Sequence record: NC_015287.1
Reading direction: 5' to 3' (one strand)
Length of the DNA: 64,000 bases
Each line of letters opens with the position of its first letter. Position 1 is the stretch's first letter. This document shows, one piece after another, positions 1-64,000 of this stretch. A model generated the notes under the pieces. That model worked only from the letters and a program-made list of their open reading frames with translations, searched no databases and had not been told where the DNA came from. A program made the translations under genes and the position numbers.

Positions 1-474
1 TCTGAGGTTACTTCGGAACTAGAAGCACAATCTAATCTTGTAAACCTTTTAGGGGAGTACCAAATAGAGTATTTTAGTGAAGATTGTAGGCAGTTTAAGT
101 TCAAGAACTACTATGCCAAGAGTATAGTAAATGAAGATGGTAATATATTTGTCAATGGCAACCGTGCCTTGTTTCTAGAACCCATACAAGCAACATCTCT
201 TGGTTGTTATGGTATTATAAATGGAATGATTATAGATAAGATCCTAGATGATAAGTACGATAACGATATGTACCATCATATTATGGATGAGGTGATTAAG
301 TTTATCAACTTACACTATCTAAATGGTTCAAACTTTGATACTCCTTTCTGGCAGATGGCTAGTAAGGGTGCGAAAGAACTTTATGAGGGGATCGATCCCA
401 CTAAATGTAATTGGAATTACATACTAGATTGGAACCCACAATTCAGACAGAAAATGTTTGATAGTTTTTTATAA
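1..474 (+). CDS. Tryptophan-halogenase (PrnA)-like flavoprotein, 5'-truncated by window edge
   Basis: Frame 1 is open from base 1; NGNRALFLEPIQATS resembles the halogenase GxxxxFxEPLEST motif; C-terminal TPFW. The ORF-track start at 169 is internal. Confidence 0.6.
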   Translation, partial: SEVTSELEAQSNLVNLLGEYQIEYFSEDCRQFKFKNYYAKSIVNEDGNIFVNGNRALFLEPIQATSLGCYGIINGMIIDKILDDKYDNDMYHHIMDEVIKFINLHYLNGSNFDTPFWQMASKGAKELYEGIDPTKCNWNYILDWNPQFRQKMFDSFL

Positions 475-510
475 ACTGCTCGTATATATAGTGTAATTCG
501 CTATAAGATT

Positions 511-705
511 ATGTTAGCCTTTTTACTACCCTTTGCATCTAAGATTGTATCAGATGCCGTCGCTAAGATCCCCGATGACGCGGAACTTGGTGAGAAATTA
601 ATCGACTTGTGCCTCGTTATTCTGTCTAAGGCAGTCAAAATGACTAAGACAGACATGGATGACAAGTTACTTGAGACCGTTAAAGCTGCGATTCAAAGCC
701 GCTAA
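511..705 (+). CDS. Small hypothetical protein (cyanophage type)
   Basis: 64 aa ORF, clean ATG/TAA, helical amphipathic sequence. Confidence 0.7.
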   Translation: MLAFLLPFASKIVSDAVAKIPDDAELGEKLIDLCLVILSKAVKMTKTDMDDKLLETVKAAIQSR

Positions 706-709
706 ACCA

Positions 710-715
710 TAAATA
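710..715 (+). promoter_or_regulatory. T4-like late promoter (TAAATA)
   Basis: ATAAATA in intergenic space 35 nt before ATG 751; gp33 is in the window. Confidence 0.6.
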
Positions 716-750
716 AATCTAGAAAGTAGTCTTAATTTGGAGAAAAGCCC

Positions 751-1314
751 ATGCCTCTTTGGGGAGCAACCGACTCAGACGAGTCAAAGCCTAAGTTTCT
801 GACAGACGAACAGAAGAAGCAATGTTTTGCTACAAAGTCTGGTTGGGTGTTGGAAAATGGTGCATTAACAGGTAACGATAATCCTAATGCAGATCCAGAA
901 ATTCTGGTTGCAATCGGAGAACTCGCTACAAGTATCGGAAGTGCAGACATTACCGAACTTGAGTTCATCACAACATCATTTGACAAGTCAGATGGTGGAA
1001 CTCTACAGGTAAGAGTAAGATTCAACGAAGCAGTTGATGTTACAGGCACACCACAACTTACAGTGGTCAATGACCAACGAGCAAACCATACATTGTCATA
1101 TGCCTCAGGTACAGGCAGTAATGAATTAGTATTCTCACTCACAATCGCCGCTGGTAACGCAGCGACTTCTGCTGGTGACGAACTATCATTAGGAGCAAAC
1201 GCAGTTGCACTTAACGGTGGAACCATTAAGGACGCTGGTACATCTACCAACGCCACAATTACTAATGCTGCTGGTGTTGGAACTGCTGCTGGTACAATTA
1301 CAGTTGTTGCATAA
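751..1314 (+). CDS. Putative virion structural protein with Ig-like/adhesin module
   Basis: VRFNEAVDVTGTPQLTV...SYASGTGSNELVF...GGTIKD repeat-type domain; late promoter upstream; RBS GGAG. Confidence 0.55.
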   Translation: MPLWGATDSDESKPKFLTDEQKKQCFATKSGWVLENGALTGNDNPNADPEILVAIGELATSIGSADITELEFITTSFDKSDGGTLQVRVRFNEAVDVTGTPQLTVVNDQRANHTLSYASGTGSNELVFSLTIAAGNAATSAGDELSLGANAVALNGGTIKDAGTSTNATITNAAGVGTAAGTITVVA

Positions 1315-1341
1315 CAACCTACATAATATAGAATTAAATGA

Positions 1342-1716
1342 TTGATGAAGTTTTCAGAACTGAATGAAAATAATTATGTAATCTTTGCAATTAAGAATTA
1401 CGAAAACCCTCACGCAGTCACTAAAGAAGATTTTGAAGAGGATCTGAAAAGATTCAAATGGGTAAAGAGGCTTTTGAAACGCTACAAAACAACTGGCGTT
1501 TTGAAAGCCCATTTACTTATTAACCACTTTATAATCCTTTATAATGTTTTTGGTGAGGCCGCCACACCTCTTCTATTTTTTAAGATAGATAAGGATCTTT
1601 GGCCTGTTGTTAAAACTTTTGTTGTATACTTAGGTAGATTTCCTGAGTATCCTAAATCGACACTCCATGATGTGCCGATGGATGATAATTGTTTAAAGTG
1701 TCTCAAAGAACTATGA
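1342..1716 (+). CDS. Conserved T4-like cyanophage hypothetical protein
   Basis: 124 aa; FAIKNYENP...DFEEDLKRFKWVKRLL...LINH motif. Confidence 0.75.
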   Translation: MMKFSELNENNYVIFAIKNYENPHAVTKEDFEEDLKRFKWVKRLLKRYKTTGVLKAHLLINHFIILYNVFGEAATPLLFFKIDKDLWPVVKTFVVYLGRFPEYPKSTLHDVPMDDNCLKCLKEL

Positions 1717-1886
1717 AGACCTACAAGGAACTTAAAGAAATGATGGCTGTCGGTACAGGTGGTTTCACTTCTGCTGCAGATTCTAAAGGTCCTGTTGCTG
1801 GATATGACTTGCCTTTTGGTGGTATGATTAGAAGATGGTACACCGCTGCTAAGCAAACTCAGAAAAGAAAGAAAGATGGACGTTAA
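1713..1886 (+). CDS. Hypothetical protein
   Basis: ATGA overlap with previous stop makes 1713 the likely start. Confidence 0.6.
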   Translation: MKTYKELKEMMAVGTGGFTSAADSKGPVAGYDLPFGGMIRRWYTAAKQTQKRKKDGR

Positions 1887-2301
1887 TTCTGCCATATTAG
1901 AAAGATTAGAAAAAGTTGTAGATACCCTTCAAGAAAACTCAGTCAAGATGGGTCAACTTCTAGCAGTCCATAACGAGAAATTAGATAAACAAGATCGTAT
2001 CGATGCAGTTCTATTTGAGAAAGTAGAGAAACTTCATGAGTGTGTCGAACAGAGATCGAAAGAAATTAAAGAAGGATGTGAAAGAGATATAAGATTGGTC
2101 GATAAGCGTCTCAGAACGCTGGAAAGGAAGATGTGGAGTATCGCTGGTGGTATTGCGGTTATCTCCTGTCTAGTCTCTCCTGTGGGTCAGAGAATCATCA
2201 AGGGGTTGTCAACACCACAGACATCTGTTATACTAGAAGAACGTAGAGCAGACGATCTTGGATCTAGTAGACAGCAAATACATCAGTCTGGTATCATCTA
2301 G
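1876..2301 (+). CDS. Coiled-coil protein with C-terminal hydrophobic segment
   Basis: Heptad-rich N-terminus then WSIAGGIAVISCLV. Confidence 0.7.
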   Translation: MDVNSAILERLEKVVDTLQENSVKMGQLLAVHNEKLDKQDRIDAVLFEKVEKLHECVEQRSKEIKEGCERDIRLVDKRLRTLERKMWSIAGGIAVISCLVSPVGQRIIKGLSTPQTSVILEERRADDLGSSRQQIHQSGII

Positions 2302-3259
2302 ACTCCAAAAGTTTTCAAAGAAGAGTAGAGGATTATACAATTTTAGATGCCCTTACTGTGGGGATTCTAGTAAGTATAAGAATAAAGCAAGGGGATTCCT
2401 ATATCCTATAAAGAACGATTATAATTTCAAGTGTCACAACTGTGGCGTTTCTAAAACACTTACCAACTTTCTTAAGGATCAGGATACTATACTGCACAAG
2501 CAGTATATTATGGAGAGGTACAAAAAAGGTACTGTGGGACTGGGTTCTAACACTCCTGTACCTAAATTTGAACTACCAAAACCTGTATTTATCAAAGACA
2601 AATTTAAGATAGATTTAGAAAATATCGCCAGTCTAAATAAATCACACCCCGCTCGAATATATCTAGAACAGAGTAGACAGATTGCTGGCGAAACGCTAGA
2701 AAATTTGTACTATTGTAGAAACTTTAAAGAGTGGACTAATGCACAAAAGCACACGTTTGATGATGTCAACAATGATGAACCAAGAATCATCATTCCGCTT
2801 AGGTACAAAGGTACACTTGTAGGATACCAAGGGAGGTCGCTAGTCCCTAGATCCAAGATCAAATACATCACGATCATGTTGGAGGAGGATGCTCCGAAGA
2901 TTTATGGTCTCGACGATATCAATACTGGAAAAACTGTTTACGTTACGGAAGGACCATTTGACTCCACATTCATTTCTAATTCTATCGCAATGTGTGGAGC
3001 GGATGGTGATGTCTCCAAGTGGGGAATCACTAACCCTGTGTGGATATATGACAACGAACCACGGAACAGACAAATAGTTGAAAGACTTGCCGCCACTATT
3101 GATAGGGGCGATAGAGTCGTGATCTTTCCTAAGAATATTCTTGAAAAGGACATAAACGACATGTATCTTAGTGGACAGAAAGTGCAAAGAGTGGTAGACT
3201 CAAATATCTACCAAGGTCTAGAAGCCAAATTAAAATTACAAGACTGGAAACGAGTATGA
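2258..3259 (+). CDS. gp61: DNA primase (T4 gp61-like)
   Basis: Zn finger CPYCGDS...CHNC; RIIIP, YQGRSL, TOPRIM VTEGPFDS, DNEPRN, KDINDM; TTG start. Confidence 0.95.
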   Translation: MDLVDSKYISLVSSRLQKFSKKSRGLYNFRCPYCGDSSKYKNKARGFLYPIKNDYNFKCHNCGVSKTLTNFLKDQDTILHKQYIMERYKKGTVGLGSNTPVPKFELPKPVFIKDKFKIDLENIASLNKSHPARIYLEQSRQIAGETLENLYYCRNFKEWTNAQKHTFDDVNNDEPRIIIPLRYKGTLVGYQGRSLVPRSKIKYITIMLEEDAPKIYGLDDINTGKTVYVTEGPFDSTFISNSIAMCGADGDVSKWGITNPVWIYDNEPRNRQIVERLAATIDRGDRVVIFPKNILEKDINDMYLSGQKVQRVVDSNIYQGLEAKLKLQDWKRV

Positions 3260-5556
3260 GCAATGGTATTAAAGTAGTCAAGAGAGCAGGGCATATTGAA
3301 CCTCTTGACTTAGAGAAGATGCACAAGATGGTTGAACTAGCTTGTGATGGTCTTGCAGGGGTATCTGCAAGTCAAGTTGAAATCCAATCTGGAATTCAAT
3401 TTTATGATGGTATGACCACTGCTGAAATCCAAGGAATCCTTGTCAAGTCCGCAAGTGACCTCATAGATTTGGATGCACCAAACTACCAATACGTTGCTGC
3501 CAGACTTCTTCTCTTTGGTCTCCGTAAAAACTTATACGGTAGAATACATGAACTCCCAACACTACTTGATCAGATCAAGAGAGGAGTAGATAAAGGTATC
3601 TACGATGGTGATATACTCAATAAATATACCAAATCGGAGATTGAAGACCTAGATAAGATTATTGACCACGAACGTGACTATTTGTTCACCTACGCTGGTC
3701 TTAGACAAGTTGTTGATAAGTATTTGGTACAGGACAGAAGCACTGGTGCTCTTTATGAGACCCCTCAGTTCATGTACTTGCTTATTGCAATGACTATCTT
3801 TGCGGAGTATCCGCCAGAAAATAGAATAGATTACGTTACACGTTACTACAATGCCATTTCCCGACACAAAATCAACATACCGACCCCAATCATGGGCGGT
3901 GTCCGAACACCTATACGGCAATTTGCGTCTTGTGTTCTGGTTGATGTTGACGACACCTTGGATAGTATTTTTAGTTCTGATATGGCCATCGGTCGCTATG
4001 TCGCTCAAAGGGCTGGTATTGGTATCAACGCAGGCCGCATCCGTGGGATCAACAGTAAAATCAGAGGCGGAGAAGTACAGCACACTGGCGTTGTTCCGTT
4101 TCTCAAAAAATTTGAATCGACTGTCAGATGCTGCACTCAAAATGGCATCAGAGGTGGATCAGCTACGGTCCACTTTCCAATCTGGCACCAAGAAATAGAG
4201 GACATTTTAGTTCTCAAAAACAACAAAGGAACCGAAGATAACCGTGTCAGAAAACTCGACTACTCAATCCAAATCTCAAAACTCTTCTATGAAAGGTTTA
4301 TCGAAGATAAGGAAATCACGCTTTTTTCTCCCCATAGTTGTCCTAACTTGTTTGAGAGTTTTGGGACCCCTGACTTTGATGAGTTATATTGCCGTTACGA
4401 ACTGGATGAATCAATCCCCAAGCGAAAAGTTAGAGCTCAAGAACTGATCATGAACCTCCTTAAGGAGAGGGCAGAGACAGGTCGTATCTACATTATGAAT
4501 ATTGACCATTGTAATGACCACTCTTCCTTTAAGGACAAGGTGAGTATGAGTAATCTCTGTCAAGAGATCACTCTACCTACAGAACCTCTCCAACATATTG
4601 ATGCCATAGACGGTGAGATTGCACTCTGTATCCTATCTGCTATCAATGTAGGTAAGTTGACTAGGTTGGAGGAGTTGGAAGACCTCTGTGACCTCTCTGT
4701 GAGGTCTCTGGAGGAGTTGATTGACTATCAAGATTATCCTGTGAAGGCTGCTGAACTTGCCACATTGGGTCGTAGATCCCTTGGAGTGGGTTATATCGGT
4801 CTCGCACATTATCTTGCTAAACATGGGTGGAAGTACGACTCACAGGATGCCTGGGACGCAGTACACAAACTTACTGAGTCATTCCAGTATTACCTATTGA
4901 AATCTTCCAATCAACTTGCTAAAGAGAAGGGTTGTTGTACTGATTTCTTCAGCACAAAATACTCTGATGGAATCCTACCGATTGATACATACAAAAGAGA
5001 TGTAGATGAAATTACAAAGGTAGGTTTGAAACATGATTGGGAATCTCTTAGAGCATCTATCGTGGAACACGGACTCAGGCACAGCACGTTGTCCGCACAG
5101 ATGCCTTCGGAGAGCAGTTCCGTTGTGTCAAATGCCACAAATGGAATCGAACCACCTAGAGATTACTTGTCCATTAAAAAATCAAAGAAAGGACCTCTTA
5201 AGCAAGTGGTTCCGTCTTATGGACACTTGAAAAATAATTATACTTTGCTCTGGGATATGGAGGGAAATGATGGATACATCAAAGTAGTTGCAGTAATGCA
5301 GAAGTTCTTTGATCAGGCTATCAGTGGTAACTGGAGTTACAATCCAACCCAGTATCCAGACAATGAAGTGCCTATTTCTGTTATGGCACAGGATCTTCTC
5401 AAGACATACAAGTATGGATGGAAGACCTCATACTATCAGAATACTTATGACATGAAGAGTGATGATGTAGATGATGTTGAAGAAGTGAAACCACAATTAG
5501 AAAAACTATTCACCGAACTATCAGAGGAGCAAGAGTGTGACAGTTGCACCATCTAG
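3256..5556 (+). CDS. nrdA: Ribonucleotide reductase class Ia, alpha subunit
   Basis: ATP cone; PTPIM, SCVL, SNLCQEI, CILSAIN, QMPSESSS; C-terminal CxxC (CDSC). Confidence 0.98.
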   Translation: MSNGIKVVKRAGHIEPLDLEKMHKMVELACDGLAGVSASQVEIQSGIQFYDGMTTAEIQGILVKSASDLIDLDAPNYQYVAARLLLFGLRKNLYGRIHELPTLLDQIKRGVDKGIYDGDILNKYTKSEIEDLDKIIDHERDYLFTYAGLRQVVDKYLVQDRSTGALYETPQFMYLLIAMTIFAEYPPENRIDYVTRYYNAISRHKINIPTPIMGGVRTPIRQFASCVLVDVDDTLDSIFSSDMAIGRYVAQRAGIGINAGRIRGINSKIRGGEVQHTGVVPFLKKFESTVRCCTQNGIRGGSATVHFPIWHQEIEDILVLKNNKGTEDNRVRKLDYSIQISKLFYERFIEDKEITLFSPHSCPNLFESFGTPDFDELYCRYELDESIPKRKVRAQELIMNLLKERAETGRIYIMNIDHCNDHSSFKDKVSMSNLCQEITLPTEPLQHIDAIDGEIALCILSAINVGKLTRLEELEDLCDLSVRSLEELIDYQDYPVKAAELATLGRRSLGVGYIGLAHYLAKHGWKYDSQDAWDAVHKLTESFQYYLLKSSNQLAKEKGCCTDFFSTKYSDGILPIDTYKRDVDEITKVGLKHDWESLRASIVEHGLRHSTLSAQMPSESSSVVSNATNGIEPPRDYLSIKKSKKGPLKQVVPSYGHLKNNYTLLWDMEGNDGYIKVVAVMQKFFDQAISGNWSYNPTQYPDNEVPISVMAQDLLKTYKYGWKTSYYQNTYDMKSDDVDDVEEVKPQLEKLFTELSEEQECDSCTI

Positions 5557-6703
5557 CAGAAAAGTAGAAAGAATGACTGTTTTTAATAAGAGTCATGTAG
5601 ATACCAAGTCTCAGCCTATGTTTTTTGGAGCACCATTGGGTGTCCAAAGGTATGATGAATACAAGTATCCAGTGTTTGATAAACTTACAACTCAAATGCT
5701 TGGATACTTCTGGAGACCAGAGGAGGTTTCCTTACAGAAGGACAGATCAGACTATCAATCTCTACGTCCAGAACAGAAACACATCTTTACTTCCAATCTA
5801 AAATACCAAATTCTTTTAGATTCTGTACAAGGTCGTGGTCCTGGAATGGCTTTCGCACCCTATTGTGCATTGCCTGAACTGGAAGGAGCTATGAATGTGT
5901 GGCAATTTATGGAGATGATACATTCTAGATCCTATACATATATTATCAAGAACGTGTATCCTAATCCAGCGGAAGTCTTTGACACGATTCTAGATGATGA
6001 AAAGATTTTAAAGAGAGCAAACTCTGTAACAGCATCCTACGACGACTTTATTAATGATGCCCAAGAGTATGGGCAGGGACGTATGTGGGAAAAAGACTGG
6101 AAAGATTCACCTTCATCACAGTGGACAATTCATGAACTCAAAAGAAAACTCTATCGAGCAGTCGCAAATGTCAATATCTTGGAAGGAATTAGGTTCTATG
6201 TCTCCTTCGCGTGCTCGTTTGCTTTTGGAGAGCTTAAGCTTATGGAAGGATCGGCAAAAATCATTAGCCTTATCTCAAGAGATGAAAACCAACACCTCGT
6301 CCTCACGCAAAACATATTAAAGAACTGGATGAACGGCGATGATCCAGAGATGAAACAGATCGCTGATGAAGAAAGAAACAATGTAATAGGCATGTTCAGA
6401 AATGCCGTTGAAGAAGAGAAAGAATGGGCAGAGTATCTGTTCAGTGGTGGTTCTATGATTGGTTTGAATGACAAACTACTCAATCAATATGTTGAGTGGA
6501 TTGCTAACAAGAGAATGAAAGCTCTTGGGTTTGATCCTATCTACGATCAACCATTAAGAAATAATCCATTGCCTTGGACACAACACTGGATCTCATCTAA
6601 GGGATTACAGGTTGCACCACAGGAAACAGAGGTCGAATCCTATGTGGTTGGTGGTATCAAACAAGATATCAAGAAGAACCAGTTCAGCGGATTCAAACTG
6701 TAG
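5537..6703 (+). CDS. nrdB: Ribonucleotide reductase class Ia, beta subunit
   Basis: FWRPEEV, EMIHSRSY, LEGIRFYVSF, RDENQH, VAPQETE; start GTG 5537 (AGGAG upstream) or ATG 5573. Confidence 0.97.
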   Translation: MTVAPSSRKVERMTVFNKSHVDTKSQPMFFGAPLGVQRYDEYKYPVFDKLTTQMLGYFWRPEEVSLQKDRSDYQSLRPEQKHIFTSNLKYQILLDSVQGRGPGMAFAPYCALPELEGAMNVWQFMEMIHSRSYTYIIKNVYPNPAEVFDTILDDEKILKRANSVTASYDDFINDAQEYGQGRMWEKDWKDSPSSQWTIHELKRKLYRAVANVNILEGIRFYVSFACSFAFGELKLMEGSAKIISLISRDENQHLVLTQNILKNWMNGDDPEMKQIADEERNNVIGMFRNAVEEEKEWAEYLFSGGSMIGLNDKLLNQYVEWIANKRMKALGFDPIYDQPLRNNPLPWTQHWISSKGLQVAPQETEVESYVVGGIKQDIKKNQFSGFKL

Positions 6704-6705
6704 AC

Positions 6706-6711
6706 TAAATA
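6706..6711 (+). promoter_or_regulatory. T4-like late promoter
   Basis: CTAAATA immediately after nrdB stop, ahead of fibre gene. Confidence 0.65.
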
Positions 6712-6734
6712 GTATAAAAGTAGTCCTGTAAAGA

Positions 6735-8879
6735 ATGGCTAAGCAACAAATTGGTGTGGGTTCTGCCAGTAATGATGGAACAGGAGACACCCTGCGACAA
6801 GGAGCAGTAAAGGTAAACGCAAACTTTAGCGAGATATACTCGGTATTTGGTGATGCGACTAATTTGGTAAGCTTTGCCAAGACTTCTGGTATCTCCAGTG
6901 ACTCTAATAAGTTTGGTGGTCAGATACCTTCTTTCTATCAGGATGCAACTAATTTAACCTCTGGTTTACTTTCACCCGATCGTTTACCAGAGGTTGTTGT
7001 AGCGACTGCTTTTAGTGGTGGGTTGATAGGAAGTGTAACTGGTAACGTTACAGGTGATCTCACTGGTACTGCATCTACATCTGTCAATGCTGCGGTTGCA
7101 TATGCCGTAACTGGACAACCAGATCTCTTAGCAAGGGATATAGTTGCAGTCAGTATTGCTTGTACTAACGTTATAGGTGATCTTACTGGGGCTGCAGCGT
7201 ATGCTCAGACCTCTGGACTTTCAAACTATTCTTTTGTATCTGGTCTTTCTACAAACTCTCAGAGATCAGTATATTCTCAACTCTCTGGTGTATCTACTGT
7301 ATCTGGTTATGCAACTACTGCTGGTATCGCCACTCTTGCAGTCAACTCTCAAGGTCTAACTGGATCACCTGATATTGTTGTTGGTCTTGCTAGTGGAACG
7401 TTTAAGGGTGATGGATCTCAACTGACTGGAGTTGTTGCTGCATCTTCTGGTATCCTTATTAGGGATAACGATACTCCTATTGGTATTGCTGCTAGTGTTA
7501 ATTTTGGATATGGTGCAACAGTATCACCTTTATCTGCTGGTATTGTTACCGTAACTGCTGTCACCCAATACGATCAATTAGAAATTTCTGGTGTCTCAAC
7601 CTTTACTGGAGACATCAAACCAAATGGAAACATTACAGGTGATGGCAACACAGTTATAACTGGTGTATCATCGGCTTACATCACTGATCTTCATGGTGGA
7701 TTGATTGGAAATGTAATCACCGCAGCACAACCAAACATCACATCACTAGGTACTCTAACTTCATTGAATGTTAGTGGTGACGTAAGTATTGGTGGAACAT
7801 TAACATACGAAGATGTAACTAATATTGATTCTGTTGGTTTGATCACCGCAAGATCTGGTATGGTTGCAACTGGTGTCGTAACTGCGACAGCATTTAGTGG
7901 ACCTTTGATCGGAAATGCAGACACTGCCACTAGTTCTGGAACTGCAACTACGGCGACCAGAGCAAATAACATTGCAGTTGTCGATGAATCTACAGATACA
8001 ACATGTAGTGTGTTGTATACTAATGCTGCCTCAGGTTATCAGGCTGCCAAAACAGGAACTAACTTACTGTTTGATGCAGTACAGGGAACTCTAAAACCAA
8101 CTAATATTAACGCAACTGGTATTATAACTGCTAGTTCATTTAGTGGTAATGCTACGAGTGCCACTCAAGCTACCACTGCAAATGTAGCATCTGCTGTTCT
8201 CTTAAGTGATGAATCCTCAGACACTACTTGTTATCCTACATTTGCTAACTCAGGAATAGGTACACAGTCATTGAAGACTGGATCTAATTTATATTTCAAC
8301 TCTAATTCGGGTCAGTTATACGCTACACAATTCAGTGGTTCTGGAGCGGGTCTTTCTAATATACCAGCATCTGCTATTACTGGTCTTAATGTTGATACTA
8401 GACCAAACTTCCAGACAGCAGAATATAGCACAAAAACTACTTTTGATTTTACTCATAATTATACATCAGTGCCTAATATGTCTTGCACTATTACTCCTAC
8501 TAATTCAAATAGTAAGATTCTCATACAGGTTCTGATAATGGGTTGGGCATCAGGCGGTAAATATGATACTGTGTGGGGAATCCAAAGATCAATATCTGGT
8601 GGGTCTACAAACGATTTAACCTATCCAAATGACGGTCTCAGGCAAGGAAGTATGTATTATGAAACTGACACCACTCAAAACTATCAGGCACATTGTTTCC
8701 AGTACTGGTATGTGGATACTCCTGGCACGACAGCTGCAATAACATATACTCCAAGAATTAGAAATGGATATACTGCTGGAACCAGAACCTTCTATTTTAA
8801 CAGGGATTTTGGATATTTTAATTATCAAAGTTATAGAGTAGGTGGTAGTAGAATGTCAGTAATGGAGGTACAACCCTAA
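6735..8879 (+). CDS. Tail fibre-like protein
   Basis: N-terminal IGVGSASNDGTGDTLRQGAVKVNANFSEIY anchor; Gly/Ser/Thr/Ala-rich repeats (GIITASSFSG, FKGDGSQLTGV); aromatic-rich C-terminal head. Confidence 0.8.
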   Translation: MAKQQIGVGSASNDGTGDTLRQGAVKVNANFSEIYSVFGDATNLVSFAKTSGISSDSNKFGGQIPSFYQDATNLTSGLLSPDRLPEVVVATAFSGGLIGSVTGNVTGDLTGTASTSVNAAVAYAVTGQPDLLARDIVAVSIACTNVIGDLTGAAAYAQTSGLSNYSFVSGLSTNSQRSVYSQLSGVSTVSGYATTAGIATLAVNSQGLTGSPDIVVGLASGTFKGDGSQLTGVVAASSGILIRDNDTPIGIAASVNFGYGATVSPLSAGIVTVTAVTQYDQLEISGVSTFTGDIKPNGNITGDGNTVITGVSSAYITDLHGGLIGNVITAAQPNITSLGTLTSLNVSGDVSIGGTLTYEDVTNIDSVGLITARSGMVATGVVTATAFSGPLIGNADTATSSGTATTATRANNIAVVDESTDTTCSVLYTNAASGYQAAKTGTNLLFDAVQGTLKPTNINATGIITASSFSGNATSATQATTANVASAVLLSDESSDTTCYPTFANSGIGTQSLKTGSNLYFNSNSGQLYATQFSGSGAGLSNIPASAITGLNVDTRPNFQTAEYSTKTTFDFTHNYTSVPNMSCTITPTNSNSKILIQVLIMGWASGGKYDTVWGIQRSISGGSTNDLTYPNDGLRQGSMYYETDTTQNYQAHCFQYWYVDTPGTTAAITYTPRIRNGYTAGTRTFYFNRDFGYFNYQSYRVGGSRMSVMEVQP

Positions 8880-9187
8880 TGAATTACAATCACGAAGCAA
8901 TCCGTGCAGCATATCCAGATAAAAATTTATTAATCTGTGATGATGTTGGCATATTCGATAGAGATATCAGTGACACTACACCGTTTGAAATTGATCAAGC
9001 GTTAGTAGATGCAGCTGCAGTCACCACAGATAAAGAAAAACAGAACACTTACCATAAGTACATGCGTGAAAAAGAGTTCCGTGAGTTTGCAGACCCAATG
9101 TATTTCAAAGTGCAAAGAGGTGAAGTGACACAGGCAGAGTATGACGCGAAAGTCGAAGAGATTAGGACAAAATATCCTTATATATAA
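8879..9187 (+). CDS. Probable fibre assembly/chaperone-like protein
   Basis: Translationally coupled to fibre; ends EIRTKYPY, typical of small post-fibre genes. Confidence 0.5.
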   Translation: MNYNHEAIRAAYPDKNLLICDDVGIFDRDISDTTPFEIDQALVDAAAVTTDKEKQNTYHKYMREKEFREFADPMYFKVQRGEVTQAEYDAKVEEIRTKYPYI

Positions 9188-9208
9188 TAAGCCTTAAATT
9201 ATTATCCA

Positions 9209-9628
9209 ATGGCAGAAGCAGCGAAGACTCCTCCCAAAGAGGATAAACCAAAAGGTTTACTAGGTAAATTAAAAGAAGCATCGGAAGACAAAGAAGAACA
9301 GATGGCTATTCTGTCAACCTTTGTACGTCTAGGCATCTTGGTCTGGAGTGGTGCGATCTTGACTCTCGCATATGTAGAGTTACCACCAGCTCTTAAAATA
9401 CCTAAACAAGATCTTGATCCAACTTTCATAGCATCGGTCTTCACGGGCGTGCTGGCGACTTTTGGCGTTCAAGCTGGAAAGAGTAAGAATAATGGATCTA
9501 ATGGTGGTGGTGCAAACATATCTAAAAAAGATATGGAGATTCTTATTGAAAAGGCATCTCAGACTGCCCCTGCACAGGTAGTTCGTATCGAACAAGCTCC
9601 TGTAAAAATTGTCCCTGATCAAAAATAA
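9209..9628 (+). CDS. Two-TM membrane protein
   Basis: Hydrophobic segments ILSTFVRLGILVWSGAILTLAYV and FIASVFTGVLATFGV. Confidence 0.7.
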   Translation: MAEAAKTPPKEDKPKGLLGKLKEASEDKEEQMAILSTFVRLGILVWSGAILTLAYVELPPALKIPKQDLDPTFIASVFTGVLATFGVQAGKSKNNGSNGGGANISKKDMEILIEKASQTAPAQVVRIEQAPVKIVPDQK

Positions 9629-9629
9629 A

Positions 9630-9896
9630 ATGTTACAAAAAATCGTAAATGGAATCGCTATCGCAAGTGGTATTGTATCTCTCACCGTTGTGGGTACTGC
9701 TGGTTATCTATATCTTAACAAGGATGCTATTCTCGAAAACGTCAAATCTAAAGTGATGGAATCTGTCCTACCAGGCGGACTTAGTGGTGTTGGAGCATTG
9801 AGTGGTGCTGCAGGCTTAGGACTACCATCACCATCGACACCAGTGCCTGATGCGTCTGCTCCAGACTCTCCTTCTATTCCACCAATATCTTTTTAG
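9630..9896 (+). CDS. Single-pass membrane protein with Pro-rich tail
   Basis: ATG 9630; TM GIAIASGIVSLTVVGTAGYLYL. Confidence 0.65.
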   Translation: MLQKIVNGIAIASGIVSLTVVGTAGYLYLNKDAILENVKSKVMESVLPGGLSGVGALSGAAGLGLPSPSTPVPDASAPDSPSIPPISF

Positions 9897-9947
9897 TATC
9901 TCCTTGATACTAAATAGTTGCTCATAGTCACGCAAGGAGGAACCTTG

Positions 9948-10142
9948 ATGGACGAAGACAACGAACTCTGGTTTGACTTTAACATGAACTATACTTCTGT
10001 TAAACAAGTCTACACCTCATTATGTTTTCATTTGGAGAAATGGCCTGGAAACAGTATCGATCCAAACGAACAAGAACGTTTACAGGAATTAAAATCTAAT
10101 TTCTATAAACTTATGCTTGAAAAACAGTACATTTGTGAGTAA
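9948..10142 (+). CDS. Hypothetical protein
   Basis: RBS AGGAGG before ATG 9948; TAAATA at 9911-9916. Confidence 0.65.
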   Translation: MDEDNELWFDFNMNYTSVKQVYTSLCFHLEKWPGNSIDPNEQERLQELKSNFYKLMLEKQYICE

Positions 10143-10145
10143 ATT

Positions 10146-10379
10146 ATGAACATTAGAACATGCCCAAGGTGCGAAGCTAAATGGATAGACGAACAATTAT
10201 ATTGGTCAACAGGCAAAGAAGGTGATCCTCATGATCTTGCAGGGTTAGTATGCAATATTCAAGACTTTGAAGACTGCATCAACCCATGTAAGGGTTCCAC
10301 TAGTGGACAAACGTGGGAACAACGTAGAGCCTTTCTCGACGCTTGGAACGAGAATGGTACAATTAAAGATGACGACTAA
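10146..10379 (+). CDS. Cys-containing hypothetical protein
   Basis: CPRC...C...CINPC; 77 aa. Confidence 0.65.
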   Translation: MNIRTCPRCEAKWIDEQLYWSTGKEGDPHDLAGLVCNIQDFEDCINPCKGSTSGQTWEQRRAFLDAWNENGTIKDDD

Positions 10380-10624
10380 TGGACTTACAAAAAATTGCCA
10401 CCTATGGAACCGCAGCAGCAGTTGTAGGAACTGGTGCCGTGGTAGGTGGCGGTCAAATTATTGATCAACAGATGGGTGGTCCTGCAAAGAGACAGGAAGT
10501 TCAATTACAAGAAATTAGAAAGGTAGTCAGAGAGGAAGTTAGGTCTGCTTTGGAAGAAGCGTGGCCTACTCAATCTGGACCAGTCAAGGGTTTGAAATTG
10601 GTAACCCCCGATGCCAACAAATAA
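10379..10624 (+). CDS. Hypothetical protein with N-terminal hydrophobic anchor
   Basis: YGTAAAVVGTGAVVGGG. Confidence 0.6.
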   Translation: MDLQKIATYGTAAAVVGTGAVVGGGQIIDQQMGGPAKRQEVQLQEIRKVVREEVRSALEEAWPTQSGPVKGLKLVTPDANK

Positions 10625-11489
10625 TATCCCACAGATCTATGTTAATGGAACTGGATTGAGACTCATCCAGACCATAGATACTGGTACAATTAATATTGCA
10701 AATATAAACAGACCTTGGATGGCAACCCCTCCACAGTCAATTCCTTGGACACCTCCTGTAACTATGAACATAGGTACGCCTATCGTAGATATGCCAGGTT
10801 GTGTCAAGGTAAACAAAGAGAACGCTAAGAGAGATCCATCTAGGAATAAAAATCTAGTCAATGATGACCCCAAGGGTAACGTAGTATTATGTGATAGTGG
10901 TATGCCATACTACGAACCACCTGATTATCAGGCGAATGAATTGACATGGACTACAGTATATGGCGAACCAGAAGAAGTTACAGGTGGTGTTGATACAGGT
11001 GATCCACCTCCTCCACCAGATTCCAATACTGAACGACCAAATACTCCAGAAGAATATAAAGATCCTGATTGCCCTGGTCCCAATCAACTTAGAGTGGGTG
11101 ATGTAACTCAGTCAGGAGATGAAAGGGTGACTGGACATCAGTTGATAACTGATCCAAACAATCCTAAACAGAAAATATGTGAGACATTGTACGAATCTAC
11201 TACAGTTGCAGAGAAATTTTTGCCTTCCGTGCCTCAGGCAACCACTACCGTCGCTATTGCTGTAATTGCAACTGCTGGTGCAGCTGCAACACCACTCTTA
11301 CTAAGAATAATCAAACCTATTGTTCAAAAAGCAATCAAGGCAATACAAAAAAAATTCGGTAAGAAAGAGGCTAAACTCTCCATGTCCGAATTAAAAACTA
11401 ATAAGTATAGAAAAGAAAAAGGATTACCAGAACTAAGGTTTGGTGATAGAAAGAATATGATAAAGGACTTGAAGAAGTCTAGTAAGTAA
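10611..11489 (+). CDS. Conserved cyanophage membrane-anchored protein
   Basis: PIVDMPGCV...DDPKGNVVLCDSGMPYY, Pro-rich linker, TM TTVAIAVIATAGAAATPLLL, basic tail. Confidence 0.7.
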   Translation: MPTNNIPQIYVNGTGLRLIQTIDTGTINIANINRPWMATPPQSIPWTPPVTMNIGTPIVDMPGCVKVNKENAKRDPSRNKNLVNDDPKGNVVLCDSGMPYYEPPDYQANELTWTTVYGEPEEVTGGVDTGDPPPPPDSNTERPNTPEEYKDPDCPGPNQLRVGDVTQSGDERVTGHQLITDPNNPKQKICETLYESTTVAEKFLPSVPQATTTVAIAVIATAGAAATPLLLRIIKPIVQKAIKAIQKKFGKKEAKLSMSELKTNKYRKEKGLPELRFGDRKNMIKDLKKSSK

Positions 11490-11976
11490 AGGTTATATTA
11501 CCAGAGACAATCAACCTTTGTTCATTGGTAGGTATGGTTTCATGCCATAACCATGAAGGGAAACAAATTATATCACCACTGCTCTGACCATCAGGAACTA
11601 ATGTGTTGCCTTGAGTGTCAGTAAAACGAAAACACTTTTGTTCTGGCACATCTACAAAGTGAACCCAAGATATATCTGAGGGAACATGATTATGTTCTCC
11701 TATATTGTTACCTTGATCATATAGTTGTGACCAGTATGTATATGTGTATGTTGATTTATTGAAGGCGCCTACATTCTTTACGATATCTTCTACAATAATA
11801 TCGTATCTTTCATTTAGAAATTGATCTGGTCTCTGATCTGCATACTCTTGATTCATCCAGTAAGAACTTTTATGATTGTCAATCAATTCTATGTTCGACA
11901 GTCTGGATTTTAATTTGTTTATTATATTATCTGAGAGCTTAATGTTATCATGAGACCAATAGGGTGGTCTAAACAT
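11479..11976 (-). CDS. Fe(II)/2OG oxygenase-like protein
   Basis: GEHNH...SWVHFV...DIICFPSWLWHET...RLIVSGNI. Confidence 0.8.
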   Translation of the reverse strand: MFRPPYWSHDNIKLSDNIINKLKSRLSNIELIDNHKSSYWMNQEYADQRPDQFLNERYDIIVEDIVKNVGAFNKSTYTYTYWSQLYDQGNNIGEHNHVPSDISWVHFVDVPEQKCFRFTDTQGNTLVPDGQSSGDIICFPSWLWHETIPTNEQRLIVSGNITFTY

Positions 11977-13127
11977 TAGGGTATTTCAAATGTTCCTAGA
12001 TCCTCAGCAGTTCCATTTGGTTTTTCATCCCAGTTTGGTTTAGGCATGTCATGTGTATGAGGAAGTAATTGACCGCCAGGATTTGTAACTACTACGTCAG
12101 CACATACAGAATAGTATGGTGATTTGGGGTGGAAAAATATGCCGCTCTTTTTCAATTCGCCACAATTCTTGAGTCTCGCTAGTTCAAAATCTAATCTCTT
12201 GTTTGCAATGAGTTGACCTTGCATATCATTCTGTAGTTGTGCTGCTTCCATACATTGTTTCTGTAGTTTTCTATTCAATGGTATGGATAATGTGGCAGAT
12301 AAACCAAGATTTAATGATTGGTTTGCTGTCATGTCAGTACGAACAGGTTTCTCCCAGATCACTTGGCCTGGATTGTCTGGTATGCCGTCTGGACCATCTA
12401 CATCTATGGTAATCTCCATGTCCTCACCATCAGGGAACCATCTAGTTCCATCTGCTTTAGTCCTTGTGTCATACCATGACTCCCAAGGATAGTTCTTTAC
12501 AGTTACAGTTTGTTGGGTTGTACGACCAGTGAAGTCAGTAGTATTATACTGAGGTTCCATTACGAAATCTCTCCACGGATCTTTTCTACTATCCGCAAAC
12601 TGTAAGTATGGTGTGAAGTTGATAGTGGCACCTTGACATTGTACGCCACCACCGTAAGTATTAGTTATATACGGTCCCTGAAGGACCTGAATAGCTTGAT
12701 TCGTAACACTGCCCGAGCTGTTCGCGATTGGATTTGCTGTCGCTGAAACTCCTCCGACATTCTCTGCTAATGCCGCCGTCGGACTAATAATTGATAGTAC
12801 TAATGTACTTACTGCGTAAACGTTGAAGTTGTGTCTGTTACGCTTTCCACGGTAGTTACTCTCTGGATTATGGTCTGGTTTGTCATGCCAGGTCCTTGGT
12901 AACTCTGAGTGAATTGGAACGCTCCGCCTGGATTTGTTATCGTAAAGTTGTTTGGGCTGGAGAAATCTAAGGAGTCGAAGGAACTTGTTACTGTTCCTGT
13001 TACTACCGCTCCTCCTGTTGCTCCCGCTGAACTGCTTGGTGTCACGTTCACTGTTGATGTAGTCACTGGTGGGTTGAGAGGTTCTCCGTTGTTGGAAACC
13101 CCAACCCCTGTCACGCTGTATTCCCAT
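11976..13127 (-). CDS. Conserved cyanophage exported/membrane protein; start uncertain
   Basis: SATANPIANSSGSVTNQAIQVLQGPY...GGGVQCQG; C-terminal LDFELARLKNCGE...C; hydrophobic segment VYAVSTLVLSIISPTAALA; only upstream ATG overlaps the neighbour by 319 nt. Confidence 0.7.
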   Translation of the reverse strand: MGIQRDRGWGFQQRRTSQPTSDYINSERDTKQFSGSNRRSGSNRNSNKFLRLLRFLQPKQLYDNKSRRSVPIHSELPRTWHDKPDHNPESNYRGKRNRHNFNVYAVSTLVLSIISPTAALAENVGGVSATANPIANSSGSVTNQAIQVLQGPYITNTYGGGVQCQGATINFTPYLQFADSRKDPWRDFVMEPQYNTTDFTGRTTQQTVTVKNYPWESWYDTRTKADGTRWFPDGEDMEITIDVDGPDGIPDNPGQVIWEKPVRTDMTANQSLNLGLSATLSIPLNRKLQKQCMEAAQLQNDMQGQLIANKRLDFELARLKNCGELKKSGIFFHPKSPYYSVCADVVVTNPGGQLLPHTHDMPKPNWDEKPNGTAEDLGTFEIP

Positions 13128-13294
13128 CCTGTCCTCATATCGATAGAATTTATTGTCTCCGTCACGGTAGAACTCGTCTCCGTTCGGGAGGTCATGCTGC
13201 CCTGTTGGAAATTAGGCACCACAGGGACAGCATTCGCAGTCCTCACATTCGCAAGGACAAACGCACCCACAACAATCGCAAGTACTCTCTTCAT
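12809..13294 (-). CDS. Secreted protein (signal peptide)
   Basis: MKRVLAIVVGAFVLANVRTANA|VPVVPNF; Thr/Ser-rich. Confidence 0.75.
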   Translation of the reverse strand: MKRVLAIVVGAFVLANVRTANAVPVVPNFQQGSMTSRTETSSTVTETINSIDMRTGWEYSVTGVGVSNNGEPLNPPVTTSTVNVTPSSSAGATGGAVVTGTVTSSFDSLDFSSPNNFTITNPGGAFQFTQSYQGPGMTNQTIIQRVTTVESVTDTTSTFTQ

Positions 13295-13302
13295 TACTCA
13301 TG

Positions 13303-13833
13303 CTAATCCACGCTGATTTCGGACACAAATTGGCCAGTAGCTGTAGTACCCGCCCCACCAGCTGTTAGTGTCATAACGCCCGCTGATGTAATTGTACCAG
13401 CCAAACTGCCTGCCACGCCACCACTTTGAGTAGTTACACTACCATAAGCGGGCATGTCGGCAACGATGCCAGTAGATACGTCAACACCAGTTCCGATTGG
13501 GTTTACTGCATCGCCCATAACGAACGACTCAGTTAAGCTGAACGCGGACCCAGCTGTGGTAACTGAATATGCACCTTGAGTCTGTGACGCTGCAGCGGTT
13601 GCCGCACTGTCACCAGATGCTTTGGTAAGTCCACCCATAGTACCAGCGGTGATATTGTTTCCGCTTACACTGTAGGTTGAACCAATTCTTGTAGCCTGAG
13701 TTGCTGCACCATCCACACTAAGTTGCGTGCTCGTAGTGAGTCTGTGAATCAAATCGGCTCTAACTGGGCTTGCCAAGGGAGCCGCCATCAAAAGCATAAC
13801 AATAGGTAGGAATCTTTTCATGGATCTCCGCAC
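13303..13833 (-). CDS. Secreted protein (signal peptide)
   Basis: MKRFLPIVMLLMAAPLASPVRA|DLIHR; RBS GGAG; TATTTA at 13849-13854. Confidence 0.75.
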   Translation of the reverse strand: MRRSMKRFLPIVMLLMAAPLASPVRADLIHRLTTSTQLSVDGAATQATRIGSTYSVSGNNITAGTMGGLTKASGDSAATAAASQTQGAYSVTTAGSAFSLTESFVMGDAVNPIGTGVDVSTGIVADMPAYGSVTTQSGGVAGSLAGTITSAGVMTLTAGGAGTTATGQFVSEISVD

Positions 13834-13848
13834 TAGTTAGTCTGCCTG

Positions 13849-13854
13849 TATTTA
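13849..13854 (-). promoter_or_regulatory. T4-like late promoter (minus strand)
   Basis: TATAAATA on minus strand upstream of 13833. Confidence 0.65.
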
Positions 13855-13881
13855 TACGCAAAAATTTTATATAATTTGATA

Positions 13882-14484
13882 CTAATTTTGGAAGAAAGTT
13901 ATTTGATAAGTGTTTAAGTCAATGGTGGCACGAGCTATTCTCTGACCATTCCCTTCTCGGTCAACACTTGTAACAACTTTAGGTTGTGATTCTTTGTAAT
14001 TTGTAAAGGATTGTGCATATCCTACGTTGATAAATCCAAATCCAGGCACATTGGGTGTGTCTCTTTCTAATGACATAGTTCCACCTTGATAGGCAGAACC
14101 TCTTACTACCACTGGATCTGTGCCAACTTCTGCATACCACATGCCTCTGAAATCTAGTTCAATAGTATTGTCTGTAAGTCCGCCTGGGATACTTTTGATT
14201 GCATTTACATCAATGTATATACCCTCATATCCCTCAGTATCATTGACGTTATCTCCACCCCATTTCATATATGTAATTGACCCACCACCATCTACAATCT
14301 GAGGTAGTTTGTCAGTTCCTACTACTTGTCCAGCTAATTGAGTAGGACGAATGAACTCACATCTGAGGTCAAAGTCCTTACCATCAGTCCAGTGCCAATA
14401 GAACTGTAATAAATTTGCGAAAAATATCGGAGGATCGAACTGAGCTCCTCTCGACTTCCCGATTCCAAATGCTAAAGGTGACAT
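13882..14484 (-). CDS. Hypothetical structural protein
   Basis: 200 aa ORF in late minus-strand block. Confidence 0.65.
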   Translation of the reverse strand: MSPLAFGIGKSRGAQFDPPIFFANLLQFYWHWTDGKDFDLRCEFIRPTQLAGQVVGTDKLPQIVDGGGSITYMKWGGDNVNDTEGYEGIYIDVNAIKSIPGGLTDNTIELDFRGMWYAEVGTDPVVVRGSAYQGGTMSLERDTPNVPGFGFINVGYAQSFTNYKESQPKVVTSVDREGNGQRIARATIDLNTYQITFFQN

Positions 14485-14485
14485 A

Positions 14486-15220
14486 TTAACTAGGGATTAC
14501 AAATGTGCCTAACATACCACCGTGAGCGGTACATTGATATTGATAACTTGATGGTGCGTCGTGTGGGATTGTGAAAATCTGTACTCCTGTTTGAGATCCA
14601 CTGACATATGTTCCAACACCTGTTGATGTATTGGTAAACTGAATACGGAATGGGTGTGAACCACCAGTAGAGTTTTCAAACATGTATGTAAATCCTCTCA
14701 TTAAGTAGAGAGTAGGATTTCCCACAGTATTTCTTTGGCCAGGACCAGCAAAACGATAGTCACTAGAACCATTTGCAGTGATGTAATATCTAGTGCAGAA
14801 TCCTCTACCAGTTCCATCACTGGTAATAAGATCAGTAACAAAACTACCAGCAGTTACAATACCTACAACATCTAGAGTATCAGCAGTGAGGTTTGCTGGT
14901 ACACTACCACCTCCAGTCTGATCAGCAACCCAATCATAGTCACTTCCGTTCCAACTTAGAATCTCTCCAGAGGAAGCACTACCAGTATTGAGGTGTGTAT
15001 CAACATCAGAGTTACCATAACTACCTCCGCCTGGAAGGTTAGTTAATCCAGCACCGTTACCTACAAACGCTGTTGCAGTAACAACTCCTGTGACTGTGGT
15101 GTTAGTCTGGATTGCAACTTGACCAGCTTTTAAATTTAGGTCACCATTACTTTCTATAGTCGGATCACCAGTTGCTCCAACTATATTCAGGTCCTTTACA
15201 CCAAATGATTTTTCTGCCAT
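14486..15220 (-). CDS. Fibre-like structural protein with C-terminal cupredoxin-like domain
   Basis: NPTLYLMRGFTYMF...SHPFRI...YQYQCTAHGGM; TATTTA at 15239-15244. Confidence 0.65.
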   Translation of the reverse strand: MAEKSFGVKDLNIVGATGDPTIESNGDLNLKAGQVAIQTNTTVTGVVTATAFVGNGAGLTNLPGGGSYGNSDVDTHLNTGSASSGEILSWNGSDYDWVADQTGGGSVPANLTADTLDVVGIVTAGSFVTDLITSDGTGRGFCTRYYITANGSSDYRFAGPGQRNTVGNPTLYLMRGFTYMFENSTGGSHPFRIQFTNTSTGVGTYVSGSQTGVQIFTIPHDAPSSYQYQCTAHGGMLGTFVIPS

Positions 15221-15244
15221 TTCGCTAGTCTTTTTTAGTATTTA

Positions 15245-17461
15245 TTAGGAAAATTTTATTTCAACTCCACCACTAATTTTAAGGTTAGGGGAGTTTGTGA
15301 TTCGGATCTCAGGTTTCTTTGGTTCATTAGGTGAACCAGTAGGAGCATCCCAGATGATAACAGGTCCTTGACCATATGCCATGTGAGAGTACATATCTTC
15401 CCATGCAGCTGTTGTTGCAGTGAAAGATGTGATGTCATCACCGTAGTAAAATCTGTCAGGATCTTGAGTGCCACATTGATTATTCAACCAACTTTTGACA
15501 TCTCTCCAAGTCCAACCTCTATTATATTGTAGTTTGGTGGTGATCCACCCAGCACATGTAGGACATCCAGAACTTGTGCCTCCAAAATCTACATCATATG
15601 GAGTAAGTCCTAAACCAACATATGTTTCTGGGTGAACATATGTAAGAGATGACGCTCTACCATCTGCTGTAAGTGTGTCATCAGCCGCACCATAACAATC
15701 AATACCTGTTCCCATATCACTATAGGAAACTTTCTTTTCTTTATAGTCTGTGGTATTACCACCCAGTCCACTACTTATATATTGGTCATCTAACGCACCA
15801 ATATTGATAGCAGCATACTCAGTTCCAGCAGTAGATAAACCAGATGTAGTCTTACCTAATGACTGTGGCCACCCTCTTCTGTTGATAGTGTTATAACATG
15901 TCAATCCAAATTCACTATGAGTTGCAGTTGCTAAAGACCGACTATCACCTTGAGAAGATGTAGCCCAATAATTATCAAAGTCAAGATCGCCAGGACTGCA
16001 TTGAGTCTGATTACTATTACCAGCAGCACAGACGAAGATAACTCCTGCCTCAGACAACTCATCACCAGCAGCAGTAACAGAACTGTCTACCATCTCACCT
16101 TTCATTCTATTGCCATCACCATACGCACCTAGTAGATCAATAAATTCTGGTGCGGATGAACTACTATATGATGTCCCTGTTTCAGATCCGTCTATCGCTG
16201 ATGGTCTATACCAATAGTATCCACCGTTGTGTATGGTGTTTGCTCTATATCCCCAACTATTACTTGACAATGTGGGGTTTTTAGTATCATTTTGTCTGCC
16301 AGTAATAGCAGAATGTCTATCATAGTTTGGTTTATATAAGTGGAAGAGTTTCTGTATATCAAATTGACTACCATTGATTCCAGCATTAGAACCACCAATA
16401 CCATTTAATACCCATTTGTTGCAGTTATATGCTGATCCATAATTCTTACCATATACTTGACCAGCACACTGAGTTCCATGATCAGAACCGTTAGTTGGTT
16501 TCTGTGTGTTACTTCCATTACAACTTTGTCTACTATAGAAACTACTGAAACCATTAGTAGTACCAATGGTAGAGAATCCCGCTGATCTTTGACTCGAATC
16601 AGACCACCATGCTCTAGCAACAGATTCCACTGGAACTGTTGTACCATCCCAACGTTGAGTTAATCTATTGCCTGGATCTGCATTGAACCAGTCTGGGTCA
16701 ATATAATATGGACCATCAAGAAGTACATCTAGGACACCACATGTGCCTGGTGTTGTAGATATACCACTCCATGTCAATGCGTTTCCTGTTGACCAACCTA
16801 CAGGATCATCGGCAGTTGTTACAAATTCTGGGTGTGCAATCCAGAAACCATCATCAGATACGATTGCATCTACACCAGTTCCGTCACCTAATTGAAAATT
16901 TTCTTTCTCTATAATAATATGGTCTGATCCAGTGAGTCCAGTGAATGTTGCATCCCAAGGATTCTCTTTCTGAGTATGTCTTAGTATTTGATATCCAGTT
17001 CTGTTTTTATCTGTTGCACCAATACCAGCCTGAGTTGTTGGTGGTCTTGTACCAGTAGGTGCAGTATTAAATGCTCTGTAGTTAGATATTGAACCCACTC
17101 CTCTGCCAAATCTTTGCACACCAGCAACAATATCTTTTGGATCAGGATGATAGTTGCCTGGATATACATCATAGTCGATACAAACCCACTGCACCTTCTC
17201 ATGTTTTCTTAAATCTTCTGCCTCTGCATCAGTCAACATATAAGTTGCTCTGGTATCACTGTGTTCCTTTTTGTCAGGACATACTATAGATGGATCAGGT
17301 ATATTATCCTCTAGTGAACCATCCTTTTCTAGCTCTTCGTGGATGAATACCCAATCCTCTTTGGTATAACATTTGATAGAGTATGCTTTTTTAGCATCAG
17401 GATCAGTAGGCCTAGTCGCTAGATTGGTCCTATCAAGAGTGTTCGTACTAGTATGAATCAT
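15245..17461 (-). CDS. Subtilisin-like (S8) serine protease
   Basis: Asp (IVSDDG), His (DHGTQCAG), oxyanion Asn (AAGNS), Ser (FGGTSSGCP); N-terminal prodomain-like segment. Confidence 0.85.
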   Translation of the reverse strand: MIHTSTNTLDRTNLATRPTDPDAKKAYSIKCYTKEDWVFIHEELEKDGSLEDNIPDPSIVCPDKKEHSDTRATYMLTDAEAEDLRKHEKVQWVCIDYDVYPGNYHPDPKDIVAGVQRFGRGVGSISNYRAFNTAPTGTRPPTTQAGIGATDKNRTGYQILRHTQKENPWDATFTGLTGSDHIIIEKENFQLGDGTGVDAIVSDDGFWIAHPEFVTTADDPVGWSTGNALTWSGISTTPGTCGVLDVLLDGPYYIDPDWFNADPGNRLTQRWDGTTVPVESVARAWWSDSSQRSAGFSTIGTTNGFSSFYSRQSCNGSNTQKPTNGSDHGTQCAGQVYGKNYGSAYNCNKWVLNGIGGSNAGINGSQFDIQKLFHLYKPNYDRHSAITGRQNDTKNPTLSSNSWGYRANTIHNGGYYWYRPSAIDGSETGTSYSSSSAPEFIDLLGAYGDGNRMKGEMVDSSVTAAGDELSEAGVIFVCAAGNSNQTQCSPGDLDFDNYWATSSQGDSRSLATATHSEFGLTCYNTINRRGWPQSLGKTTSGLSTAGTEYAAINIGALDDQYISSGLGGNTTDYKEKKVSYSDMGTGIDCYGAADDTLTADGRASSLTYVHPETYVGLGLTPYDVDFGGTSSGCPTCAGWITTKLQYNRGWTWRDVKSWLNNQCGTQDPDRFYYGDDITSFTATTAAWEDMYSHMAYGQGPVIIWDAPTGSPNEPKKPEIRITNSPNLKISGGVEIKFS

Positions 17462-20019
17462 AATCCTTGAATCAGAGTCTTAACGTATCTATATGTGGAC
17501 AATCCAGAGATCCCTGCCTCTGGTGTGAATTTAACTAAAACGTTACCACTACTTATTGTTGCAGCAATAGATACCTGTTGTTCTGGAGAGAACATGATGC
17601 CATATTCTTGTGAGAACGCTGTGCTTCCGTCGTGCATGACAAGAACTTTCTGTGATTGTCTGAATGTTCCCAGACCAATCATGAATGTGTACTCAGCACC
17701 AGAGTAACTGGCAACTGGGAATGAATCAATCTGTTGTTCTACACCAGCGGATGCAGTGTATGTTCCGAATCCAGTGGTTGAGACACCACCGCCACCACCT
17801 ATTGCACTGATCGTGATAGTTGCATCAGTTCCAGATGCCGTTGCAGTGACTCCACTTCCAACAAAGTTGATTGAGGTTACACCTGTTGCAACGTTAGTTC
17901 CCTCTTCTTTGATGATGACACCACCACCACTACCACCACCACCTTGAGCAGCAGCTGGAACCCATTGTGATCCACTCCATGTTAGTACATGGTTGGTGCT
18001 TGGAGTTGCACTCGAAACATTAGATAGATCACCTAAGTTTGAACCATTAATATTTGTGATGTATCCAGCACTTGCATGGTTGCCCCATGAGTATGCTTGT
18101 TCATACTGGGATATATCTAGACCAGTGATAGTTGCAGCAGCACCTGTGAATGGAACCGCTCCTGCCAAGTTAACAGTTGCAACTCCACCACTATGCGTCA
18201 CTGTACATGCAGCACCAATAAAGTTAACTGTCTGTGCAGTACCAACGGTAGATCCTTCCTCTTGGTATACCATACCAGAGATGCCACCACCTCCACCACC
18301 TGATGTGGTGACTGTTACAACACCAGCAGATGCAGGGGAAACACTGAAACCAGTTCCGAAGTTTACAGTTCCAATAGTTCCTACGAGTGTGCCACCTTCT
18401 CTAATGATAATACCACTACCAGATGCGGTGATACCTGTCAGTCCAGAACCATCTCCAACGAATGTTGCACCAGTAACAATACCAGTACAGTTGATATTAG
18501 CAACTAAAATGTCTGGTTTACCAGTCAATCCTCTTGATAGAGTTGCGATACCAGAAGAAGCTGCATAGGATACCGCGATATTAGATAATCCAGATCCATC
18601 ACCAGTGAATGATGTCGCAGTTATAACACCAACTTTATAGTGTTCAGTTCCTGTTCCTACAGTATTATCAAGGTTTCTACTGATGAGTTCTATCCATGCA
18701 CCAGCGTGTGCAAAGTATGCTTTACCAGTATCATGTGCATGTGCAAACTGACCGTGATAATCTCCTGGCAAAGGTAGAGATGAATAAGAAGCCCATAGGA
18801 ATGGTAGTCTATTATCTGTTGCAGTACCGTCTACACGACCAGCAATTCCAAGATTACCTACAACTCTAAGTTTATAACTCTGTGTATTGGTAGTTCCAAG
18901 ACCAACATTGCTGAGAGTGTGAATACCAGTGGAGTTTGTTCTCCAAATACTATCTGTTGATGGTAAGTTTGTAAGTTCAGATCCATCACCAGCAAACTTG
19001 GATGCAGTTATAACACCCACGGTGAAGTAGTTACCTAGATGATCACCATGAAGTATCTTTCTCCAACCATTGTAACCACCCATTGTGGTTCCACTGGAAA
19101 CATATGCAGTCTTAGTATTGTTTGCCCATGCAAACATACCTCTCCAACTTGTAGCACTAGGTAAGTCACCTGTTGCGTCAAAGTCAAAACGCATCTTACT
19201 ACCTTGGCCTGGGAAGGTTACAATTCCAAGACCATTGACATTATCAACAACTATTGATGGAGTTCCTGTTAAATTCTGTGCGACTGAGGCGATACCAGCT
19301 GTGTGTGCATACCCAGCCATGGTTGCAAACCCAGTGTTACCAGTGTATGTTGCAACACCAGCTACCTTTGCGTACTCGGCTACTCCTGAGTTAGTTGCAA
19401 TACCAGATGCCTGTGCGTAGGTTACAATACCAGCGACTGTGGCAAAGTTTGCAGTGTAAGCCAGAGTTGCCGTGTCAGCGAACCCAGCTGTTCCTGATGT
19501 GGTAGATACTCCAGCAACGTTTGCATATGCAGATGTGGTAGAGAATCCAGAAGTATATGCAAATCCTACTGTATCAGCAGCACCGATTGTAACGTTACCA
19601 CCAAATGCCTGTGTAACATCTAAGTTTCTATCGAAGTTAAGACTCTGTGCAACACCAACTAGAACACCACTGTCCTTAATGACAACACCAGAACCTGTTG
19701 CAGTCACACCAGTCAGACCAGAACCATCTCCAACGAATGTTCCAGTTGTAATACCTGTTAATTGAACGTTACCTGATACAAATAAAGCAGCAGTAGGATC
19801 GGTTGTTCCGATGCCAACGTTCTTACTTGTGTAGATTCCTGAGTTCCCTGCCTTTGTCCAAGTACCAGCACTCCCTGCATTGGCACTAAGGTTTGTTCCG
19901 TCACCAAAGGTAGTATAGATCTCTGTAAAGTTTTGGTTTACTTTGGTTGCACCCAAGGCGAGGGAATCTCCCAGACCATCATTCGGTGTGAATCCAGTAA
20001 ATATTCCCTGTCGAGCCAT
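17458..20019 (-). CDS. Tail fibre-like protein
   Basis: GFTPNDGLGDSLALGATKVNQNFTEIY anchor; repeated FxGDGSGLTG, VGIGTT, GVATY units; TATTTA at 20049-20054. Confidence 0.8.
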   Translation of the reverse strand: MARQGIFTGFTPNDGLGDSLALGATKVNQNFTEIYTTFGDGTNLSANAGSAGTWTKAGNSGIYTSKNVGIGTTDPTAALFVSGNVQLTGITTGTFVGDGSGLTGVTATGSGVVIKDSGVLVGVAQSLNFDRNLDVTQAFGGNVTIGAADTVGFAYTSGFSTTSAYANVAGVSTTSGTAGFADTATLAYTANFATVAGIVTYAQASGIATNSGVAEYAKVAGVATYTGNTGFATMAGYAHTAGIASVAQNLTGTPSIVVDNVNGLGIVTFPGQGSKMRFDFDATGDLPSATSWRGMFAWANNTKTAYVSSGTTMGGYNGWRKILHGDHLGNYFTVGVITASKFAGDGSELTNLPSTDSIWRTNSTGIHTLSNVGLGTTNTQSYKLRVVGNLGIAGRVDGTATDNRLPFLWASYSSLPLPGDYHGQFAHAHDTGKAYFAHAGAWIELISRNLDNTVGTGTEHYKVGVITATSFTGDGSGLSNIAVSYAASSGIATLSRGLTGKPDILVANINCTGIVTGATFVGDGSGLTGITASGSGIIIREGGTLVGTIGTVNFGTGFSVSPASAGVVTVTTSGGGGGGISGMVYQEEGSTVGTAQTVNFIGAACTVTHSGGVATVNLAGAVPFTGAAATITGLDISQYEQAYSWGNHASAGYITNINGSNLGDLSNVSSATPSTNHVLTWSGSQWVPAAAQGGGGSGGGVIIKEEGTNVATGVTSINFVGSGVTATASGTDATITISAIGGGGGVSTTGFGTYTASAGVEQQIDSFPVASYSGAEYTFMIGLGTFRQSQKVLVMHDGSTAFSQEYGIMFSPEQQVSIAATISSGNVLVKFTPEAGISGLSTYRYVKTLIQGL

Positions 20020-20048
20020 TTAGCTAAAATTATAGAGTCCCTGTCTTC

Positions 20049-20069
20049 TATTTATTGATATAATAAATA
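20049..20069. promoter_or_regulatory. Divergent pair of late promoters
   Basis: TATTTA (20049-54, minus) and TAAATA (20064-69, plus) between divergent genes. Confidence 0.6.
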
Positions 20070-20073
20070 CGTT

Positions 20074-21555
20074 ATGATAGACATACTGTATCCTTTCAAA
20101 ATGGACAATCTTTCTGAAGCTTACTCTGCGATTTATGAGGCTCCTTTGCATCCTAACTTACAAAAGAATGAGGATAACGTAAAGAAAAACATAGCAAAAC
20201 AAGCTGCTGAGAAACAACAGACAGCAAAGAGGACTGCTGCATTTCAAGATTATAAAAAGCAACAGACAGAAAAGGGTGCTAAACCTCATGAAGTTTTAGA
20301 CGGTTGGAAAGGAGGTAAAGGACAGATAGGACCAATGAAGAAGGAAGGAAGATATAGAGCAGAGTGGGAACAACTCAAGCTCATGGAGAGAGATGACTAC
20401 AGAAAGGCTTTTGATACTTGGATTGAAAATTTATCAGAAGAAGGATATGATATTGATAGATGGTCTGATGAAGAATTAGTAGAGACATTTATTACTGAGA
20501 GTGACCTTTGGGGTTCTAGGGATGCAGTTCTTGAGGCACTCTTATCAGAAGTAGAAGAACTAGACGAGGAAGATAAGAAAGGAAAGGGTAGTGGTACAAA
20601 GGATGCTTGTTACCATAAGGTAAAGTCACGTTACAGTGTTTGGCCTTCTGCATATGCTTCTGGAGCATTAGTCAAGTGCAGAAAGAAAGGTGCAAAGAAC
20701 TGGGGTAATAGTTCAAAGAAAGAAGAAGTTGAGTATAATATAGATGAAGGTGTAGGCAAAGAGATTACAAAACAATTAGTTCGTGGAGGAATTAAAGTTG
20801 GTGGTAAGACAGGTGGTAAGGTAGTCAAGGCTGTAATCAAACATGGTGGACAGGAACTGAAGAACCAAGCAATACAAACTGCTGGAGAAGTTGCTACTAA
20901 TACTGCAAAAAAGATTGGAGAAAAGGCAAGAGAAAAAGCTGGAGTTCCGAAAGAAGTTCAGAACGAAGCTGTTGCCACACCAGTTAAGAAAAAACCAGGC
21001 ACAGCCGAGAAGATAGGTAAGTTCGTAGGCAGTACTGCTGGAGGTAAACTGGGTTCTAAAGCTGGTAGTGCTGCTGGTGCTACTCTTGGTGGTGTTGGTG
21101 CTCCTGTAGGTGCGGTTGGAGGTTATCTTGCAGGCAGTGCTGCTGGTGAACATGTAGGAGGAAAAATTGGTAAAGCTATAGATAAAAAATTAAAGAAGGA
21201 AGAATTATATTCTGACTGGAGAGGTGAATTAAATTTAATTGATGAGAACAGGATGACAGCTTACAATGCTGGTGCTGGTGAAGGTATGGAAGACAGAGGT
21301 ATAAGTAAGAGTCTTGCAGATAAGATGGGTAGAAGTAATGATGAATCAGCTTTTTCTAGAAGAAAGACAAGTGGAAAGTTCAATAAAGATTATAATAAAA
21401 ATATCTTGAAGGAAAAGAAACCAAGATCAAATACTACTGGTAGAGGCACACCTCAACAGTATCGTAAAGGTTATGAGGATAGAGATATGGGTAGGTATCA
21501 ATCCAAAATTGTACAAGGCAAAGGATCCATCAAAGACTTAGGTAAAAAGAAATGA
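20074..21555 (+). CDS. Large charged modular late protein with glycine-zipper segment
   Basis: KDACYHKVKSRYSVWPSAYASGALVKCRKKGAKNWG module; GSTAGGKLGSKAGSAAGATLGGVG... Confidence 0.75.
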   Translation: MIDILYPFKMDNLSEAYSAIYEAPLHPNLQKNEDNVKKNIAKQAAEKQQTAKRTAAFQDYKKQQTEKGAKPHEVLDGWKGGKGQIGPMKKEGRYRAEWEQLKLMERDDYRKAFDTWIENLSEEGYDIDRWSDEELVETFITESDLWGSRDAVLEALLSEVEELDEEDKKGKGSGTKDACYHKVKSRYSVWPSAYASGALVKCRKKGAKNWGNSSKKEEVEYNIDEGVGKEITKQLVRGGIKVGGKTGGKVVKAVIKHGGQELKNQAIQTAGEVATNTAKKIGEKAREKAGVPKEVQNEAVATPVKKKPGTAEKIGKFVGSTAGGKLGSKAGSAAGATLGGVGAPVGAVGGYLAGSAAGEHVGGKIGKAIDKKLKKEELYSDWRGELNLIDENRMTAYNAGAGEGMEDRGISKSLADKMGRSNDESAFSRRKTSGKFNKDYNKNILKEKKPRSNTTGRGTPQQYRKGYEDRDMGRYQSKIVQGKGSIKDLGKKK

Positions 21556-21917
21556 AGAACTTCCAAGAATTTCAAGAGGCAACTCGCTTCAAGAAAGAGA
21601 AAGGTTATGATGAAGGTGGAACAAAGAAACCAGCATCAAAATCTAAGGACTCTGTATTAGATGCGGTGAAGAAATCTATCACAGCACAGTATGGTAAGGG
21701 TGCTATCATGAGAAGTGGTAGTAAACAGGAGAAGAAAGTTAAGGGTGCTAAGACTGATGGTGAAGGTAAGTATCTCAAACAGCATAAGGCAAATCAACAA
21801 CTTAAGTCAGATGCCAAAGAGATGGGTCATGGTGATGATGTAAAAGGATATGTAGAGAGAAGAGCGAGATATGGTAGTAAAGAGAACATGAAATCAGGTA
21901 GAGGATTAGGAACTTGA
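21552..21917 (+). CDS. Lys-rich hypothetical protein
   Basis: ATGA-coupled; begins MKNFQEFQEA. Confidence 0.7.
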   Translation: MKNFQEFQEATRFKKEKGYDEGGTKKPASKSKDSVLDAVKKSITAQYGKGAIMRSGSKQEKKVKGAKTDGEGKYLKQHKANQQLKSDAKEMGHGDDVKGYVERRARYGSKENMKSGRGLGT

Positions 21918-21918
21918 C

Positions 21919-24903
21919 ATGCCAGCAGTCTCAAAAAAACAACAAAGATTCTTCGGGATGGTTAGAGCGGCTCAGAAAGGGGAAATGGAAAATCCCTCGC
22001 CTGAGGTTGCCAAAGCTGCTGCCACCACCAAGCGTTCCAGCGTAAAGAAATTCGCTAAAACAAAACACAAAGGTTTACCTGAGAAAAAAGTGACTAAAGA
22101 ATCATTTAACGAAGATTACGTCAAAGAATTAGAAGATGGTCTAGTTAAGATGGACTATCCCAGCTACGATGAAGTAGACAAGTTGATGTGTAAGATTGCC
22201 AAAGAGAATGACATCGACACTACAACTCTACACATGGCATTTAAGACCAAACATCTTATGGTTCCAGATGACTGGGCTAAGAAGAAGATGTTTGAACCTG
22301 TCGTGATTCCTAAGACACCCGAAGGTCTTAACATGAAAGAAGAGAGTCAGGATAAGATGTTGGCAAGAGTAAGAAAAGCTCAAAATAAAATAGAGAATAA
22401 AGAGATGGGTATTAAAAGTAGCAAACCCATTGCAAAACCAACACTCAAGAAACCTGAGAATAAATTTACTAATGATGAACCTAAAGTAGAAAAACCAAAA
22501 CCAAAACTAAAAAATCCAGAGAATGAGTTTCACTCAGAGGGTAAATCCTATGGTCTCTATAAGGGATCTGGTAAGCCAGAAGGTCCTATGAAAGCATTTC
22601 TTGATAAACAAAAACTCATTAGGAATAAACATAAAAAGGTAAGTCCTGGCGCCGTCAAGGAAGAATCTCATTCTCCTTTTACGACACCAGAACTACAACG
22701 TAAAAAGAAAATAGAAGACTTTAAAAAGAACGCTGATAGAGTTCTTAGAGGAAAGAAGTCTGATGATGGTCCTTCCATACAGAAAGAAGGTTCTCTTCAT
22801 AAGTGGTTCAAAGGATCTAAGTCTAAAGATGGTAAAGGTGGTTGGGTCAATGTAGTTACAGGTGGAACTTGTGCTAGTGACGAGCCAGGTGAGGGTACTC
22901 CTAAGTGTGTATCATCATCTAAGAGAGCAAGTATGACTAAGGCAGAAAGAAAGTCTGCGGCAAGAAGAAAGAAGGCAGCAGATCCTAATCAACAGTCCAA
23001 GTCAGGTGCTGCAAAACCTACATATGTTAGTACGGATAAAAAGAAAAAGGTGAACGAACAGAAGGTGCCTAAGGATCATCCGAATCATCCTGACAATCAT
23101 AAAGATCATCCTGATATGTCCTATAAGGATGCTGCTAAGATTAGAGTGGAAAAGAAAACTGCAAAGAAACAAGCAGAATCTGGTAATAGATCTAGGTTCA
23201 CTGATAAATATTATCCAGAAAGGAAAGACCTTAAGTATCCTGTAGGTAACAAGATCGTGAAAACTGGTAAACTTACAAAGGAAGAATTCATTGCTATCTT
23301 AGAAGATGCTAAGATGCAAAGGCAGACTGACATCAACTTAGATAGACTTCATGATAAGTTTAGTAAGATGGATCAGAGTATGCCATCTAATAAGCATATG
23401 CTTAAGAGAATAACAAAAGAGAAGAAGAGGAGACAAGACAAAGCGAAGAAAGAAAATCTGAATCCTACTACTCAGATCAATGATAATTTCATGCCTGAAA
23501 TTTCAGAGGACTGCTGGGATGGGTATGAGAAGAAAGGTATGAAGACTATGTTTGGTAAGAGATATCCAAACTGTGTCAAGAAAAAGAAGACTAGAAAGGA
23601 ATCTTTTGAGATCAATCCTGATAAACATAAGGAAGCACAAAAGAAACAGAAGATGAGGAATCTTGCCATCGGCAATGAGAACCCTAATGAGAAGAAAGTC
23701 GCAGAAAAGAAAGCGGGTGGTCCCAAACTTGTAGGTGAGGAACGTAAGGAACAATCTCCTGAGTTTAGATCCCCAAAACCTCAAAGTGCAATCCAAAGAG
23801 CGATGGCAGCCAAAGGACTGACTGGTAGAAAGGATGGAGAGACAGGGACAAAACGAAGAAGGCAAGAGAAATATAAACCCAAACCACCCGAACCAGAAAA
23901 CAAGAGCAATCTAAACAAGTTCACCAATGAACCTGTTGAAGAGTCTAAAAAACCCATCAACTATAGACCAAAGCCTACTGAGAAAGACCCTGCAAACATG
24001 GCAAAGGAGAAGGGTGCAGTAAAGAAAGGTGAACCAGACTATAGAAATCTTGCAGCAGATTACACTCCTGATATTTCTATGGTTGAAGCGACTTATCCTT
24101 CAGATTTTAAAAATCCTGATGGTTCTAAGAGATCTGTTGCCAAGAAAAAAACTGGTAGACCTAATGCACAAGGTTCAGAAAGTGGCAAAAAAGAGATTGA
24201 TGAAGCTGCAGCATGGACAAGAAAGGCTGGTAAGAATAAATCAGGTGGTCTGAACGAGAAGGGTCGTAGGTCTTACGAACGTGAGAACCCAGGCTCAGAT
24301 CTCAAAGCACCCAGTAAAAAGAAAGGTAACAAGAGAAGAGCATCATTCTGTGCAAGAATGAAAGGTATGAAAAAGAAACTTACCTCAGCTAAGACTGCAA
24401 GAGATCCTGATTCTAGAATCAATAAATCTCTTAGAGCATGGAACTGTAGTTACGAACCAGAAACAGGGGAGTTGATTTCTGAGAAAATTGGTGGTATGCT
24501 GAAAGCAGTCAAGAGAAAAAAGGAAGTCTTGAACCAATCTCAGAAGAAGCCTCAAAAGGCAATGGATGCTGGTGCTAGATTAAGAAGAAAGAAACAAAGG
24601 GAAGAACATAGAAAATATGTTAATGACATCATTCCAGATCATTTGATGGATGAGTTTACTCCTGTAATTGAGGAGGGAAAATCCGCAAAAAAGTGTAAGT
24701 CGGGGCAATACTATTGCTTCGATGACAAAAAATGTAAACCTATTCCCAAAGGGATGAGGATAGGTTATGGTGGTATGTTAAGACCAGACAAAGAAGAGGA
24801 GACTAACGGTAAGAAGGATGGTAATGGTAACGGTAATGGTAATGGCTCTAACGGTAACGGGCATTCTGGTGGCAATGGTGGATCCAACGGAGGAGATGCT
24901 TGA
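21919..24903 (+). CDS. 994 aa Lys/Glu-rich modular protein
   Basis: Modules MPAVSKKQQRFFGMV, SLHKWFKGS...GGWVNV, CWDGYEKKG...PNCVK, AAAWTRKAGKNKSGGLN, KKCKSGQYYC; GN-repeat tail. Confidence 0.8.
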   Translation: MPAVSKKQQRFFGMVRAAQKGEMENPSPEVAKAAATTKRSSVKKFAKTKHKGLPEKKVTKESFNEDYVKELEDGLVKMDYPSYDEVDKLMCKIAKENDIDTTTLHMAFKTKHLMVPDDWAKKKMFEPVVIPKTPEGLNMKEESQDKMLARVRKAQNKIENKEMGIKSSKPIAKPTLKKPENKFTNDEPKVEKPKPKLKNPENEFHSEGKSYGLYKGSGKPEGPMKAFLDKQKLIRNKHKKVSPGAVKEESHSPFTTPELQRKKKIEDFKKNADRVLRGKKSDDGPSIQKEGSLHKWFKGSKSKDGKGGWVNVVTGGTCASDEPGEGTPKCVSSSKRASMTKAERKSAARRKKAADPNQQSKSGAAKPTYVSTDKKKKVNEQKVPKDHPNHPDNHKDHPDMSYKDAAKIRVEKKTAKKQAESGNRSRFTDKYYPERKDLKYPVGNKIVKTGKLTKEEFIAILEDAKMQRQTDINLDRLHDKFSKMDQSMPSNKHMLKRITKEKKRRQDKAKKENLNPTTQINDNFMPEISEDCWDGYEKKGMKTMFGKRYPNCVKKKKTRKESFEINPDKHKEAQKKQKMRNLAIGNENPNEKKVAEKKAGGPKLVGEERKEQSPEFRSPKPQSAIQRAMAAKGLTGRKDGETGTKRRRQEKYKPKPPEPENKSNLNKFTNEPVEESKKPINYRPKPTEKDPANMAKEKGAVKKGEPDYRNLAADYTPDISMVEATYPSDFKNPDGSKRSVAKKKTGRPNAQGSESGKKEIDEAAAWTRKAGKNKSGGLNEKGRRSYERENPGSDLKAPSKKKGNKRRASFCARMKGMKKKLTSAKTARDPDSRINKSLRAWNCSYEPETGELISEKIGGMLKAVKRKKEVLNQSQKKPQKAMDAGARLRRKKQREEHRKYVNDIIPDHLMDEFTPVIEEGKSAKKCKSGQYYCFDDKKCKPIPKGMRIGYGGMLRPDKEEETNGKKDGNGNGNGNGSNGNGHSGGNGGSNGGDA

Positions 24904-24927
24904 CAAACTGAGAAAATAAGTTAGAAT
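24900..24927 (+). promoter_or_regulatory. Sigma70-type early promoter
   Basis: TTGACA-N16-TAGAAT. Confidence 0.55.
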
Positions 24928-24951
24928 AGTTTATGTAAGTTTTAATAATTC

Positions 24952-25644
24952 GTGACGAAGTACATTTTTGATGTTGATGGGACACTCACTCCCAGCAGAC
25001 GAAAAATTGATCCTGACTTTCTAATTTTCTTCAACAGTTTTGCTCTTGCAAATGAAGTTTATCTGGTCACAGGTAGTGATAGAGAAAAAACTATAGAACA
25101 AATTACACACCTTCTTTACTGTAATTGTAAGAGGGTGTATAATTGTGCTGGCAATGATGTATATGAAGGAGATCTTCTAACATATAGAAACCCTTGGGAA
25201 CTTCCAGAGGAAGCAAGAGAGTTTCTTACAGAGATACTTCATAACAGTACCTTCCCAGTAAGGACTGGAACACATATTGAAGAGAGGCCTGGGTGTGTTA
25301 ATTTTAGTATCGTGGGTAGAGGTGCTACTCTAGTAGAGAGACAAGTATATTGTGATTGGGATGAAATCAAAAACGAAAGAAGAAAGATTGCTAAGCAGTT
25401 CAATGAGGAATTCCCTGAGTTACATGCTTTTGTGGGTGGACAGACAGGAGTAGATATCTCAAGCAAAGGTAGTGATAAGAGTCAGATTGTTAGAGACTTC
25501 ATGGATGGTGATGTAGTCTTCTTTGGTGATAGAATGGATCAACACGGTAACGACAAACCTTTAGCTGATAAAATTTTAGAACATAAATTAGGTCAAGTAG
25601 TTGAAGTCAAGGATTGGAAAGATACATGGAGCAAACTACGATGA
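24952..25644 (+). CDS. HAD-family phosphomannomutase-like enzyme (eukaryotic PMM type)
   Basis: FDVDGTLT, VTGSD, NFSIVGR, GGQTGVDI, FFGD...GND; GTG start. Confidence 0.8.
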   Translation: MTKYIFDVDGTLTPSRRKIDPDFLIFFNSFALANEVYLVTGSDREKTIEQITHLLYCNCKRVYNCAGNDVYEGDLLTYRNPWELPEEAREFLTEILHNSTFPVRTGTHIEERPGCVNFSIVGRGATLVERQVYCDWDEIKNERRKIAKQFNEEFPELHAFVGGQTGVDISSKGSDKSQIVRDFMDGDVVFFGDRMDQHGNDKPLADKILEHKLGQVVEVKDWKDTWSKLR

Positions 25645-26114
25645 GTGAAGTAGAGTTTAGAAAACATAGAGTATTCAGAGAAACAGAGGATGTAATTTTC
25701 TATGACATTTCAGTGGAAGAGTCTAACGCTAGTGATCTTGTTGTTCATACTGGGGCAGCTGTATCTCCACCTAATGACGTGGTGGGTGCAAAAACATTCT
25801 ACATCCACTACCACCAGACAGACTGTAATAGAGTTGTATCAGGGGAGAGGATGTTTGAATTAGTAAATCCAGAATGGAAACATCCATATCATATTGTGCA
25901 TTTGGATGTACATAGTGGAGCACTAGTTATACCTCCTAACACCTACCACAGATCTGTCTCAGGAGAGGGTGGATCTGTAGTGATTAATCAGTCAACTAGA
26001 GATGATCTTTTCAGAGCAGAGACTGAGTTCAGACCTGTATCTGCTGCGGAAGACTTTACTCTTTACAATATTCTAAAGGGTGAAAAACCTGTTATACATA
26101 GTGTGAAGAGATGA
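25641..26114 (+). CDS. Cupin-fold protein (RmlC-like)
   Basis: FYIHYHQTD...LVIPPNTYHRS. Confidence 0.6.
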   Translation: MSEVEFRKHRVFRETEDVIFYDISVEESNASDLVVHTGAAVSPPNDVVGAKTFYIHYHQTDCNRVVSGERMFELVNPEWKHPYHIVHLDVHSGALVIPPNTYHRSVSGEGGSVVINQSTRDDLFRAETEFRPVSAAEDFTLYNILKGEKPVIHSVKR

Positions 26115-26124
26115 AGATTATGAA

Positions 26125-26562
26125 ATGGTTGAAGGAGGAGTTTACGAAAACCCCTGGCTATATGAGGGTAAACCTTTCACTTCTGACGACATTGGCGATT
26201 TCTTCGGTTACGTCTACCTCATTACTAATAAGACAACAGGTAAGAAGTACATCGGCAGAAAATACTTTGTACAGAAACGAAAGCCTAAGGGAGGAAAGAG
26301 AAAGGTTACAAGCGAATCCGATTGGAAAAAGTATTACGGATCCTCCCCAGAACTCAAAGCCGACGTATCCAAGTTCGGAAAGGAAAATTTCTCCAGAGAG
26401 ATCATATCCTTACATAGAACCCTTGGAAAGACAAACTATGAGGAGACAAGACAACTTTTTCTAAATAACGTTTTGACTGAGGCTCTTGACAACGGAGAGC
26501 CTGCCTACTATAATTCTAATGTTCTAGGACGTTACTACAGGAAGGACTACTTCGATGCTTGA
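26125..26562 (+). CDS. GIY-YIG nuclease (Seg-like)
   Basis: GYVYLITNKTTGKKYIGRK...YYGSS...E...YYNSN. Confidence 0.8.
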   Translation: MVEGGVYENPWLYEGKPFTSDDIGDFFGYVYLITNKTTGKKYIGRKYFVQKRKPKGGKRKVTSESDWKKYYGSSPELKADVSKFGKENFSREIISLHRTLGKTNYEETRQLFLNNVLTEALDNGEPAYYNSNVLGRYYRKDYFDA

Positions 26563-26722
26563 CCCCTCATTCCAATCAGACCTCCATCAATTCACCAAAG
26601 AATATGAAGAGGAGAAGAGGACAAAAGATTATATCATCGACAGGTTGCATGACCTGTACGAAGAAGGGAATTACGAAGAAGCTATAGCTTTTTATGATGA
26701 GTGGAGGGAAGAGATTGAATAG
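26555..26722 (+). CDS. Small acidic protein (absent from ORF track)
   Basis: Hand translation MLDPSFQSDLHQFTKEYEEE...EEIE*, 55 aa, fills the gap between neighbours. Confidence 0.55.
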   Translation: MLDPSFQSDLHQFTKEYEEEKRTKDYIIDRLHDLYEEGNYEEAIAFYDEWREEIE

Positions 26723-27293
26723 TTATCAACAGTGGAGACCACCTGTTCCTGATGTCATGCCGTATCTCCAAGAGGCGGCAGACATCATACAATCACATGA
26801 AATAAATTTAGATCAAGAGGGTATTCTTGATCTGCTTCAAATAAAATATAGATGGCCAGAACCATCTCTTGAAGTTATCAATCAGTGCCAGAAAAAATCA
26901 AATGGATTCTTTGATTCCAGAGGTTACATAATCTACGAAAGATGGAAGAGATTATTTGATCTGGGTTTCACTAGTCTTCTAAGTAACGTCATGGATCTGA
27001 CATCAGATCTTAGATCTCTTGATGATAAATTATTTGAATACAAGGGATCAGAAACCAATGCTAATCTATATCTAAGTGCTGGAACTGTTTTTAACAGACC
27101 AAGTTTTGATCCGCACAATCATGATTATCATGTTATAGTGAAACCCATCTATGGCACTTGCACATGGAATATCAACGGACAGGCAAAAGAAGTAGGTCCA
27201 TCAGATGTTCTTATCATACCAGAGGGAACCATGCACTCTGTAACAGCCAGTCCCGAACCTAGATTGTCACTTACTATTAACATGTCGGGATGA
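26715..27293 (+). CDS. JmjC/cupin-4-like Fe(II)/2OG oxygenase
   Basis: NANLYLS...SFDPHNHDYHVIV...GTCTW...DVLIIPEGTMH...RLSLTI; TTG 26715 with GGAGG upstream is the likely start. Confidence 0.75.
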   Translation: MNSYQQWRPPVPDVMPYLQEAADIIQSHEINLDQEGILDLLQIKYRWPEPSLEVINQCQKKSNGFFDSRGYIIYERWKRLFDLGFTSLLSNVMDLTSDLRSLDDKLFEYKGSETNANLYLSAGTVFNRPSFDPHNHDYHVIVKPIYGTCTWNINGQAKEVGPSDVLIIPEGTMHSVTASPEPRLSLTINMSG

Positions 27294-27748
27294 TGGATGA
27301 CTATATAAACTACTTGGTCAGTGTTGGTGCTGACAAGATTCCTCATTACCATGAAGGTGACTCTTTATTGTCTCATTGTATAAGAGTATCTGGTATGTTA
27401 TACTCTTATGGGAGACCTATGTATGAGGTGAGAGCTGGATTATTTCATTCCGTTTATGGCAATGAATTTCAAATGTATCAAATCAATGCTACAAGAAATG
27501 AAATTTGTGATATAATTGGAGAGGATGCAGAACATATTGTAAATACGTTTTGCACTTTGACCGATAGAGTCAATACAATATTGTACGCTAGAGGTTTAAA
27601 TGATCCAGAAAAAACATCGCTTAGGTGGTTGGAGTATTGTAACATTAGAGATCACGACCCCGAAGCCTCAATCTTAAAAGAGTTTGAACTCGTATTACAA
27701 ATTGGAGACAATGATCAATCTAGACGAGAAGTACCACAGTTATCTTGA
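27290..27748 (+). CDS. HD-like protein (DUF6817-like)
   Basis: PH...SLLSH...AGLFHSVYG. Confidence 0.55.
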   Translation: MMDDYINYLVSVGADKIPHYHEGDSLLSHCIRVSGMLYSYGRPMYEVRAGLFHSVYGNEFQMYQINATRNEICDIIGEDAEHIVNTFCTLTDRVNTILYARGLNDPEKTSLRWLEYCNIRDHDPEASILKEFELVLQIGDNDQSRREVPQLS

Positions 27749-27923
27749 GTTAGGCAAAAGTCTAAAGATAGATGGTGTAAATGAAAAAGTCAGAGGTTAT
27801 GGATATACCTGTGACGGTAATGACATAACTGGGTATTACTTGACAACTGAGAACTATAAGTTATACTACAATCTTAACGAACAGTTTCTTAAGTTGGAAG
27901 CACTCAGAGGACTATCTGAGTAA
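27711..27923 (+). CDS. Hypothetical protein
   Basis: GGAG RBS before ATG 27711. Confidence 0.6.
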   Translation: MINLDEKYHSYLELGKSLKIDGVNEKVRGYGYTCDGNDITGYYLTTENYKLYYNLNEQFLKLEALRGLSE

Positions 27924-27962
27924 CCATATACATACTATACATGAAATTATTTTTAGAGAAAA

Positions 27963-28601
27963 ATGAATTTGTTGCCTGATGCAGAGTTATTCTTTTGGAA
28001 TAACAAGTCAAAAAAATTAGTGAAGAAATCTGTACACTCATTGTTCGAGGGTAAAGATGTTCTTCTTGTCTCTGTGTGCGGTGCTTTCACACCTCCATGT
28101 ACAGAGATGGTCAAGGAGTATGAAAAACTTTATGATACTTTCATCAAAGAAACTATTGTTGATGAGATCTATGTTCTTTCTATGAATGATTCATTTGTCA
28201 TGGACAAGTGGTTCAAGGAAATGAAGATCAAGAAACTTAAGTATCTTCCAGATGGAAACGGAGCATATGTTTTTAGACTTGCAAAACAAGGTGGAATGGC
28301 TGCAACCCAGTGTTCTATCAAAATGTATAATAAAGGTATGGGAGTGAGAGCATGGCGTTGGGTCATGTTAGTTGAGAACAATGTACAGATGGTTTACCTT
28401 GAGGAAGAGACACCAGACGGTGTTGGAACCAGAGACAACTTACCTAATGATCCATTTGAACTTACTCATGCAAGTCAGATGTTAGAGTTTTTAAAGAACA
28501 GAGATCAGACCGATCATATTAAAGAGGTAAATGCTGCATCAGAATCTTTACAACATATGCCAGGATCAGAAGACCATCTACCTAAATCGCCAACCATGTA
28601 A
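27963..28601 (+). CDS. Peroxiredoxin (Prx5-like/redoxin)
   Basis: GAFTPPC peroxidatic motif, SMNDSFVMDKW, YLPDGNG, GVRAWR. Confidence 0.85.
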   Translation: MNLLPDAELFFWNNKSKKLVKKSVHSLFEGKDVLLVSVCGAFTPPCTEMVKEYEKLYDTFIKETIVDEIYVLSMNDSFVMDKWFKEMKIKKLKYLPDGNGAYVFRLAKQGGMAATQCSIKMYNKGMGVRAWRWVMLVENNVQMVYLEEETPDGVGTRDNLPNDPFELTHASQMLEFLKNRDQTDHIKEVNAASESLQHMPGSEDHLPKSPTM

Positions 28602-28801
28602 TGAAAGTAATTTCACTTAAATATTTGGAAGATCACTTTGAAGAGTTGGTCGATCGAGCGGGAGCTGGTGAGACCTTCTTAATTGATACGCCTGATGGTC
28701 AGGTAGCACTTGTTCCGCACAAGGATATTTTGAAACCGTGTATTGATGCAGGGACAGCACATGATATACAGCACCTTTGGGATCACGACGACGGTGCTTG
28801 A
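28601..28801 (+). CDS. Phd/YefM antitoxin-like small protein
   Basis: MKVISLKYLEDHFEELVDRAGAGETFLI...VALVP pattern. Confidence 0.45.
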   Translation: MKVISLKYLEDHFEELVDRAGAGETFLIDTPDGQVALVPHKDILKPCIDAGTAHDIQHLWDHDDGA

Positions 28802-28826
28802 CAAAAACTAAATCTCGGACTACAAT
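28798..28826 (+). promoter_or_regulatory. Sigma70-type early promoter
   Basis: TTGACA-N17-TACAAT. Confidence 0.65.
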
Positions 28827-28849
28827 AGTAACGTAAACCAAATCAGAAA

Positions 28850-29065
28850 ATGTCCACTTTCATTTCTAAGTTCAAGAAAAATCTTGATGCGTTGGAGGCA
28901 GCAGTAGACGAAGAGTTTGCACTCGACTTCAAGTATCCAAAGATTTACAAAAAAGTTTTGAGGTACTACAAACAAGAAGGTTATGAGTTTAGCGAGGAGG
29001 ATCCAAGTCAGGAGTATTCATTGCTTATGAGTCTGATTGCAGAAGATCTAGGAGTTTCAAAATGA
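28850..29065 (+). CDS. Hypothetical protein
   Basis: 71 aa ORF downstream of promoter. Confidence 0.65.
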   Translation: MSTFISKFKKNLDALEAAVDEEFALDFKYPKIYKKVLRYYKQEGYEFSEEDPSQEYSLLMSLIAEDLGVSK

Positions 29066-29307
29066 TTGACGTTCTACTACATAATGAACCTTATAGGTAC
29101 ATCAAAATGGAAGAACTGTTAGAGAACGGTGAACCCGATTATCGTATTCAGAAGTTCAGTAATTACTCAGGCAGATACAAGGACATGTATCTTTGTGATA
29201 ACTACATGCAAATGGAAACTGCCATGGAGGATTTTGAATACACCAAATGGTTAGACCCTGCTGGTGTTCCATGTTATATTAAAGATGAAGTAACTAAAGG
29301 TGACTGA
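29062..29307 (+). CDS. Conserved cyanophage hypothetical protein
   Basis: DYRIQK...AMEDFEYTKWLDPAGVPCYIKD. Confidence 0.7.
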   Translation: MIDVLLHNEPYRYIKMEELLENGEPDYRIQKFSNYSGRYKDMYLCDNYMQMETAMEDFEYTKWLDPAGVPCYIKDEVTKGD

Positions 29308-29542
29308 TCCATCCTTACCAGAAAAGGCGGCCAATTTTTCAAAGACCGCCTATGATATTGTAAAAGGTTTCGTCTTTGACGGAACCTTACTTGTTCCTGA
29401 CGAGGTTAAAAAAGCACGAATAGATATATGTAGAGACTGTAATAGATTTGATCCAGAACGACACTTGTGTAAAGAGTGTGGTTGTTTTTTAGTAAATAAG
29501 GTTAAGTTTTCTGCAGCACAATGCCCACTAAATCTTTGGTAA
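29300..29542 (+). CDS. Small Cys-rich protein
   Basis: RIDICRDC...CKECGCFL...CPLNLW. Confidence 0.7.
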   Translation: MTDPSLPEKAANFSKTAYDIVKGFVFDGTLLVPDEVKKARIDICRDCNRFDPERHLCKECGCFLVNKVKFSAAQCPLNLW

Positions 29543-29546
29543 CATA

Positions 29547-30164
29547 ATGGACACCGAAATTAAATATGAATTTCATGACTTCATTGGAATTTTTGATAAC
29601 GCAGTAGACCCACGCTTTTGTGATTTCCTTGTAGACTACATGGACAAGGCAGAGTTTGTAGATTTTAAAAGAAATTTTAGTCATGTAAAAGATAAACAAA
29701 TATGTCTGGATGGATTCTCTCCTAGTGAGTGTTCCCAGTTGATGAAGTATGTTAATAATTGTCTGTTCCATTACATTAATGAATACACCTACCTAGGCAA
29801 TTTCAGTTATGTAAGTTCTTTAGTTTTGCTTCAAAAGACAGAACCCACTAACGGATATCATTTGTTCCACGCAGAGAATGTGAATTGGAATCTAGGTAAT
29901 AGAACTATGGCATGGATGGTATATTTGAATGACGTAGAGGAAGGTGGAGAGACAGAATTTTTATATCAAAAGAGAAAAGTAAAACCAAAGAAAGGAACTA
30001 TTCTTATTTGGCCTGGTGGATATACTCACTTACATAGAGGCAATCCTCCTATGAGTGATAAGTATATTGCTACTGGTTGGTGGCAAGGAAACATTGGACT
30101 GCAACAAGTAAACACAGCAGGGATGCTTGACAATCAATATAATGAAAGTTTAAATGTAGGCTGA
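29547..30164 (+). CDS. 2OG-Fe(II) oxygenase (prolyl-hydroxylase-like)
   Basis: FHAE...AWMVYLNDVEEGGETEF...GTILIWP...THLHRG...KYIATGW. Confidence 0.88.
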   Translation: MDTEIKYEFHDFIGIFDNAVDPRFCDFLVDYMDKAEFVDFKRNFSHVKDKQICLDGFSPSECSQLMKYVNNCLFHYINEYTYLGNFSYVSSLVLLQKTEPTNGYHLFHAENVNWNLGNRTMAWMVYLNDVEEGGETEFLYQKRKVKPKKGTILIWPGGYTHLHRGNPPMSDKYIATGWWQGNIGLQQVNTAGMLDNQYNESLNVG

Positions 30165-30811
30165 TGTCTAGTATCCATATATTATTTCCGACACCAGTTT
30201 ATCAATCTGTCTTGGACTTCAGACCATCTGAAGTTAAATTTATGTTGGACTATATGAGAGATTGTGACTGGGCACCAGACACAGATATAGTTAACAGACC
30301 TAATGGCGAGACCACAAAATTAGAAGCAGATATATTATCTAAACCAGAGTTATTATTGTTAGAAAATAAAATAGATGCTGAGGTTCATAAGTTTGCAAAA
30401 TCTCTTCAACTTGATTTAAGTAAACATGGGTTGAAAAGAATCAATTCTTGGGGTAACCTACAAAGGAAGGGAAATTATATTGCAGAACATCGCCACAACA
30501 ATACTCAGTTCGCTGGAGTGTTTTACTTACAGGTTCCAGAGAGTAGTGGTGATATTGTTTTTACTACTAGAAATGCCACATGGATTACAAGTCATTGGGA
30601 ACCATCCGTGACTGGGTATGATGATCTCAACAGTTTTGAAAGGAGATTTGAACCAGAAGAGTGTGGTCTTTTTATTTTCCCTGCTCATGTAGATCACTAT
30701 GTAACTCCATCACTTTCTAGTGAGGAAAGATATAGTATCTCATTCAACTACAATCTCGATGGCAAGTTCTTCGGTGATTGTAATAACCATCTCACTATTG
30801 AAGTTAAATGA
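30164..30811 (+). CDS. 2OG-Fe(II) oxygenase-like (TIGR02466 type)
   Basis: LFPTPVY, SWGN, EHRH, GVFYL, IFPAHVDH, RYSISFN. Confidence 0.82.
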   Translation: MSSIHILFPTPVYQSVLDFRPSEVKFMLDYMRDCDWAPDTDIVNRPNGETTKLEADILSKPELLLLENKIDAEVHKFAKSLQLDLSKHGLKRINSWGNLQRKGNYIAEHRHNNTQFAGVFYLQVPESSGDIVFTTRNATWITSHWEPSVTGYDDLNSFERRFEPEECGLFIFPAHVDHYVTPSLSSEERYSISFNYNLDGKFFGDCNNHLTIEVK

Positions 30812-31017
30812 TGACTCCAGAGGAGAAGGAACTCAGATCAATTTATAATTACTATAAAGATACCAAGATGGGTTTCTTCACTAAAGACGGATATGCTGCC
30901 GTTCCATGTGGAAAAAATGCAAGAATGATAGTTTATGAAGGAGAAGTCTTACATAAATGTCTCAACGATGACACCGCAAAAAATTGGATTGCACGACATA
31001 GGAAAAGGAGAAAATGA
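30808..31017 (+). CDS. Hypothetical protein
   Basis: 69 aa, ATGA-coupled. Confidence 0.6.
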   Translation: MMTPEEKELRSIYNYYKDTKMGFFTKDGYAAVPCGKNARMIVYEGEVLHKCLNDDTAKNWIARHRKRRK

Positions 31018-31757
31018 CTAGAATTTTAGTAACTGGACACAATGGATTTATTGGTAAGGAAGTGTTCGCTTCTCTAAGAGAAGTTTTTGGATACACTGTT
31101 CAAGGTTTGGATAGACCAGATGACATCGGAGACTTTGTAGGTCCTTCTGGTATGTTCGCAGAACATTGGGATTGTATCATACACCTTGCAGCCTATGCTG
31201 CACTGAGAGATAGTGTGGATAACCCACAAAAGTTTTGGGATAATAATGTAGAAAAATCCAAACCTATCTTTGATTATTGCAGACAGAATAATGTGAGATT
31301 ATTGTATGCAAGTTCTGCTGGAGCAGAAGAATGGTGGAGAAATCCTTATGCTACTACAAAGAAAGCAAACGAACTCATGGCACCACCCAACAGTGTGGGT
31401 ATGAGGTTCTTCAATGTATGGGCAGAGGAAGGAAGTAGAGATGATATGTTATATGAAATGTTGAAACAGGGGACTGCGAGATACTTAACAAGACATAAAA
31501 GAGATTGGATTCATGTCTTGGATGTGGTCAGAGCAATTCATTATTTGATCACCAGTACATATACAGGACCGATTGATATTGGAACTGGAGAGGCAACATC
31601 TGTATTAGATCTTGCCGAGTCTATGGGTATGAGTCACCTCCCTATTCAAGAGTGGACACCTAATGAACCTGATGAGTTATGTGCTGATGTAAGACCTATG
31701 ATGGAGCTCGGTTGGTTTCCAACTGTGAACATTCTTGCACAAACCGCTAAGGTTTGA
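31014..31757 (+). CDS. NAD-dependent epimerase/dehydratase
   Basis: ILVTGHNGFIG, HLAA, YASS, YATTK, RFFNV. Confidence 0.9.
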   Translation: MTRILVTGHNGFIGKEVFASLREVFGYTVQGLDRPDDIGDFVGPSGMFAEHWDCIIHLAAYAALRDSVDNPQKFWDNNVEKSKPIFDYCRQNNVRLLYASSAGAEEWWRNPYATTKKANELMAPPNSVGMRFFNVWAEEGSRDDMLYEMLKQGTARYLTRHKRDWIHVLDVVRAIHYLITSTYTGPIDIGTGEATSVLDLAESMGMSHLPIQEWTPNEPDELCADVRPMMELGWFPTVNILAQTAKV

Positions 31758-31792
31758 TACAATAAATAAGATGAAGTTTATTTCAAACTTGT

Positions 31793-32848
31793 ATGGATAA
31801 GAAGACAGCACTAGTATTGGGTGCAGGTGGCTTCATTGGAAGTCACATGGTAAAACGACTACGATCAGAAGGGTATTGGGTTCGTGGCGTTGATATTAAG
31901 TACCCCGATTTCTCTATGAGTGCTGCCGATGATTTCGTTCAAGGTGACCTCAGAGAAGTAGGACTTGTAGCACAAGTCTTAGATGTAAATGGAGATTCTT
32001 TTGATGAGATCTACCAGTTTGCTGCCGACATGGGTGGTGCTGGATACATCTTTACAGATGAACACTCTGCTGACATCATGCACAACTCAGCAACTATTAA
32101 TTTGAATGTTCTGAACGAACAAGTTCAACTTAATAGGTTACTCGGTACAAACAAAACTAAGATCTTCTATTCTAGTTCTGCTTGTATGTACCCAGAACAT
32201 AATCAATTAGATCCTGACAATCCTGATTGCCGTGAAAATTCCGCCTACCCAGCAAATCCAGATTCAGAATACGGATGGGAAAAACTCTTTTCGGAGAGAC
32301 TATATTTTGCCTATGCTCGCAACTATGACCTTGACGTTTCTGTGGCTCGCTATCATAACATTTTTGGTCCTGAAGGGACTTGGGATGGCGGAAAAGAAAA
32401 AGCCCCTGCAGCCATCTGTAGGAAGGTCGCATCTCTACCAGAAACAGGAGGCACCATTGAGGTGTGGGGAGACGGTTTGCAAACTAGATCGTTCCTTTAC
32501 ATTGATGAGTGTATCGAAGCAACTCGTAGGTTGATTGATTCTGACTTTGAAGGACCTGTAAACATTGGTTCTGAAGAGATGGTCACTATCAATGAGTTGG
32601 TAGAGACTGCTGCTAAGGTATCTGGAAAGGTTGTAAAGAAAGCACACAAACTTGATGCACCTCTAGGTGTTCGTGGACGTAACTCCAACAACGATCTCAT
32701 TCGTGAGAAACTTGGATGGGATTATTCACAGACTCTTGAAGAGGGTATCGCCAAGACTTATGCTTGGATCTCTGAACAAATTAAATCTCGCCAACATGGC
32801 GTAGTTGATATTACATCAAAGGAACTAGAACATGCGAAAAGTAACTAA
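31793..32848 (+). CDS. GDP-mannose 3,5-epimerase-like extended SDR
   Basis: GAGGFIGSH, FAADMGGAGYI, YSSSACMYPE, YGWEKLFSE, GGKEKAPAAICRK, WGDGLQTRSF; TAAATA at 31763-68. Confidence 0.85.
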   Translation: MDKKTALVLGAGGFIGSHMVKRLRSEGYWVRGVDIKYPDFSMSAADDFVQGDLREVGLVAQVLDVNGDSFDEIYQFAADMGGAGYIFTDEHSADIMHNSATINLNVLNEQVQLNRLLGTNKTKIFYSSSACMYPEHNQLDPDNPDCRENSAYPANPDSEYGWEKLFSERLYFAYARNYDLDVSVARYHNIFGPEGTWDGGKEKAPAAICRKVASLPETGGTIEVWGDGLQTRSFLYIDECIEATRRLIDSDFEGPVNIGSEEMVTINELVETAAKVSGKVVKKAHKLDAPLGVRGRNSNNDLIREKLGWDYSQTLEEGIAKTYAWISEQIKSRQHGVVDITSKELEHAKSN

Positions 32849-33419
32849 GAAGAACATCAAACTTGATAAGGATGCAATCAAAACTCTAGATATTTCTCAT
32901 CTTGCAGAGCAATCACTCAACCCAAATGACTGGCTTACTGCTGGTCAGAGTGAATACAGATTGTATTCTTGGTTATCCACACAGTTTAATGACTCTATTA
33001 TCTTAGATGTTGGTACAAGGACAGGTGGATCTGCCCTTGCACTTTCATACAATGATAAAAATAAAGTTATTAGTTATGACCTAGTTGAGCAAGGTGCAAC
33101 AGAGGGAATCAAGAAAGATAATATTGAGTTCAAGATTCAAGACTTTAGAACTGATGACTTGAATTGGGATCATGTTTCTATTATAATGATTGACGTTGAC
33201 CCTCATGATGGGACAGCAGAGGAAGAGATGTTTGAATACCTAGAAGAGAAAGGATGGTCTGGTATCGTTCTTCTCGATGATATCGGTCCTCAATGGCCTG
33301 AGATCGAAGACTTCTGGAACAGAATCACATTCCCTAAAATTAATGTTACTGAGGTTGGACATATGAGTGGTACTGGTCTTGTCAATTTTGATGAGAAACA
33401 TTCCGTTGCTTGGCTTTGA
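32832..33419 (+). CDS. Class I SAM-dependent methyltransferase
   Basis: ILDVGTRTGGSA, IMIDVDPH, VLLDDI. Confidence 0.75.
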   Translation: MRKVTKKNIKLDKDAIKTLDISHLAEQSLNPNDWLTAGQSEYRLYSWLSTQFNDSIILDVGTRTGGSALALSYNDKNKVISYDLVEQGATEGIKKDNIEFKIQDFRTDDLNWDHVSIIMIDVDPHDGTAEEEMFEYLEEKGWSGIVLLDDIGPQWPEIEDFWNRITFPKINVTEVGHMSGTGLVNFDEKHSVAWL

Positions 33420-34324
33420 TGGAGGTTGTCATTACAAAAATGGATTATGAAGACATGTATTACGAGCAAAGAGCTCGTAAGATATTGGTGCTAGGATCTG
33501 GTGGTCAAGTTGGAGCATATCTGACTGACTACCTTAATCGTATGGGGAATGAAGTTCTTGAGTTTGATATCACTAATGGTAGCGAACAGGACATGACAGT
33601 CATTCCAAATGGTGAACTTGAAGCCAAAATTTATATGGCAGATTTTGTGTACTTCCTTGCCTTTGATGTAGGGGGATCACACTATCTTAAAAAGTATCAA
33701 CATACTTTTCAGTTCATAGATAATAATACAAGACTGATGGCAAATGCTTTTGGTCTGCTTGAGAAACATAAGAAACCATTTGTATTCGCATCATCACAGA
33801 TGAGTAATATGTCTTACTCTCCATATGGTGTATTGAAAAGAGTTGGTGAACTTTATACCAAGTCTCTTGGTGGATTGATTGTCAAGTTCTGGAATGTGTA
33901 TGGTATTGAAAAAGACATGGACAAAGCACATGTCATTACAGACTTCATCCGTAAAGGGTTTGAATCTGGTGATATAGATATGATGACAGACGGAACTGAA
34001 GCAAGAGAGTTTCTTTATGCAGAAGACTGTTGTGAAGCGTTGGAGACTGTTATGGAAACATACCATGATCTCCGTTCAGACGATGAACTTCATATTACTA
34101 CTGGTGTTTATACAACTGTGTTGGAGATTGCGTCAGAAATTAAGTCATTATTTTCTGGTATTGGGAAGGAGATCACGGTTACGCCTGCACAATCGAAGGA
34201 TGAAGTGCAGAAGGATGCTAGGAATGTACCTGACCCATTCATAAAGAAATTTTGGCAACCTAGAACATCTGTTAAAGAAGGTTTGCAAAAAGTATTTGAG
34301 GAGATGAGAAAGGATTATGAATAA
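33410..34324 (+). CDS. NAD-dependent epimerase/dehydratase
   Basis: ILVLGSGGQVG, FASS, YGVLK, FWNVYG, REFLYAED. Confidence 0.88.
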   Translation: MALMEVVITKMDYEDMYYEQRARKILVLGSGGQVGAYLTDYLNRMGNEVLEFDITNGSEQDMTVIPNGELEAKIYMADFVYFLAFDVGGSHYLKKYQHTFQFIDNNTRLMANAFGLLEKHKKPFVFASSQMSNMSYSPYGVLKRVGELYTKSLGGLIVKFWNVYGIEKDMDKAHVITDFIRKGFESGDIDMMTDGTEAREFLYAEDCCEALETVMETYHDLRSDDELHITTGVYTTVLEIASEIKSLFSGIGKEITVTPAQSKDEVQKDARNVPDPFIKKFWQPRTSVKEGLQKVFEEMRKDYE

Positions 34325-35294
34325 GTATGATGCCGAGGCAGCAGCACTAAGAGAGGCAGTTGAAAAGGCGAAGAAGAGTCCTACAGGAATGGATTTTCCT
34401 GTCCTAGGACCTGAGTCTAAATTTCCTATCAATCTTTATTGTAATGATTCATTAGAACCATCTACTTCGGCAAACAATAGGTCGGTATATACTAGATGGA
34501 TGCGTAATGGTACTGGTCTTGTGAACCTCTATGTAAATGGAGAAGCACTAAAAGTCTTAGAGGACAACAGTGATAAACCAAAGTTTATTTGGTTGTTGGA
34601 ATCTAGGGAAATTATTCCAGACCAATATAAATTTATCGAGGAGAACTATGATTTTGTTGCTAGTCGTGTCGATGGCATTTTTACTTGCGATCAGAGACTC
34701 ACGCATGAGGCTGGTCCTGACGGTAAATTTCTTTATTGTATCTCTAATGCTGCTCCTTGGGTCATGGATAGGGACGTATACAGCAAGTCAAAACTTGTCT
34801 CAATGGTCGCATCTAACAAAGGATATACTGTGGGACATCAACGCCGTCTCAAAGTAGTAGAAGCATACTATAAAAAACAAGGTGGTGATGATTTATTTGG
34901 TTGGGGATTACCTCAAGAGTTACCACTCAAAGAAAAGTCAAAAGCATTGAGAGATTATATGTTCTCCTTTGCAGTAGAGAACGCAAACTATCCAACTTAC
35001 TTTACTGAGAAGTTGACAGATTGTTTTGCGTGTGGAACTATTCCAGTGTATTATGGTACTGCTGGAGTTGCCCAATACTTCAATCCAGAAGGTATCATAT
35101 TCTTAGATGAGAAAAAGCCTTGGGAAAATATTCCTTGGGATAAACTCACACCTGAGTATTATGAATCTAAGAAAGATGTAATACAAGAAAACTTTGAGAT
35201 TGCTCAGTGCATGAGAGTCGCAGAGGATTACATGTATGGAAATTATTTTGCACAACTCGACCCACTTAGACATCAAAAACCACAAGTATCATGA
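34317..35294 (+). CDS. Glycosyltransferase family 10 (alpha-1,3-fucosyltransferase-like)
   Basis: MVASNK, YMFSFAVEN...YFTEKL.DCF..GTIPVYYG. Confidence 0.8.
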   Translation: MNKYDAEAAALREAVEKAKKSPTGMDFPVLGPESKFPINLYCNDSLEPSTSANNRSVYTRWMRNGTGLVNLYVNGEALKVLEDNSDKPKFIWLLESREIIPDQYKFIEENYDFVASRVDGIFTCDQRLTHEAGPDGKFLYCISNAAPWVMDRDVYSKSKLVSMVASNKGYTVGHQRRLKVVEAYYKKQGGDDLFGWGLPQELPLKEKSKALRDYMFSFAVENANYPTYFTEKLTDCFACGTIPVYYGTAGVAQYFNPEGIIFLDEKKPWENIPWDKLTPEYYESKKDVIQENFEIAQCMRVAEDYMYGNYFAQLDPLRHQKPQVS

Positions 35295-36103
35295 GTGAAA
35301 TTATTGACGTATCTGCAACTACTGTCACAGATGACCGTAGTGGATGGCAAGCAGAAGATCAAATTGCCGTAGAATATCTTGAAGCATGTAAGGAAGCAGT
35401 TGCATCTGATGAGGCCTTTGCAAACTTCAAATCTAATCCAAAGTATAAGACTATTCTGGAACATGTACTTAAGGATCAAGGACAAGCCTATCTGAATATC
35501 TGTAAGGATATGAATGAGGATGCAGTCTGGGAAAACATTGAGGCATTTAAAGAGAATGATAAGATTGGTAATCCAGAACTGTATCCGTATCCAGGCATGA
35601 GTGGTACAATATCTCCTACAACTCTCAGGTATATGAAGAATACTTTTGAGTGTGGATTCTTACTTGATGGTGCTCCTGTTAGTAAGATTGTAGAAGTAGG
35701 TGGTGGGTATGGTGGACTCTGTAGAGTCTTGAGTAAAGTGTGTGAGTTTGATGAATATATTTTGATCGACTTACCAGAAGTATCTGCCTTGCAGAGAAAA
35801 TATCTAGATCAGTTTGAAGATCTAAAAGACAAGGTAACATGTATTCCGTGTACAGAGTATGAAGAGATTAAAGATGTTGATCTTTTCATTAGTAACTATG
35901 CTCTATCTGAATGTGATCTTCCTACACAGATGGCATATTACGATAAGATTATCACGAATTCAAAATATGTTTATATGATATACAACCTTGTCAATTTCAA
36001 TGAATTCTATTATAATGATTTTATTGAAAAGATTAAAAAAGATTACACCTTTGATACAGGTCGTGATTATGAAAACACTGTCATTCTAGCAACCAGAAAA
36101 TGA
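35291..36103 (+). CDS. Putative sugar O-methyltransferase
   Basis: PTTLRY, IVEVGGGYGGL, LIDLPEV, DLFISNYALSEC. Confidence 0.75.
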   Translation: MSEIIDVSATTVTDDRSGWQAEDQIAVEYLEACKEAVASDEAFANFKSNPKYKTILEHVLKDQGQAYLNICKDMNEDAVWENIEAFKENDKIGNPELYPYPGMSGTISPTTLRYMKNTFECGFLLDGAPVSKIVEVGGGYGGLCRVLSKVCEFDEYILIDLPEVSALQRKYLDQFEDLKDKVTCIPCTEYEEIKDVDLFISNYALSECDLPTQMAYYDKIITNSKYVYMIYNLVNFNEFYYNDFIEKIKKDYTFDTGRDYENTVILATRK

Positions 36104-36861
36104 ATCGCATCCAAGATTATAAATCACTTACCATTGATATGGTTGGGTGGTTGTGTAAGTATGCACATGATAATAATGTAGACAGTTTTGTAGTAGGAGT
36201 TTCTGGTGGAATTGATTCCGCCGTTGCTTCTACTCTTGCTGTAAGAACAGGATTACCAACTTATGTTATTGGTATGCCACTGAATCAAAATATAGAACAG
36301 GAGACACTCTCTGATGCACATATGTTTTGGTTGGCAAAAAACTATCCTAATGTAAAACATCTTAAAGCAGATCTTTCAGAATCTTACGCCAAGTTAATGT
36401 CGGATTTGACAAATGAGTTTGGTTTAGAGTATACTGGAAATCCATTGGCAAAAGCCAATACAAAATCACGCCTCCGCATGGTGACACTATATCATGTCGC
36501 TGCAAATGTAGGAGGTATCGTAGTAGGTACAGGTAACAAAGTAGAAGATTATGGAGTCGGTTTTTATACTAAGTATGGTGATGGTGGGGTTGACATTGCT
36601 CCGATTGCGGACCTTTACAAATCAGAGGTCAGAGAACTCGGACGAGAACTCGGAGTAATCCCTGAGATCATCAACGCAACTCCTACAGATGGACTGTGGG
36701 AGGATGGTAGAAATGATGAAGACCAGATTGGTGCTTCATACGAACAATTAGAAGAGGCCATGGAAACTGGTGCAGGTCCTGGCTTGGAGATTCTCCAAAA
36801 ATTCAATGCACAAAACAAACACAAAATGGATCCTATCCCAACGTATAAATTAGAGGTTTAA
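36100..36861 (+). CDS. nadE: NH3-dependent NAD+ synthetase
   Basis: GVSGGIDS, NTKSRLRM, GTGNKVE, GFYTKYGDGG, PIADLYKSEV, PTDGLW. Confidence 0.92.
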   Translation: MNRIQDYKSLTIDMVGWLCKYAHDNNVDSFVVGVSGGIDSAVASTLAVRTGLPTYVIGMPLNQNIEQETLSDAHMFWLAKNYPNVKHLKADLSESYAKLMSDLTNEFGLEYTGNPLAKANTKSRLRMVTLYHVAANVGGIVVGTGNKVEDYGVGFYTKYGDGGVDIAPIADLYKSEVRELGRELGVIPEIINATPTDGLWEDGRNDEDQIGASYEQLEEAMETGAGPGLEILQKFNAQNKHKMDPIPTYKLEV

Positions 36862-36868
36862 TTTCACA

Positions 36869-38020
36869 ATGAAAATCGGTGTTATCGGTGCAGGGAGACT
36901 TGGCATTTGTTTTGCCCTTCTTGCAGAGTCCGCTGGTCATGATGTATTTGTTTCTGATGTACAAGCAAGTTATGTCAGTAAACTTAATGCTAAGGAACTT
37001 TATAGTAACGAACCAGAGGTAGAAGATCTCTTACTTCGATCTAAGAAACTAAGAGCTAGTACTAACAACCAAGATGTTATTAAATCTTCTGATATTATCT
37101 TTACTTTTGTTCCTACTCCCTCTCTAGATGATGGTAGTTATGATTGTAGTTTGGTTGACGCTGTTGTGTGTGATCTCCTCAGATCTCCCAACTTGGAAGG
37201 AAAGAAATTTATTGTCGGATGTACAACTAATCCAGGCTTTGTAGATAAGGTAGATAAGAAATTAGAAGGACGAGGTATAAGTGTATTCTATAGTCCTGAG
37301 TTTGTTGCACAAGGAACAATTATCAGAGACATGAGAAACGCAGATATGATTCTGTGTGGTGGCAATGATGAGGAAGGATTTGAACTTATCAAATCAATCT
37401 ATCTTTCATTCATGGAGAAAGATGTAAACTTCTATCCCATGTCTAATACTGCTGCGGAGATTACAAAGATTGGTATTAACTGTTTCCTTACATACAAGAT
37501 CAGTTATGCTAACATGATGGGTCAGATTCTATACAACTCTGGGTGTGGTGATGAGATCAAAAACATCCTGTCATCCATTGGAGCAGACAGTAGAATTGGA
37601 TCTAAATATTTGAACTATGGTTTGGGTTTCGGAGGTCCTTGCTTGCCCCGTGACAACCGTGCTTTAGGACACTATGCTGATAAGGTTGGTCTTAAGTATA
37701 GTCTTCCTCAAGTGACTGATGATTTCAATGAAGCACATGCAGACTTCATTAAGAACTACTGCATTGAAAGTAATACAGAAAGTCTTCCTTTCTTTATTGA
37801 TAGTATTGGTTACAAGATAGGATGTGATCTTGTAGTTGAAAGTCCACGACTTAGACTCGTAGAAGATCTATTGAAGGATGGTCACACAGTATATGTGCAA
37901 GAGATTGATGATGTCATAGATGACTATGGCGAGGAACTAGAAGAAGATTATGGTGACAACCTTATCTTCGTCAAGAACTATAATGAAATTCATGAGAGAG
38001 TGTGGAGGATTGATCTTTGA
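36869..38020 (+). CDS. UDP-glucose/GDP-mannose 6-dehydrogenase family
   Basis: IGVIGAGRLG, FVPTP, YSPEF, AAEITK, GFGGPCLPRD. Confidence 0.9.
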   Translation: MKIGVIGAGRLGICFALLAESAGHDVFVSDVQASYVSKLNAKELYSNEPEVEDLLLRSKKLRASTNNQDVIKSSDIIFTFVPTPSLDDGSYDCSLVDAVVCDLLRSPNLEGKKFIVGCTTNPGFVDKVDKKLEGRGISVFYSPEFVAQGTIIRDMRNADMILCGGNDEEGFELIKSIYLSFMEKDVNFYPMSNTAAEITKIGINCFLTYKISYANMMGQILYNSGCGDEIKNILSSIGADSRIGSKYLNYGLGFGGPCLPRDNRALGHYADKVGLKYSLPQVTDDFNEAHADFIKNYCIESNTESLPFFIDSIGYKIGCDLVVESPRLRLVEDLLKDGHTVYVQEIDDVIDDYGEELEEDYGDNLIFVKNYNEIHERVWRIDL

Positions 38021-38877
38021 CGATTAGTTATAATAAACTTGGTAGTAATGGCAGACTTGGGAATCAAATGTTCCAGTACGCCTCACTTAGAGGTATCGCT
38101 AATTACAATCAATACCAGTGGATGATTCCGCCACCTGATTACAACCATAAAGATAATTATGGATTGTTCGATACCTTTGAGATGAAGCATTGCAAACCTG
38201 AGAATCTTGGGTTCAATGATGCTATGTCAGTTACAGAGAAGACACATGCTTTTGACGATAGTATGTTCTACTGTACTGACGGTGTAAATATTGATGGATA
38301 TCTTCAAACCGAAGATTATTTTGTTCACATTGCTGATCAGATTCGTGAGGATTTCACTTTTAGAAAAGATTATCTGGAACCTTGTAAAGAGTACATTGAT
38401 TCTCTGGCCAGTAGTCCTATTTTTATTCACATTCGTCAGTCTGACAACATTGGAAGAGAGGAATACCACCCCATCCTCCCGCTATCATTTTTTGAGAGTG
38501 CGTTAGAATTTTGGAGTCCTGATACTCCATGTTTTGTGTTCACAGATGACTTAGAATGGTGTAAGAAACAATCTTTATTTAAGAATGATAGGTTTATCTT
38601 CAACGATAATCCTGAGAGATATGAATATCAAACTATTGATGGCACAGGACAGATGCAGAACACTCTTCTGCCTCAGGTTGATCTATGTTTGATGAGTCTT
38701 TGCACTGGTGCTATCATCGCCAACAGTTCTTTCAGTTGGTGGGGTGCATGGTTGCAAGGAGATAGGGGTAAAGTCATCGCCCCTGACCCAGAGAAGTGGT
38801 ATGGTTCTGCCATGTCACATTTGGATACAAGTATGATGGTTCCTGCCCGTTGGCAGATACACTATTGGAGTAAATAA
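38017..38877 (+). CDS. Glycosyltransferase family 11 (alpha-1,2-fucosyltransferase-like), copy 1
   Basis: GRLGNQMFQYA, HIRQSD, ANSSFSWWGAWL; TTG start. Confidence 0.88.
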   Translation: MTISYNKLGSNGRLGNQMFQYASLRGIANYNQYQWMIPPPDYNHKDNYGLFDTFEMKHCKPENLGFNDAMSVTEKTHAFDDSMFYCTDGVNIDGYLQTEDYFVHIADQIREDFTFRKDYLEPCKEYIDSLASSPIFIHIRQSDNIGREEYHPILPLSFFESALEFWSPDTPCFVFTDDLEWCKKQSLFKNDRFIFNDNPERYEYQTIDGTGQMQNTLLPQVDLCLMSLCTGAIIANSSFSWWGAWLQGDRGKVIAPDPEKWYGSAMSHLDTSMMVPARWQIHYWSK

Positions 38878-39803
38878 TGGCAATTTCATTTCAAGGACTA
38901 GGAAACGAAGGTAGACTTGGAAACCAAATGTTTCAGTATGCTTTTGTTCGAGGGGTCGCTGCCAATCGTGGATTCGATTGGGTAGTGCCAGGACCTGATG
39001 CAGATAGGTTGGACAACTATGGTTTGTTTGATGCCTTTGAATTATCTGGTTGCCTCCCACAAAATCAGGGAGAACCATTCTTTCATAAACAGGAAGTCTA
39101 TAGAGATATGGCTTTCAATGAGAAGATCTATAATGAGTGTGAAGACAACACTAACTTCTCTGGTAACTTTCAAACAGAATATTATTTTGAATCTATCGCT
39201 GCAGATATCAGACACGATTTTACATTCAAGAAAGAATATCTAGAACCCTGTACAGAGTTTATTGAAGAGAACGGTGGACAAGATAATAATATCTTCCTAC
39301 ATGTTCGCAGAGGTAATCCTAATGTGACAGGCAGAAGAGGAGAGAAATGGTCTTACCAGATGGTGCAAGAGTATCATCCTATTTGTAAGAAAGAATATTA
39401 TATTGAGGCACTATCAAAGTTTGATGAAAATAAAAATGTCATTGTAGTTTCTGACACTATTGATTGGTGTAAGAAACAGGATTGGTTACAGGGAGATAGA
39501 TTCCTATTCTCTGATGCCTCGTATGAGGAGTTCGGAGATGGTGCATCTGTTCCTTACATTGATCTATGCCTTATGACACTATGCGGTGGTGGTATCATCG
39601 CCAACTCATCTCTATCATGGTGGGGTGCATGGTTGCAGAAAGGTGGTGACAAAATGGGTAAGGACAGCATCCAAAGACATTGGCAAGTTATTGCTCCTGA
39701 CCCTTGGTTTGGAATCAAGTATGACATGTATGATATGAAGGACTTGATCCCTCCACGTTGGATTAAATTGTACAACGACCCCTCTTATATTGAACCCGAA
39801 TAA
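38877..39803 (+). CDS. Glycosyltransferase family 11, copy 2
   Basis: GRLGNQMFQYA, HVRRGN, ANSSLSWWGAWL. Confidence 0.88.
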   Translation: MAISFQGLGNEGRLGNQMFQYAFVRGVAANRGFDWVVPGPDADRLDNYGLFDAFELSGCLPQNQGEPFFHKQEVYRDMAFNEKIYNECEDNTNFSGNFQTEYYFESIAADIRHDFTFKKEYLEPCTEFIEENGGQDNNIFLHVRRGNPNVTGRRGEKWSYQMVQEYHPICKKEYYIEALSKFDENKNVIVVSDTIDWCKKQDWLQGDRFLFSDASYEEFGDGASVPYIDLCLMTLCGGGIIANSSLSWWGAWLQKGGDKMGKDSIQRHWQVIAPDPWFGIKYDMYDMKDLIPPRWIKLYNDPSYIEPE

Positions 39804-40640
39804 ATGAAAGATCTGACTTATCTGCTTCCATGTCGGATTGAGACGGAGGACAGACTCCGCAATGTTATTACTTCTGTTACCTATATCCTAAAATGTTTCC
39901 CCGAAGCAAAGGTTATTGTTAAAGAAGTTGACACTCAATCACACTTCAGTGAAAGTGCTTTGCCTCGTATCAAAAAATATGTTAGTGATACTTCACAACT
40001 TAAACATGTTTTTGAACAGAGTGCAGAGAAGTTCTTTCATAAAACTAGAATCCTCAATGACCTATGTGTTCTTGCCGATACTCCCATCATTTATAATCAT
40101 GATGTAGATGTTATCGTTCCTAGAAACAGTCATGAACTTGCCTACCGTGCAATCACACAGGAAGGATCTGATGCTGTCTATCCATTTGGATGTGGTATCT
40201 ATCAATGGGCAGTCACATATAGTGACGAACTCCTAGACAAACTTCTCTCATCTCATGATGGAAAAGATTGTGATATGGACACAGTGAAGGATGCTAAGGT
40301 TAGGATTCCATCATCTATTGGATGGGGTCAGATGATTACCAAAACAGCAGAAGTCTCTGCTGGACTATGGAATGAAGAATTCATCTCATGGGGTGCAGAA
40401 GATTGTGAATTTTATTATAGACTAAATGTTTTTGGATTCAAAGTTGGTAGAGTCATAGATGACATTTATCATTTTGAACACGGTAGAACATTCAATTCAC
40501 ATTACCACAATCCTAAGTTCCAAGACAATGATCGCCTTTGGAACTGGATCAGGACTCAAGATAAAGAGTCTTTGACAAATTACTATGGAAAATTAGACTA
40601 TATCAAACGCAGGGGGAAAGAATTAAATGCTAGCCTTTAA
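39804..40640 (+). CDS. GT-A glycosyltransferase (GT2/GT7-C-like)
   Basis: KTRILN, HDVDVIVP, GLWNEEFISWGAEDCEF, HFEH. Confidence 0.78.
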   Translation: MKDLTYLLPCRIETEDRLRNVITSVTYILKCFPEAKVIVKEVDTQSHFSESALPRIKKYVSDTSQLKHVFEQSAEKFFHKTRILNDLCVLADTPIIYNHDVDVIVPRNSHELAYRAITQEGSDAVYPFGCGIYQWAVTYSDELLDKLLSSHDGKDCDMDTVKDAKVRIPSSIGWGQMITKTAEVSAGLWNEEFISWGAEDCEFYYRLNVFGFKVGRVIDDIYHFEHGRTFNSHYHNPKFQDNDRLWNWIRTQDKESLTNYYGKLDYIKRRGKELNASL

Positions 40641-41484
40641 TCAGATGGGAAACCTAGGCAGACTAGGTAATCAAATGTTTCAGTATGCTGCCGTTAGAGG
40701 TATTGCTGCAATGCGTGGATATGAATTTGGTATTCCACCTTTTGAATCTAGAAGAGTGGACAACTATAGTTTACACAGAGCATTTACATTAGAGAGTGTT
40801 GGTAGAAGTAACCTTGCAGTTCTTGATAGAGGTCATGCTCCTGTTGTAATTGAAAAACATTTTGAGTTTGATGAAGAACTCCATAGAATGTGCCCCAATG
40901 ATGTAAGTTTGTTTGGGTTCTTTCAGACAGAAAGGTACTTCAAAAATATAGAGAATGAGATCAGACGAGACTTTACTTTCCATGACTCGATACTCACACC
41001 CTGCAAAGAGATGGTTGACTCTTTGGACACACCGCCTATCTTTCTTCACGTTCGTAGGGGTGATCCTAACCTCGTCGATGCTAGGGGATTTAAGTGGTCG
41101 TACACGCAATGTTCATCGCAACATCCTCCACAACCGCTCTCGTATTACGAGGAAGCTCTAAAAGAGTTCCCAGAAGATCAACCAGTAGTCATTTGCTCAG
41201 ACTCTCCTGAGTGGGTAAATGAACAGGAGTTATTCTCTGGTGATAGATTCCTTGTGTCAGAACCAACAGACAAGTATTCAGATGGATCATACGAACCATT
41301 CGTAGACCTCTGTATCATGAGTCTTTGTTCTGGTGCTATCATTGCTAACTCATCATTGTCATGGTGGGGTGCATGGTTGCAGAACAAGAGAGGCAAAGTT
41401 GTCGCACCTAAACAATGGTTCGGAACTGATTACAAGGACAAGAATACAAAGGACTTGTACTGCCCAGAATGGATCGTAATTTAA
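40627..41484 (+). CDS. Glycosyltransferase family 11, copy 3
   Basis: GRLGNQMFQYA, HVRRGD, ANSSLSWWGAWL. Confidence 0.88.
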   Translation: MLAFNQMGNLGRLGNQMFQYAAVRGIAAMRGYEFGIPPFESRRVDNYSLHRAFTLESVGRSNLAVLDRGHAPVVIEKHFEFDEELHRMCPNDVSLFGFFQTERYFKNIENEIRRDFTFHDSILTPCKEMVDSLDTPPIFLHVRRGDPNLVDARGFKWSYTQCSSQHPPQPLSYYEEALKEFPEDQPVVICSDSPEWVNEQELFSGDRFLVSEPTDKYSDGSYEPFVDLCIMSLCSGAIIANSSLSWWGAWLQNKRGKVVAPKQWFGTDYKDKNTKDLYCPEWIVI

Positions 41485-41975
41485 TTGTAATAGATAATTT
41501 TTTAGATGACCCAGATAGGATAAGGTTTCATGCCTTGTCCTTAGATTTTGATAGGATTCAAAAATCTGTGCCTGGTGTAAGGTCTCATAGGTTAGGTGGG
41601 GATCTACAGAAAGAAGTAGAGACTAAACTAAAGACTGCTCTCGGAGGAGAGATTGTATGGGATTGGACACAGGATAGTTTTTGTTTTCAATCATGCCAAG
41701 AAGGAACAGAAACTTGGGTTCATGTTGACAGTCAGGGAGAAAGTCAAGGAGAGTGGGCAGCAGTATTATATCTGACTCCTAATCCTATTCTTGATTCTGG
41801 AACTGGCATCTATGAGTCTCCTGATGCTGATATGAATATCGGTGTAGGAAATGTTTACAACAGACTGGTTGCGTATCGTGGCAAAGTGTTGTATCATAGA
41901 AGTATTCTGCCTGGTTTTGGTAACACACTAGAAACAAGTAGACTCACACAAACATTCTTTTTCGATGTCAAATAA
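41469..41975 (+). CDS. 2OG-Fe(II) oxygenase-like protein (DUF6445-like)
   Basis: IVIDNFLDDPD, WVHVD, AVLYLTP, NRLVAY...YH...RLTQTFFF. Confidence 0.65.
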   Translation: MDRNLIVIDNFLDDPDRIRFHALSLDFDRIQKSVPGVRSHRLGGDLQKEVETKLKTALGGEIVWDWTQDSFCFQSCQEGTETWVHVDSQGESQGEWAAVLYLTPNPILDSGTGIYESPDADMNIGVGNVYNRLVAYRGKVLYHRSILPGFGNTLETSRLTQTFFFDVK

Positions 41976-42774
41976 ATCTGCATACAAACTTAAAGGATTC
42001 GGTCCGCTTTACATCATTAATCTGGATGAACAGCCAGAGAGGATGCAGTGGATGGAAGAACAACTCAAGGAGTGGGAGATAGAAAACTATACTCGCATCT
42101 CTGCATACGATGGTAGACCCTCCACTGGTGATGACCTAAGTGATATTCTGGTGGGTAAGTATCCTGACAGTATTACGCCTGGTGAGATTGGTTGTGTGAC
42201 TTCTCACCTCAAGGCAATCAAACATTTTGTTGAGGAGACTGATGAACCATATGCAATCATCATGGAAGATGATTGTGATATTAGTATCGCACAGTTCTGG
42301 ACATTCACATGGAGACAGTTCATCTCTAGGATGCCATACGACTGGGATACAGTTCAAGTTGCAGTAATTTGCCCTGGCGAATTACATGTACAAGTTCACC
42401 GTAGATTTATTAATGACTTTTCTACTGCATGTTATGTCATAACTAGACATCATGCTGAGAAACTGTTGAAACTTCATGTCAGAGGAGAGAAATATAAACT
42501 CGATAATGGCGTGAAACCACGACCTGTTGCCGACGATTTGATATACAACTCAGGTGCATCCTATGCCTGTCCTATCTTCCTATACAAAATTGAATTGGGT
42601 TCCTCAATCCATGAAGAACACATTGAAATCTTCCATAGGGGGAGTCATGATGGTCTCAGAGAACTCTGGAACACAAGAGGTGGAGACATCACCATCGATA
42701 TGTTATCCGACTTTGATCCTTATCTAGGTAGGATTGCTGGTGGTGATCCCCGAAACAAAGGACAGGGGGCTTGA
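41965..42774 (+). CDS. Glycosyltransferase family 25 (LPS biosynthesis type)
   Basis: YIINLDEQPER, GEIGCVTSH, IIMEDD. Confidence 0.85.
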   Translation: MSNKSAYKLKGFGPLYIINLDEQPERMQWMEEQLKEWEIENYTRISAYDGRPSTGDDLSDILVGKYPDSITPGEIGCVTSHLKAIKHFVEETDEPYAIIMEDDCDISIAQFWTFTWRQFISRMPYDWDTVQVAVICPGELHVQVHRRFINDFSTACYVITRHHAEKLLKLHVRGEKYKLDNGVKPRPVADDLIYNSGASYACPIFLYKIELGSSIHEEHIEIFHRGSHDGLRELWNTRGGDITIDMLSDFDPYLGRIAGGDPRNKGQGA

Positions 42775-42804
42775 CAAATCCCGAAGATTTTGTTAAACTA
42801 AATA
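42771..42804 (+). promoter_or_regulatory. Overlapping early (sigma70) and late promoters
   Basis: TTGACA-N17-TAAACT with extended -10 TG; TAAATA at 42799-42804. Confidence 0.65.
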
Positions 42805-42975
42805 GAATCTGACAGGCGATCCCGCCTATGTCAAGATTCCGTGACAGACGTGTCATGGAGAAATGTTATTCCGAATGCCTCAATTACTCGCGCTAGGTCT
42901 CTACAGTTCAAAACCTAACACGAAGTCATGTCGAGACTTCTATCATCTGCTGGTATAAAAAACTCAGCAAGTAAA
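42805..42975 (+). ncRNA. Structured 5' leader resembling the manA RNA motif
   Basis: Hairpins GAATC-TGACA-GGCG/CGCC-TGTCA-GATTC (42805-39), TGACA/TGTCA, GAAGTC-ATGTCGA-GACTTC, then TATCATCTGCTGGT...CAGCAAGT; family assignment from memory of the consensus. Confidence 0.55.
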
Positions 42976-42990
42976 TTCGAGAGAAATTAA

Positions 42991-43338
42991 ATGTTCAAAT
43001 CCGTAATCGCAGCCACAGCTGCTGCTCCTCTTTTCGCTGGTGCTGCAATCGCAGGACCTTATGTAAACGTTGAAACCAATTCTTCATTCAATGGTGGAGA
43101 CTATACTGCAACCACAGCCGAGTTCGCACTTGGTTACGAAGGTTCTAACTGGTTCGTTCAAGGTGGTCCTGTTGTGACTGCTCCTGACGCTGGTACTAAT
43201 GACACAGACTTCCTTGCTAAGGCAGGTGGATCTGTTGCTTTGTCTGAATCTGTTGTGGGTTATGGTGAACTCAGCTTCCAAACTGATGACGTTGATAATG
43301 ACTACGGCGTTAAGGCTGGTGTTAAGTACGTTTTCTAA
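42991..43338 (+). CDS. Small outer-membrane beta-barrel-like protein (DUF680/PhCOG173-like), copy 1
   Basis: Signal peptide ending AIA|GPYVNVE; alternating beta pattern; C-terminal KYVF. Confidence 0.7.
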   Translation: MFKSVIAATAAAPLFAGAAIAGPYVNVETNSSFNGGDYTATTAEFALGYEGSNWFVQGGPVVTAPDAGTNDTDFLAKAGGSVALSESVVGYGELSFQTDDVDNDYGVKAGVKYVF

Positions 43339-43365
43339 GTAGAAATACGTTAGCATATAAACACG

Positions 43366-43398
43366 AAAGACCCCTGTATTTGCAGTGGGTCTTTTTTT
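43366..43398 (+). terminator. Rho-independent terminator
   Basis: AAAGACCC-CTG...CAG-GGGTCTTT followed by T tract. Confidence 0.7.
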
Positions 43399-43414
43399 CT
43401 AGTATAATTAGAGT

Positions 43415-43948
43415 ATGAGAAACCCACACGCTGTATTCGCTGCACCATTTTTTATCGAGGAGATTGACCTTGATAAAGTAAATCTGGTGTCAGAGGATTT
43501 CCAACCTACATTCCTCAGTGCTTGTCCTACAACACTAGGGAATGATAAGTTCACTGATGAATCATATGAATATGTTAAAGGACTCATCTCAGAGTGCATA
43601 CAACAGTTCATACCAGATGATTTTGTAATTGGACAGGTGTGGCGTAACAAATACGAGAAACATGACTGGCAAGATCCACACATCCACTCAGGGGCTCAAT
43701 GGAGTTTCGTTATTGTGGAGTCTGTGGAACACTCTAGAACAGTCTTCATGAACCCTTCTCGTAAACTAATAATGAATCAGTGGGCAATGTATGGTACTGC
43801 AATCTCTATGGATTTCATTCCCAATGCACCCGCTGGTAGCATTATTATATTCCCTTCATGGATAGAACACTTTGTAACAAGTGGGAATGAGGGAACTACG
43901 ATATCAGGAAATGTTTATTTGACTGAACCACCTAGAGGACCTAATTAA
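43415..43948 (+). CDS. 2OG-Fe(II) oxygenase-like protein
   Basis: QDPHIH, WSFVI, IIIFPSWIEH, TTISGN. Confidence 0.78.
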   Translation: MRNPHAVFAAPFFIEEIDLDKVNLVSEDFQPTFLSACPTTLGNDKFTDESYEYVKGLISECIQQFIPDDFVIGQVWRNKYEKHDWQDPHIHSGAQWSFVIVESVEHSRTVFMNPSRKLIMNQWAMYGTAISMDFIPNAPAGSIIIFPSWIEHFVTSGNEGTTISGNVYLTEPPRGPN

Positions 43949-44116
43949 ATGGTAAATGGAAGACTAACAAAATGTTATATGGAATCCAGACTCCTTAAGA
44001 TCAAGTCTGGCATTGATACAAAACAATGGTATCCAGATTGGGATGACAAAGAAAGATGGGCAGCACAACAGGCACTGAACTGTGCCTTGGAAGTTTTACA
44101 AGAGTACGAATATTAG
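43949..44116 (+). CDS. Small hypothetical protein (absent from ORF track)
   Basis: MVNGRLTK...WYPDWDDKERWAAQQALN...EY*, 55 aa. Confidence 0.6.
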   Translation: MVNGRLTKCYMESRLLKIKSGIDTKQWYPDWDDKERWAAQQALNCALEVLQEYEY

Positions 44117-44144
44117 GGATCACCGATATTGATTGTTAAGTTTC

Positions 44145-44173
44145 TTGACAAAATTTTATATTTCCTATATAAT
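44145..44173 (+). promoter_or_regulatory. Consensus sigma70 promoter for hli genes
   Basis: TTGACA-N17-TATAAT. Confidence 0.8.
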
Positions 44174-44197
44174 TATGTTACGTTTCTTAATAATACA

Positions 44198-44389
44198 ATG
44201 ACACAAGTTACAGAATCAGGTGGTCGCCAGAACATTTATTCTATCGAACCACGTCCATACCTTGACGAATCTTATGAAGGTTATGGCAAGAACGCAGAGA
44301 AAACTAACGGTCGTTGGGCAATGTTAGGTTTCGTTGCTCTTGTTGGTGCTTATGTAACAACAGGACAGATCATCCCAGGCATCTTCTAG
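44198..44389 (+). CDS. hli: High-light-inducible protein
   Basis: AEKTNGRWAMLGF...TTGQIIPGIF; ATG 44198 follows promoter (track start 44129 is too early). Confidence 0.93.
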   Translation: MTQVTESGGRQNIYSIEPRPYLDESYEGYGKNAEKTNGRWAMLGFVALVGAYVTTGQIIPGIF

Positions 44390-44438
44390 GATGAGGTTCA
44401 TCTCACAATTCACAATCACTAAAACAGAGGACACAATC

Positions 44439-44546
44439 ATGACTCCAGAAGCAGAAAGATTCAACGGTTGGGCAGCAATGCTTGGATTCGTTGCAGCAGT
44501 AGGCGCTTACGCAACAACAGGACAGATCATTCCTGGCGTGTTCTAA
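44439..44546 (+). CDS. hli: High-light-inducible protein (35 aa, absent from ORF track)
   Basis: MTPEAERFNGWAAMLGFVAAVGAYATTGQIIPGVF*; RBS GAGG. Confidence 0.92.
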   Translation: MTPEAERFNGWAAMLGFVAAVGAYATTGQIIPGVF

Positions 44547-44623
44547 ATTTTTTTCTTTTAGAACTTTACAAAACTAAATAAAATCAAGTAGAAAATTTTC
44601 GATCCAACACAAAGGGATAATAT

Positions 44624-44827
44624 ATGAGTGAATATCAATTTGCCACCGAGTCTTATCCAATATGGAAAGCGATAGTCTGGTGTTTCTATCCGATGTCGGT
44701 TCTCGTATTGGTTGAACTCTATCTCAGGTTCATCAATGATGATGACGATGATGACGACGGTGGCGGATTAGGTATCCGAGTCTCAGACCAACAACTAGTC
44801 CCAGTCAAAGTTCCATCAGGTGCATAA
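44624..44827 (+). CDS. Small membrane protein with Asp tract
   Basis: TM then NDDDDDDDGGG; TAAATA at 44575-80. Confidence 0.65.
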   Translation: MSEYQFATESYPIWKAIVWCFYPMSVLVLVELYLRFINDDDDDDDGGGLGIRVSDQQLVPVKVPSGA

Positions 44828-44828
44828 A

Positions 44829-44912
44829 ATGATTCATCTTATTTCTACAAGTCTATTCCTATCAAGTGTAATAGCTTGTGCAAACGGCGGAATGTCATTC
44901 GTATTCGCATGA
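44829..44912 (+). CDS. Putative 27 aa hydrophobic peptide
   Basis: MIHLISTSLFLSSVIACANGGMSFVFA*; ATGA-coupled to next ORF. Confidence 0.4.
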   Translation: MIHLISTSLFLSSVIACANGGMSFVFA

Positions 44913-45022
44913 TATTCCTTGCCTCAATTTTAAATAACTTACCACCAGGCTCTAAAGATCTCGTAGAGTTTGGTTTTTTCATGTTCGTAGGGATCACCGC
45001 AGGCTCTTTAGGTTTACTATGA
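44909..45022 (+). CDS. 37 aa single-pass membrane peptide
   Basis: MIFLASILNNLPPGSKDLVEFGFFMFVGITAGSLGLL*; ATGA overlaps at both ends. Confidence 0.55.
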   Translation: MIFLASILNNLPPGSKDLVEFGFFMFVGITAGSLGLL

Positions 45023-45381
45023 TTTCTGATGCTATGACTAAATCTTACCACGACGTAATGAAAGCATACAAAAAAGAATATTTGTTACCACTTAGGTATG
45101 TTCCAGTAGTATTCTGGGCATTAGTTACCTTCTTGACCGTATCTATTGCCTTCCCAATAGCAACTCACGCAGAGGTATTGTGGGTTCAAGTTCCACAGTG
45201 GGAAGATGATTGGTCAAAATGTGCAGTAGATGTACCAGACACTTCATGCCATTGGTACGTTGCAAATGCAGACAATACTTTTGGGAAAGGATTTGATTGG
45301 GAGACCGCCCCTTGGTTCAGTGCAGAGGGTCTCTTGGATGTAAAATCAAATGTTGTAGAGGGCTTGCAAAAAGTAGGATAG
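45019..45381 (+). CDS. Membrane-anchored hypothetical protein
   Basis: TM then Trp-rich domain with CAVDVPDTSCHWY. Confidence 0.65.
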   Translation: MISDAMTKSYHDVMKAYKKEYLLPLRYVPVVFWALVTFLTVSIAFPIATHAEVLWVQVPQWEDDWSKCAVDVPDTSCHWYVANADNTFGKGFDWETAPWFSAEGLLDVKSNVVEGLQKVG

Positions 45382-45406
45382 ATATTATAATAGATCTAGT
45401 AGTTGA

Positions 45407-45691
45407 GTGAAAAAAATCTGGAGAGTTTGGGCAAAGGCATTAGGAGAAAAGTCTGGTAAATCCGATAAGGAAGCAGACAAGATTGCTCTCATCCGTACTT
45501 TCATCTTTGTTCAACTTGTAGTCACAAACTGTTTCATCATTGCAGGCAACATTCGCCATTGGAATGATCATTACACACCACCACAGTATGAAAAAGAATC
45601 TTTTATTCATCTCTCAGGACAAGGAAATTGCTTTGATACAGGAGATGATCTACAAGATGCAGATGTCCAATCCAGACATCCATCCATCTAA
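45407..45691 (+). CDS. Hypothetical membrane protein
   Basis: WRVWAKALGEK...ALIRTFIFVQL; GTG start. Confidence 0.55.
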   Translation: MKKIWRVWAKALGEKSGKSDKEADKIALIRTFIFVQLVVTNCFIIAGNIRHWNDHYTPPQYEKESFIHLSGQGNCFDTGDDLQDADVQSRHPSI

Positions 45692-46103
45692 AACATGTTT
45701 CCTATGCGTATCACCTGATTATTCTAGTGTTGTTTGTCAACACCTGAGTCATGCCTTGTCTGTAGATGGAGAGATATATCATATCGAATCTGTCAATGTT
45801 CCTTTCCCTGACGAAAGTGTAGAACCTTACGCTGAAGTTTTTAAGAATCGTCTGGAAGAATGGAAGAAGGAATGGGAATCTTTTGTTCTCATAGAGGCAG
45901 GGGTAATCCGTGGTGGTAACTACACTTGGACTACAGATATCATGAAGGAATCAGGGGCTAGTAATTACTACACAGTAGCACTATGCGAAAATACTATGAG
46001 TAAATTCCAATCTGATTTCGTTTCTCTTTACTATAATAATGACACCGATGACCTCCACTTCTGGTGGGAGCGTCCTAACAACCATTGGAGATATTATGCC
46101 TAA
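45588..46103 (+). CDS. Phosphoribosyltransferase-like protein
   Basis: FVLIEAGVIRGGNY is a degenerate PRPP loop; likely start 45588. Confidence 0.5.
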   Translation: MKKNLLFISQDKEIALIQEMIYKMQMSNPDIHPSKTCFLCVSPDYSSVVCQHLSHALSVDGEIYHIESVNVPFPDESVEPYAEVFKNRLEEWKKEWESFVLIEAGVIRGGNYTWTTDIMKESGASNYYTVALCENTMSKFQSDFVSLYYNNDTDDLHFWWERPNNHWRYYA

Positions 46104-46245
46104 GAAAGATCCACTACTTGAAGAATTAGAAGAGAGAATCTCTGAGGGACCTGTGGTATTCACGCCTGATGAGGAGTTCCTAGAAAGATTAAAAGAAAAA
46201 GAAGAAGTCCAAGAGACAGTTGACAAGAATGTAAATAACTGTTAA
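46096..46245 (+). CDS. Small acidic hypothetical protein
   Basis: [18 protein letters not shown]. Confidence 0.5.
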
Positions 46246-46248
46246 CAT
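46220..46248 (+). promoter_or_regulatory. psbA promoter region (sigma70 plus late)
   Basis: TTGACA-N17-TAACAT with TG extension; TAAATA at 46232-37. Confidence 0.55.
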
Positions 46249-46262
46249 ATATAAATGAAGGG

Positions 46263-46330
46263 GTGTTGATTTCAACACTTTTCCGACCCGCTAACCAAGA
46301 CCTATGGGTCGTTAAATTACGTCTTTATCT
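46263..46330 (+). ncRNA. PhotoRC-II-like psbA leader RNA (pseudoknot)
   Basis: CGACCC (46284-89) pairs GGGTCG (46306-11); AAGAC (46297-301) pairs GTCTT (46321-25), an H-type pseudoknot; hairpin GTGTTGA/TCAACAC before it. Confidence 0.65.
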
Positions 46331-46361
46331 TACTCAAAATAAACATCGCACTTTTTTTCAA

Positions 46362-47447
46362 ATGACAACTCTTTCAACACGCAAGCGTGGTGGGTTGCTA
46401 TCTGGATGGGACGAGTTTTGTGAGTGGGTTACTTCTACTGACAATCGTATCTACGTTGGTTGGTTTGGTGTCCTCATGATTCCTTGCCTCCTCGCAGCTA
46501 CCACTTGTTTCATCGTAGCATTCATCGCTGCACCTCCTGTCGATATCGACGGAATCAGAGAGCCAGTTGCTGGTTCTTTAATGTATGGTAACAACATCAT
46601 CTCTGGTGCTGTTGTACCTAGTTCAAACGCAATCGGATTACACTTCTACCCTATCTGGGAAGCAGCAACAGTTGACGAATGGCTCTACAATGGTGGACCT
46701 TTCCAACTGGTTATCTTCCACTTCCTCATTGGTATTTCTGCATACTGCGGAAGACAGTGGGAACTTTCTTACAGATTAGGTATGAGACCTTGGATCTGTG
46801 TTGCTTACTCCGCACCTGTATCTGCTGCCTTTGCAGTATTCCTTGTGTATCCATTCGGTCAGGGTTCTTTCTCTGATGCTATGCCACTTGGAATCTCTGG
46901 AACATTCAACTACATGTTTGTTTTCCAGGCTGAGCACAACATTCTGATGCACCCATTCCACATGTTAGGTGTGGCTGGTGTCTTCGGTGGTTCATTGTTC
47001 TCTGCAATGCACGGTTCACTTGTTACATCTTCTCTAATCAGAGAGACAACTGAGCAAGAATCTCAGAACTACGGTTACAAGTTCGGACAAGAGGAGGAAA
47101 CATACAACATCGTAGCTGCACACGGTTACTTTGGTCGCCTCATCTTCCAATACGCATCTTTCAACAACTCAAGAAGTCTTCACTTCTTCCTTGCAGCATT
47201 CCCTGTTATTTGTATCTGGGCAACTGCAATGGGTGTCTCAACTATGGCGTTCAACCTTAACGGTTTCAACTTCAACCAGTCTGTCGTAGACGCATCTGGT
47301 AAAGTTATTCCTACTTGGGCAGACGTTCTTAACAGAGCAGGACTTGGTATGGAAGTAATGCACGAGCGTAACGCTCACAACTTCCCATTAGACTTGGCTG
47401 CTGCTGAATCAACACCAGTTGCTTTAACTGCACCTACTATTGGATAA
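46362..47447 (+). CDS. psbA: Photosystem II D1 protein, uninterrupted, 361 aa
   Basis: [47 protein letters not shown]; ATG 46362. Confidence 0.99.
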
Positions 47448-47471
47448 TCAAAACTAAATATTAAATCTTTC

Positions 47472-47498
47472 AAAACCCCCTCTACGAGGGGGTTTTTT
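47472..47498 (+). terminator. Rho-independent terminator after psbA
   Basis: AAAACCCCCTC-TAC-GAGGGGGTTTTTT. Confidence 0.85.
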
Positions 47499-47543
47499 CA
47501 TGGCAAATGTGGTATAATATAGGAGTCAAACAAGGGAGGTCAT

Positions 47544-47615
47544 GGGACTATCGCATATTGGTTAATGCCCTCTGCTTATAACGGAGTGAACCGAGTTCAA
47601 TTCTCGGTAGTCCTA
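47544..47615 (+). tRNA. trnI-UAU: tRNA-Ile (anticodon TAT)
   Basis: Acceptor GGGACTA/TAGTCCT; anticodon arm CTCTG-CTTATAA-CGGAG; T arm CCGAG-TTCAATT-CTCGG; no encoded CCA. Confidence 0.88.
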
Positions 47616-47618
47616 CTT

Positions 47619-47692
47619 GCCACTTTAGCTCAGTTGGATAGAGCAACGCATTTGTAATGCGTAGGTCGTCGGTTCAAGTCCGACAAGTGGCT
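47619..47692 (+). tRNA. trnT-UGU: tRNA-Thr (TGT)
   Basis: GCCACTT/AAGTGGC; ACGCA-TTTGTAA-TGCGT; TTCAAGT loop. Confidence 0.93.
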
Positions 47693-47696
47693 CCTT

Positions 47697-47770
<74 letters not shown>

Positions 47771-47774
47771 CCTT

Positions 47775-47858
47775 GGGAGTGTGGTGGAATCGGTAGACAC
47801 ACCAGACTTAAAATCTGTTGACAGCAATGTCGTGGGGGTTCAAGTCCCCCCACTCCCA
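47775..47858 (+). tRNA. trnL-UAA: tRNA-Leu (TAA)
   Basis: GGGAGTG/CACTCCC; CAGA-CTTAAAA-TCTG; long variable arm GAC..GTC; no intron. Confidence 0.92.
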
Positions 47859-47893
47859 TAGACAAAAGACGGTTTGATTGATATAATTAATGT

Positions 47894-48517
47894 ATGTTAA
47901 AGTCACTTCTCTATGATGATTACTCAGTGCCCTTGGGTAAAAGGGTAACAGATTTTGATGTCAAGGAGACTAACATACAATGTGTCAGAGATTTTATAGA
48001 GACATGGCACTACTCTAAGAGTGTGAATGGACTCAGAATATCTCATGTGTTTGGACTCTACTGTGACTCCACCTTGATAGGTGCAATGATATATGGTCCT
48101 CTAGGTATGGCAAATGCGTGGAGGAAGTATGGAGAGAGTGAGAGTGATGTCATTGAACTTAGGAGACTATGTTGTATTGATGCCACTCCTAAATGCACAG
48201 AGAGTTACTTCATAGGAAAGACTCAAAGGTGGTTGAAGAAGAATACCAACTACAAGATCATCGTATCCTATGCAGACGCATATCATGGTCACAGAGGAAC
48301 GATATACAAGGCAACTAACTTCAAACATGAGGGTCTAACTTCTCCAGGCAGACTTATACAATACGGTGATAAAACTTATCATGATAAGGCAATCAGAACA
48401 AAGTATAAGAATAAATTAAAACCATTTGCACAGAAACTTCGAGACGCATTGGAGTCAGGGGATGCTTACTATGTCAACACCCCAGGCAAACACATTTACA
48501 CTTTCAAGTTGAAGTGA
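47894..48517 (+). CDS. Mom-like (GNAT-fold) DNA adenine modification protein
   Basis: FIETWHYS, LIGAMIYG, ELRRL, TESYFI, VSYAD..HGH.GTIYKATNF. Confidence 0.65.
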   Translation: MLKSLLYDDYSVPLGKRVTDFDVKETNIQCVRDFIETWHYSKSVNGLRISHVFGLYCDSTLIGAMIYGPLGMANAWRKYGESESDVIELRRLCCIDATPKCTESYFIGKTQRWLKKNTNYKIIVSYADAYHGHRGTIYKATNFKHEGLTSPGRLIQYGDKTYHDKAIRTKYKNKLKPFAQKLRDALESGDAYYVNTPGKHIYTFKLK

Positions 48518-48548
48518 TATAATCTAAATAGTTTTTTTACTGTAACAA

Positions 48549-48935
48549 GTGCAATTCTCTTTTGAAAAACAGTTCGGAAAGGGTACAGATCCTTGGTACA
48601 GTAAACTGAAAAGGTGGGCGAAGAAGAAGTTCAAGAACCCATATCTTCAGCATCTTGCATTGGGTTTCATCGAATGGTTGAAACAGAAATGGATTGATGT
48701 AAAAATTGCCAACAATATGAAAGAGATTGATATACAATCAGAACAAATTAAAAAAATCTGGGAGGAACAAGATGACAGAAGAGAGCCTGACATCGTGGAG
48801 ACAGGAGTATTTGGAGATGAAGGCTGGTCTATCCAAATTACAAATCCAGTTGTTGAAAGAGGGACCTCACCAACTAGCACAGGCATGGCTACTGGGAGCG
48901 ATGCACCAAGATTACAAGAAGATGAAGGGAATTAA
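48549..48935 (+). CDS. Hypothetical protein
   Basis: GTG start after TAAATA at 48525-30. Confidence 0.55.
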   Translation: MQFSFEKQFGKGTDPWYSKLKRWAKKKFKNPYLQHLALGFIEWLKQKWIDVKIANNMKEIDIQSEQIKKIWEEQDDRREPDIVETGVFGDEGWSIQITNPVVERGTSPTSTGMATGSDAPRLQEDEGN

Positions 48936-48996
48936 GGAACCTCCTGTTGGTCAGGGGTATCAATCGTCACTCAAAGAATGGTTTCAAACGACATGA
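48772..48996 (+). CDS. Conserved cyanophage hypothetical protein
   Basis: GGAGG RBS; WRQEY...LLKEGP..LAQAWLLGAM. Confidence 0.6.
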   Translation: MTEESLTSWRQEYLEMKAGLSKLQIQLLKEGPHQLAQAWLLGAMHQDYKKMKGIKEPPVGQGYQSSLKEWFQTT

Positions 48997-49235
48997 ATTT
49001 TACGGTTTACTCAAAAAAAGGATGTGGACATTGCGAAAAAGTTCTAACTGTGTTAGAGTTAGCGAACCTAACCTACGTTGAATATAAACTTGATCGAGAC
49101 TTCGACAAGCATCAATTCTACTCACAGTTCGGAGAGGGATCTACATTCCCTCAAGTCACAGTTGATGCTCACACCATTGGTGGCGCTGCCGATACTGTTA
49201 AATACTTACAAGAAAACAATCTGGTAACATTATGA
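48993..49235 (+). CDS. Glutaredoxin
   Basis: YSKKGCGHC, TFPQV, IGG. Confidence 0.9.
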   Translation: MNFTVYSKKGCGHCEKVLTVLELANLTYVEYKLDRDFDKHQFYSQFGEGSTFPQVTVDAHTIGGAADTVKYLQENNLVTL

Positions 49236-49447
49236 TACATTTGCGTGACGACATTCTCAAGTCACAAATTCGTTATTATGAAGGTGTAATCGCCAAACAT
49301 AAACAGAATGTCGAAGTGTACCTTACCTACCCTGTAGGCATTGGAGAACACTCAGACATCATGGGTTCAATAGAGACAGAGATCAATGCTATTGCACAAG
49401 CGCATGAGAAGATTGAAGTCATCAATCACTATTTCTTAGGGAGGTAA
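49232..49447 (+). CDS. Conserved phage hypothetical protein
   Basis: NVEVYL..PVGIGEHSDI. Confidence 0.7.
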   Translation: MIHLRDDILKSQIRYYEGVIAKHKQNVEVYLTYPVGIGEHSDIMGSIETEINAIAQAHEKIEVINHYFLGR

Positions 49448-49450
49448 CTA

Positions 49451-49651
49451 ATGCACGGAAATTTGGAACCAGAAGAGGATTGGTTTAGGAAATCTCCTAA
49501 AGAACATGTCAATGATCTTTGGGAAGACATGGACAGACTCAACGCTTTGTATGAAGAGATGCACTGGCCTGCTGAGGATGTTTTAGATTTTATTCCTGAC
49601 TACGCTAACAATCAAATTATTATTAGGAACAGATCTCAGTATGGAAGATAA
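49451..49651 (+). CDS. Hypothetical protein
   Basis: GGAGG RBS; MHGNLEPEE. Confidence 0.65.
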   Translation: MHGNLEPEEDWFRKSPKEHVNDLWEDMDRLNALYEEMHWPAEDVLDFIPDYANNQIIIRNRSQYGR

Positions 49652-49913
49652 GATTGATTTGATTCTTTACAAGTTGAAGGATCTACAAAAAGAATTGGCT
49701 GATATTAAATCAACAGTCGAAGCCCATAGGGTAGAACATGGGTTTGAGAAGATGCAGCCTGGAGGAGTTAACAAAAACTTCGGAGGAGATACCATGTCTG
49801 GTCACTCAAACATGCCTCCTGGCATGGGTAGTGGTGGTGGAATGGACTTTGGATATGGTATGCCTGGTTCTGGTATGCCTATCGATGATCCTTCGATGCC
49901 CCCACCATTCTAA
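49641..49913 (+). CDS. Hypothetical protein with Gly/Met/Pro-rich tail
   Basis: Coiled-coil N-terminus, low-complexity C-terminus. Confidence 0.6.
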   Translation: MEDKIDLILYKLKDLQKELADIKSTVEAHRVEHGFEKMQPGGVNKNFGGDTMSGHSNMPPGMGSGGGMDFGYGMPGSGMPIDDPSMPPPF

Positions 49914-49957
49914 AATCAGCTTTTAAAACACAAAAAGCTGGAAAAAAAATTCGGGTA
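49912..49957. repeat. 46 bp dispersed intergenic element, copy 1
   Basis: AAAATCAGCTTTTAAAACACAAAAAGCTGGAAAAAAAATTCGGGTA; 44/46 identical to 54539-54584. Confidence 0.85.
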
Positions 49958-49979
49958 AAATTTTGAGCCGTAGGGTCGC

Positions 49980-51515
49980 ATGAAATTATTAGGTCTAAGA
50001 TTAGACTCTCATGATGCAAACGTAACTTACTATGATGGTGAAACTGTCAGGTATAGATCTTTTGAAAGAGACTATCAATGTAAGCATGTTGGTTTTGAGA
50101 ACGGAATATATCAATGGACAAGAATACTTGAGGATTGGAACATCCAACCTTGGTTTATTGATGGTGTCTGCATCATCATGGACTGTGCTGGAACTGAATA
50201 TGAAAGGATGGGTGTCGTACATGAATCCATCGCCATAAATTCTAAAGAGATATCTGAAGTAGTAGAAATACCTTTCTTCAGAGACATTGGATTTAGATGT
50301 CCTATTCATAGAATAGATCATCACTATGCACATACACTAAGTTTCTGGCCTATGAAGGTCAAACCCAATCTTCACTTTGTCTTTGATGGATTTGGTGACG
50401 ACTGGATGTATCGTAGTGTGTGGAGAGACGATAAACTTATTGACTACGGCAAGACCGAAGGTATATTTCCAAGTCAAGTGGGTTCACCCAGTCTTGGATT
50501 TATTATGACTAGGATGGGTGCTTCCTTGCAATTAGGTGGTCACTACCTAGATCAGGCAGGGAAGATCATGGCTCTGAAAGCGTTTGGTAAAAATAATCCA
50601 GACGTATCTGCTGACGGTCTCGGTATAGATGATCTGGAAATACTGTGGGATTTTGATGTAATAGATAAACATCTTCATGATCAACAATACATCATGGATT
50701 ATATTCATACAGCACATGAATATACAGAACAGATTTATCTTAGACATTTCCAACAGTTCATCAAACCAGATGATGTAGTGGGATACTCTGGTGGTGTAGC
50801 ACAAAATACTATTATTAATAAGGTATTGAAAGATGCTATACCTAATCTGGTCATACCTCCACACGCATATGATCAGGGTCTAAGTCTCGGTGCTATTGAG
50901 TTTCTGAGGAGGGAACATAATCTGAAACCACTTCCGATAGATGGATTCCCCTTCATACAGGACGATCAGGCTCCTGTTGAAAGACCTTCCTCTAAAACCA
51001 TCAAGGAGACCGCAGAGAGACTCGCCAAGGGTGAGATTGTTGGATGGTATCAAGGACATGGTGAGGTAGGTCCTAGAGCGTTAGGTAACAGAAGTATCCT
51101 TATGAATCCTTTCGATCAACATGGGAAGGATTACATTAATAATAAGGTGAAACATAGAGAACCATTTAGACCATTCGGTGCTTCAGTATTAGAAGAGAAG
51201 GTAAGTGAAAACTTTTATTGGAATGGTCCTAGTCCATACATGTTATATGTTACTGATGTATTGGAACCAGACAGATACCCTTGTATCACACATGCAGACG
51301 GCACATGTAGGATTAATACTGTAAATGAATCTCAAGAAGATTACTACAGTCTCCTACAGGAGTTTGAGAAGTTGACAGGATCACCTGTGTTGCTCAATAC
51401 TTCCCTAAATAATGGTGGTAAACCCATAGCTGGAAGGTTTGGGGATGCCCTAGAGATATTTTATGAAACAGGACTGGACACTCTGGTTCTGGGTGACAAT
51501 ATTAAATCTTCATAA
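49980..51515 (+). CDS. Carbamoyltransferase (NodU/CmcH family)
   Basis: HDAN, DHHYAH, DGFGD, AGKIMAL, SGGVAQN, GPRALGNRSIL, HREPFRPF, LLNTSLN. Confidence 0.92.
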   Translation: MKLLGLRLDSHDANVTYYDGETVRYRSFERDYQCKHVGFENGIYQWTRILEDWNIQPWFIDGVCIIMDCAGTEYERMGVVHESIAINSKEISEVVEIPFFRDIGFRCPIHRIDHHYAHTLSFWPMKVKPNLHFVFDGFGDDWMYRSVWRDDKLIDYGKTEGIFPSQVGSPSLGFIMTRMGASLQLGGHYLDQAGKIMALKAFGKNNPDVSADGLGIDDLEILWDFDVIDKHLHDQQYIMDYIHTAHEYTEQIYLRHFQQFIKPDDVVGYSGGVAQNTIINKVLKDAIPNLVIPPHAYDQGLSLGAIEFLRREHNLKPLPIDGFPFIQDDQAPVERPSSKTIKETAERLAKGEIVGWYQGHGEVGPRALGNRSILMNPFDQHGKDYINNKVKHREPFRPFGASVLEEKVSENFYWNGPSPYMLYVTDVLEPDRYPCITHADGTCRINTVNESQEDYYSLLQEFEKLTGSPVLLNTSLNNGGKPIAGRFGDALEIFYETGLDTLVLGDNIKSS

Positions 51516-51551
51516 AATTGTATCAAAAATGTAGTTTAAGATACAGTTAAC

Positions 51552-51581
51552 TTGACTAAATATAAGTATATGTGTTATAAT
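51552..51581 (+). promoter_or_regulatory. Promoter driving riboswitch locus
   Basis: TTGACT-N18-TATAAT (TG extension) with embedded TAAATA at 51557-62. Confidence 0.6.
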
Positions 51582-51588
51582 TAACACA

Positions 51589-51654
51589 ATCGTTCATCCC
51601 CCAAGTTGCCTTAGGCGACCAAGTGGGACGCAAGTAAGCCGACACGGAACGGAT
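51589..51654 (+). ncRNA. Glutamine-II (Downstream-peptide) riboswitch-like aptamer 1
   Basis: CGTTCATCC...GGGACGCAAGTAAGCCGACACGGAACGG; P1 CGTTC/GAACG, P2 TCCC/GGGA. Confidence 0.75.
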
Positions 51655-51837
51655 CGTTCATCCTATGATTGATGTTTTACTCTACATGTCTTTAAGCTGC
51701 GAAGATACGGCTGATATGATCAGACGTATCCGAGAGAAGGATAATGTGAGTGCGCTGATTCAGACGGAGCTTGTTGATGTACTTCAAGAAGCAACGCCTG
51801 AGTGTTCATGGGACGCAAATGCCGACTGAAGGAACGG
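51655..51837 (+). ncRNA. Glutamine-II riboswitch-like aptamer 2 with ORF-sized P2 loop
   Basis: CGTTCATCC (51655-63)...GGGACGCAAATGCCGACTGAAGGAACGG (51810-37); P2 TCCTATG/CATGGGA. Confidence 0.7.
51665..51829 (+). CDS. 54 aa protein nested in aptamer 2 (absent from ORF track)
   Basis: MIDVLLYMSLSCEDTADMIRRIREKDNVSALIQTELVDVLQEATPECSWDANAD*. Confidence 0.65.
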   Translation: MIDVLLYMSLSCEDTADMIRRIREKDNVSALIQTELVDVLQEATPECSWDANAD

Positions 51838-51875
51838 AGTTTTTACAAACCCCTACTACTTACAGGAGAAACCAA

Positions 51876-52019
51876 ATGGCTAAGGTCACATACAGAGGAG
51901 TCTCTTACGACTCTGAAGAGTACAACGCAAAGGTACTCAAAGAAGCTGCTCAGAAGCAACGTCACGAACTTATGTATCGTGGTATCAAGGTGGAACGCAA
52001 GTTCGCATCTAAGAGCTGA
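51876..52019 (+). CDS. DUF4278-like small basic protein
   Basis: MAKVTYRGVSY...LMYRGIKV (two YRG motifs); RBS AGGAG. Confidence 0.8.
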   Translation: MAKVTYRGVSYDSEEYNAKVLKEAAQKQRHELMYRGIKVERKFASKS

Positions 52020-52050
52020 TGATCAGTTGACAAATACATACTTGTCGTTT

Positions 52051-52077
52051 AACCTCTACATATTGTAGAGGTTTTTT
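52051..52077 (+). terminator. Rho-independent terminator
   Basis: AACCTCTACA-TAT-TGTAGAGGTT-TTTT. Confidence 0.8.
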
Positions 52078-52100
52078 AATGTCACGAAATAAAAACTAGA

Positions 52101-52141
52101 AGTTTAAGAGAAGGTAAACGGTAACACAAGTTACAGTTAAG
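52101..52141 (-). promoter_or_regulatory. Putative Pho box array
   Basis: Minus-strand 8-mers CTTAAACT (52101-08), GTTTACCT (52112-19), CTTAACTG (52134-41) in 11 nt phase, upstream of OMP-pstS. Confidence 0.45.
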
Positions 52142-52176
52142 GTGCTCTATATAAAAAGGTTTATAAACTAAAACTA

Positions 52177-52533
52177 ATGAAAGCATTCGCAGTTGCCCTG
52201 CTCGGTTTAGGATTCATTCCTTCCGCAATCGCAGGTCCGTATGTATCCACTAAAACCGAATTTAAAGGTGACGAAGATGGATACTCAAAGATGGTTAACC
52301 AAGCAAGAATTGGTACAACTTTTAAAGTAGGATCATTAAAACCATATATTGAAGCTGGTGGTGGTATTGTATCACCAGATGGTAAAGATGCAGAAGGATT
52401 CCAAGTAATCGAAGTTGGTTCTAAGTTTAAACTTACTGACTCACTTGCTGCAAAAGCAAAGTTTGAGCATAAGTGGGAACCAGACTCAGAAAGAGACTGG
52501 AAATTTGAAGTCGGCACTAAGTACAAATTCTAA
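52177..52533 (+). CDS. Small outer-membrane beta-barrel-like protein (DUF680/PhCOG173-like), copy 2
   Basis: Signal peptide ending AIA|GPYV; YIEAGGG; C-terminal KYKF; directly upstream of pstS. Confidence 0.7.
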   Translation: MKAFAVALLGLGFIPSAIAGPYVSTKTEFKGDEDGYSKMVNQARIGTTFKVGSLKPYIEAGGGIVSPDGKDAEGFQVIEVGSKFKLTDSLAAKAKFEHKWEPDSERDWKFEVGTKYKF

Positions 52534-52535
52534 TC

Positions 52536-53513
52536 ATGAAAAAAGCACTCTTAATCGCAGCTGCCATCGCAACTGCTGTAATCACTCCACTTAACTTAGC
52601 AGTGGAAGCAAGAACAAGACTGAGTGGTGCTGGTGCATCATTCCCATCTAAAATCTATAGTCGTTGGTTTTACGACTTAGCAAAAGAGAAAGGACCTAGA
52701 GTTAACTATCAGGCAGTTGGATCTGGTAGTGGTCGTAAGGCATTCATTGATCAGACAGTAAACTTCGGTGCATCTGATGATCCTATGAAAGATAAGGACA
52801 TTGCTAAAGTAAAACGTGGTCTAGTTCAAATTCCTATGACAGGTGGAACTATTGCCTTTGGTTATAACAATCCTGGCTGTGATCTTAAATTGACACAACA
52901 ACAGGCAGTTGAAGTTGCAATGGGTATCATTTCTAACTGGAAGGAAGTTGGATGTGATGATCAGAGAATGGTTTGGGCACATAGATCTGATGGATCTGGA
53001 ACTACCAAGGCATTCACTAGTAGTATGAAAGCATTCTCTCCTACTTGGACTCTAGGAACAGGTAAATCTGTAGCGTGGCCAGTTGGAGTTGGTGGTAAGG
53101 GTAATGCTGGTGTTGCTGGTATTATTAAGAATACACCAGGCGCTATTGGTTATGTGAACCAATCTTATATTGATGACACTGTTAGAGCAGCAGCACTTCA
53201 AAACTTGAACGGTGAGTTTCTAAAACCATCTGTTGAAGCAGGAGCAAAGGCACTCAATGGTATTGAGTTAGATGAGAATCTTGCAGGGACAAATCCAAAT
53301 CCAACAGCAGAAGGAGCATATCCGATTGCTACATTGACTTGGATACTTGCATATGAAACTGGTAATGGTAGAAATACCAAAGCAATCAAAACATCTCTAT
53401 CAACTCTATTGAGTGATGAGTATCAGGATAAAGCACCTAAACTAGGATTCGTTCCTTTGAAGGGTGAGATTCTTGAGAAGGCAAGAGCTGCTGTAGAGAG
53501 GATAGGGAAATAG
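52536..53513 (+). CDS. pstS: Phosphate ABC transporter periplasmic binding protein
   Basis: GAGASFP, YQAVGSGSG, FGASD, HRSDGSGTT, GGKGNAGV, AIGYV, YPIATLTWIL. Confidence 0.96.
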   Translation: MKKALLIAAAIATAVITPLNLAVEARTRLSGAGASFPSKIYSRWFYDLAKEKGPRVNYQAVGSGSGRKAFIDQTVNFGASDDPMKDKDIAKVKRGLVQIPMTGGTIAFGYNNPGCDLKLTQQQAVEVAMGIISNWKEVGCDDQRMVWAHRSDGSGTTKAFTSSMKAFSPTWTLGTGKSVAWPVGVGGKGNAGVAGIIKNTPGAIGYVNQSYIDDTVRAAALQNLNGEFLKPSVEAGAKALNGIELDENLAGTNPNPTAEGAYPIATLTWILAYETGNGRNTKAIKTSLSTLLSDEYQDKAPKLGFVPLKGEILEKARAAVERIGK

Positions 53514-53546
53514 TGACATAAATATTACGTTATGTAACGAATAATT

Positions 53547-53645
53547 TTGGATACACTACATTTGACTATCTTAGCATTATCAGGAACAGTTGCCACCACT
53601 GCATGTTTCTTGGTTATGGTCTACATAAACGACACTAAGTATTAA
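53547..53645 (+). CDS. Possible 32 aa hydrophobic peptide
   Basis: TTG start, LDTLHLTILALSGTVATTACFLVMVYINDTKY*; no clear RBS. Confidence 0.3.
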   Translation: MDTLHLTILALSGTVATTACFLVMVYINDTKY

Positions 53646-53793
53646 TTACTTGGGTAGAAATACGCCATTACAGTGTGTGAAGATCCACACAAATATCGGG
53701 GATCGCTCTATAAATAATGGTAGAATTAGGAAAAACAAGATGAAGTGAAACTCAAACTTCGTGATGTTTAACAATTCAAAAGGAGAAGACCGT

Positions 53794-53958
53794 ATGAGAA
53801 ACAAACTGTCCCATAATCAGATGGCAGAATGGATTCACACAGAGTCAATATCTGGTTTCGACCAAGATACCCTAATCGACGAATACTTTGACTGCATCAT
53901 CGATTGCGAGGACAATGCAACACAATGTAGACAAGTATGTACCGAAATTCTAAAATAA
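53794..53958 (+). CDS. Small Cys-rich protein
   Basis: AGGAG RBS; EYFDCIIDCED...CRQVC; TAAATA at 53711-16. Confidence 0.7.
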   Translation: MRNKLSHNQMAEWIHTESISGFDQDTLIDEYFDCIIDCEDNATQCRQVCTEILK

Positions 53959-53980
53959 TTAAACCAATGAACTAAATTTA

Positions 53981-54004
53981 GAGGCCTCCGAAAGGGGGTC
54001 TCTT
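53981..54004 (+). terminator. Terminator hairpin
   Basis: GAGGCCTCC-GAAA-GGGGGTCTC-TT. Confidence 0.65.
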
Positions 54005-54012
54005 CGTATTTT

Positions 54013-54162
54013 ATGAGTATTATCATTTACCAAGAGCATATTCTTTTCCTCGAAGCAGAGAACAAAAAACTGAAGGAAGAGATAGTATTACTTCAAGAGT
54101 TACTAGAAATAAAATCTATGGGTCTCCCCTTGACAGAGGAGGAAGATGGAGGTATAGTGTAG
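54013..54162 (+). CDS. Small coiled-coil protein (absent from ORF track)
   Basis: MSIIIYQEHILFLEAENKKLKEEI...GGIV*, 49 aa. Confidence 0.5.
   Translation: MSIIIYQEHILFLEAENKKLKEEIVLLQELLEIKSMGLPLTEEEDGGIV
54130..54158 (+). promoter_or_regulatory. Sigma70-type early promoter
   Basis: TTGACA-N17-TATAGT. Confidence 0.55.
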
Positions 54163-54178
54163 TCAGTACTTCGATCAC

Positions 54179-54259
54179 ATGGTAATTGCATTTTTTTCAA
54201 TCTTGCTAATAATTTTTATATTATTGGTGCTAGTAACTTATTACAATCCACATGGGTGA
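54179..54259 (+). CDS. Possible 26 aa membrane peptide
   Basis: MVIAFFSILLIIFILLVLVTYYNPHG*. Confidence 0.4.
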   Translation: MVIAFFSILLIIFILLVLVTYYNPHG

Positions 54260-54530
54260 CATGAAAATAGGAGATCAAGTGAGATTTCTAGGATGTACAC
54301 CTGAGCAAGTTAGGTGGGGGAACAATGACGATCCTACTTTAAAACTAATCAAAGGGAATACATACTTAGTAGAACATGTTGAGATTCGTGCTCAGCATAC
54401 TAAAATAAAGTTGATCGGAGTAGATGGCAATTTCAATTCAGTTTGTTTTGAAAAGGCAGTAGGTTGTATCCGACAAGCGAAGCCCCTCGACTACCGTGAA
54501 GACTATGACTCAATCCCAAACAGGTACTAG
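54252..54530 (+). CDS. Hypothetical protein
   Basis: IGDQVRFLG...QVRWGNNDDP...FNSVCFE. Confidence 0.65.
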   Translation: MGDMKIGDQVRFLGCTPEQVRWGNNDDPTLKLIKGNTYLVEHVEIRAQHTKIKLIGVDGNFNSVCFEKAVGCIRQAKPLDYREDYDSIPNRY

Positions 54531-54538
54531 CCAAAACG

Positions 54539-54584
54539 AAAATCAGCTTTTAAAACCAAAAAAGCTGGAAAAAAAATTCGGGTA
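54539..54584. repeat. 46 bp dispersed intergenic element, copy 2
   Basis: AAAATCAGCTTTTAAAACCAAAAAAGCTGGAAAAAAAATTCGGGTA. Confidence 0.85.
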
Positions 54585-54609
54585 TTTTTCCATCCTACAG
54601 GGTCAGCTA

Positions 54610-54951
54610 ATGAATTTTCCACTATCTGACGTTACTAAGGAAAGAAGAGATACCTACACGAAGGCAGAAGTTGATGCCTTAATTAAATACGCAATAGATG
54701 AAGCAAGAAAGATTGATGAAGCATCTATGGCAAAACATAACAGAGACGCATCTGTTATTAGTATGATTTTAGGTTTTATCGCTCTGGCACTATTTTTGGA
54801 TGGAACTCTCCGATTGTTGGGAATTATTCCACCTTTTATGGGCATTGATATTGACATCTTGGACAAAATCGTAGATAGAGTCGAAGGAGATGTTATAGAT
54901 AAGATAAAACAAGTCCCAATACAAAAAATACTACAACAAGGCTTCCGATGA
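54610..54951 (+). CDS. Conserved membrane protein
   Basis: KHNRDASVISMILGFIALALFLDG.LRLLGIIPPF; likely start 54610. Confidence 0.65.
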   Translation: MNFPLSDVTKERRDTYTKAEVDALIKYAIDEARKIDEASMAKHNRDASVISMILGFIALALFLDGTLRLLGIIPPFMGIDIDILDKIVDRVEGDVIDKIKQVPIQKILQQGFR

Positions 54952-55193
54952 ATGATTTCCTAATATTTGTGTATTTGTGCTTTTTTGTCGCTCTATTTGG
55001 GGCGACATTTGCGTTTATGTTCAAAATGATGACTTCAACGTTTGAAGAAATGGACAAACCCACAAAAACAAGGAAATCTGACTTACATCCAGAAATGCAA
55101 GATGTAAAATCTGGAGAACAACTGCTAGTTTTCAACCCATCTACAGATGAGGATGATGACGGCGAAGGTGACGTTTTTATTGTTAGAAAATGA
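54948..55193 (+). CDS. Single-pass membrane protein (DUF2973-like)
   Basis: TM then LHPEMQDV...LLVF. Confidence 0.6.
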   Translation: MNDFLIFVYLCFFVALFGATFAFMFKMMTSTFEEMDKPTKTRKSDLHPEMQDVKSGEQLLVFNPSTDEDDDGEGDVFIVRK

Positions 55194-55339
55194 TTATTCC
55201 ACATTATAATTTTGACCCCAACATTACATTCCCAATCTCGATTGCAGTTATCACTGTATTGTGCATATTCTATGGCATTTACAGAGGATTCTTTGCAAAC
55301 GAAGGATTAGATGACCCATTTGATGATCACGATGACTGA
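55190..55339 (+). CDS. psbN: PsbN-like protein (absent from ORF track)
   Basis: ...ISIAVITVLCIFYGIYRGFFANEGLDDPFDDHDD* resembles PsbN TM-YALYTAF...LRDPFEEH. Confidence 0.65.
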   Translation: MIIPHYNFDPNITFPISIAVITVLCIFYGIYRGFFANEGLDDPFDDHDD

Positions 55340-55562
55340 AAGAGACCCTATCACAGGATTATGGAAAAGTCCTAAACCTGTAGAAATGCCTGAATACGTT
55401 AAAAACTTGAAAAAGGATGAATATCAGTATCCTTACCTTCATCCTCAACTTCGCCTAGAGTTGAGACAACTTATTAACGATATTTTGGATGAAAGAGAGT
55501 TACAAAAGAAATTAGACGGTCCTTATGATTTTCCAGAGGACGTATTAGACGGATTATGCTAA
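55332..55562 (+). CDS. Hypothetical protein
   Basis: ATG 55332 overlapping psbN-like stop. Confidence 0.55.
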   Translation: MTERDPITGLWKSPKPVEMPEYVKNLKKDEYQYPYLHPQLRLELRQLINDILDERELQKKLDGPYDFPEDVLDGLC

Positions 55563-56017
55563 AAATAAAGACTATTGGAGATAGATGCCTAAGGCAGAAA
55601 TCAGAAGAAGTAGAATTTGACAAAAAAGAGATGTCGGAACTCTACGATCAGATGTGTGAAGCAATGTGGGCATCTGATGGTATTGGTCTTGCTGCACCAC
55701 AGGTAGGAATCAATAAAAGAGTCATTGTGGTAGATGAGACTACAGAGGAACACGGTAAATATGCTCATTTGATGGTAAATCCCAAAATAACGTGGAAAAG
55801 TGAAGAAAAGGTGTTATTTGATGAAGGGTGTCTGAGTGTGCCAGACCAAAATGGGGAAGTTTTACGTCCTAAGTCAATAAAAGTAACCTTCCAAAATAAA
55901 GATGGTAAATATAAGAAATGGAAACTAGATGGCCTTGCTGCAAGGGTGGTTCAGCACGAAATTGACCATTTAGAAGGTATTTTATTTGTGGATTACTTCA
56001 ATGATAAAGAAAATTAA
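55556..56017 (+). CDS. def: Peptide deformylase
   Basis: GIGLAAPQVG, EGCLS, QHEIDHLEG. Confidence 0.95.
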   Translation: MLKIKTIGDRCLRQKSEEVEFDKKEMSELYDQMCEAMWASDGIGLAAPQVGINKRVIVVDETTEEHGKYAHLMVNPKITWKSEEKVLFDEGCLSVPDQNGEVLRPKSIKVTFQNKDGKYKKWKLDGLAARVVQHEIDHLEGILFVDYFNDKEN

Positions 56018-56147
56018 ATCACTTGTCGAAAAAGTCTTAGAAAGCTTTATAAAAGACAAAAAACACGAAATGAACAATACTCCTTTTAAGTGGGATAATG
56101 AATACTCATTCCACCCCGCTGGACAAAAGGATAAAGATACACTATAA
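56001..56147 (+). CDS. Small hypothetical protein
   Basis: MIKKIKSLVEKV...KDTL*, 48 aa, fills def-ho1 gap. Confidence 0.45.
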   Translation: MIKKIKSLVEKVLESFIKDKKHEMNNTPFKWDNEYSFHPAGQKDKDTL

Positions 56148-56154
56148 TCTCATC

Positions 56155-56851
56155 ATGACTTTACTAACATTTTCTAAAGCAATCAAGAAGGGAACTCAAA
56201 AATCCCATACTATGGCAGAAAACACAGGGTTCGTCACGAACTTTCTTGCTGGTGTAGTGGATAAGGAGAGTTACAAACAACTTATTGCTGATTTTTTTCT
56301 TCATTTACACTGCTCTTGAAGAACAGATAGATGAATTTAAAGATGATTCTTTCATTAGACCTATAGCGTTTGATGAACTTAGACGTGTTCCCGCTCTTGA
56401 AAAAGATTGTGAGTTCTATTGGGGTGAAAACTGGAGAGATACTATTTCTCCTACAGATGCTTGTAAGAACTACGTCAACAGAGTCAAAAAGATCAATGCT
56501 AAGTTCTTAGTGGGACATCACTATACACGTTACCTTGGTGACTTATCTGGTGGTCAGATACTTAGGAATATTGCTGATAAATCAATGGGTCTCAATGGAC
56601 AAGGCCTTGCTTTTTATGAGTTTGATGAAATTGATGATGCAAAATCATTTAAGAACAAGTATAGGACTGCTTTAGATAATCTCCCTCTCAGTAAACCCGA
56701 TGAACAACTGGTTATTGCGGAAGCAAATTACGCATTTAGGTTGAACATGGATGTTTTTGATGAAATTGGGTCTAAACAAAGATTTCCTTTGTTATCTACT
56801 ATTAGGAGTCTTTTCCAGCTAACATGGAGTTCTATCAAGTCTAAAAAATGA
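56155..56851 (+). pseudogene. ho1: Heme oxygenase split by a frameshift in a T7 run (56292-56298)
   Basis: Frame A: KGTQKSHTMAENTGFV...YKQLIAD; frame B: FFIYTALEE...HHYTRYLGDLSGGQIL...EANYAFRLN. Removing one T joins them. Confidence 0.85.
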
Positions 56852-57150
56852 TTACAATTATACTGAGTAACATAGTTCTTTATGTTATACTAAGAATTCA
56901 TCTGGTTCGCAAATTCCGAACTACCTATTCAATCTATCTTAAAGATGAGAACGGTAATAGGCAAACTCTTGCTCATACCATTGCATATCTTTTAGAAACT
57001 GTAGAGATACAGAACAAAAAGATTGCATATTTGGTATCAGAAATGGAAAAGCAATGGATGACTATTGAACAAGTAAAAATTGTTACTGGTGCTGATAAAT
57101 ATTGCACCGAACACCCAGAAAGACCCCCAGAGGACATTGAAAGACTATGA
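56848..57150 (+). CDS. Membrane-anchored hypothetical protein
   Basis: N-terminal TM; ATGA-coupled. Confidence 0.55.
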   Translation: MITIILSNIVLYVILRIHLVRKFRTTYSIYLKDENGNRQTLAHTIAYLLETVEIQNKKIAYLVSEMEKQWMTIEQVKIVTGADKYCTEHPERPPEDIERL

Positions 57151-57341
57151 AAGATCAAGGTAAAATAGATGTCCACGAATCGCAAGATGTAAAGTGGAAT
57201 CGTGGACTCGATATCTTTATTGAGTCTGTAATGGAACCAGATCACGCTTTGCGTGGTTGTGCCCATAATCAAGGTTGCTACAACGAACTCATGTGGGTTC
57301 GTGAGGATGTTTTAAATTACTTAAAAACACTACGAAGGTGA
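57147..57341 (+). CDS. Conserved cyanophage hypothetical protein
   Basis: WNRGLDIFIESV..PD..LRGCAHNQ.CY. Confidence 0.7.
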   Translation: MKDQGKIDVHESQDVKWNRGLDIFIESVMEPDHALRGCAHNQGCYNELMWVREDVLNYLKTLRR

Positions 57342-57465
57342 ATCTAGAAGAACAACTTTTAATTATTAGAAAGTTAAGAGAATCTGGATGTTATGATTCC
57401 AAAGCGTATTTTTACTTAACTCCTTTGTTAAATAGTAAAACACGGAGTAGAGAAAAAGAGCGAAA

Positions 57466-57630
57466 ATGTTGGACGAAATCACTAGAAAAGATCAGAGAAG
57501 CACAGCAAAACGACTAATAAAGGTTGCAAAAAAACATCCTAACTGGTATACTGAAGAGGACGTAAAATACGCCAAGTTGATAAAGAAACTTTACAAAAAA
57601 CCCAAACCAAATGATGAAAATCTTTCTTGA
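57466..57630 (+). CDS. Small basic protein (absent from ORF track)
   Basis: MLDEITRKDQRSTAKRLIKVAKKHPNWYT...*, 54 aa; TAAATA at 57429-34. Confidence 0.5.
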   Translation: MLDEITRKDQRSTAKRLIKVAKKHPNWYTEEDVKYAKLIKKLYKKPKPNDENLS

Positions 57631-58264
57631 TACAGCAGAATATGATGAAATCGCCAAACGTGACCAGTCGGGTCTGATCGATGGCGTAACTACAAACCCT
57701 ACACTTATCCGAAAAAGCGGTAGAGACCCTGTAGAGGTCATCAGACAACTCTCTCAGGACTTCCCTCATTTTGAGTCAATTTCTGCTGAGGTTGTTGCAG
57801 ATAATGCTCTTGACATGATTAAACAGGCTCAAGTCTTCAAAGAGATGAAGAATGTGACCATCAAAGTCCCATGTACAGTTGAAGGACTGAAAGCATGTAA
57901 GTTACTTGTTTCTGATGGGTTCACTACTAATGTCACTTTGGTATTTTCTGTATCCCAGGCGATTCTTGCTGCAAAAGCAGATGCAACATACGTTTCTCCT
58001 TTTGTCGGAAGATTGAATGACAATTCCTTCTCTGGGGTTGCTTTGGTTCAATCAATCGCTTCTGTATATCGTGAACATCTTGCAAGAACTCAGGTTCTTT
58101 CCGCATCTTTGAGAGACGTTCATCATGTAGGACGTTGTTTTGGTGCTGGTAGTGACGTTTGTACATTACCTGTGGGTGTATTCGACAAGATGTACAATCA
58201 TATCCTTACAGACAAGGGACTTGACCTGTTCCAGAAAGATTGGGACTCAATTCAGAAAAACTGA
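57611..58264 (+). CDS. talC: Transaldolase (TalC/FSA family)
   Basis: FLDTA, GVTTNPTLI, IKVP, NVTLVFS, YVSPFVGRL, ASLR. Confidence 0.95.
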   Translation: MMKIFLDTAEYDEIAKRDQSGLIDGVTTNPTLIRKSGRDPVEVIRQLSQDFPHFESISAEVVADNALDMIKQAQVFKEMKNVTIKVPCTVEGLKACKLLVSDGFTTNVTLVFSVSQAILAAKADATYVSPFVGRLNDNSFSGVALVQSIASVYREHLARTQVLSASLRDVHHVGRCFGAGSDVCTLPVGVFDKMYNHILTDKGLDLFQKDWDSIQKN

Positions 58265-58473
58265 TGGCATTATCTAAACAAGTAGAAGACAGTATGAAAG
58301 AGGCAGAGAGAAACATTCGAGAAGCTCTCGCCTTTGCTGCACGAACAGAGAGACCCTATATTTGTAGGGAACTTGGTGGTATGTTATCTCATATCGAAAA
58401 TTTGATGACTACTGATGGGCTTTTTGATAAACTAGATAAAGCAATTAAAGAGAGCAAGGAAGACGATGAGTGA
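58264..58473 (+). CDS. Conserved hypothetical protein
   Basis: MALSKQVEDS...ALAFAARTE. Confidence 0.65.
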   Translation: MALSKQVEDSMKEAERNIREALAFAARTERPYICRELGGMLSHIENLMTTDGLFDKLDKAIKESKEDDE

Positions 58474-58663
58474 CTGGCGATATAATGACGAACGTATGCA
58501 ACTTCGAGCAGACTCTTTCATTGCACTCAAAAAATACAACACTCTCAAAAATGTCCGACACCTCTACGAATTCTGCCACATCTGGGTATCTCAAGGGAAA
58601 CAATCCACAGACGGAATCGAAGACGCTTTTCTTAGATACCGAGAAAACTGTAGCAATCCGTGA
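58466..58663 (+). CDS. Conserved hypothetical protein
   Basis: MSDWRYNDERM...LYEFCH.WV. Confidence 0.65.
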   Translation: MSDWRYNDERMQLRADSFIALKKYNTLKNVRHLYEFCHIWVSQGKQSTDGIEDAFLRYRENCSNP

Positions 58664-58865
58664 AGGTTCGATAGTTAGTGTACCCGAAGTTCTAGGTGGT
58701 AAACCACTGGAAGGTCGGGTCATTTTTATAGGTGACAAACCTTCTAGAGGATTAGATAATAGAAAGTTATCTAGATATTTTACAGTATGCTTCAATGAAA
58801 ATACACTCGGAGCTCTATTAGTTTTTGATTTTGAGTGGCAAAAAGTAGGAGTAATTCATTTTTAA
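58470..58865 (+). CDS. Hypothetical protein (probably only the 3' half is coding)
   Basis: SH3-like IREGSIV...GRVIF...YFTVC; 5' part overlaps 58466..58663. Confidence 0.4.
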   Translation: MTGDIMTNVCNFEQTLSLHSKNTTLSKMSDTSTNSATSGYLKGNNPQTESKTLFLDTEKTVAIREGSIVSVPEVLGGKPLEGRVIFIGDKPSRGLDNRKLSRYFTVCFNENTLGALLVFDFEWQKVGVIHF

Positions 58866-58868
58866 CAC

Positions 58869-59117
58869 ATGTTTATAATTTACGGAAAAAACAAATGTCC
58901 AATGTGCTATAAGGTCAAAACAGTCTTTGAACTGTTAGGAAGAGACTATGAGTACAAGGAATTGGATAAAGACTATACCGCAGAAGAGTTTGAAGAGAAG
59001 TTTCCTGACGTTATTGAGTTGCCTCAAGTAATGTTAGACAACAAAGTCATTGGAAATGCTAATCAAACATTAAAATATCTGAAAGAACATAGGGTTTATT
59101 CCAATGATGCCTCCTGA
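58869..59117 (+). CDS. Glutaredoxin (second copy)
   Basis: YGKNKCPMC, LPQV, IG. Confidence 0.88.
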   Translation: MFIIYGKNKCPMCYKVKTVFELLGRDYEYKELDKDYTAEEFEEKFPDVIELPQVMLDNKVIGNANQTLKYLKEHRVYSNDAS

Positions 59118-59265
59118 CATGGACATAAATAAGGGCGTAGAACTTATACTCCGAGGAGAGAGACAACCTAAACCCCAAAACAAACCAAGGTTCTTCGATT
59201 TTAAACTGAGTCTATTTGGCAGAGAGTTTAGATTATCGTTGGACATAAAAAAGAAACAGCCTTAG
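59104..59265 (+). CDS. Small hypothetical protein (absent from ORF track)
   Basis: MMPPDMDINKGVELILRG...SLDIKKKQP*, 53 aa. Confidence 0.5.
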   Translation: MMPPDMDINKGVELILRGERQPKPQNKPRFFDFKLSLFGREFRLSLDIKKKQP

Positions 59266-59274
59266 GAGGTCAAA

Positions 59275-59502
59275 ATGGAAACCACTGTACTTCTTGTCAT
59301 GTTTAGTATACTTTGCTTTACGTTTCTGTTATTAGGTGGTATAATTGGCTGGTTAGCCCAACAAAACAATTACGTCCAGATGCAGAATCAGGCGTATACG
59401 CATCCTGAGATGTATGATGAAAATGGAATGTTAATTCCCGATGAAATAGTAGCCGTGAGGTTTGAAAACAATGACGACAGCGAAGAAGACGACGAGGACT
59501 AG
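59275..59502 (+). CDS. Single-pass membrane protein
   Basis: AGGAGG RBS; TM then HPEMYDENG..IPDEIVAVRFE. Confidence 0.7.
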   Translation: METTVLLVMFSILCFTFLLLGGIIGWLAQQNNYVQMQNQAYTHPEMYDENGMLIPDEIVAVRFENNDDSEEDDED

Positions 59503-60046
59503 ATCAACGTCAACTAGGAAGAAAAGCACTTCCACTCGCAAAACTGCAACAAAACCAAGGACTGTGACAGTTAAAAAGAAAGAACTGCCACCCAATCCTA
59601 TGGTTCATGAACTCTTAGAAGCAGTCGATTCTGAAAGAGTAAAGGCTAAAAAGTTAGAGCTTCTTCGCACTCATGGTGATGACTCTTTCAAAATGGTTAT
59701 GATTTGGAACTTTGATGAGTCAGTCATCTCCGTACTTCCAGAGGGAGATGTCCCATATCAACCTGTAGAAGGTGATGTGCAGGCATCTAAAGAACAGGGG
59801 GTTCCTCAGAGAACAACTATCCGTAATGCCGCAAGGCAGTTCTACCGCTTTGTGAAGGGTGGAGACGACCAACTTAACAAGATCAAGAGAGAATCTATTT
59901 TTATCAATATTCTCCAGACTCTACCTCAACCAGAGGCAGAAATCCTTGTTCTTGTAAAAGACAAAGCTCTCAATACCAAGTATAATATCACTAAAGAGTT
60001 AGTGTCAGAAGCCTATCCAGAAATTACATGGGGGAACCGAAGTTGA
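59471..60046 (+). CDS. Conserved T4-like cyanophage protein
   Basis: LPEGDVPY, FVKGG, FINILQTL..PEAEIL..KDK, YPEITWG. Confidence 0.75.
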   Translation: MTTAKKTTRTRSTSTRKKSTSTRKTATKPRTVTVKKKELPPNPMVHELLEAVDSERVKAKKLELLRTHGDDSFKMVMIWNFDESVISVLPEGDVPYQPVEGDVQASKEQGVPQRTTIRNAARQFYRFVKGGDDQLNKIKRESIFINILQTLPQPEAEILVLVKDKALNTKYNITKELVSEAYPEITWGNRS

Positions 60047-60327
60047 AAATCTTACACGAAGATTGCGATCCAAAACTAGCACAAAACACAAAGTTGCCAT
60101 ATACGGCATATCTTGTGGAATATCAAAAGGATGGCAAAGTGTGTTATGACATAACCTTATGTCAAAAACAAGTAGAAATGTTCGATTACTACTACGACAA
60201 GTACAAAAATGGATTGCAGTCTTGGGTTCAAACTAAAGGCACAATCAATCCTAAACTCTGGAATGAGGACATGCTCAATCCAGATAAGAAAAAAACTTCT
60301 AACAAGAAACCACAAAAACGTAAATGA
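60043..60327 (+). CDS. Conserved hypothetical protein
   Basis: KILHEDCDP..LPYTAYLVEY..FDYYYD..INPKLW. Confidence 0.7.
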   Translation: MKILHEDCDPKLAQNTKLPYTAYLVEYQKDGKVCYDITLCQKQVEMFDYYYDKYKNGLQSWVQTKGTINPKLWNEDMLNPDKKKTSNKKPQKRK

Positions 60328-60494
60328 TTAATCCTATGAGTGTTGTGAAAAATGTGAGAACCTCATACAGCAGATTCTTACAGAAAAACATCAAGGAAGT
60401 AGAAGTGCAGTTCGAGAATGAAGACCCTGCATGGATTCCATATGATACTTTGTTGGCTATGATGAACTTTGAGGGGGATATTTTAAATGGGTGA
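60324..60494 (+). CDS. Small hypothetical protein (absent from ORF track)
   Basis: MINPMSVVK...EVEVQFENEDPAWIPYDTL..*, 56 aa. Confidence 0.55.
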   Translation: MINPMSVVKNVRTSYSRFLQKNIKEVEVQFENEDPAWIPYDTLLAMMNFEGDILNG

Positions 60495-60732
60495 ATATAG
60501 TGGATCTTCTCCTATGGGAGATGGTAGAAACGTCGCTGGTAGTAAATACACTGGTGATGCCAAACAAGGTAAGGTTGAAATCAATCAAGAAGAGTATAAG
60601 AAGGTATTAAAGAAGTATAAAAAAATCAAGAAGTACATGAGATCCAGTCTCTTTGAGATTCGCACTATGGATGGTACTGAAAAAGTAGTGTCTCAATTAA
60701 ACAAAGAAGCGAATGAAATTGAAGGTAATTGA
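60487..60732 (+). CDS. Hypothetical protein
   Basis: EINQEEYKKVLKKYKKIKKYMRSSLF. Confidence 0.6.
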   Translation: MGEYSGSSPMGDGRNVAGSKYTGDAKQGKVEINQEEYKKVLKKYKKIKKYMRSSLFEIRTMDGTEKVVSQLNKEANEIEGN

Positions 60733-61195
60733 TGATTTCTTAAAACCAGATGATTATGAAGTCCTCCGCAAAATGATGATGGAGGACTCTTCGTTTCAAT
60801 GGCAGTTTGCTCAGGGTGTGAATACACCTGATGATGGTTATTATCAATTTTGTCATGTGTTTTATGCACAGTTTGAACCTAGAAGTCCTTTCTTCTACAA
60901 TCTTATGCCACTCATAAATGAGTTGGAACCTGTCTCAATCGTCAGGATCAAAGCCAATCTAAATATGAGAACACCCGAAAGGCAAGAATATGATCTTCAC
61001 ACAGATGTTGACGATTGTATCACTTCGATATATTATGTAAATACTAATGATGGTTACACACGATTTGAAGATGGTACAAAGGTTGACAGTATAGCAAATA
61101 GGATGGTAGTATTTAACTCAAATACTTTACATGCTGGATGCTCCCCGACTGATACCCTTCGTAGGTGCGTAATTAACCTTAATTACTTCATCTAA
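60713..61195 (+). CDS. 2OG-Fe(II) oxygenase-like protein
   Basis: VIDDFL, RIKANL, LHTD, IYYVNTNDG.T, NRMVVF...HAG, RCVINLNY. Confidence 0.78.
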   Translation: MKLKVIDDFLKPDDYEVLRKMMMEDSSFQWQFAQGVNTPDDGYYQFCHVFYAQFEPRSPFFYNLMPLINELEPVSIVRIKANLNMRTPERQEYDLHTDVDDCITSIYYVNTNDGYTRFEDGTKVDSIANRMVVFNSNTLHAGCSPTDTLRRCVINLNYFI

Positions 61196-61196
61196 C

Positions 61197-61346
61197 ATGG
61201 AAAAAGCAAAACTCAAACTCATTGTAAAGAATTTAAAATTACTCGTAGAGGCACTTGAATCTGAAGTTTATTCAGACCTAGACCAATATGCCCCCACTGG
61301 TGAAAAACAAAAAGTGACGTATAGCGATCAAATCGAAGAATTATGA
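61197..61346 (+). CDS. Small hypothetical protein (absent from ORF track)
   Basis: MEKAKLKLIVKNLKLLVEALESEVYSD..*, 49 aa. Confidence 0.55.
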   Translation: MEKAKLKLIVKNLKLLVEALESEVYSDLDQYAPTGEKQKVTYSDQIEEL

Positions 61347-62056
61347 CAGTTGGACTCGTAAGTGTGACACCAGATGCAGAAAAAACAATGGCACATATTG
61401 CCAGAGTTTCTAACCCATCTAATCAAGATAATCCTAAGTTTGCTGGACTTCTCAAGTATTGTATCCAACATCAACATTGGTCAGTATTTGAACAGTCTAC
61501 CATGACTTTAGAAATAGAAACAACTAGAGCAATAGCGGCTCAAATTTTGAGGCATCGTAGTTTCACATTTCAAGAGTTTTCACAAAGATATGCTGATAGT
61601 TCTCAATTAGGAGTCATTCCGATTCCAGAATATAGGAGACAGGATACAAAGAATCGTCAGAACTCTACTGACGATCTTGATCCATTTATTAAGCAGAAAA
61701 TGGAATTGCAGACAAAGACCTTGTTTGACTCTGCAACTGCATTATATGAACAGATGTTGAAAGAAGGCGTTGCAAAGGAATGTGCTAGAATGGTGCTGCC
61801 CCTCGCCACGCCGACAAGAATCTACATGACAGGATCATGCCGTTCATGGATTCATTATATTAATCTGAGATCTGCACATGGCACACAAAAGGAACACATG
61901 GATATTGCAGAAGCCTGTAAAAAGGTTTTTATAGAACAGTTTCCTATTGTGTCTGAAGCACTTGGTTGGAATAACACTCTAGTCCAAGATTTAGTTGAAA
62001 ATGTAAAACAAACTGCCGAAAAGGCCAAAGAAGCACTTCACGGAGAAAAAACTTAA
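61343..62056 (+). CDS. thyX: Flavin-dependent thymidylate synthase
   Basis: HWSVFE, QILRHRSFTFQEFSQRY, ARMVLP, RSWIHYINLR. Confidence 0.96.
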   Translation: MTVGLVSVTPDAEKTMAHIARVSNPSNQDNPKFAGLLKYCIQHQHWSVFEQSTMTLEIETTRAIAAQILRHRSFTFQEFSQRYADSSQLGVIPIPEYRRQDTKNRQNSTDDLDPFIKQKMELQTKTLFDSATALYEQMLKEGVAKECARMVLPLATPTRIYMTGSCRSWIHYINLRSAHGTQKEHMDIAEACKKVFIEQFPIVSEALGWNNTLVQDLVENVKQTAEKAKEALHGEKT

Positions 62057-62325
62057 TGGCAACGTACCCTGTAGTCAACATAAAAACTGGTGAACAGAAG
62101 GATGTAAAGATGAGTGTCCATGACTGGGATAAATGGAAAGAGGATAATCCCGATTGGACAAGGGATTACTCAGATCCATCCACAGTTCCAGGCGTGGGAG
62201 AAGTTGGAGAGTGGAGAGACAAACTCACCAATAAACATCCAGGCTGGGGAGAAATTCTGAAGAAAACAGAAAAAGGAGCTGGAATCAAGGGTCGTTTAGC
62301 CAACAGAGGTATTAATGTCAACTAA
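62056..62325 (+). CDS. Conserved cyanophage hypothetical protein
   Basis: MATYPVVN.KTGEQK..MSV..WD.W...NPDW. Confidence 0.75.
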   Translation: MATYPVVNIKTGEQKDVKMSVHDWDKWKEDNPDWTRDYSDPSTVPGVGEVGEWRDKLTNKHPGWGEILKKTEKGAGIKGRLANRGINVN

Positions 62326-63076
62326 AAAAAGAAGAAACACTAATAGCACTGTAGGTGCTGGGATGACTGCAAAACAGATGCGTAGGAAGAGACCAATCAA
62401 CAATGGTATGTTGGTTGATGTGGAACCTATTACAGATAATCAGAAGATTTTATTTGAAGACTACGCCAAAGGTAAGAATATCTTTGCATATGGATGTGCT
62501 GGAACTGGTAAGACATTTATCAGTTTGTACTTAGCACTGAAAGATGTACTTGACGAAACAACACCATATGATAAGGTGTATATTGTTAGGTCATTGGTCT
62601 CCACAAGAGAGATTGGTTTCTTGCCAGGCGACCATGAGGATAAGTCATCACTCTATCAGATTCCATATAAGAATATGGTAAAGTATATGTTTGAAATGCC
62701 TTCAGACAATGACTTTGAAATGTTATACGGTAATTTGAAAGCACAAGAAACTATTTCATTCTGGAGCACATCATTTATCAGGGGTACAACACTTGATAAT
62801 TGCATTGTGTTAGTAGATGAGATGCAAAACTTGAATTTTCATGAATTAGATAGTATAATAACAAGAGTAGGAGATAACTGTAAAATTATATTTTGTGGTG
62901 ACTCTACTCAAACGGATCTTACAAAATCCAATGAGAAGAATGGCATCCTAGATTTTAAACGTATCATTGAGATCATGGAAGATGATTTCGGTACAGTTGA
63001 ATTTGGTTTAGATGACATTGTTCGCTCTGGTCTAGTAAGAAACTACTTGGTTACTAAACTCGCTTTGTCTTTATAA
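62315..63076 (+). CDS. phoH: PhoH-like ATPase
   Basis: GCAGTGKT, EIGFLPGD, FIRGTTL, VDEMQN, GDSTQTDL, IVRSGLV. Confidence 0.95.
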   Translation: MSTKKRRNTNSTVGAGMTAKQMRRKRPINNGMLVDVEPITDNQKILFEDYAKGKNIFAYGCAGTGKTFISLYLALKDVLDETTPYDKVYIVRSLVSTREIGFLPGDHEDKSSLYQIPYKNMVKYMFEMPSDNDFEMLYGNLKAQETISFWSTSFIRGTTLDNCIVLVDEMQNLNFHELDSIITRVGDNCKIIFCGDSTQTDLTKSNEKNGILDFKRIIEIMEDDFGTVEFGLDDIVRSGLVRNYLVTKLALSL

Positions 63077-63762
63077 TGTTTACACACTTGAATAAACTTG
63101 GTGATTTTGAGTTAGAAGCCAATACCATAGATGGAGTCAGATATTACACTCTTCCGAGTGGAAAGAAGGCTCCTTCTATTACTTCTATAACCAGTTTTTA
63201 TAATCGCCAGACATTCAAGGATTGGCGGAAGAAAGTGGGTGAGGAAGAAGCCAATAAGATCACAAAGGTTGCCACCGACAGGGGGACTAAGTTTCATGAT
63301 CTGGTTGAAAAGTATCTCTTAAATCAAGATGTCAATTCAATGAAGGATATTCTGCCTTCCACTAAAGCGAGGTGGATTGCAGCAAGAGACTCATTGAACA
63401 ATATAGATAATATTCACGCATTGGAAAAGCCCCTATATAGTGAGTACTTCGGTATTGCTGGACGTGTTGATTGCATTGCCGAATATAACGGAGAGTTAGC
63501 GGTAATAGATTTCAAGACATCTAAAAAGATTAAACCAGAGAAGTGGTTAGAAAACTATTTCGTTCAAGAAACTGCATATGCCTGTATGTACTTTGAGATG
63601 ACAGGTATTGCGGTGGAGAAGATTGTGACCTTAATGGTTGCTGATAATGGAGATGTGAAAGTTTATGAAAAAACCAACAAACGTGACTATATTAAGCTTC
63701 TTACCAAGTATATTAAAGAATTCGTCACCCACAAGCTCGGGGAGTATGGAGAAAGAAGTTAA
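63076..63762 (+). CDS. PD-(D/E)XK exonuclease (T4-like phage exonuclease)
   Basis: PSITSI, RGTKFH, AGRVDCIAE, IDFKTS, YFVQETAY. Confidence 0.88.
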   Translation: MFTHLNKLGDFELEANTIDGVRYYTLPSGKKAPSITSITSFYNRQTFKDWRKKVGEEEANKITKVATDRGTKFHDLVEKYLLNQDVNSMKDILPSTKARWIAARDSLNNIDNIHALEKPLYSEYFGIAGRVDCIAEYNGELAVIDFKTSKKIKPEKWLENYFVQETAYACMYFEMTGIAVEKIVTLMVADNGDVKVYEKTNKRDYIKLLTKYIKEFVTHKLGEYGERS

Positions 63763-64000
63763 CGACTTACTAAAAGAGAAATTTCTCGACCAGAACAAGT
63801 TCACTACTGATGTTGAACAACTGGTGCTTAACACCGAGCTCAATTATATTGAAGCAATCATTAGTTATTGTGAAGAGAATAATATTGAGTTCGAGTCAGT
63901 TGGGAAATTAATCTCAAAACCTCTCAAGGATAAATTAAAGGCGGAAGCAACTGAACTGAATTACTTAAAACGTACTTCTAGATCTAAGTTACCGTTATGA
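63746..64000 (+). CDS. gp33: Late transcription coactivator gp33
   Basis: GGAG RBS; NYIEAII.YCEEN.IE.ESV.KLISKPLK.KL..EA..LNYL. Confidence 0.88.
   Translation: MEKEVNDLLKEKFLDQNKFTTDVEQLVLNTELNYIEAIISYCEENNIEFESVGKLISKPLKDKLKAEATELNYLKRTSRSKLPL

What the first reader, a model, noticed from the sequence alone, without database searches (positions are those of the whole stretch)
51589..52019. Tandem glutamine-riboswitch-like aptamers, the second wrapped around a whole ORF, controlling a DUF4278-like peptide
Seen: the motif CGTTCATCC...GGGACGCAA.GCCGAC..GGAACGG occurs twice back to back. In copy 1 the P2 insert is a short hairpin. In copy 2 it spans about 140 nt and holds a 54-codon ORF. The ORF's AUG lies inside P2 (TCCTATG 51661-67 pairs with CATGGGA 51807-13), its last codons W-D-A-N-A-D-stop are the aptamer 3' strand, and its only SD-like GGA lies in the 3' end of aptamer 1. 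Known: Downstream-peptide/glutamine-II riboswitches precede DUF4278 peptides in picocyanobacteria, and a related aptamer controls the glutamine synthetase inactivator IF17. Inference: translation of the nested ORF and folding of aptamer 2 exclude each other, giving a two-stage glutamine-sensing circuit by which the phage could tune host nitrogen assimilation. I cannot confirm whether this nesting has been described.
Basis: partly seen in the sequence, partly recalled or inferred. Interest (0 to 1): 0.85.

Follow-up and report, generated by a model that had tools for sequence, protein, structure and literature searches.

The report
Glutamine riboswitch folded around a gene
In this marine cyanophage, and in hundreds of its relatives, one of two back-to-back glutamine-sensing RNA switches is split so that a whole small protein gene sits inside it; this layout appears undescribed and ties translation of that gene to nutrient sensing.

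Summary
The window is Synechococcus phage S-SSM7. Positions 51552-52079 form one early transcription unit: promoter, compact glutamine aptamer, second aptamer split around a 54-codon gene (SSSM7_289, cluster GC430), DUF4278 peptide gene, terminator.

All 83 loci fetched through the nested protein have this layout. A second, linker-anchored sample has 73 wrapped and 42 compact versions.

The long-range helix P2, which holds the AUG, covaries: 4 of 6 pairs change on both sides, and no shuffle matched the score. The nested gene is truly coding. Its last four codons, which are aptamer core, use one codon each in 60 of 60 genes.

In Syn9, P-HM1, S-TIM5 and others the first aptamer also encloses a gene; all four compact/wrapped combinations occur.

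Compact aptamers with the same halves score 33.9-39.4 bits on Rfam RF01739 (threshold 35).

I found no description of this nesting. The 2022 tandem-riboswitch survey excluded arrangements with intervening ORFs.

Glutamine binding and the regulatory logic (DUF4278 on, nested gene off at high glutamine) are inferred. This is a new variant of a known riboswitch class.

The parts
51552..51581 (+). Sigma-70-type promoter: TTGACT, 18-nt spacer, TGnTATAAT. The -10 hexamer (51576-51581) sits in the loop of an inverted repeat, GTGTTA/TAACAC 51572-51587.
   Evidence: 11 of 12 hexamer matches, with TG before the -10; the same promoter occurs in 123 distinct junctions. The -10 ends 6-10 nt before CGUUCA in 118 of them. 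The inverted repeat has covarying arms in 96% of junctions, against 5% of shuffles.
51591..51652 (+). Aptamer 1, compact, position-1 subtype. P1 is CGUUC 51591-95 with GAACG 51647-51. P2 is 51597-51600 with 51625-51628, and its loop holds a hairpin. The linker is CGCAAGUAAGCCGACAC.
   Evidence: RF01739 25.4 bits and RF01704 22.7 bits, both below threshold; conserved in relatives.
51647..51659 (+). Possible junction hairpin GAACG-GAU-CGUUC. It joins the P1 3' strand of aptamer 1 to the P1 5' strand of aptamer 2 and excludes P1 of both.
   Evidence: present in the MFE and centroid folds; the spacer is 3-6 nt in 175 distinct junctions, and the hairpin is worth -3.9 to -5.2 kcal/mol. Its function is inferred.
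51655..51668 (+). Aptamer 2, 5' half: P1 5' strand CGUUC 51655-59, then P2 5' strand UCCUAUGA 51661-68, which contains the nested start codon.
51665..51829 (+). Nested gene SSSM7_289 (T4-like cluster GC430, phrog_504), 54 codons. It occupies the P2 loop of aptamer 2. The predicted protein is a two-helix hairpin with two invariant Cys; its function is unknown.
51806..51837 (+). Aptamer 2, 3' half: P2 3' strand UUCAUGGGA 51806-13, core and linker CGCAAAUGCCGACUGAAG (with the nested stop UGA at 51827-29), then P1 3' strand GAACG 51832-36 and G 51837.
   Evidence: synonymous sites frozen; compact proxies reach the RF01739 threshold.
51826..51865 (+). Candidate expression-platform hairpin. Linker CUGAAG 51826-31 pairs with CUUACAG 51859-65, which abuts and overlaps the Shine-Dalgarno of the DUF4278 gene.
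   Evidence: the hairpin is predicted in all 46 short platforms, and A opposite C is never seen.. Whether this is the OFF state is inferred.
51864..52019 (+). Shine-Dalgarno AGGAG 51864-68 and the DUF4278 (IF17-like) peptide gene SSSM7_290, 51876-52019, 47 aa with two YRG motifs.
   Evidence: PF14105, 29.2 bits against a cut-off of 25.3.; phrog_5049.
52051..52079 (+). Intrinsic terminator: 10-bp stem followed by a T run.

Best explanation
Positions 51552-52079 are a self-contained early transcription unit that T4-like cyanophages share. The mRNA starts at or within a few bases of the first nucleotide of a tandem pair of glutamine-riboswitch aptamers. These aptamers are a phage-specific minimal variant.

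Shown:
- Aptamer 2 is a complete aptamer whose P2 helix is closed over about 150 nt. A real protein-coding gene forms the P2 'loop'.
- The gene's AUG lies in the 5' strand of P2.
- Its last codons are the 3' strand of P2 plus the ligand-binding core and linker.
- Its stop codon lies 3 nt before the P1 3' strand.
- Either aptamer of the pair can carry such a gene.

Inferred from the validated type I and II switches, which are translational ON switches for IF17/DUF4278 genes:
- At high glutamine both aptamers fold. This pulls the linker CU(G/A)AAG out of a hairpin with the sequence next to the Shine-Dalgarno of the DUF4278 gene, so that gene turns on.
- At the same time the folded aptamers bury the AUG (in P2) and the SD-like GGA(G) (next to P1 of aptamer 1) of the nested gene, so that gene turns down.
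- Ribosomes translating the nested gene must unfold aptamer 2. The switch therefore reads translation as well as glutamine.
- The 3-6-nt junction lets the P1 3' strand of aptamer 1 pair with the P1 5' strand of aptamer 2. That would couple the two aptamers and sharpen the response.
For: Architecture:
- The window is S-SSM7. The two ORFs are annotated as conserved clusters GC430 and GC660.
- All 83 loci fetched by the nested protein have both aptamer halves in register.
- The linker-anchored scan gave 73 wrapped units (inserts of 138-195 nt) and 42 compact ones. Tandem layouts were c|W 46, c|c 23, W|W 20 and W|c 11.

Long-range P2:
- On 50 spliced aptamers, 4 of 6 pairs change on both sides. 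There are 57 double-change cells against 22.8 in shuffles (0 of 500 as high). The covariation score is 0.287 against 0.095 or less for slid controls.
- Native partners beat swapped partners in 50,000 of 50,000 permutations.
- In wrapped upstream units, native ends give -14.7 kcal/mol against -9.9 for swapped ends (0 of 20,000). One example is a strand swap: L036 AUGGUAAC/GUUAUCAU against L078 AUGUUAUCAC/GUGGUAACAU.
- RNAfold recovers P2, the junction hairpin and the platform hairpin in the MFE and centroid structures.

Coding:
- Entropy by codon position is 0.72, 0.42 and 1.06. The gene is 53 codons in 78 of 84 copies, and the other frames carry 3-7 stops.
- The family has 746 clusters. The AlphaFold model has pLDDT 80, with two helices and a low-confidence tail.

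RNA constraint on codons:
- D50, A51, N52 and D53 use one codon each in 60 of 60 genes. Interior invariant residues use 2-3 codons.
- All 120 top family members keep the tail or a minor variant of it.

Aptamer identity:
- The nucleotides that contact glutamine in the type II structure (C1:G40, G2:C39, G18, C19:G41; PMC6698751) are present in both units.
- Compact proxies score 33.9-39.4 bits on RF01739.

Platform:
- Linker base and pre-SD base combinations are UAA with U 31, UGA with C 27, UGA with U 7, and UAA with C 0. A opposite C is also absent from the second set.

Other:
- ON-switch precedent: PMC6212724.
- Junction spacer of 3-6 nt in 175 junctions.
- The variant is found only in phage sequence.
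Against: - No ligand-binding or expression data exist for any of these RNAs.
- Copy 1 and all position-1 aptamers score below the gathering threshold of both Rfam families.
- Neither subtype has the P3 hairpin of type I or a convincing type II P2 helix. Each carries only one half of the type I AGUA/GAA loop-E. Folding and affinity may therefore differ from the studied aptamers.
- P1 never varies, so covariation cannot test it. Both searches conditioned on parts of it.
- Within the close GC430 set, P2 shows only one-sided C-to-U changes (p = 0.17). The covariation comes from the wider family.
- The two platform sites lie 30-100 nt apart, so recombination of a linked block could mimic compensation. 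G.U is common in the second set.
- The platform hairpin has the topology of the type II P2 helix, so it could coexist with the bound state and not be the OFF state.
- P2 may form without ligand, in which case repression of the nested gene would not depend on glutamine.
Confidence: 0.65

Rival explanations
1. Only aptamer 1 is a working sensor. The second CGUUCAUCC is a decoy strand that competes for GGAACG of aptamer 1, forming part of its expression platform for the nested gene. The distal GGGACGCAA...GGAACGG is a separate half-site or platform for DUF4278. No complete second aptamer ever forms.
For: The junction hairpin GAACG-loop-CGUUC is available in all 175 junctions and appears in the MFE fold. 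P1 of aptamer 2 cannot be tested by covariation.
Against: P2 covaries between the strand just 3' of the second CGUUCA and the strand just 5' of the distal ACGCAA, in the same register as in compact aptamers. Compact forms with the same two halves occur at the same position and reach the RF01739 threshold. Loci with no aptamer 1 still keep both halves around the gene (L070 and L072).
Confidence: 0.1
2. Copy 2 is the relic of a riboswitch broken by a gene insertion. The start-to-stop helix survives only as a ligand-independent translational or stability element for the nested gene.
For: The long-range helices in upstream wrapped units extend to about 20 nt, far beyond what an aptamer needs. They would hide the AUG whether or not ligand is bound.
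Against: All core and ligand-contact nucleotides of both halves are invariant across more than 130 divergent loci, including synonymous sites. A relic should decay. The same core is read in two different frames, or left untranslated, in different nested genes, so the RNA motif is the constant feature.
Confidence: 0.08
3. The phage aptamers are real and fold as described, but they sense a ligand other than L-glutamine or have greatly altered affinity, because they lack P3 and split the loop-E motif between them.
For: Scores are below threshold for position-1 aptamers. Each subtype carries only AGUA or only RAAG.
Against: The nucleotides that contact glutamine in the solved structures are all kept. 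The regulated gene is the same DUF4278 family as in cellular glutamine riboswitches.
Confidence: 0.1
4. The 'nested ORF' is not translated. The 150-nt insert is a structured RNA domain.
Against: There is codon-periodic variation, a fixed frame and length, stops in the other frames, conservative amino-acid replacements, two invariant Cys, and a confident helical-hairpin model. The fold of the region is no more stable than shuffles (z = -1.05).
Confidence: 0.03

Closest known systems
Glutamine riboswitch type I (glnA RNA, Rfam RF01739) and type II (Downstream-peptide, RF01704)
   Same: It has the same P1/PK strands (CGUUC/GAACG), an adjacent P2 stem starting with U-A and C-G pairs, the ACGCA core, and the glutamine-contact nucleotides. 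It precedes a DUF4278 (IF17-like) gene, as in cyanobacteria (PMC6212724, PMC6698751). It probably works as a translational ON switch.
   Different: It lacks the type I P3 hairpin and has no convincing type II P2 helix. The linker is a short conserved GCCGAC segment. Position-1 aptamers score below both thresholds. The P2 loop can hold a whole translated gene, and the core nucleotides double as its last codons. The variant is found only in phage sequence.
Tandem (pseudo-cooperative) glutamine riboswitches (Weinberg 2010, PMC2864571; Sherlock 2022, PMC9481103: 157 doublets and 4 triplets)
   Same: Two aptamers for the same ligand lie in one leader, upstream of one regulated gene.
   Different: That survey called a tandem only when no ORF intervened, and it discarded gaps over 300 nt. 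Here one or both aptamers enclose an ORF. The two positions hold fixed, different subtypes. The junction is always 3-6 nt, so the facing P1 strands can pair with each other.
Two-piece glutamine-II aptamer (Huang et al. 2019, PMC6698751)
   Same: It shows that the aptamer can assemble from separated strands when glutamine is present.
   Different: That was an engineered split in the linker between two RNA molecules. Here the split is natural, lies in the P2 loop of a single mRNA, and the intervening RNA is translated.
Group I introns of T4-like phages with homing-endonuclease ORFs looped out of a peripheral helix (own knowledge)
   Same: A functional RNA fold is closed around a protein-coding insert in a loop, and translating the insert is incompatible with the fold.
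   Different: Those are ribozymes, not ligand sensors. Their ORFs are mobile endonucleases that do not share codons with the catalytic core.
Leader ORFs inside the Salmonella mgtA and mgtCBR Mg2+-sensing leaders (own knowledge)
   Same: Translation of an ORF embedded in a sensing leader RNA changes which structure forms.
   Different: Those ORFs are short leader peptides in the expression platform that report on proline or ATP status. Here the ORF is a conserved 50-66-aa protein lying inside the aptamer itself.

Membership tests
Glutamine riboswitch type I (RF01739) | P1 helix CGUUC/GAACG closing the aptamer | tested here: met
   Both units have the strands. They are invariant in all relatives. 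Because they never vary, pairing cannot be tested by covariation.
Glutamine riboswitch type I (RF01739) | P2 stem immediately 3' of CGUUCA and 5' of ACGCA/ACGGA | tested here: met
   In copy 1 it is local: 4 bp plus a hairpin in the loop. In copy 2 it is long-range: 8 bp in the window, with a 5-bp core that covaries across 138-195-nt inserts.
Glutamine riboswitch type I (RF01739) | Score at or above the Rfam gathering threshold (35 bits) | tested here: inconclusive
   Copy 1 scores 25.4 bits and does not reach it. Copy 2 cannot be scored with its insert. Nine natural compact aptamers with the same halves score 33.9-39.4 bits, and five reach 35.
Glutamine riboswitch type I (RF01739) | P3 hairpin and the AGUA/GAA loop-E within one aptamer | tested here: not met
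   A 6-9-nt unpaired linker (GCCGAC) replaces P3. AGUA occurs only in position-1 aptamers (100 of 101) and RAAG only in position-2 aptamers.
Glutamine riboswitch types I and II | Nucleotides that contact glutamine: the C1:G40 pair, G2:C39 with the G18 triple, and the C19:G41 long-range pair (numbering of PMC6698751) | tested here: met
   All are present in both units by sequence. They are invariant in relatives.
Glutamine riboswitch types I and II | Selective binding of L-glutamine | not testable with these tools
   This needs in-line probing or ITC.
Glutamine-II riboswitch (RF01704) | Type II P2 helix whose loop carries GGAACGG; gathering threshold 33 bits | tested here: not met
   Copy 1 scores 22.7 bits and relatives score 25-32 bits. 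Around GGAACGG in copy 1 there is only a possible 3-bp CGA/UCG closure. The unit-2 linker/pre-SD hairpin has that topology, but with a 28-35-nt loop.
Glutamine-II riboswitch (RF01704) | Located in the 5' UTR of a DUF4278 / YRG peptide gene | tested here: met
   (PF14105, 29.2 bits against 25.3); all loci have a YRG protein downstream.
Tandem pseudo-cooperative riboswitch (Sherlock 2022) | Two aptamers in one leader with no intervening ORF | tested here: not met
   A translated ORF lies inside aptamer 2. The c|c relatives do meet the definition.
Pfam DUF4278 (PF14105), downstream peptide | Score above the curated cut-off | tested here: met
   29.2 bits against 25.3. Relatives score 24.7-25.0 bits, just below it.

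The most novel reading that the evidence does not exclude
Cyanomyoviruses use a modular 'gene-in-aptamer' riboswitch. Each aptamer of a coupled glutamine-sensing pair can enclose a small gene, and the gene's start codon, last codons and stop codon are themselves aptamer nucleotides. One short early mRNA would then give reciprocal output: the nested proteins at low glutamine or during co-transcriptional translation, and the IF17-like DUF4278 peptide at high glutamine. Ribosome traffic through the nested gene would act as a second input to the sensor. The split loop-E halves (AGUA in aptamer 1, GAA in aptamer 2) may join the two aptamers into one cooperative unit.
Probability: 0.35. Interest if true: 0.9.

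Novelty: new variant of a known kind. Interest (0 to 1): 0.82.

Why it matters
Riboswitch aptamers are treated as compact non-coding domains, and covariance-model searches and tandem surveys are built on that assumption. Here a ligand-binding fold is closed around a translated gene and shares nucleotides with its codons. This design recurs across at least three cyanomyovirus lineages and hundreds of environmental contigs.

If it works as proposed:
- It is a natural device in which metabolite sensing and translation gate each other on one mRNA.
- It gives a clean case of dual RNA and protein constraint on the same nucleotides.
- It suggests that other riboswitch classes hide split members that current searches cannot see.
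- It gives a concrete handle on how abundant ocean viruses read and perhaps manipulate host nitrogen status, through an IF17-like peptide and two families of unknown small proteins (phrog_504, phrog_6471).

Tried and rejected
- Rfam at gathering threshold found nothing in the region. Only the permissive scan found copy 1.
- Covariation of P2 within the close GC430 set had no power: the stem is nearly invariant (p = 0.17). The wider linker-anchored sample was needed.
- I tested whether the two nested protein families (GC430/phrog_504 and GC429/phrog_6471) are paralogues. hhalign gave a probability of 1%, so I dropped the idea, despite their shared hydrophobic N-terminus and two Cys about 35 residues apart.
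- Pfam gives nothing for the nested protein. A relative matched YciZ-like at 16.3 bits, far below that model's cut-off.
- PHROGs families exist for both nested proteins but have no known function.
- Fold search of the confident model found no PDB match better than E = 2.4. The only viral matches were uncharacterised cyanophage homologues.
- The host-genome scan found only phage-like contigs in single-cell or MAG assemblies, plus chance hits lacking CGTTCA. I saw no evidence for a cellular origin of this variant.
- I miscounted the platform contingency table once through an index error and corrected it.
- The Syn9 transcriptome paper (Doron 2016) could not be read, so I have no TSS or expression evidence.
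- I considered whether protein selection explains conservation of the 3' half, and rejected it. Synonymous sites are frozen, and the same motif is conserved where it is non-coding or read in another frame.
Full report
**Identity and context.** The window matches Synechococcus phage S-SSM7 (NC_015287) at 100% identity. In that record the nested ORF is SSSM7_289 ('T4-LIKE GC: 430') and the downstream ORF is SSSM7_290 ('GC: 660'). A carbamoyltransferase gene lies upstream. A cyanophage outer-membrane-protein-like gene and pstS lie downstream. The flagged region matches 211 phage records, all from Synechococcus or Prochlorococcus phages or marine viruses.

**The observation.**
- Copy 1 spans 51591-51652. 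P1 is CGUUC 51591-95 with GAACG 51647-51. P2 is 51597-51600 with 51625-51628, and its loop holds a hairpin.
- Copy 2 has its 5' half at 51655-51668 and its 3' half at 51806-51837.
- The 54-codon ORF (51665-51829) starts inside the 5' strand of P2. It ends with W-D-A-N-A-D-stop, which is encoded by the 3' strand of P2 plus the aptamer core and linker.
- The 3'-half pattern occurs exactly twice in 64 kb, against 0.04 expected.
- Rfam finds nothing at gathering threshold. In a permissive scan copy 1 scores 25.4 bits on RF01739 (threshold 35) and 22.7 bits on RF01704 (threshold 33). Copy 2 cannot be scored because of its insert.
- The downstream peptide starts at 51876 and passes Pfam DUF4278 (29.2 bits against 25.3).

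**A defined transcription unit.** A near-consensus promoter (TTGACT, 18 nt, TGnTATAAT; 51552-51581) precedes copy 1. An intrinsic terminator (52051-52079) follows the DUF4278 gene. In 123 distinct junctions from relatives the same promoter is present. Its -10 ends 6-10 nt before CGUUCA in 118 of them. The mRNA should therefore begin at about the first base of aptamer 1. This is inferred from spacing, and I have no TSS data.

**Conservation of the wrapped layout.** I fetched 80 viral contigs through the nested protein. One of the two search peptides is itself aptamer-encoded, which is a bias. Counting the isolates S-SSM4, S-SSM5 and P-RSM1 as well, all 83 loci show the same pattern: the ORF starts in CGUUCAUC(C/U)(C/U)AUG and ends in UGGGACGCAAACGACU(A/G)AAGGAACGG.

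A second sample was anchored only on the linker and the P1 3' strand, so it does not condition on P2, on the insert, or on the protein.

**The long-range helix is real.** Within the close GC430 set P2 is too conserved to test. Only C-to-U changes occur, all of which keep G.U pairs (permutation p = 0.17).

In the wider sample P2 covaries:
- Position 3 is C-G 41, U-A 8, U-G 6.
- Position 4 is C-G 26, U-A 10, U-G 10, A-U 7, with 2 mismatches.
- Position 5 is A-U 33, U-A 12, U-G 5, C-G 3, with 2 mismatches.
- Native partners beat swapped partners in every one of 50,000 permutations.

I also ran the pair-count tool on 50 spliced aptamers, with the ORF interior replaced by GAAA. Four of 6 P2 pairs change on both sides. 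There are 57 double-change cells against 22.8 in shuffles (0 of 500 as high). The covariation score is 0.287, against 0.095 or less for every slid control.

In coding terms, the codon just before the tail changes (W UGG, K AAG, R AGG, E GAG, I AUA), and the bases just 5' of the AUG change to match. P-HM1 is a cultured example, with UCCUUA/UAAGGA.

P1 never varies, and both searches conditioned on parts of it, so P1 is untested. RNAfold of the window leader places the long-range P2 in both the MFE and the centroid structure.

**The first aptamer can also enclose a gene.** In 23 of the protein-anchored loci and 31 of the linker-anchored loci, the position-1 aptamer is wrapped around a 65-68-aa ORF (GC429, phrog_6471). 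Examples include Syn9 (gp196), S-CAM1, S-CAM3, Syn19, P-HM1 and S-TIM5.

In these units the first and last roughly 7 codons pair with each other. Native ends give -14.7 kcal/mol, against -9.9 for swapped ends (0 of 20,000 permutations). L036 and L078 show a strand swap: AUGGUAAC/GUUAUCAU against AUGUUAUCAC/GUGGUAACAU.

Different nested genes meet the aptamer core in different ways. Some stop before it. Others read it in one of two frames: GRK-stop or WDAND-stop. So the RNA motif is the constant feature.

All four layouts occur: c|W 46, c|c 23, W|W 20, W|c 11.

**The nested ORF is a gene, and its end is RNA-constrained.**
- Variation follows codon position (0.72, 0.42, 1.06). The length is 53 codons in 78 of 84 copies. 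The other frames carry 3-7 stops.
- The family has at least 746 clusters at 90% identity, none with a functional name.
- An AlphaFold model has mean pLDDT 80. It is a two-helix hairpin with a low-confidence C-terminal tail. No informative structural neighbours were found.
- Interior invariant residues use 2-3 codons each. D50, A51, N52 and D53 use one codon each in 60 of 60 genes.
- All 120 top family members end in the tail or a minor variant of it.

**Is it a glutamine aptamer?** The nucleotides that contact glutamine in the type II crystal structure, and the long-range C:G pair, are present in both units (PMC6698751).

Natural compact aptamers with the same halves as copy 2 score 33.9-39.4 bits on RF01739, and 5 of 9 reach the threshold. 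Position-1-type aptamers score about 27-28 bits.

The variant has no type I P3 hairpin and no convincing type II P2 helix. The two positions are fixed subtypes: AGUA occurs only in position 1 (100 of 101) and RAAG only in position 2. In the type I consensus these two motifs sit in one aptamer, and I recall them as the loop-E pairing. Binding was not testable here.

The variant is essentially phage-only. A scan of 185,579 species genomes gave nine hits. Three sit on phage-like contigs in marine single-cell or MAG assemblies. Six are chance hits without CGUUCA.

**Likely mechanism (inferred).** Both validated glutamine riboswitch types are ON switches for IF17/DUF4278 genes. The type I model is release of an anti-RBS pairing made by nucleotides at the aptamer 3' end (PMC6212724).

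Here the linker CU(G/A)AAG holds the nested stop codon and abuts the P1 3' strand. It can pair with CUU(U/C)AG at the edge of the DUF4278 Shine-Dalgarno.
- The hairpin is predicted in all 46 short platforms.
- Base combinations are A-U 31, G-C 27, G.U 7 and A/C 0. A/C is also absent in the second set.
- Caveats: the two sites are close enough to recombine as a block, and the hairpin could instead be a type II-like helix that coexists with the ligand-bound state.

The two aptamers are always 3-6 nt apart (175 junctions). The P1 3' strand of aptamer 1 can therefore pair with the P1 5' strand of aptamer 2 (-3.9 to -5.2 kcal/mol). That structure excludes P1 of both aptamers and would couple them.

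In the folded state the nested AUG is in P2, and the SD-like GGA(G) adjoins P1 of aptamer 1. A ribosome terminating at the nested stop covers the P1 3' strand.

I therefore propose reciprocal control, with the nested gene down and DUF4278 up at high glutamine, and with translation as a second input. The architecture is shown. The direction and the coupling are inferred.

**Novelty.** Tandem glutamine riboswitches and their presence in cyanophages are known (PMC2864571, PMC9964418, PMC9602691). The 2022 survey lists 157 doublets and 4 triplets. It defined tandems by the absence of intervening ORFs and discarded long gaps (PMC9481103). Covariance models also cannot span the insert.

I found no paper describing a gene inside the aptamer. 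Subscription literature was not searchable. I rate this a new variant of a known kind.

Noticed in passing
window 51572-51587; also L005-L207: The -10 hexamer of the promoter sits in the loop of an inverted repeat whose arms covary between phages (GGUCU/AGACC, GAGU/ACUC, GUCAUG/CAUGAC; window GTGTTA/TAACAC). In 96% of 123 junctions it folds at -3 kcal/mol or better, against 5% of shuffles. If the TSS is downstream of the -10, the 5' arm is not transcribed, so this is either a DNA-level feature or a hairpin in read-through transcripts. It is unexplained.
   Followed up: partly
window 51629-51652 and 51814-51837; all tandem loci: The two aptamers are fixed, different subtypes. AGUA occurs only in position 1 (100 of 101) and RAAG before GGAACG only in position 2. 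In type I both motifs lie in one aptamer. This may be an inter-aptamer loop-E contact, which is untested.
   Followed up: partly
proteins P0087, P0089, P0104: These are natural 108-aa fusions. The linker stop UGA has become UGG, so the nested ORF reads in frame through the aptamer 3' end and the platform into the DUF4278 peptide (...DAKAD-W-RNGSNPPYLEVKP-MAQVTYRGV...).
   Followed up: no
L003 810-850, L013, L036, L044, L059, L062, L085 1105-1140: Some phages, including Syn9 and S-SSM5, have an optional stable hairpin with covarying stem and tetraloop between aptamer 2 and the DUF4278 Shine-Dalgarno (GGAUCCUCC-GAAA-GGAGAGAAGGUU, CUGC-UUCG-GCAG and others).
   Followed up: no
L070, L072: These two contigs have the GC430-wrapped aptamer with no upstream aptamer. 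It directly follows an unrelated ORF of at least 135 aa, so a single wrapped unit can exist alone.
   Followed up: no
window 46273-46350 and 47544-47858: There is a PhotoRC-II RNA (44.2 bits, threshold 39) and a cluster of four tRNA genes. These are other known cyanophage RNA elements in the same window.
   Followed up: no
L135 1071-1268, L194 4460-4657: A manA RNA (168-175 bits) lies 200-300 nt from compact|compact glutamine aptamer tandems in some viral contigs.
   Followed up: no
window 52177-53513: Just downstream of the module are a cyanophage outer-membrane-protein-like beta-barrel gene (PF24653, 109.6 bits) and pstS. This puts the nitrogen-sensing module next to a phosphate-acquisition gene.
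   Followed up: no
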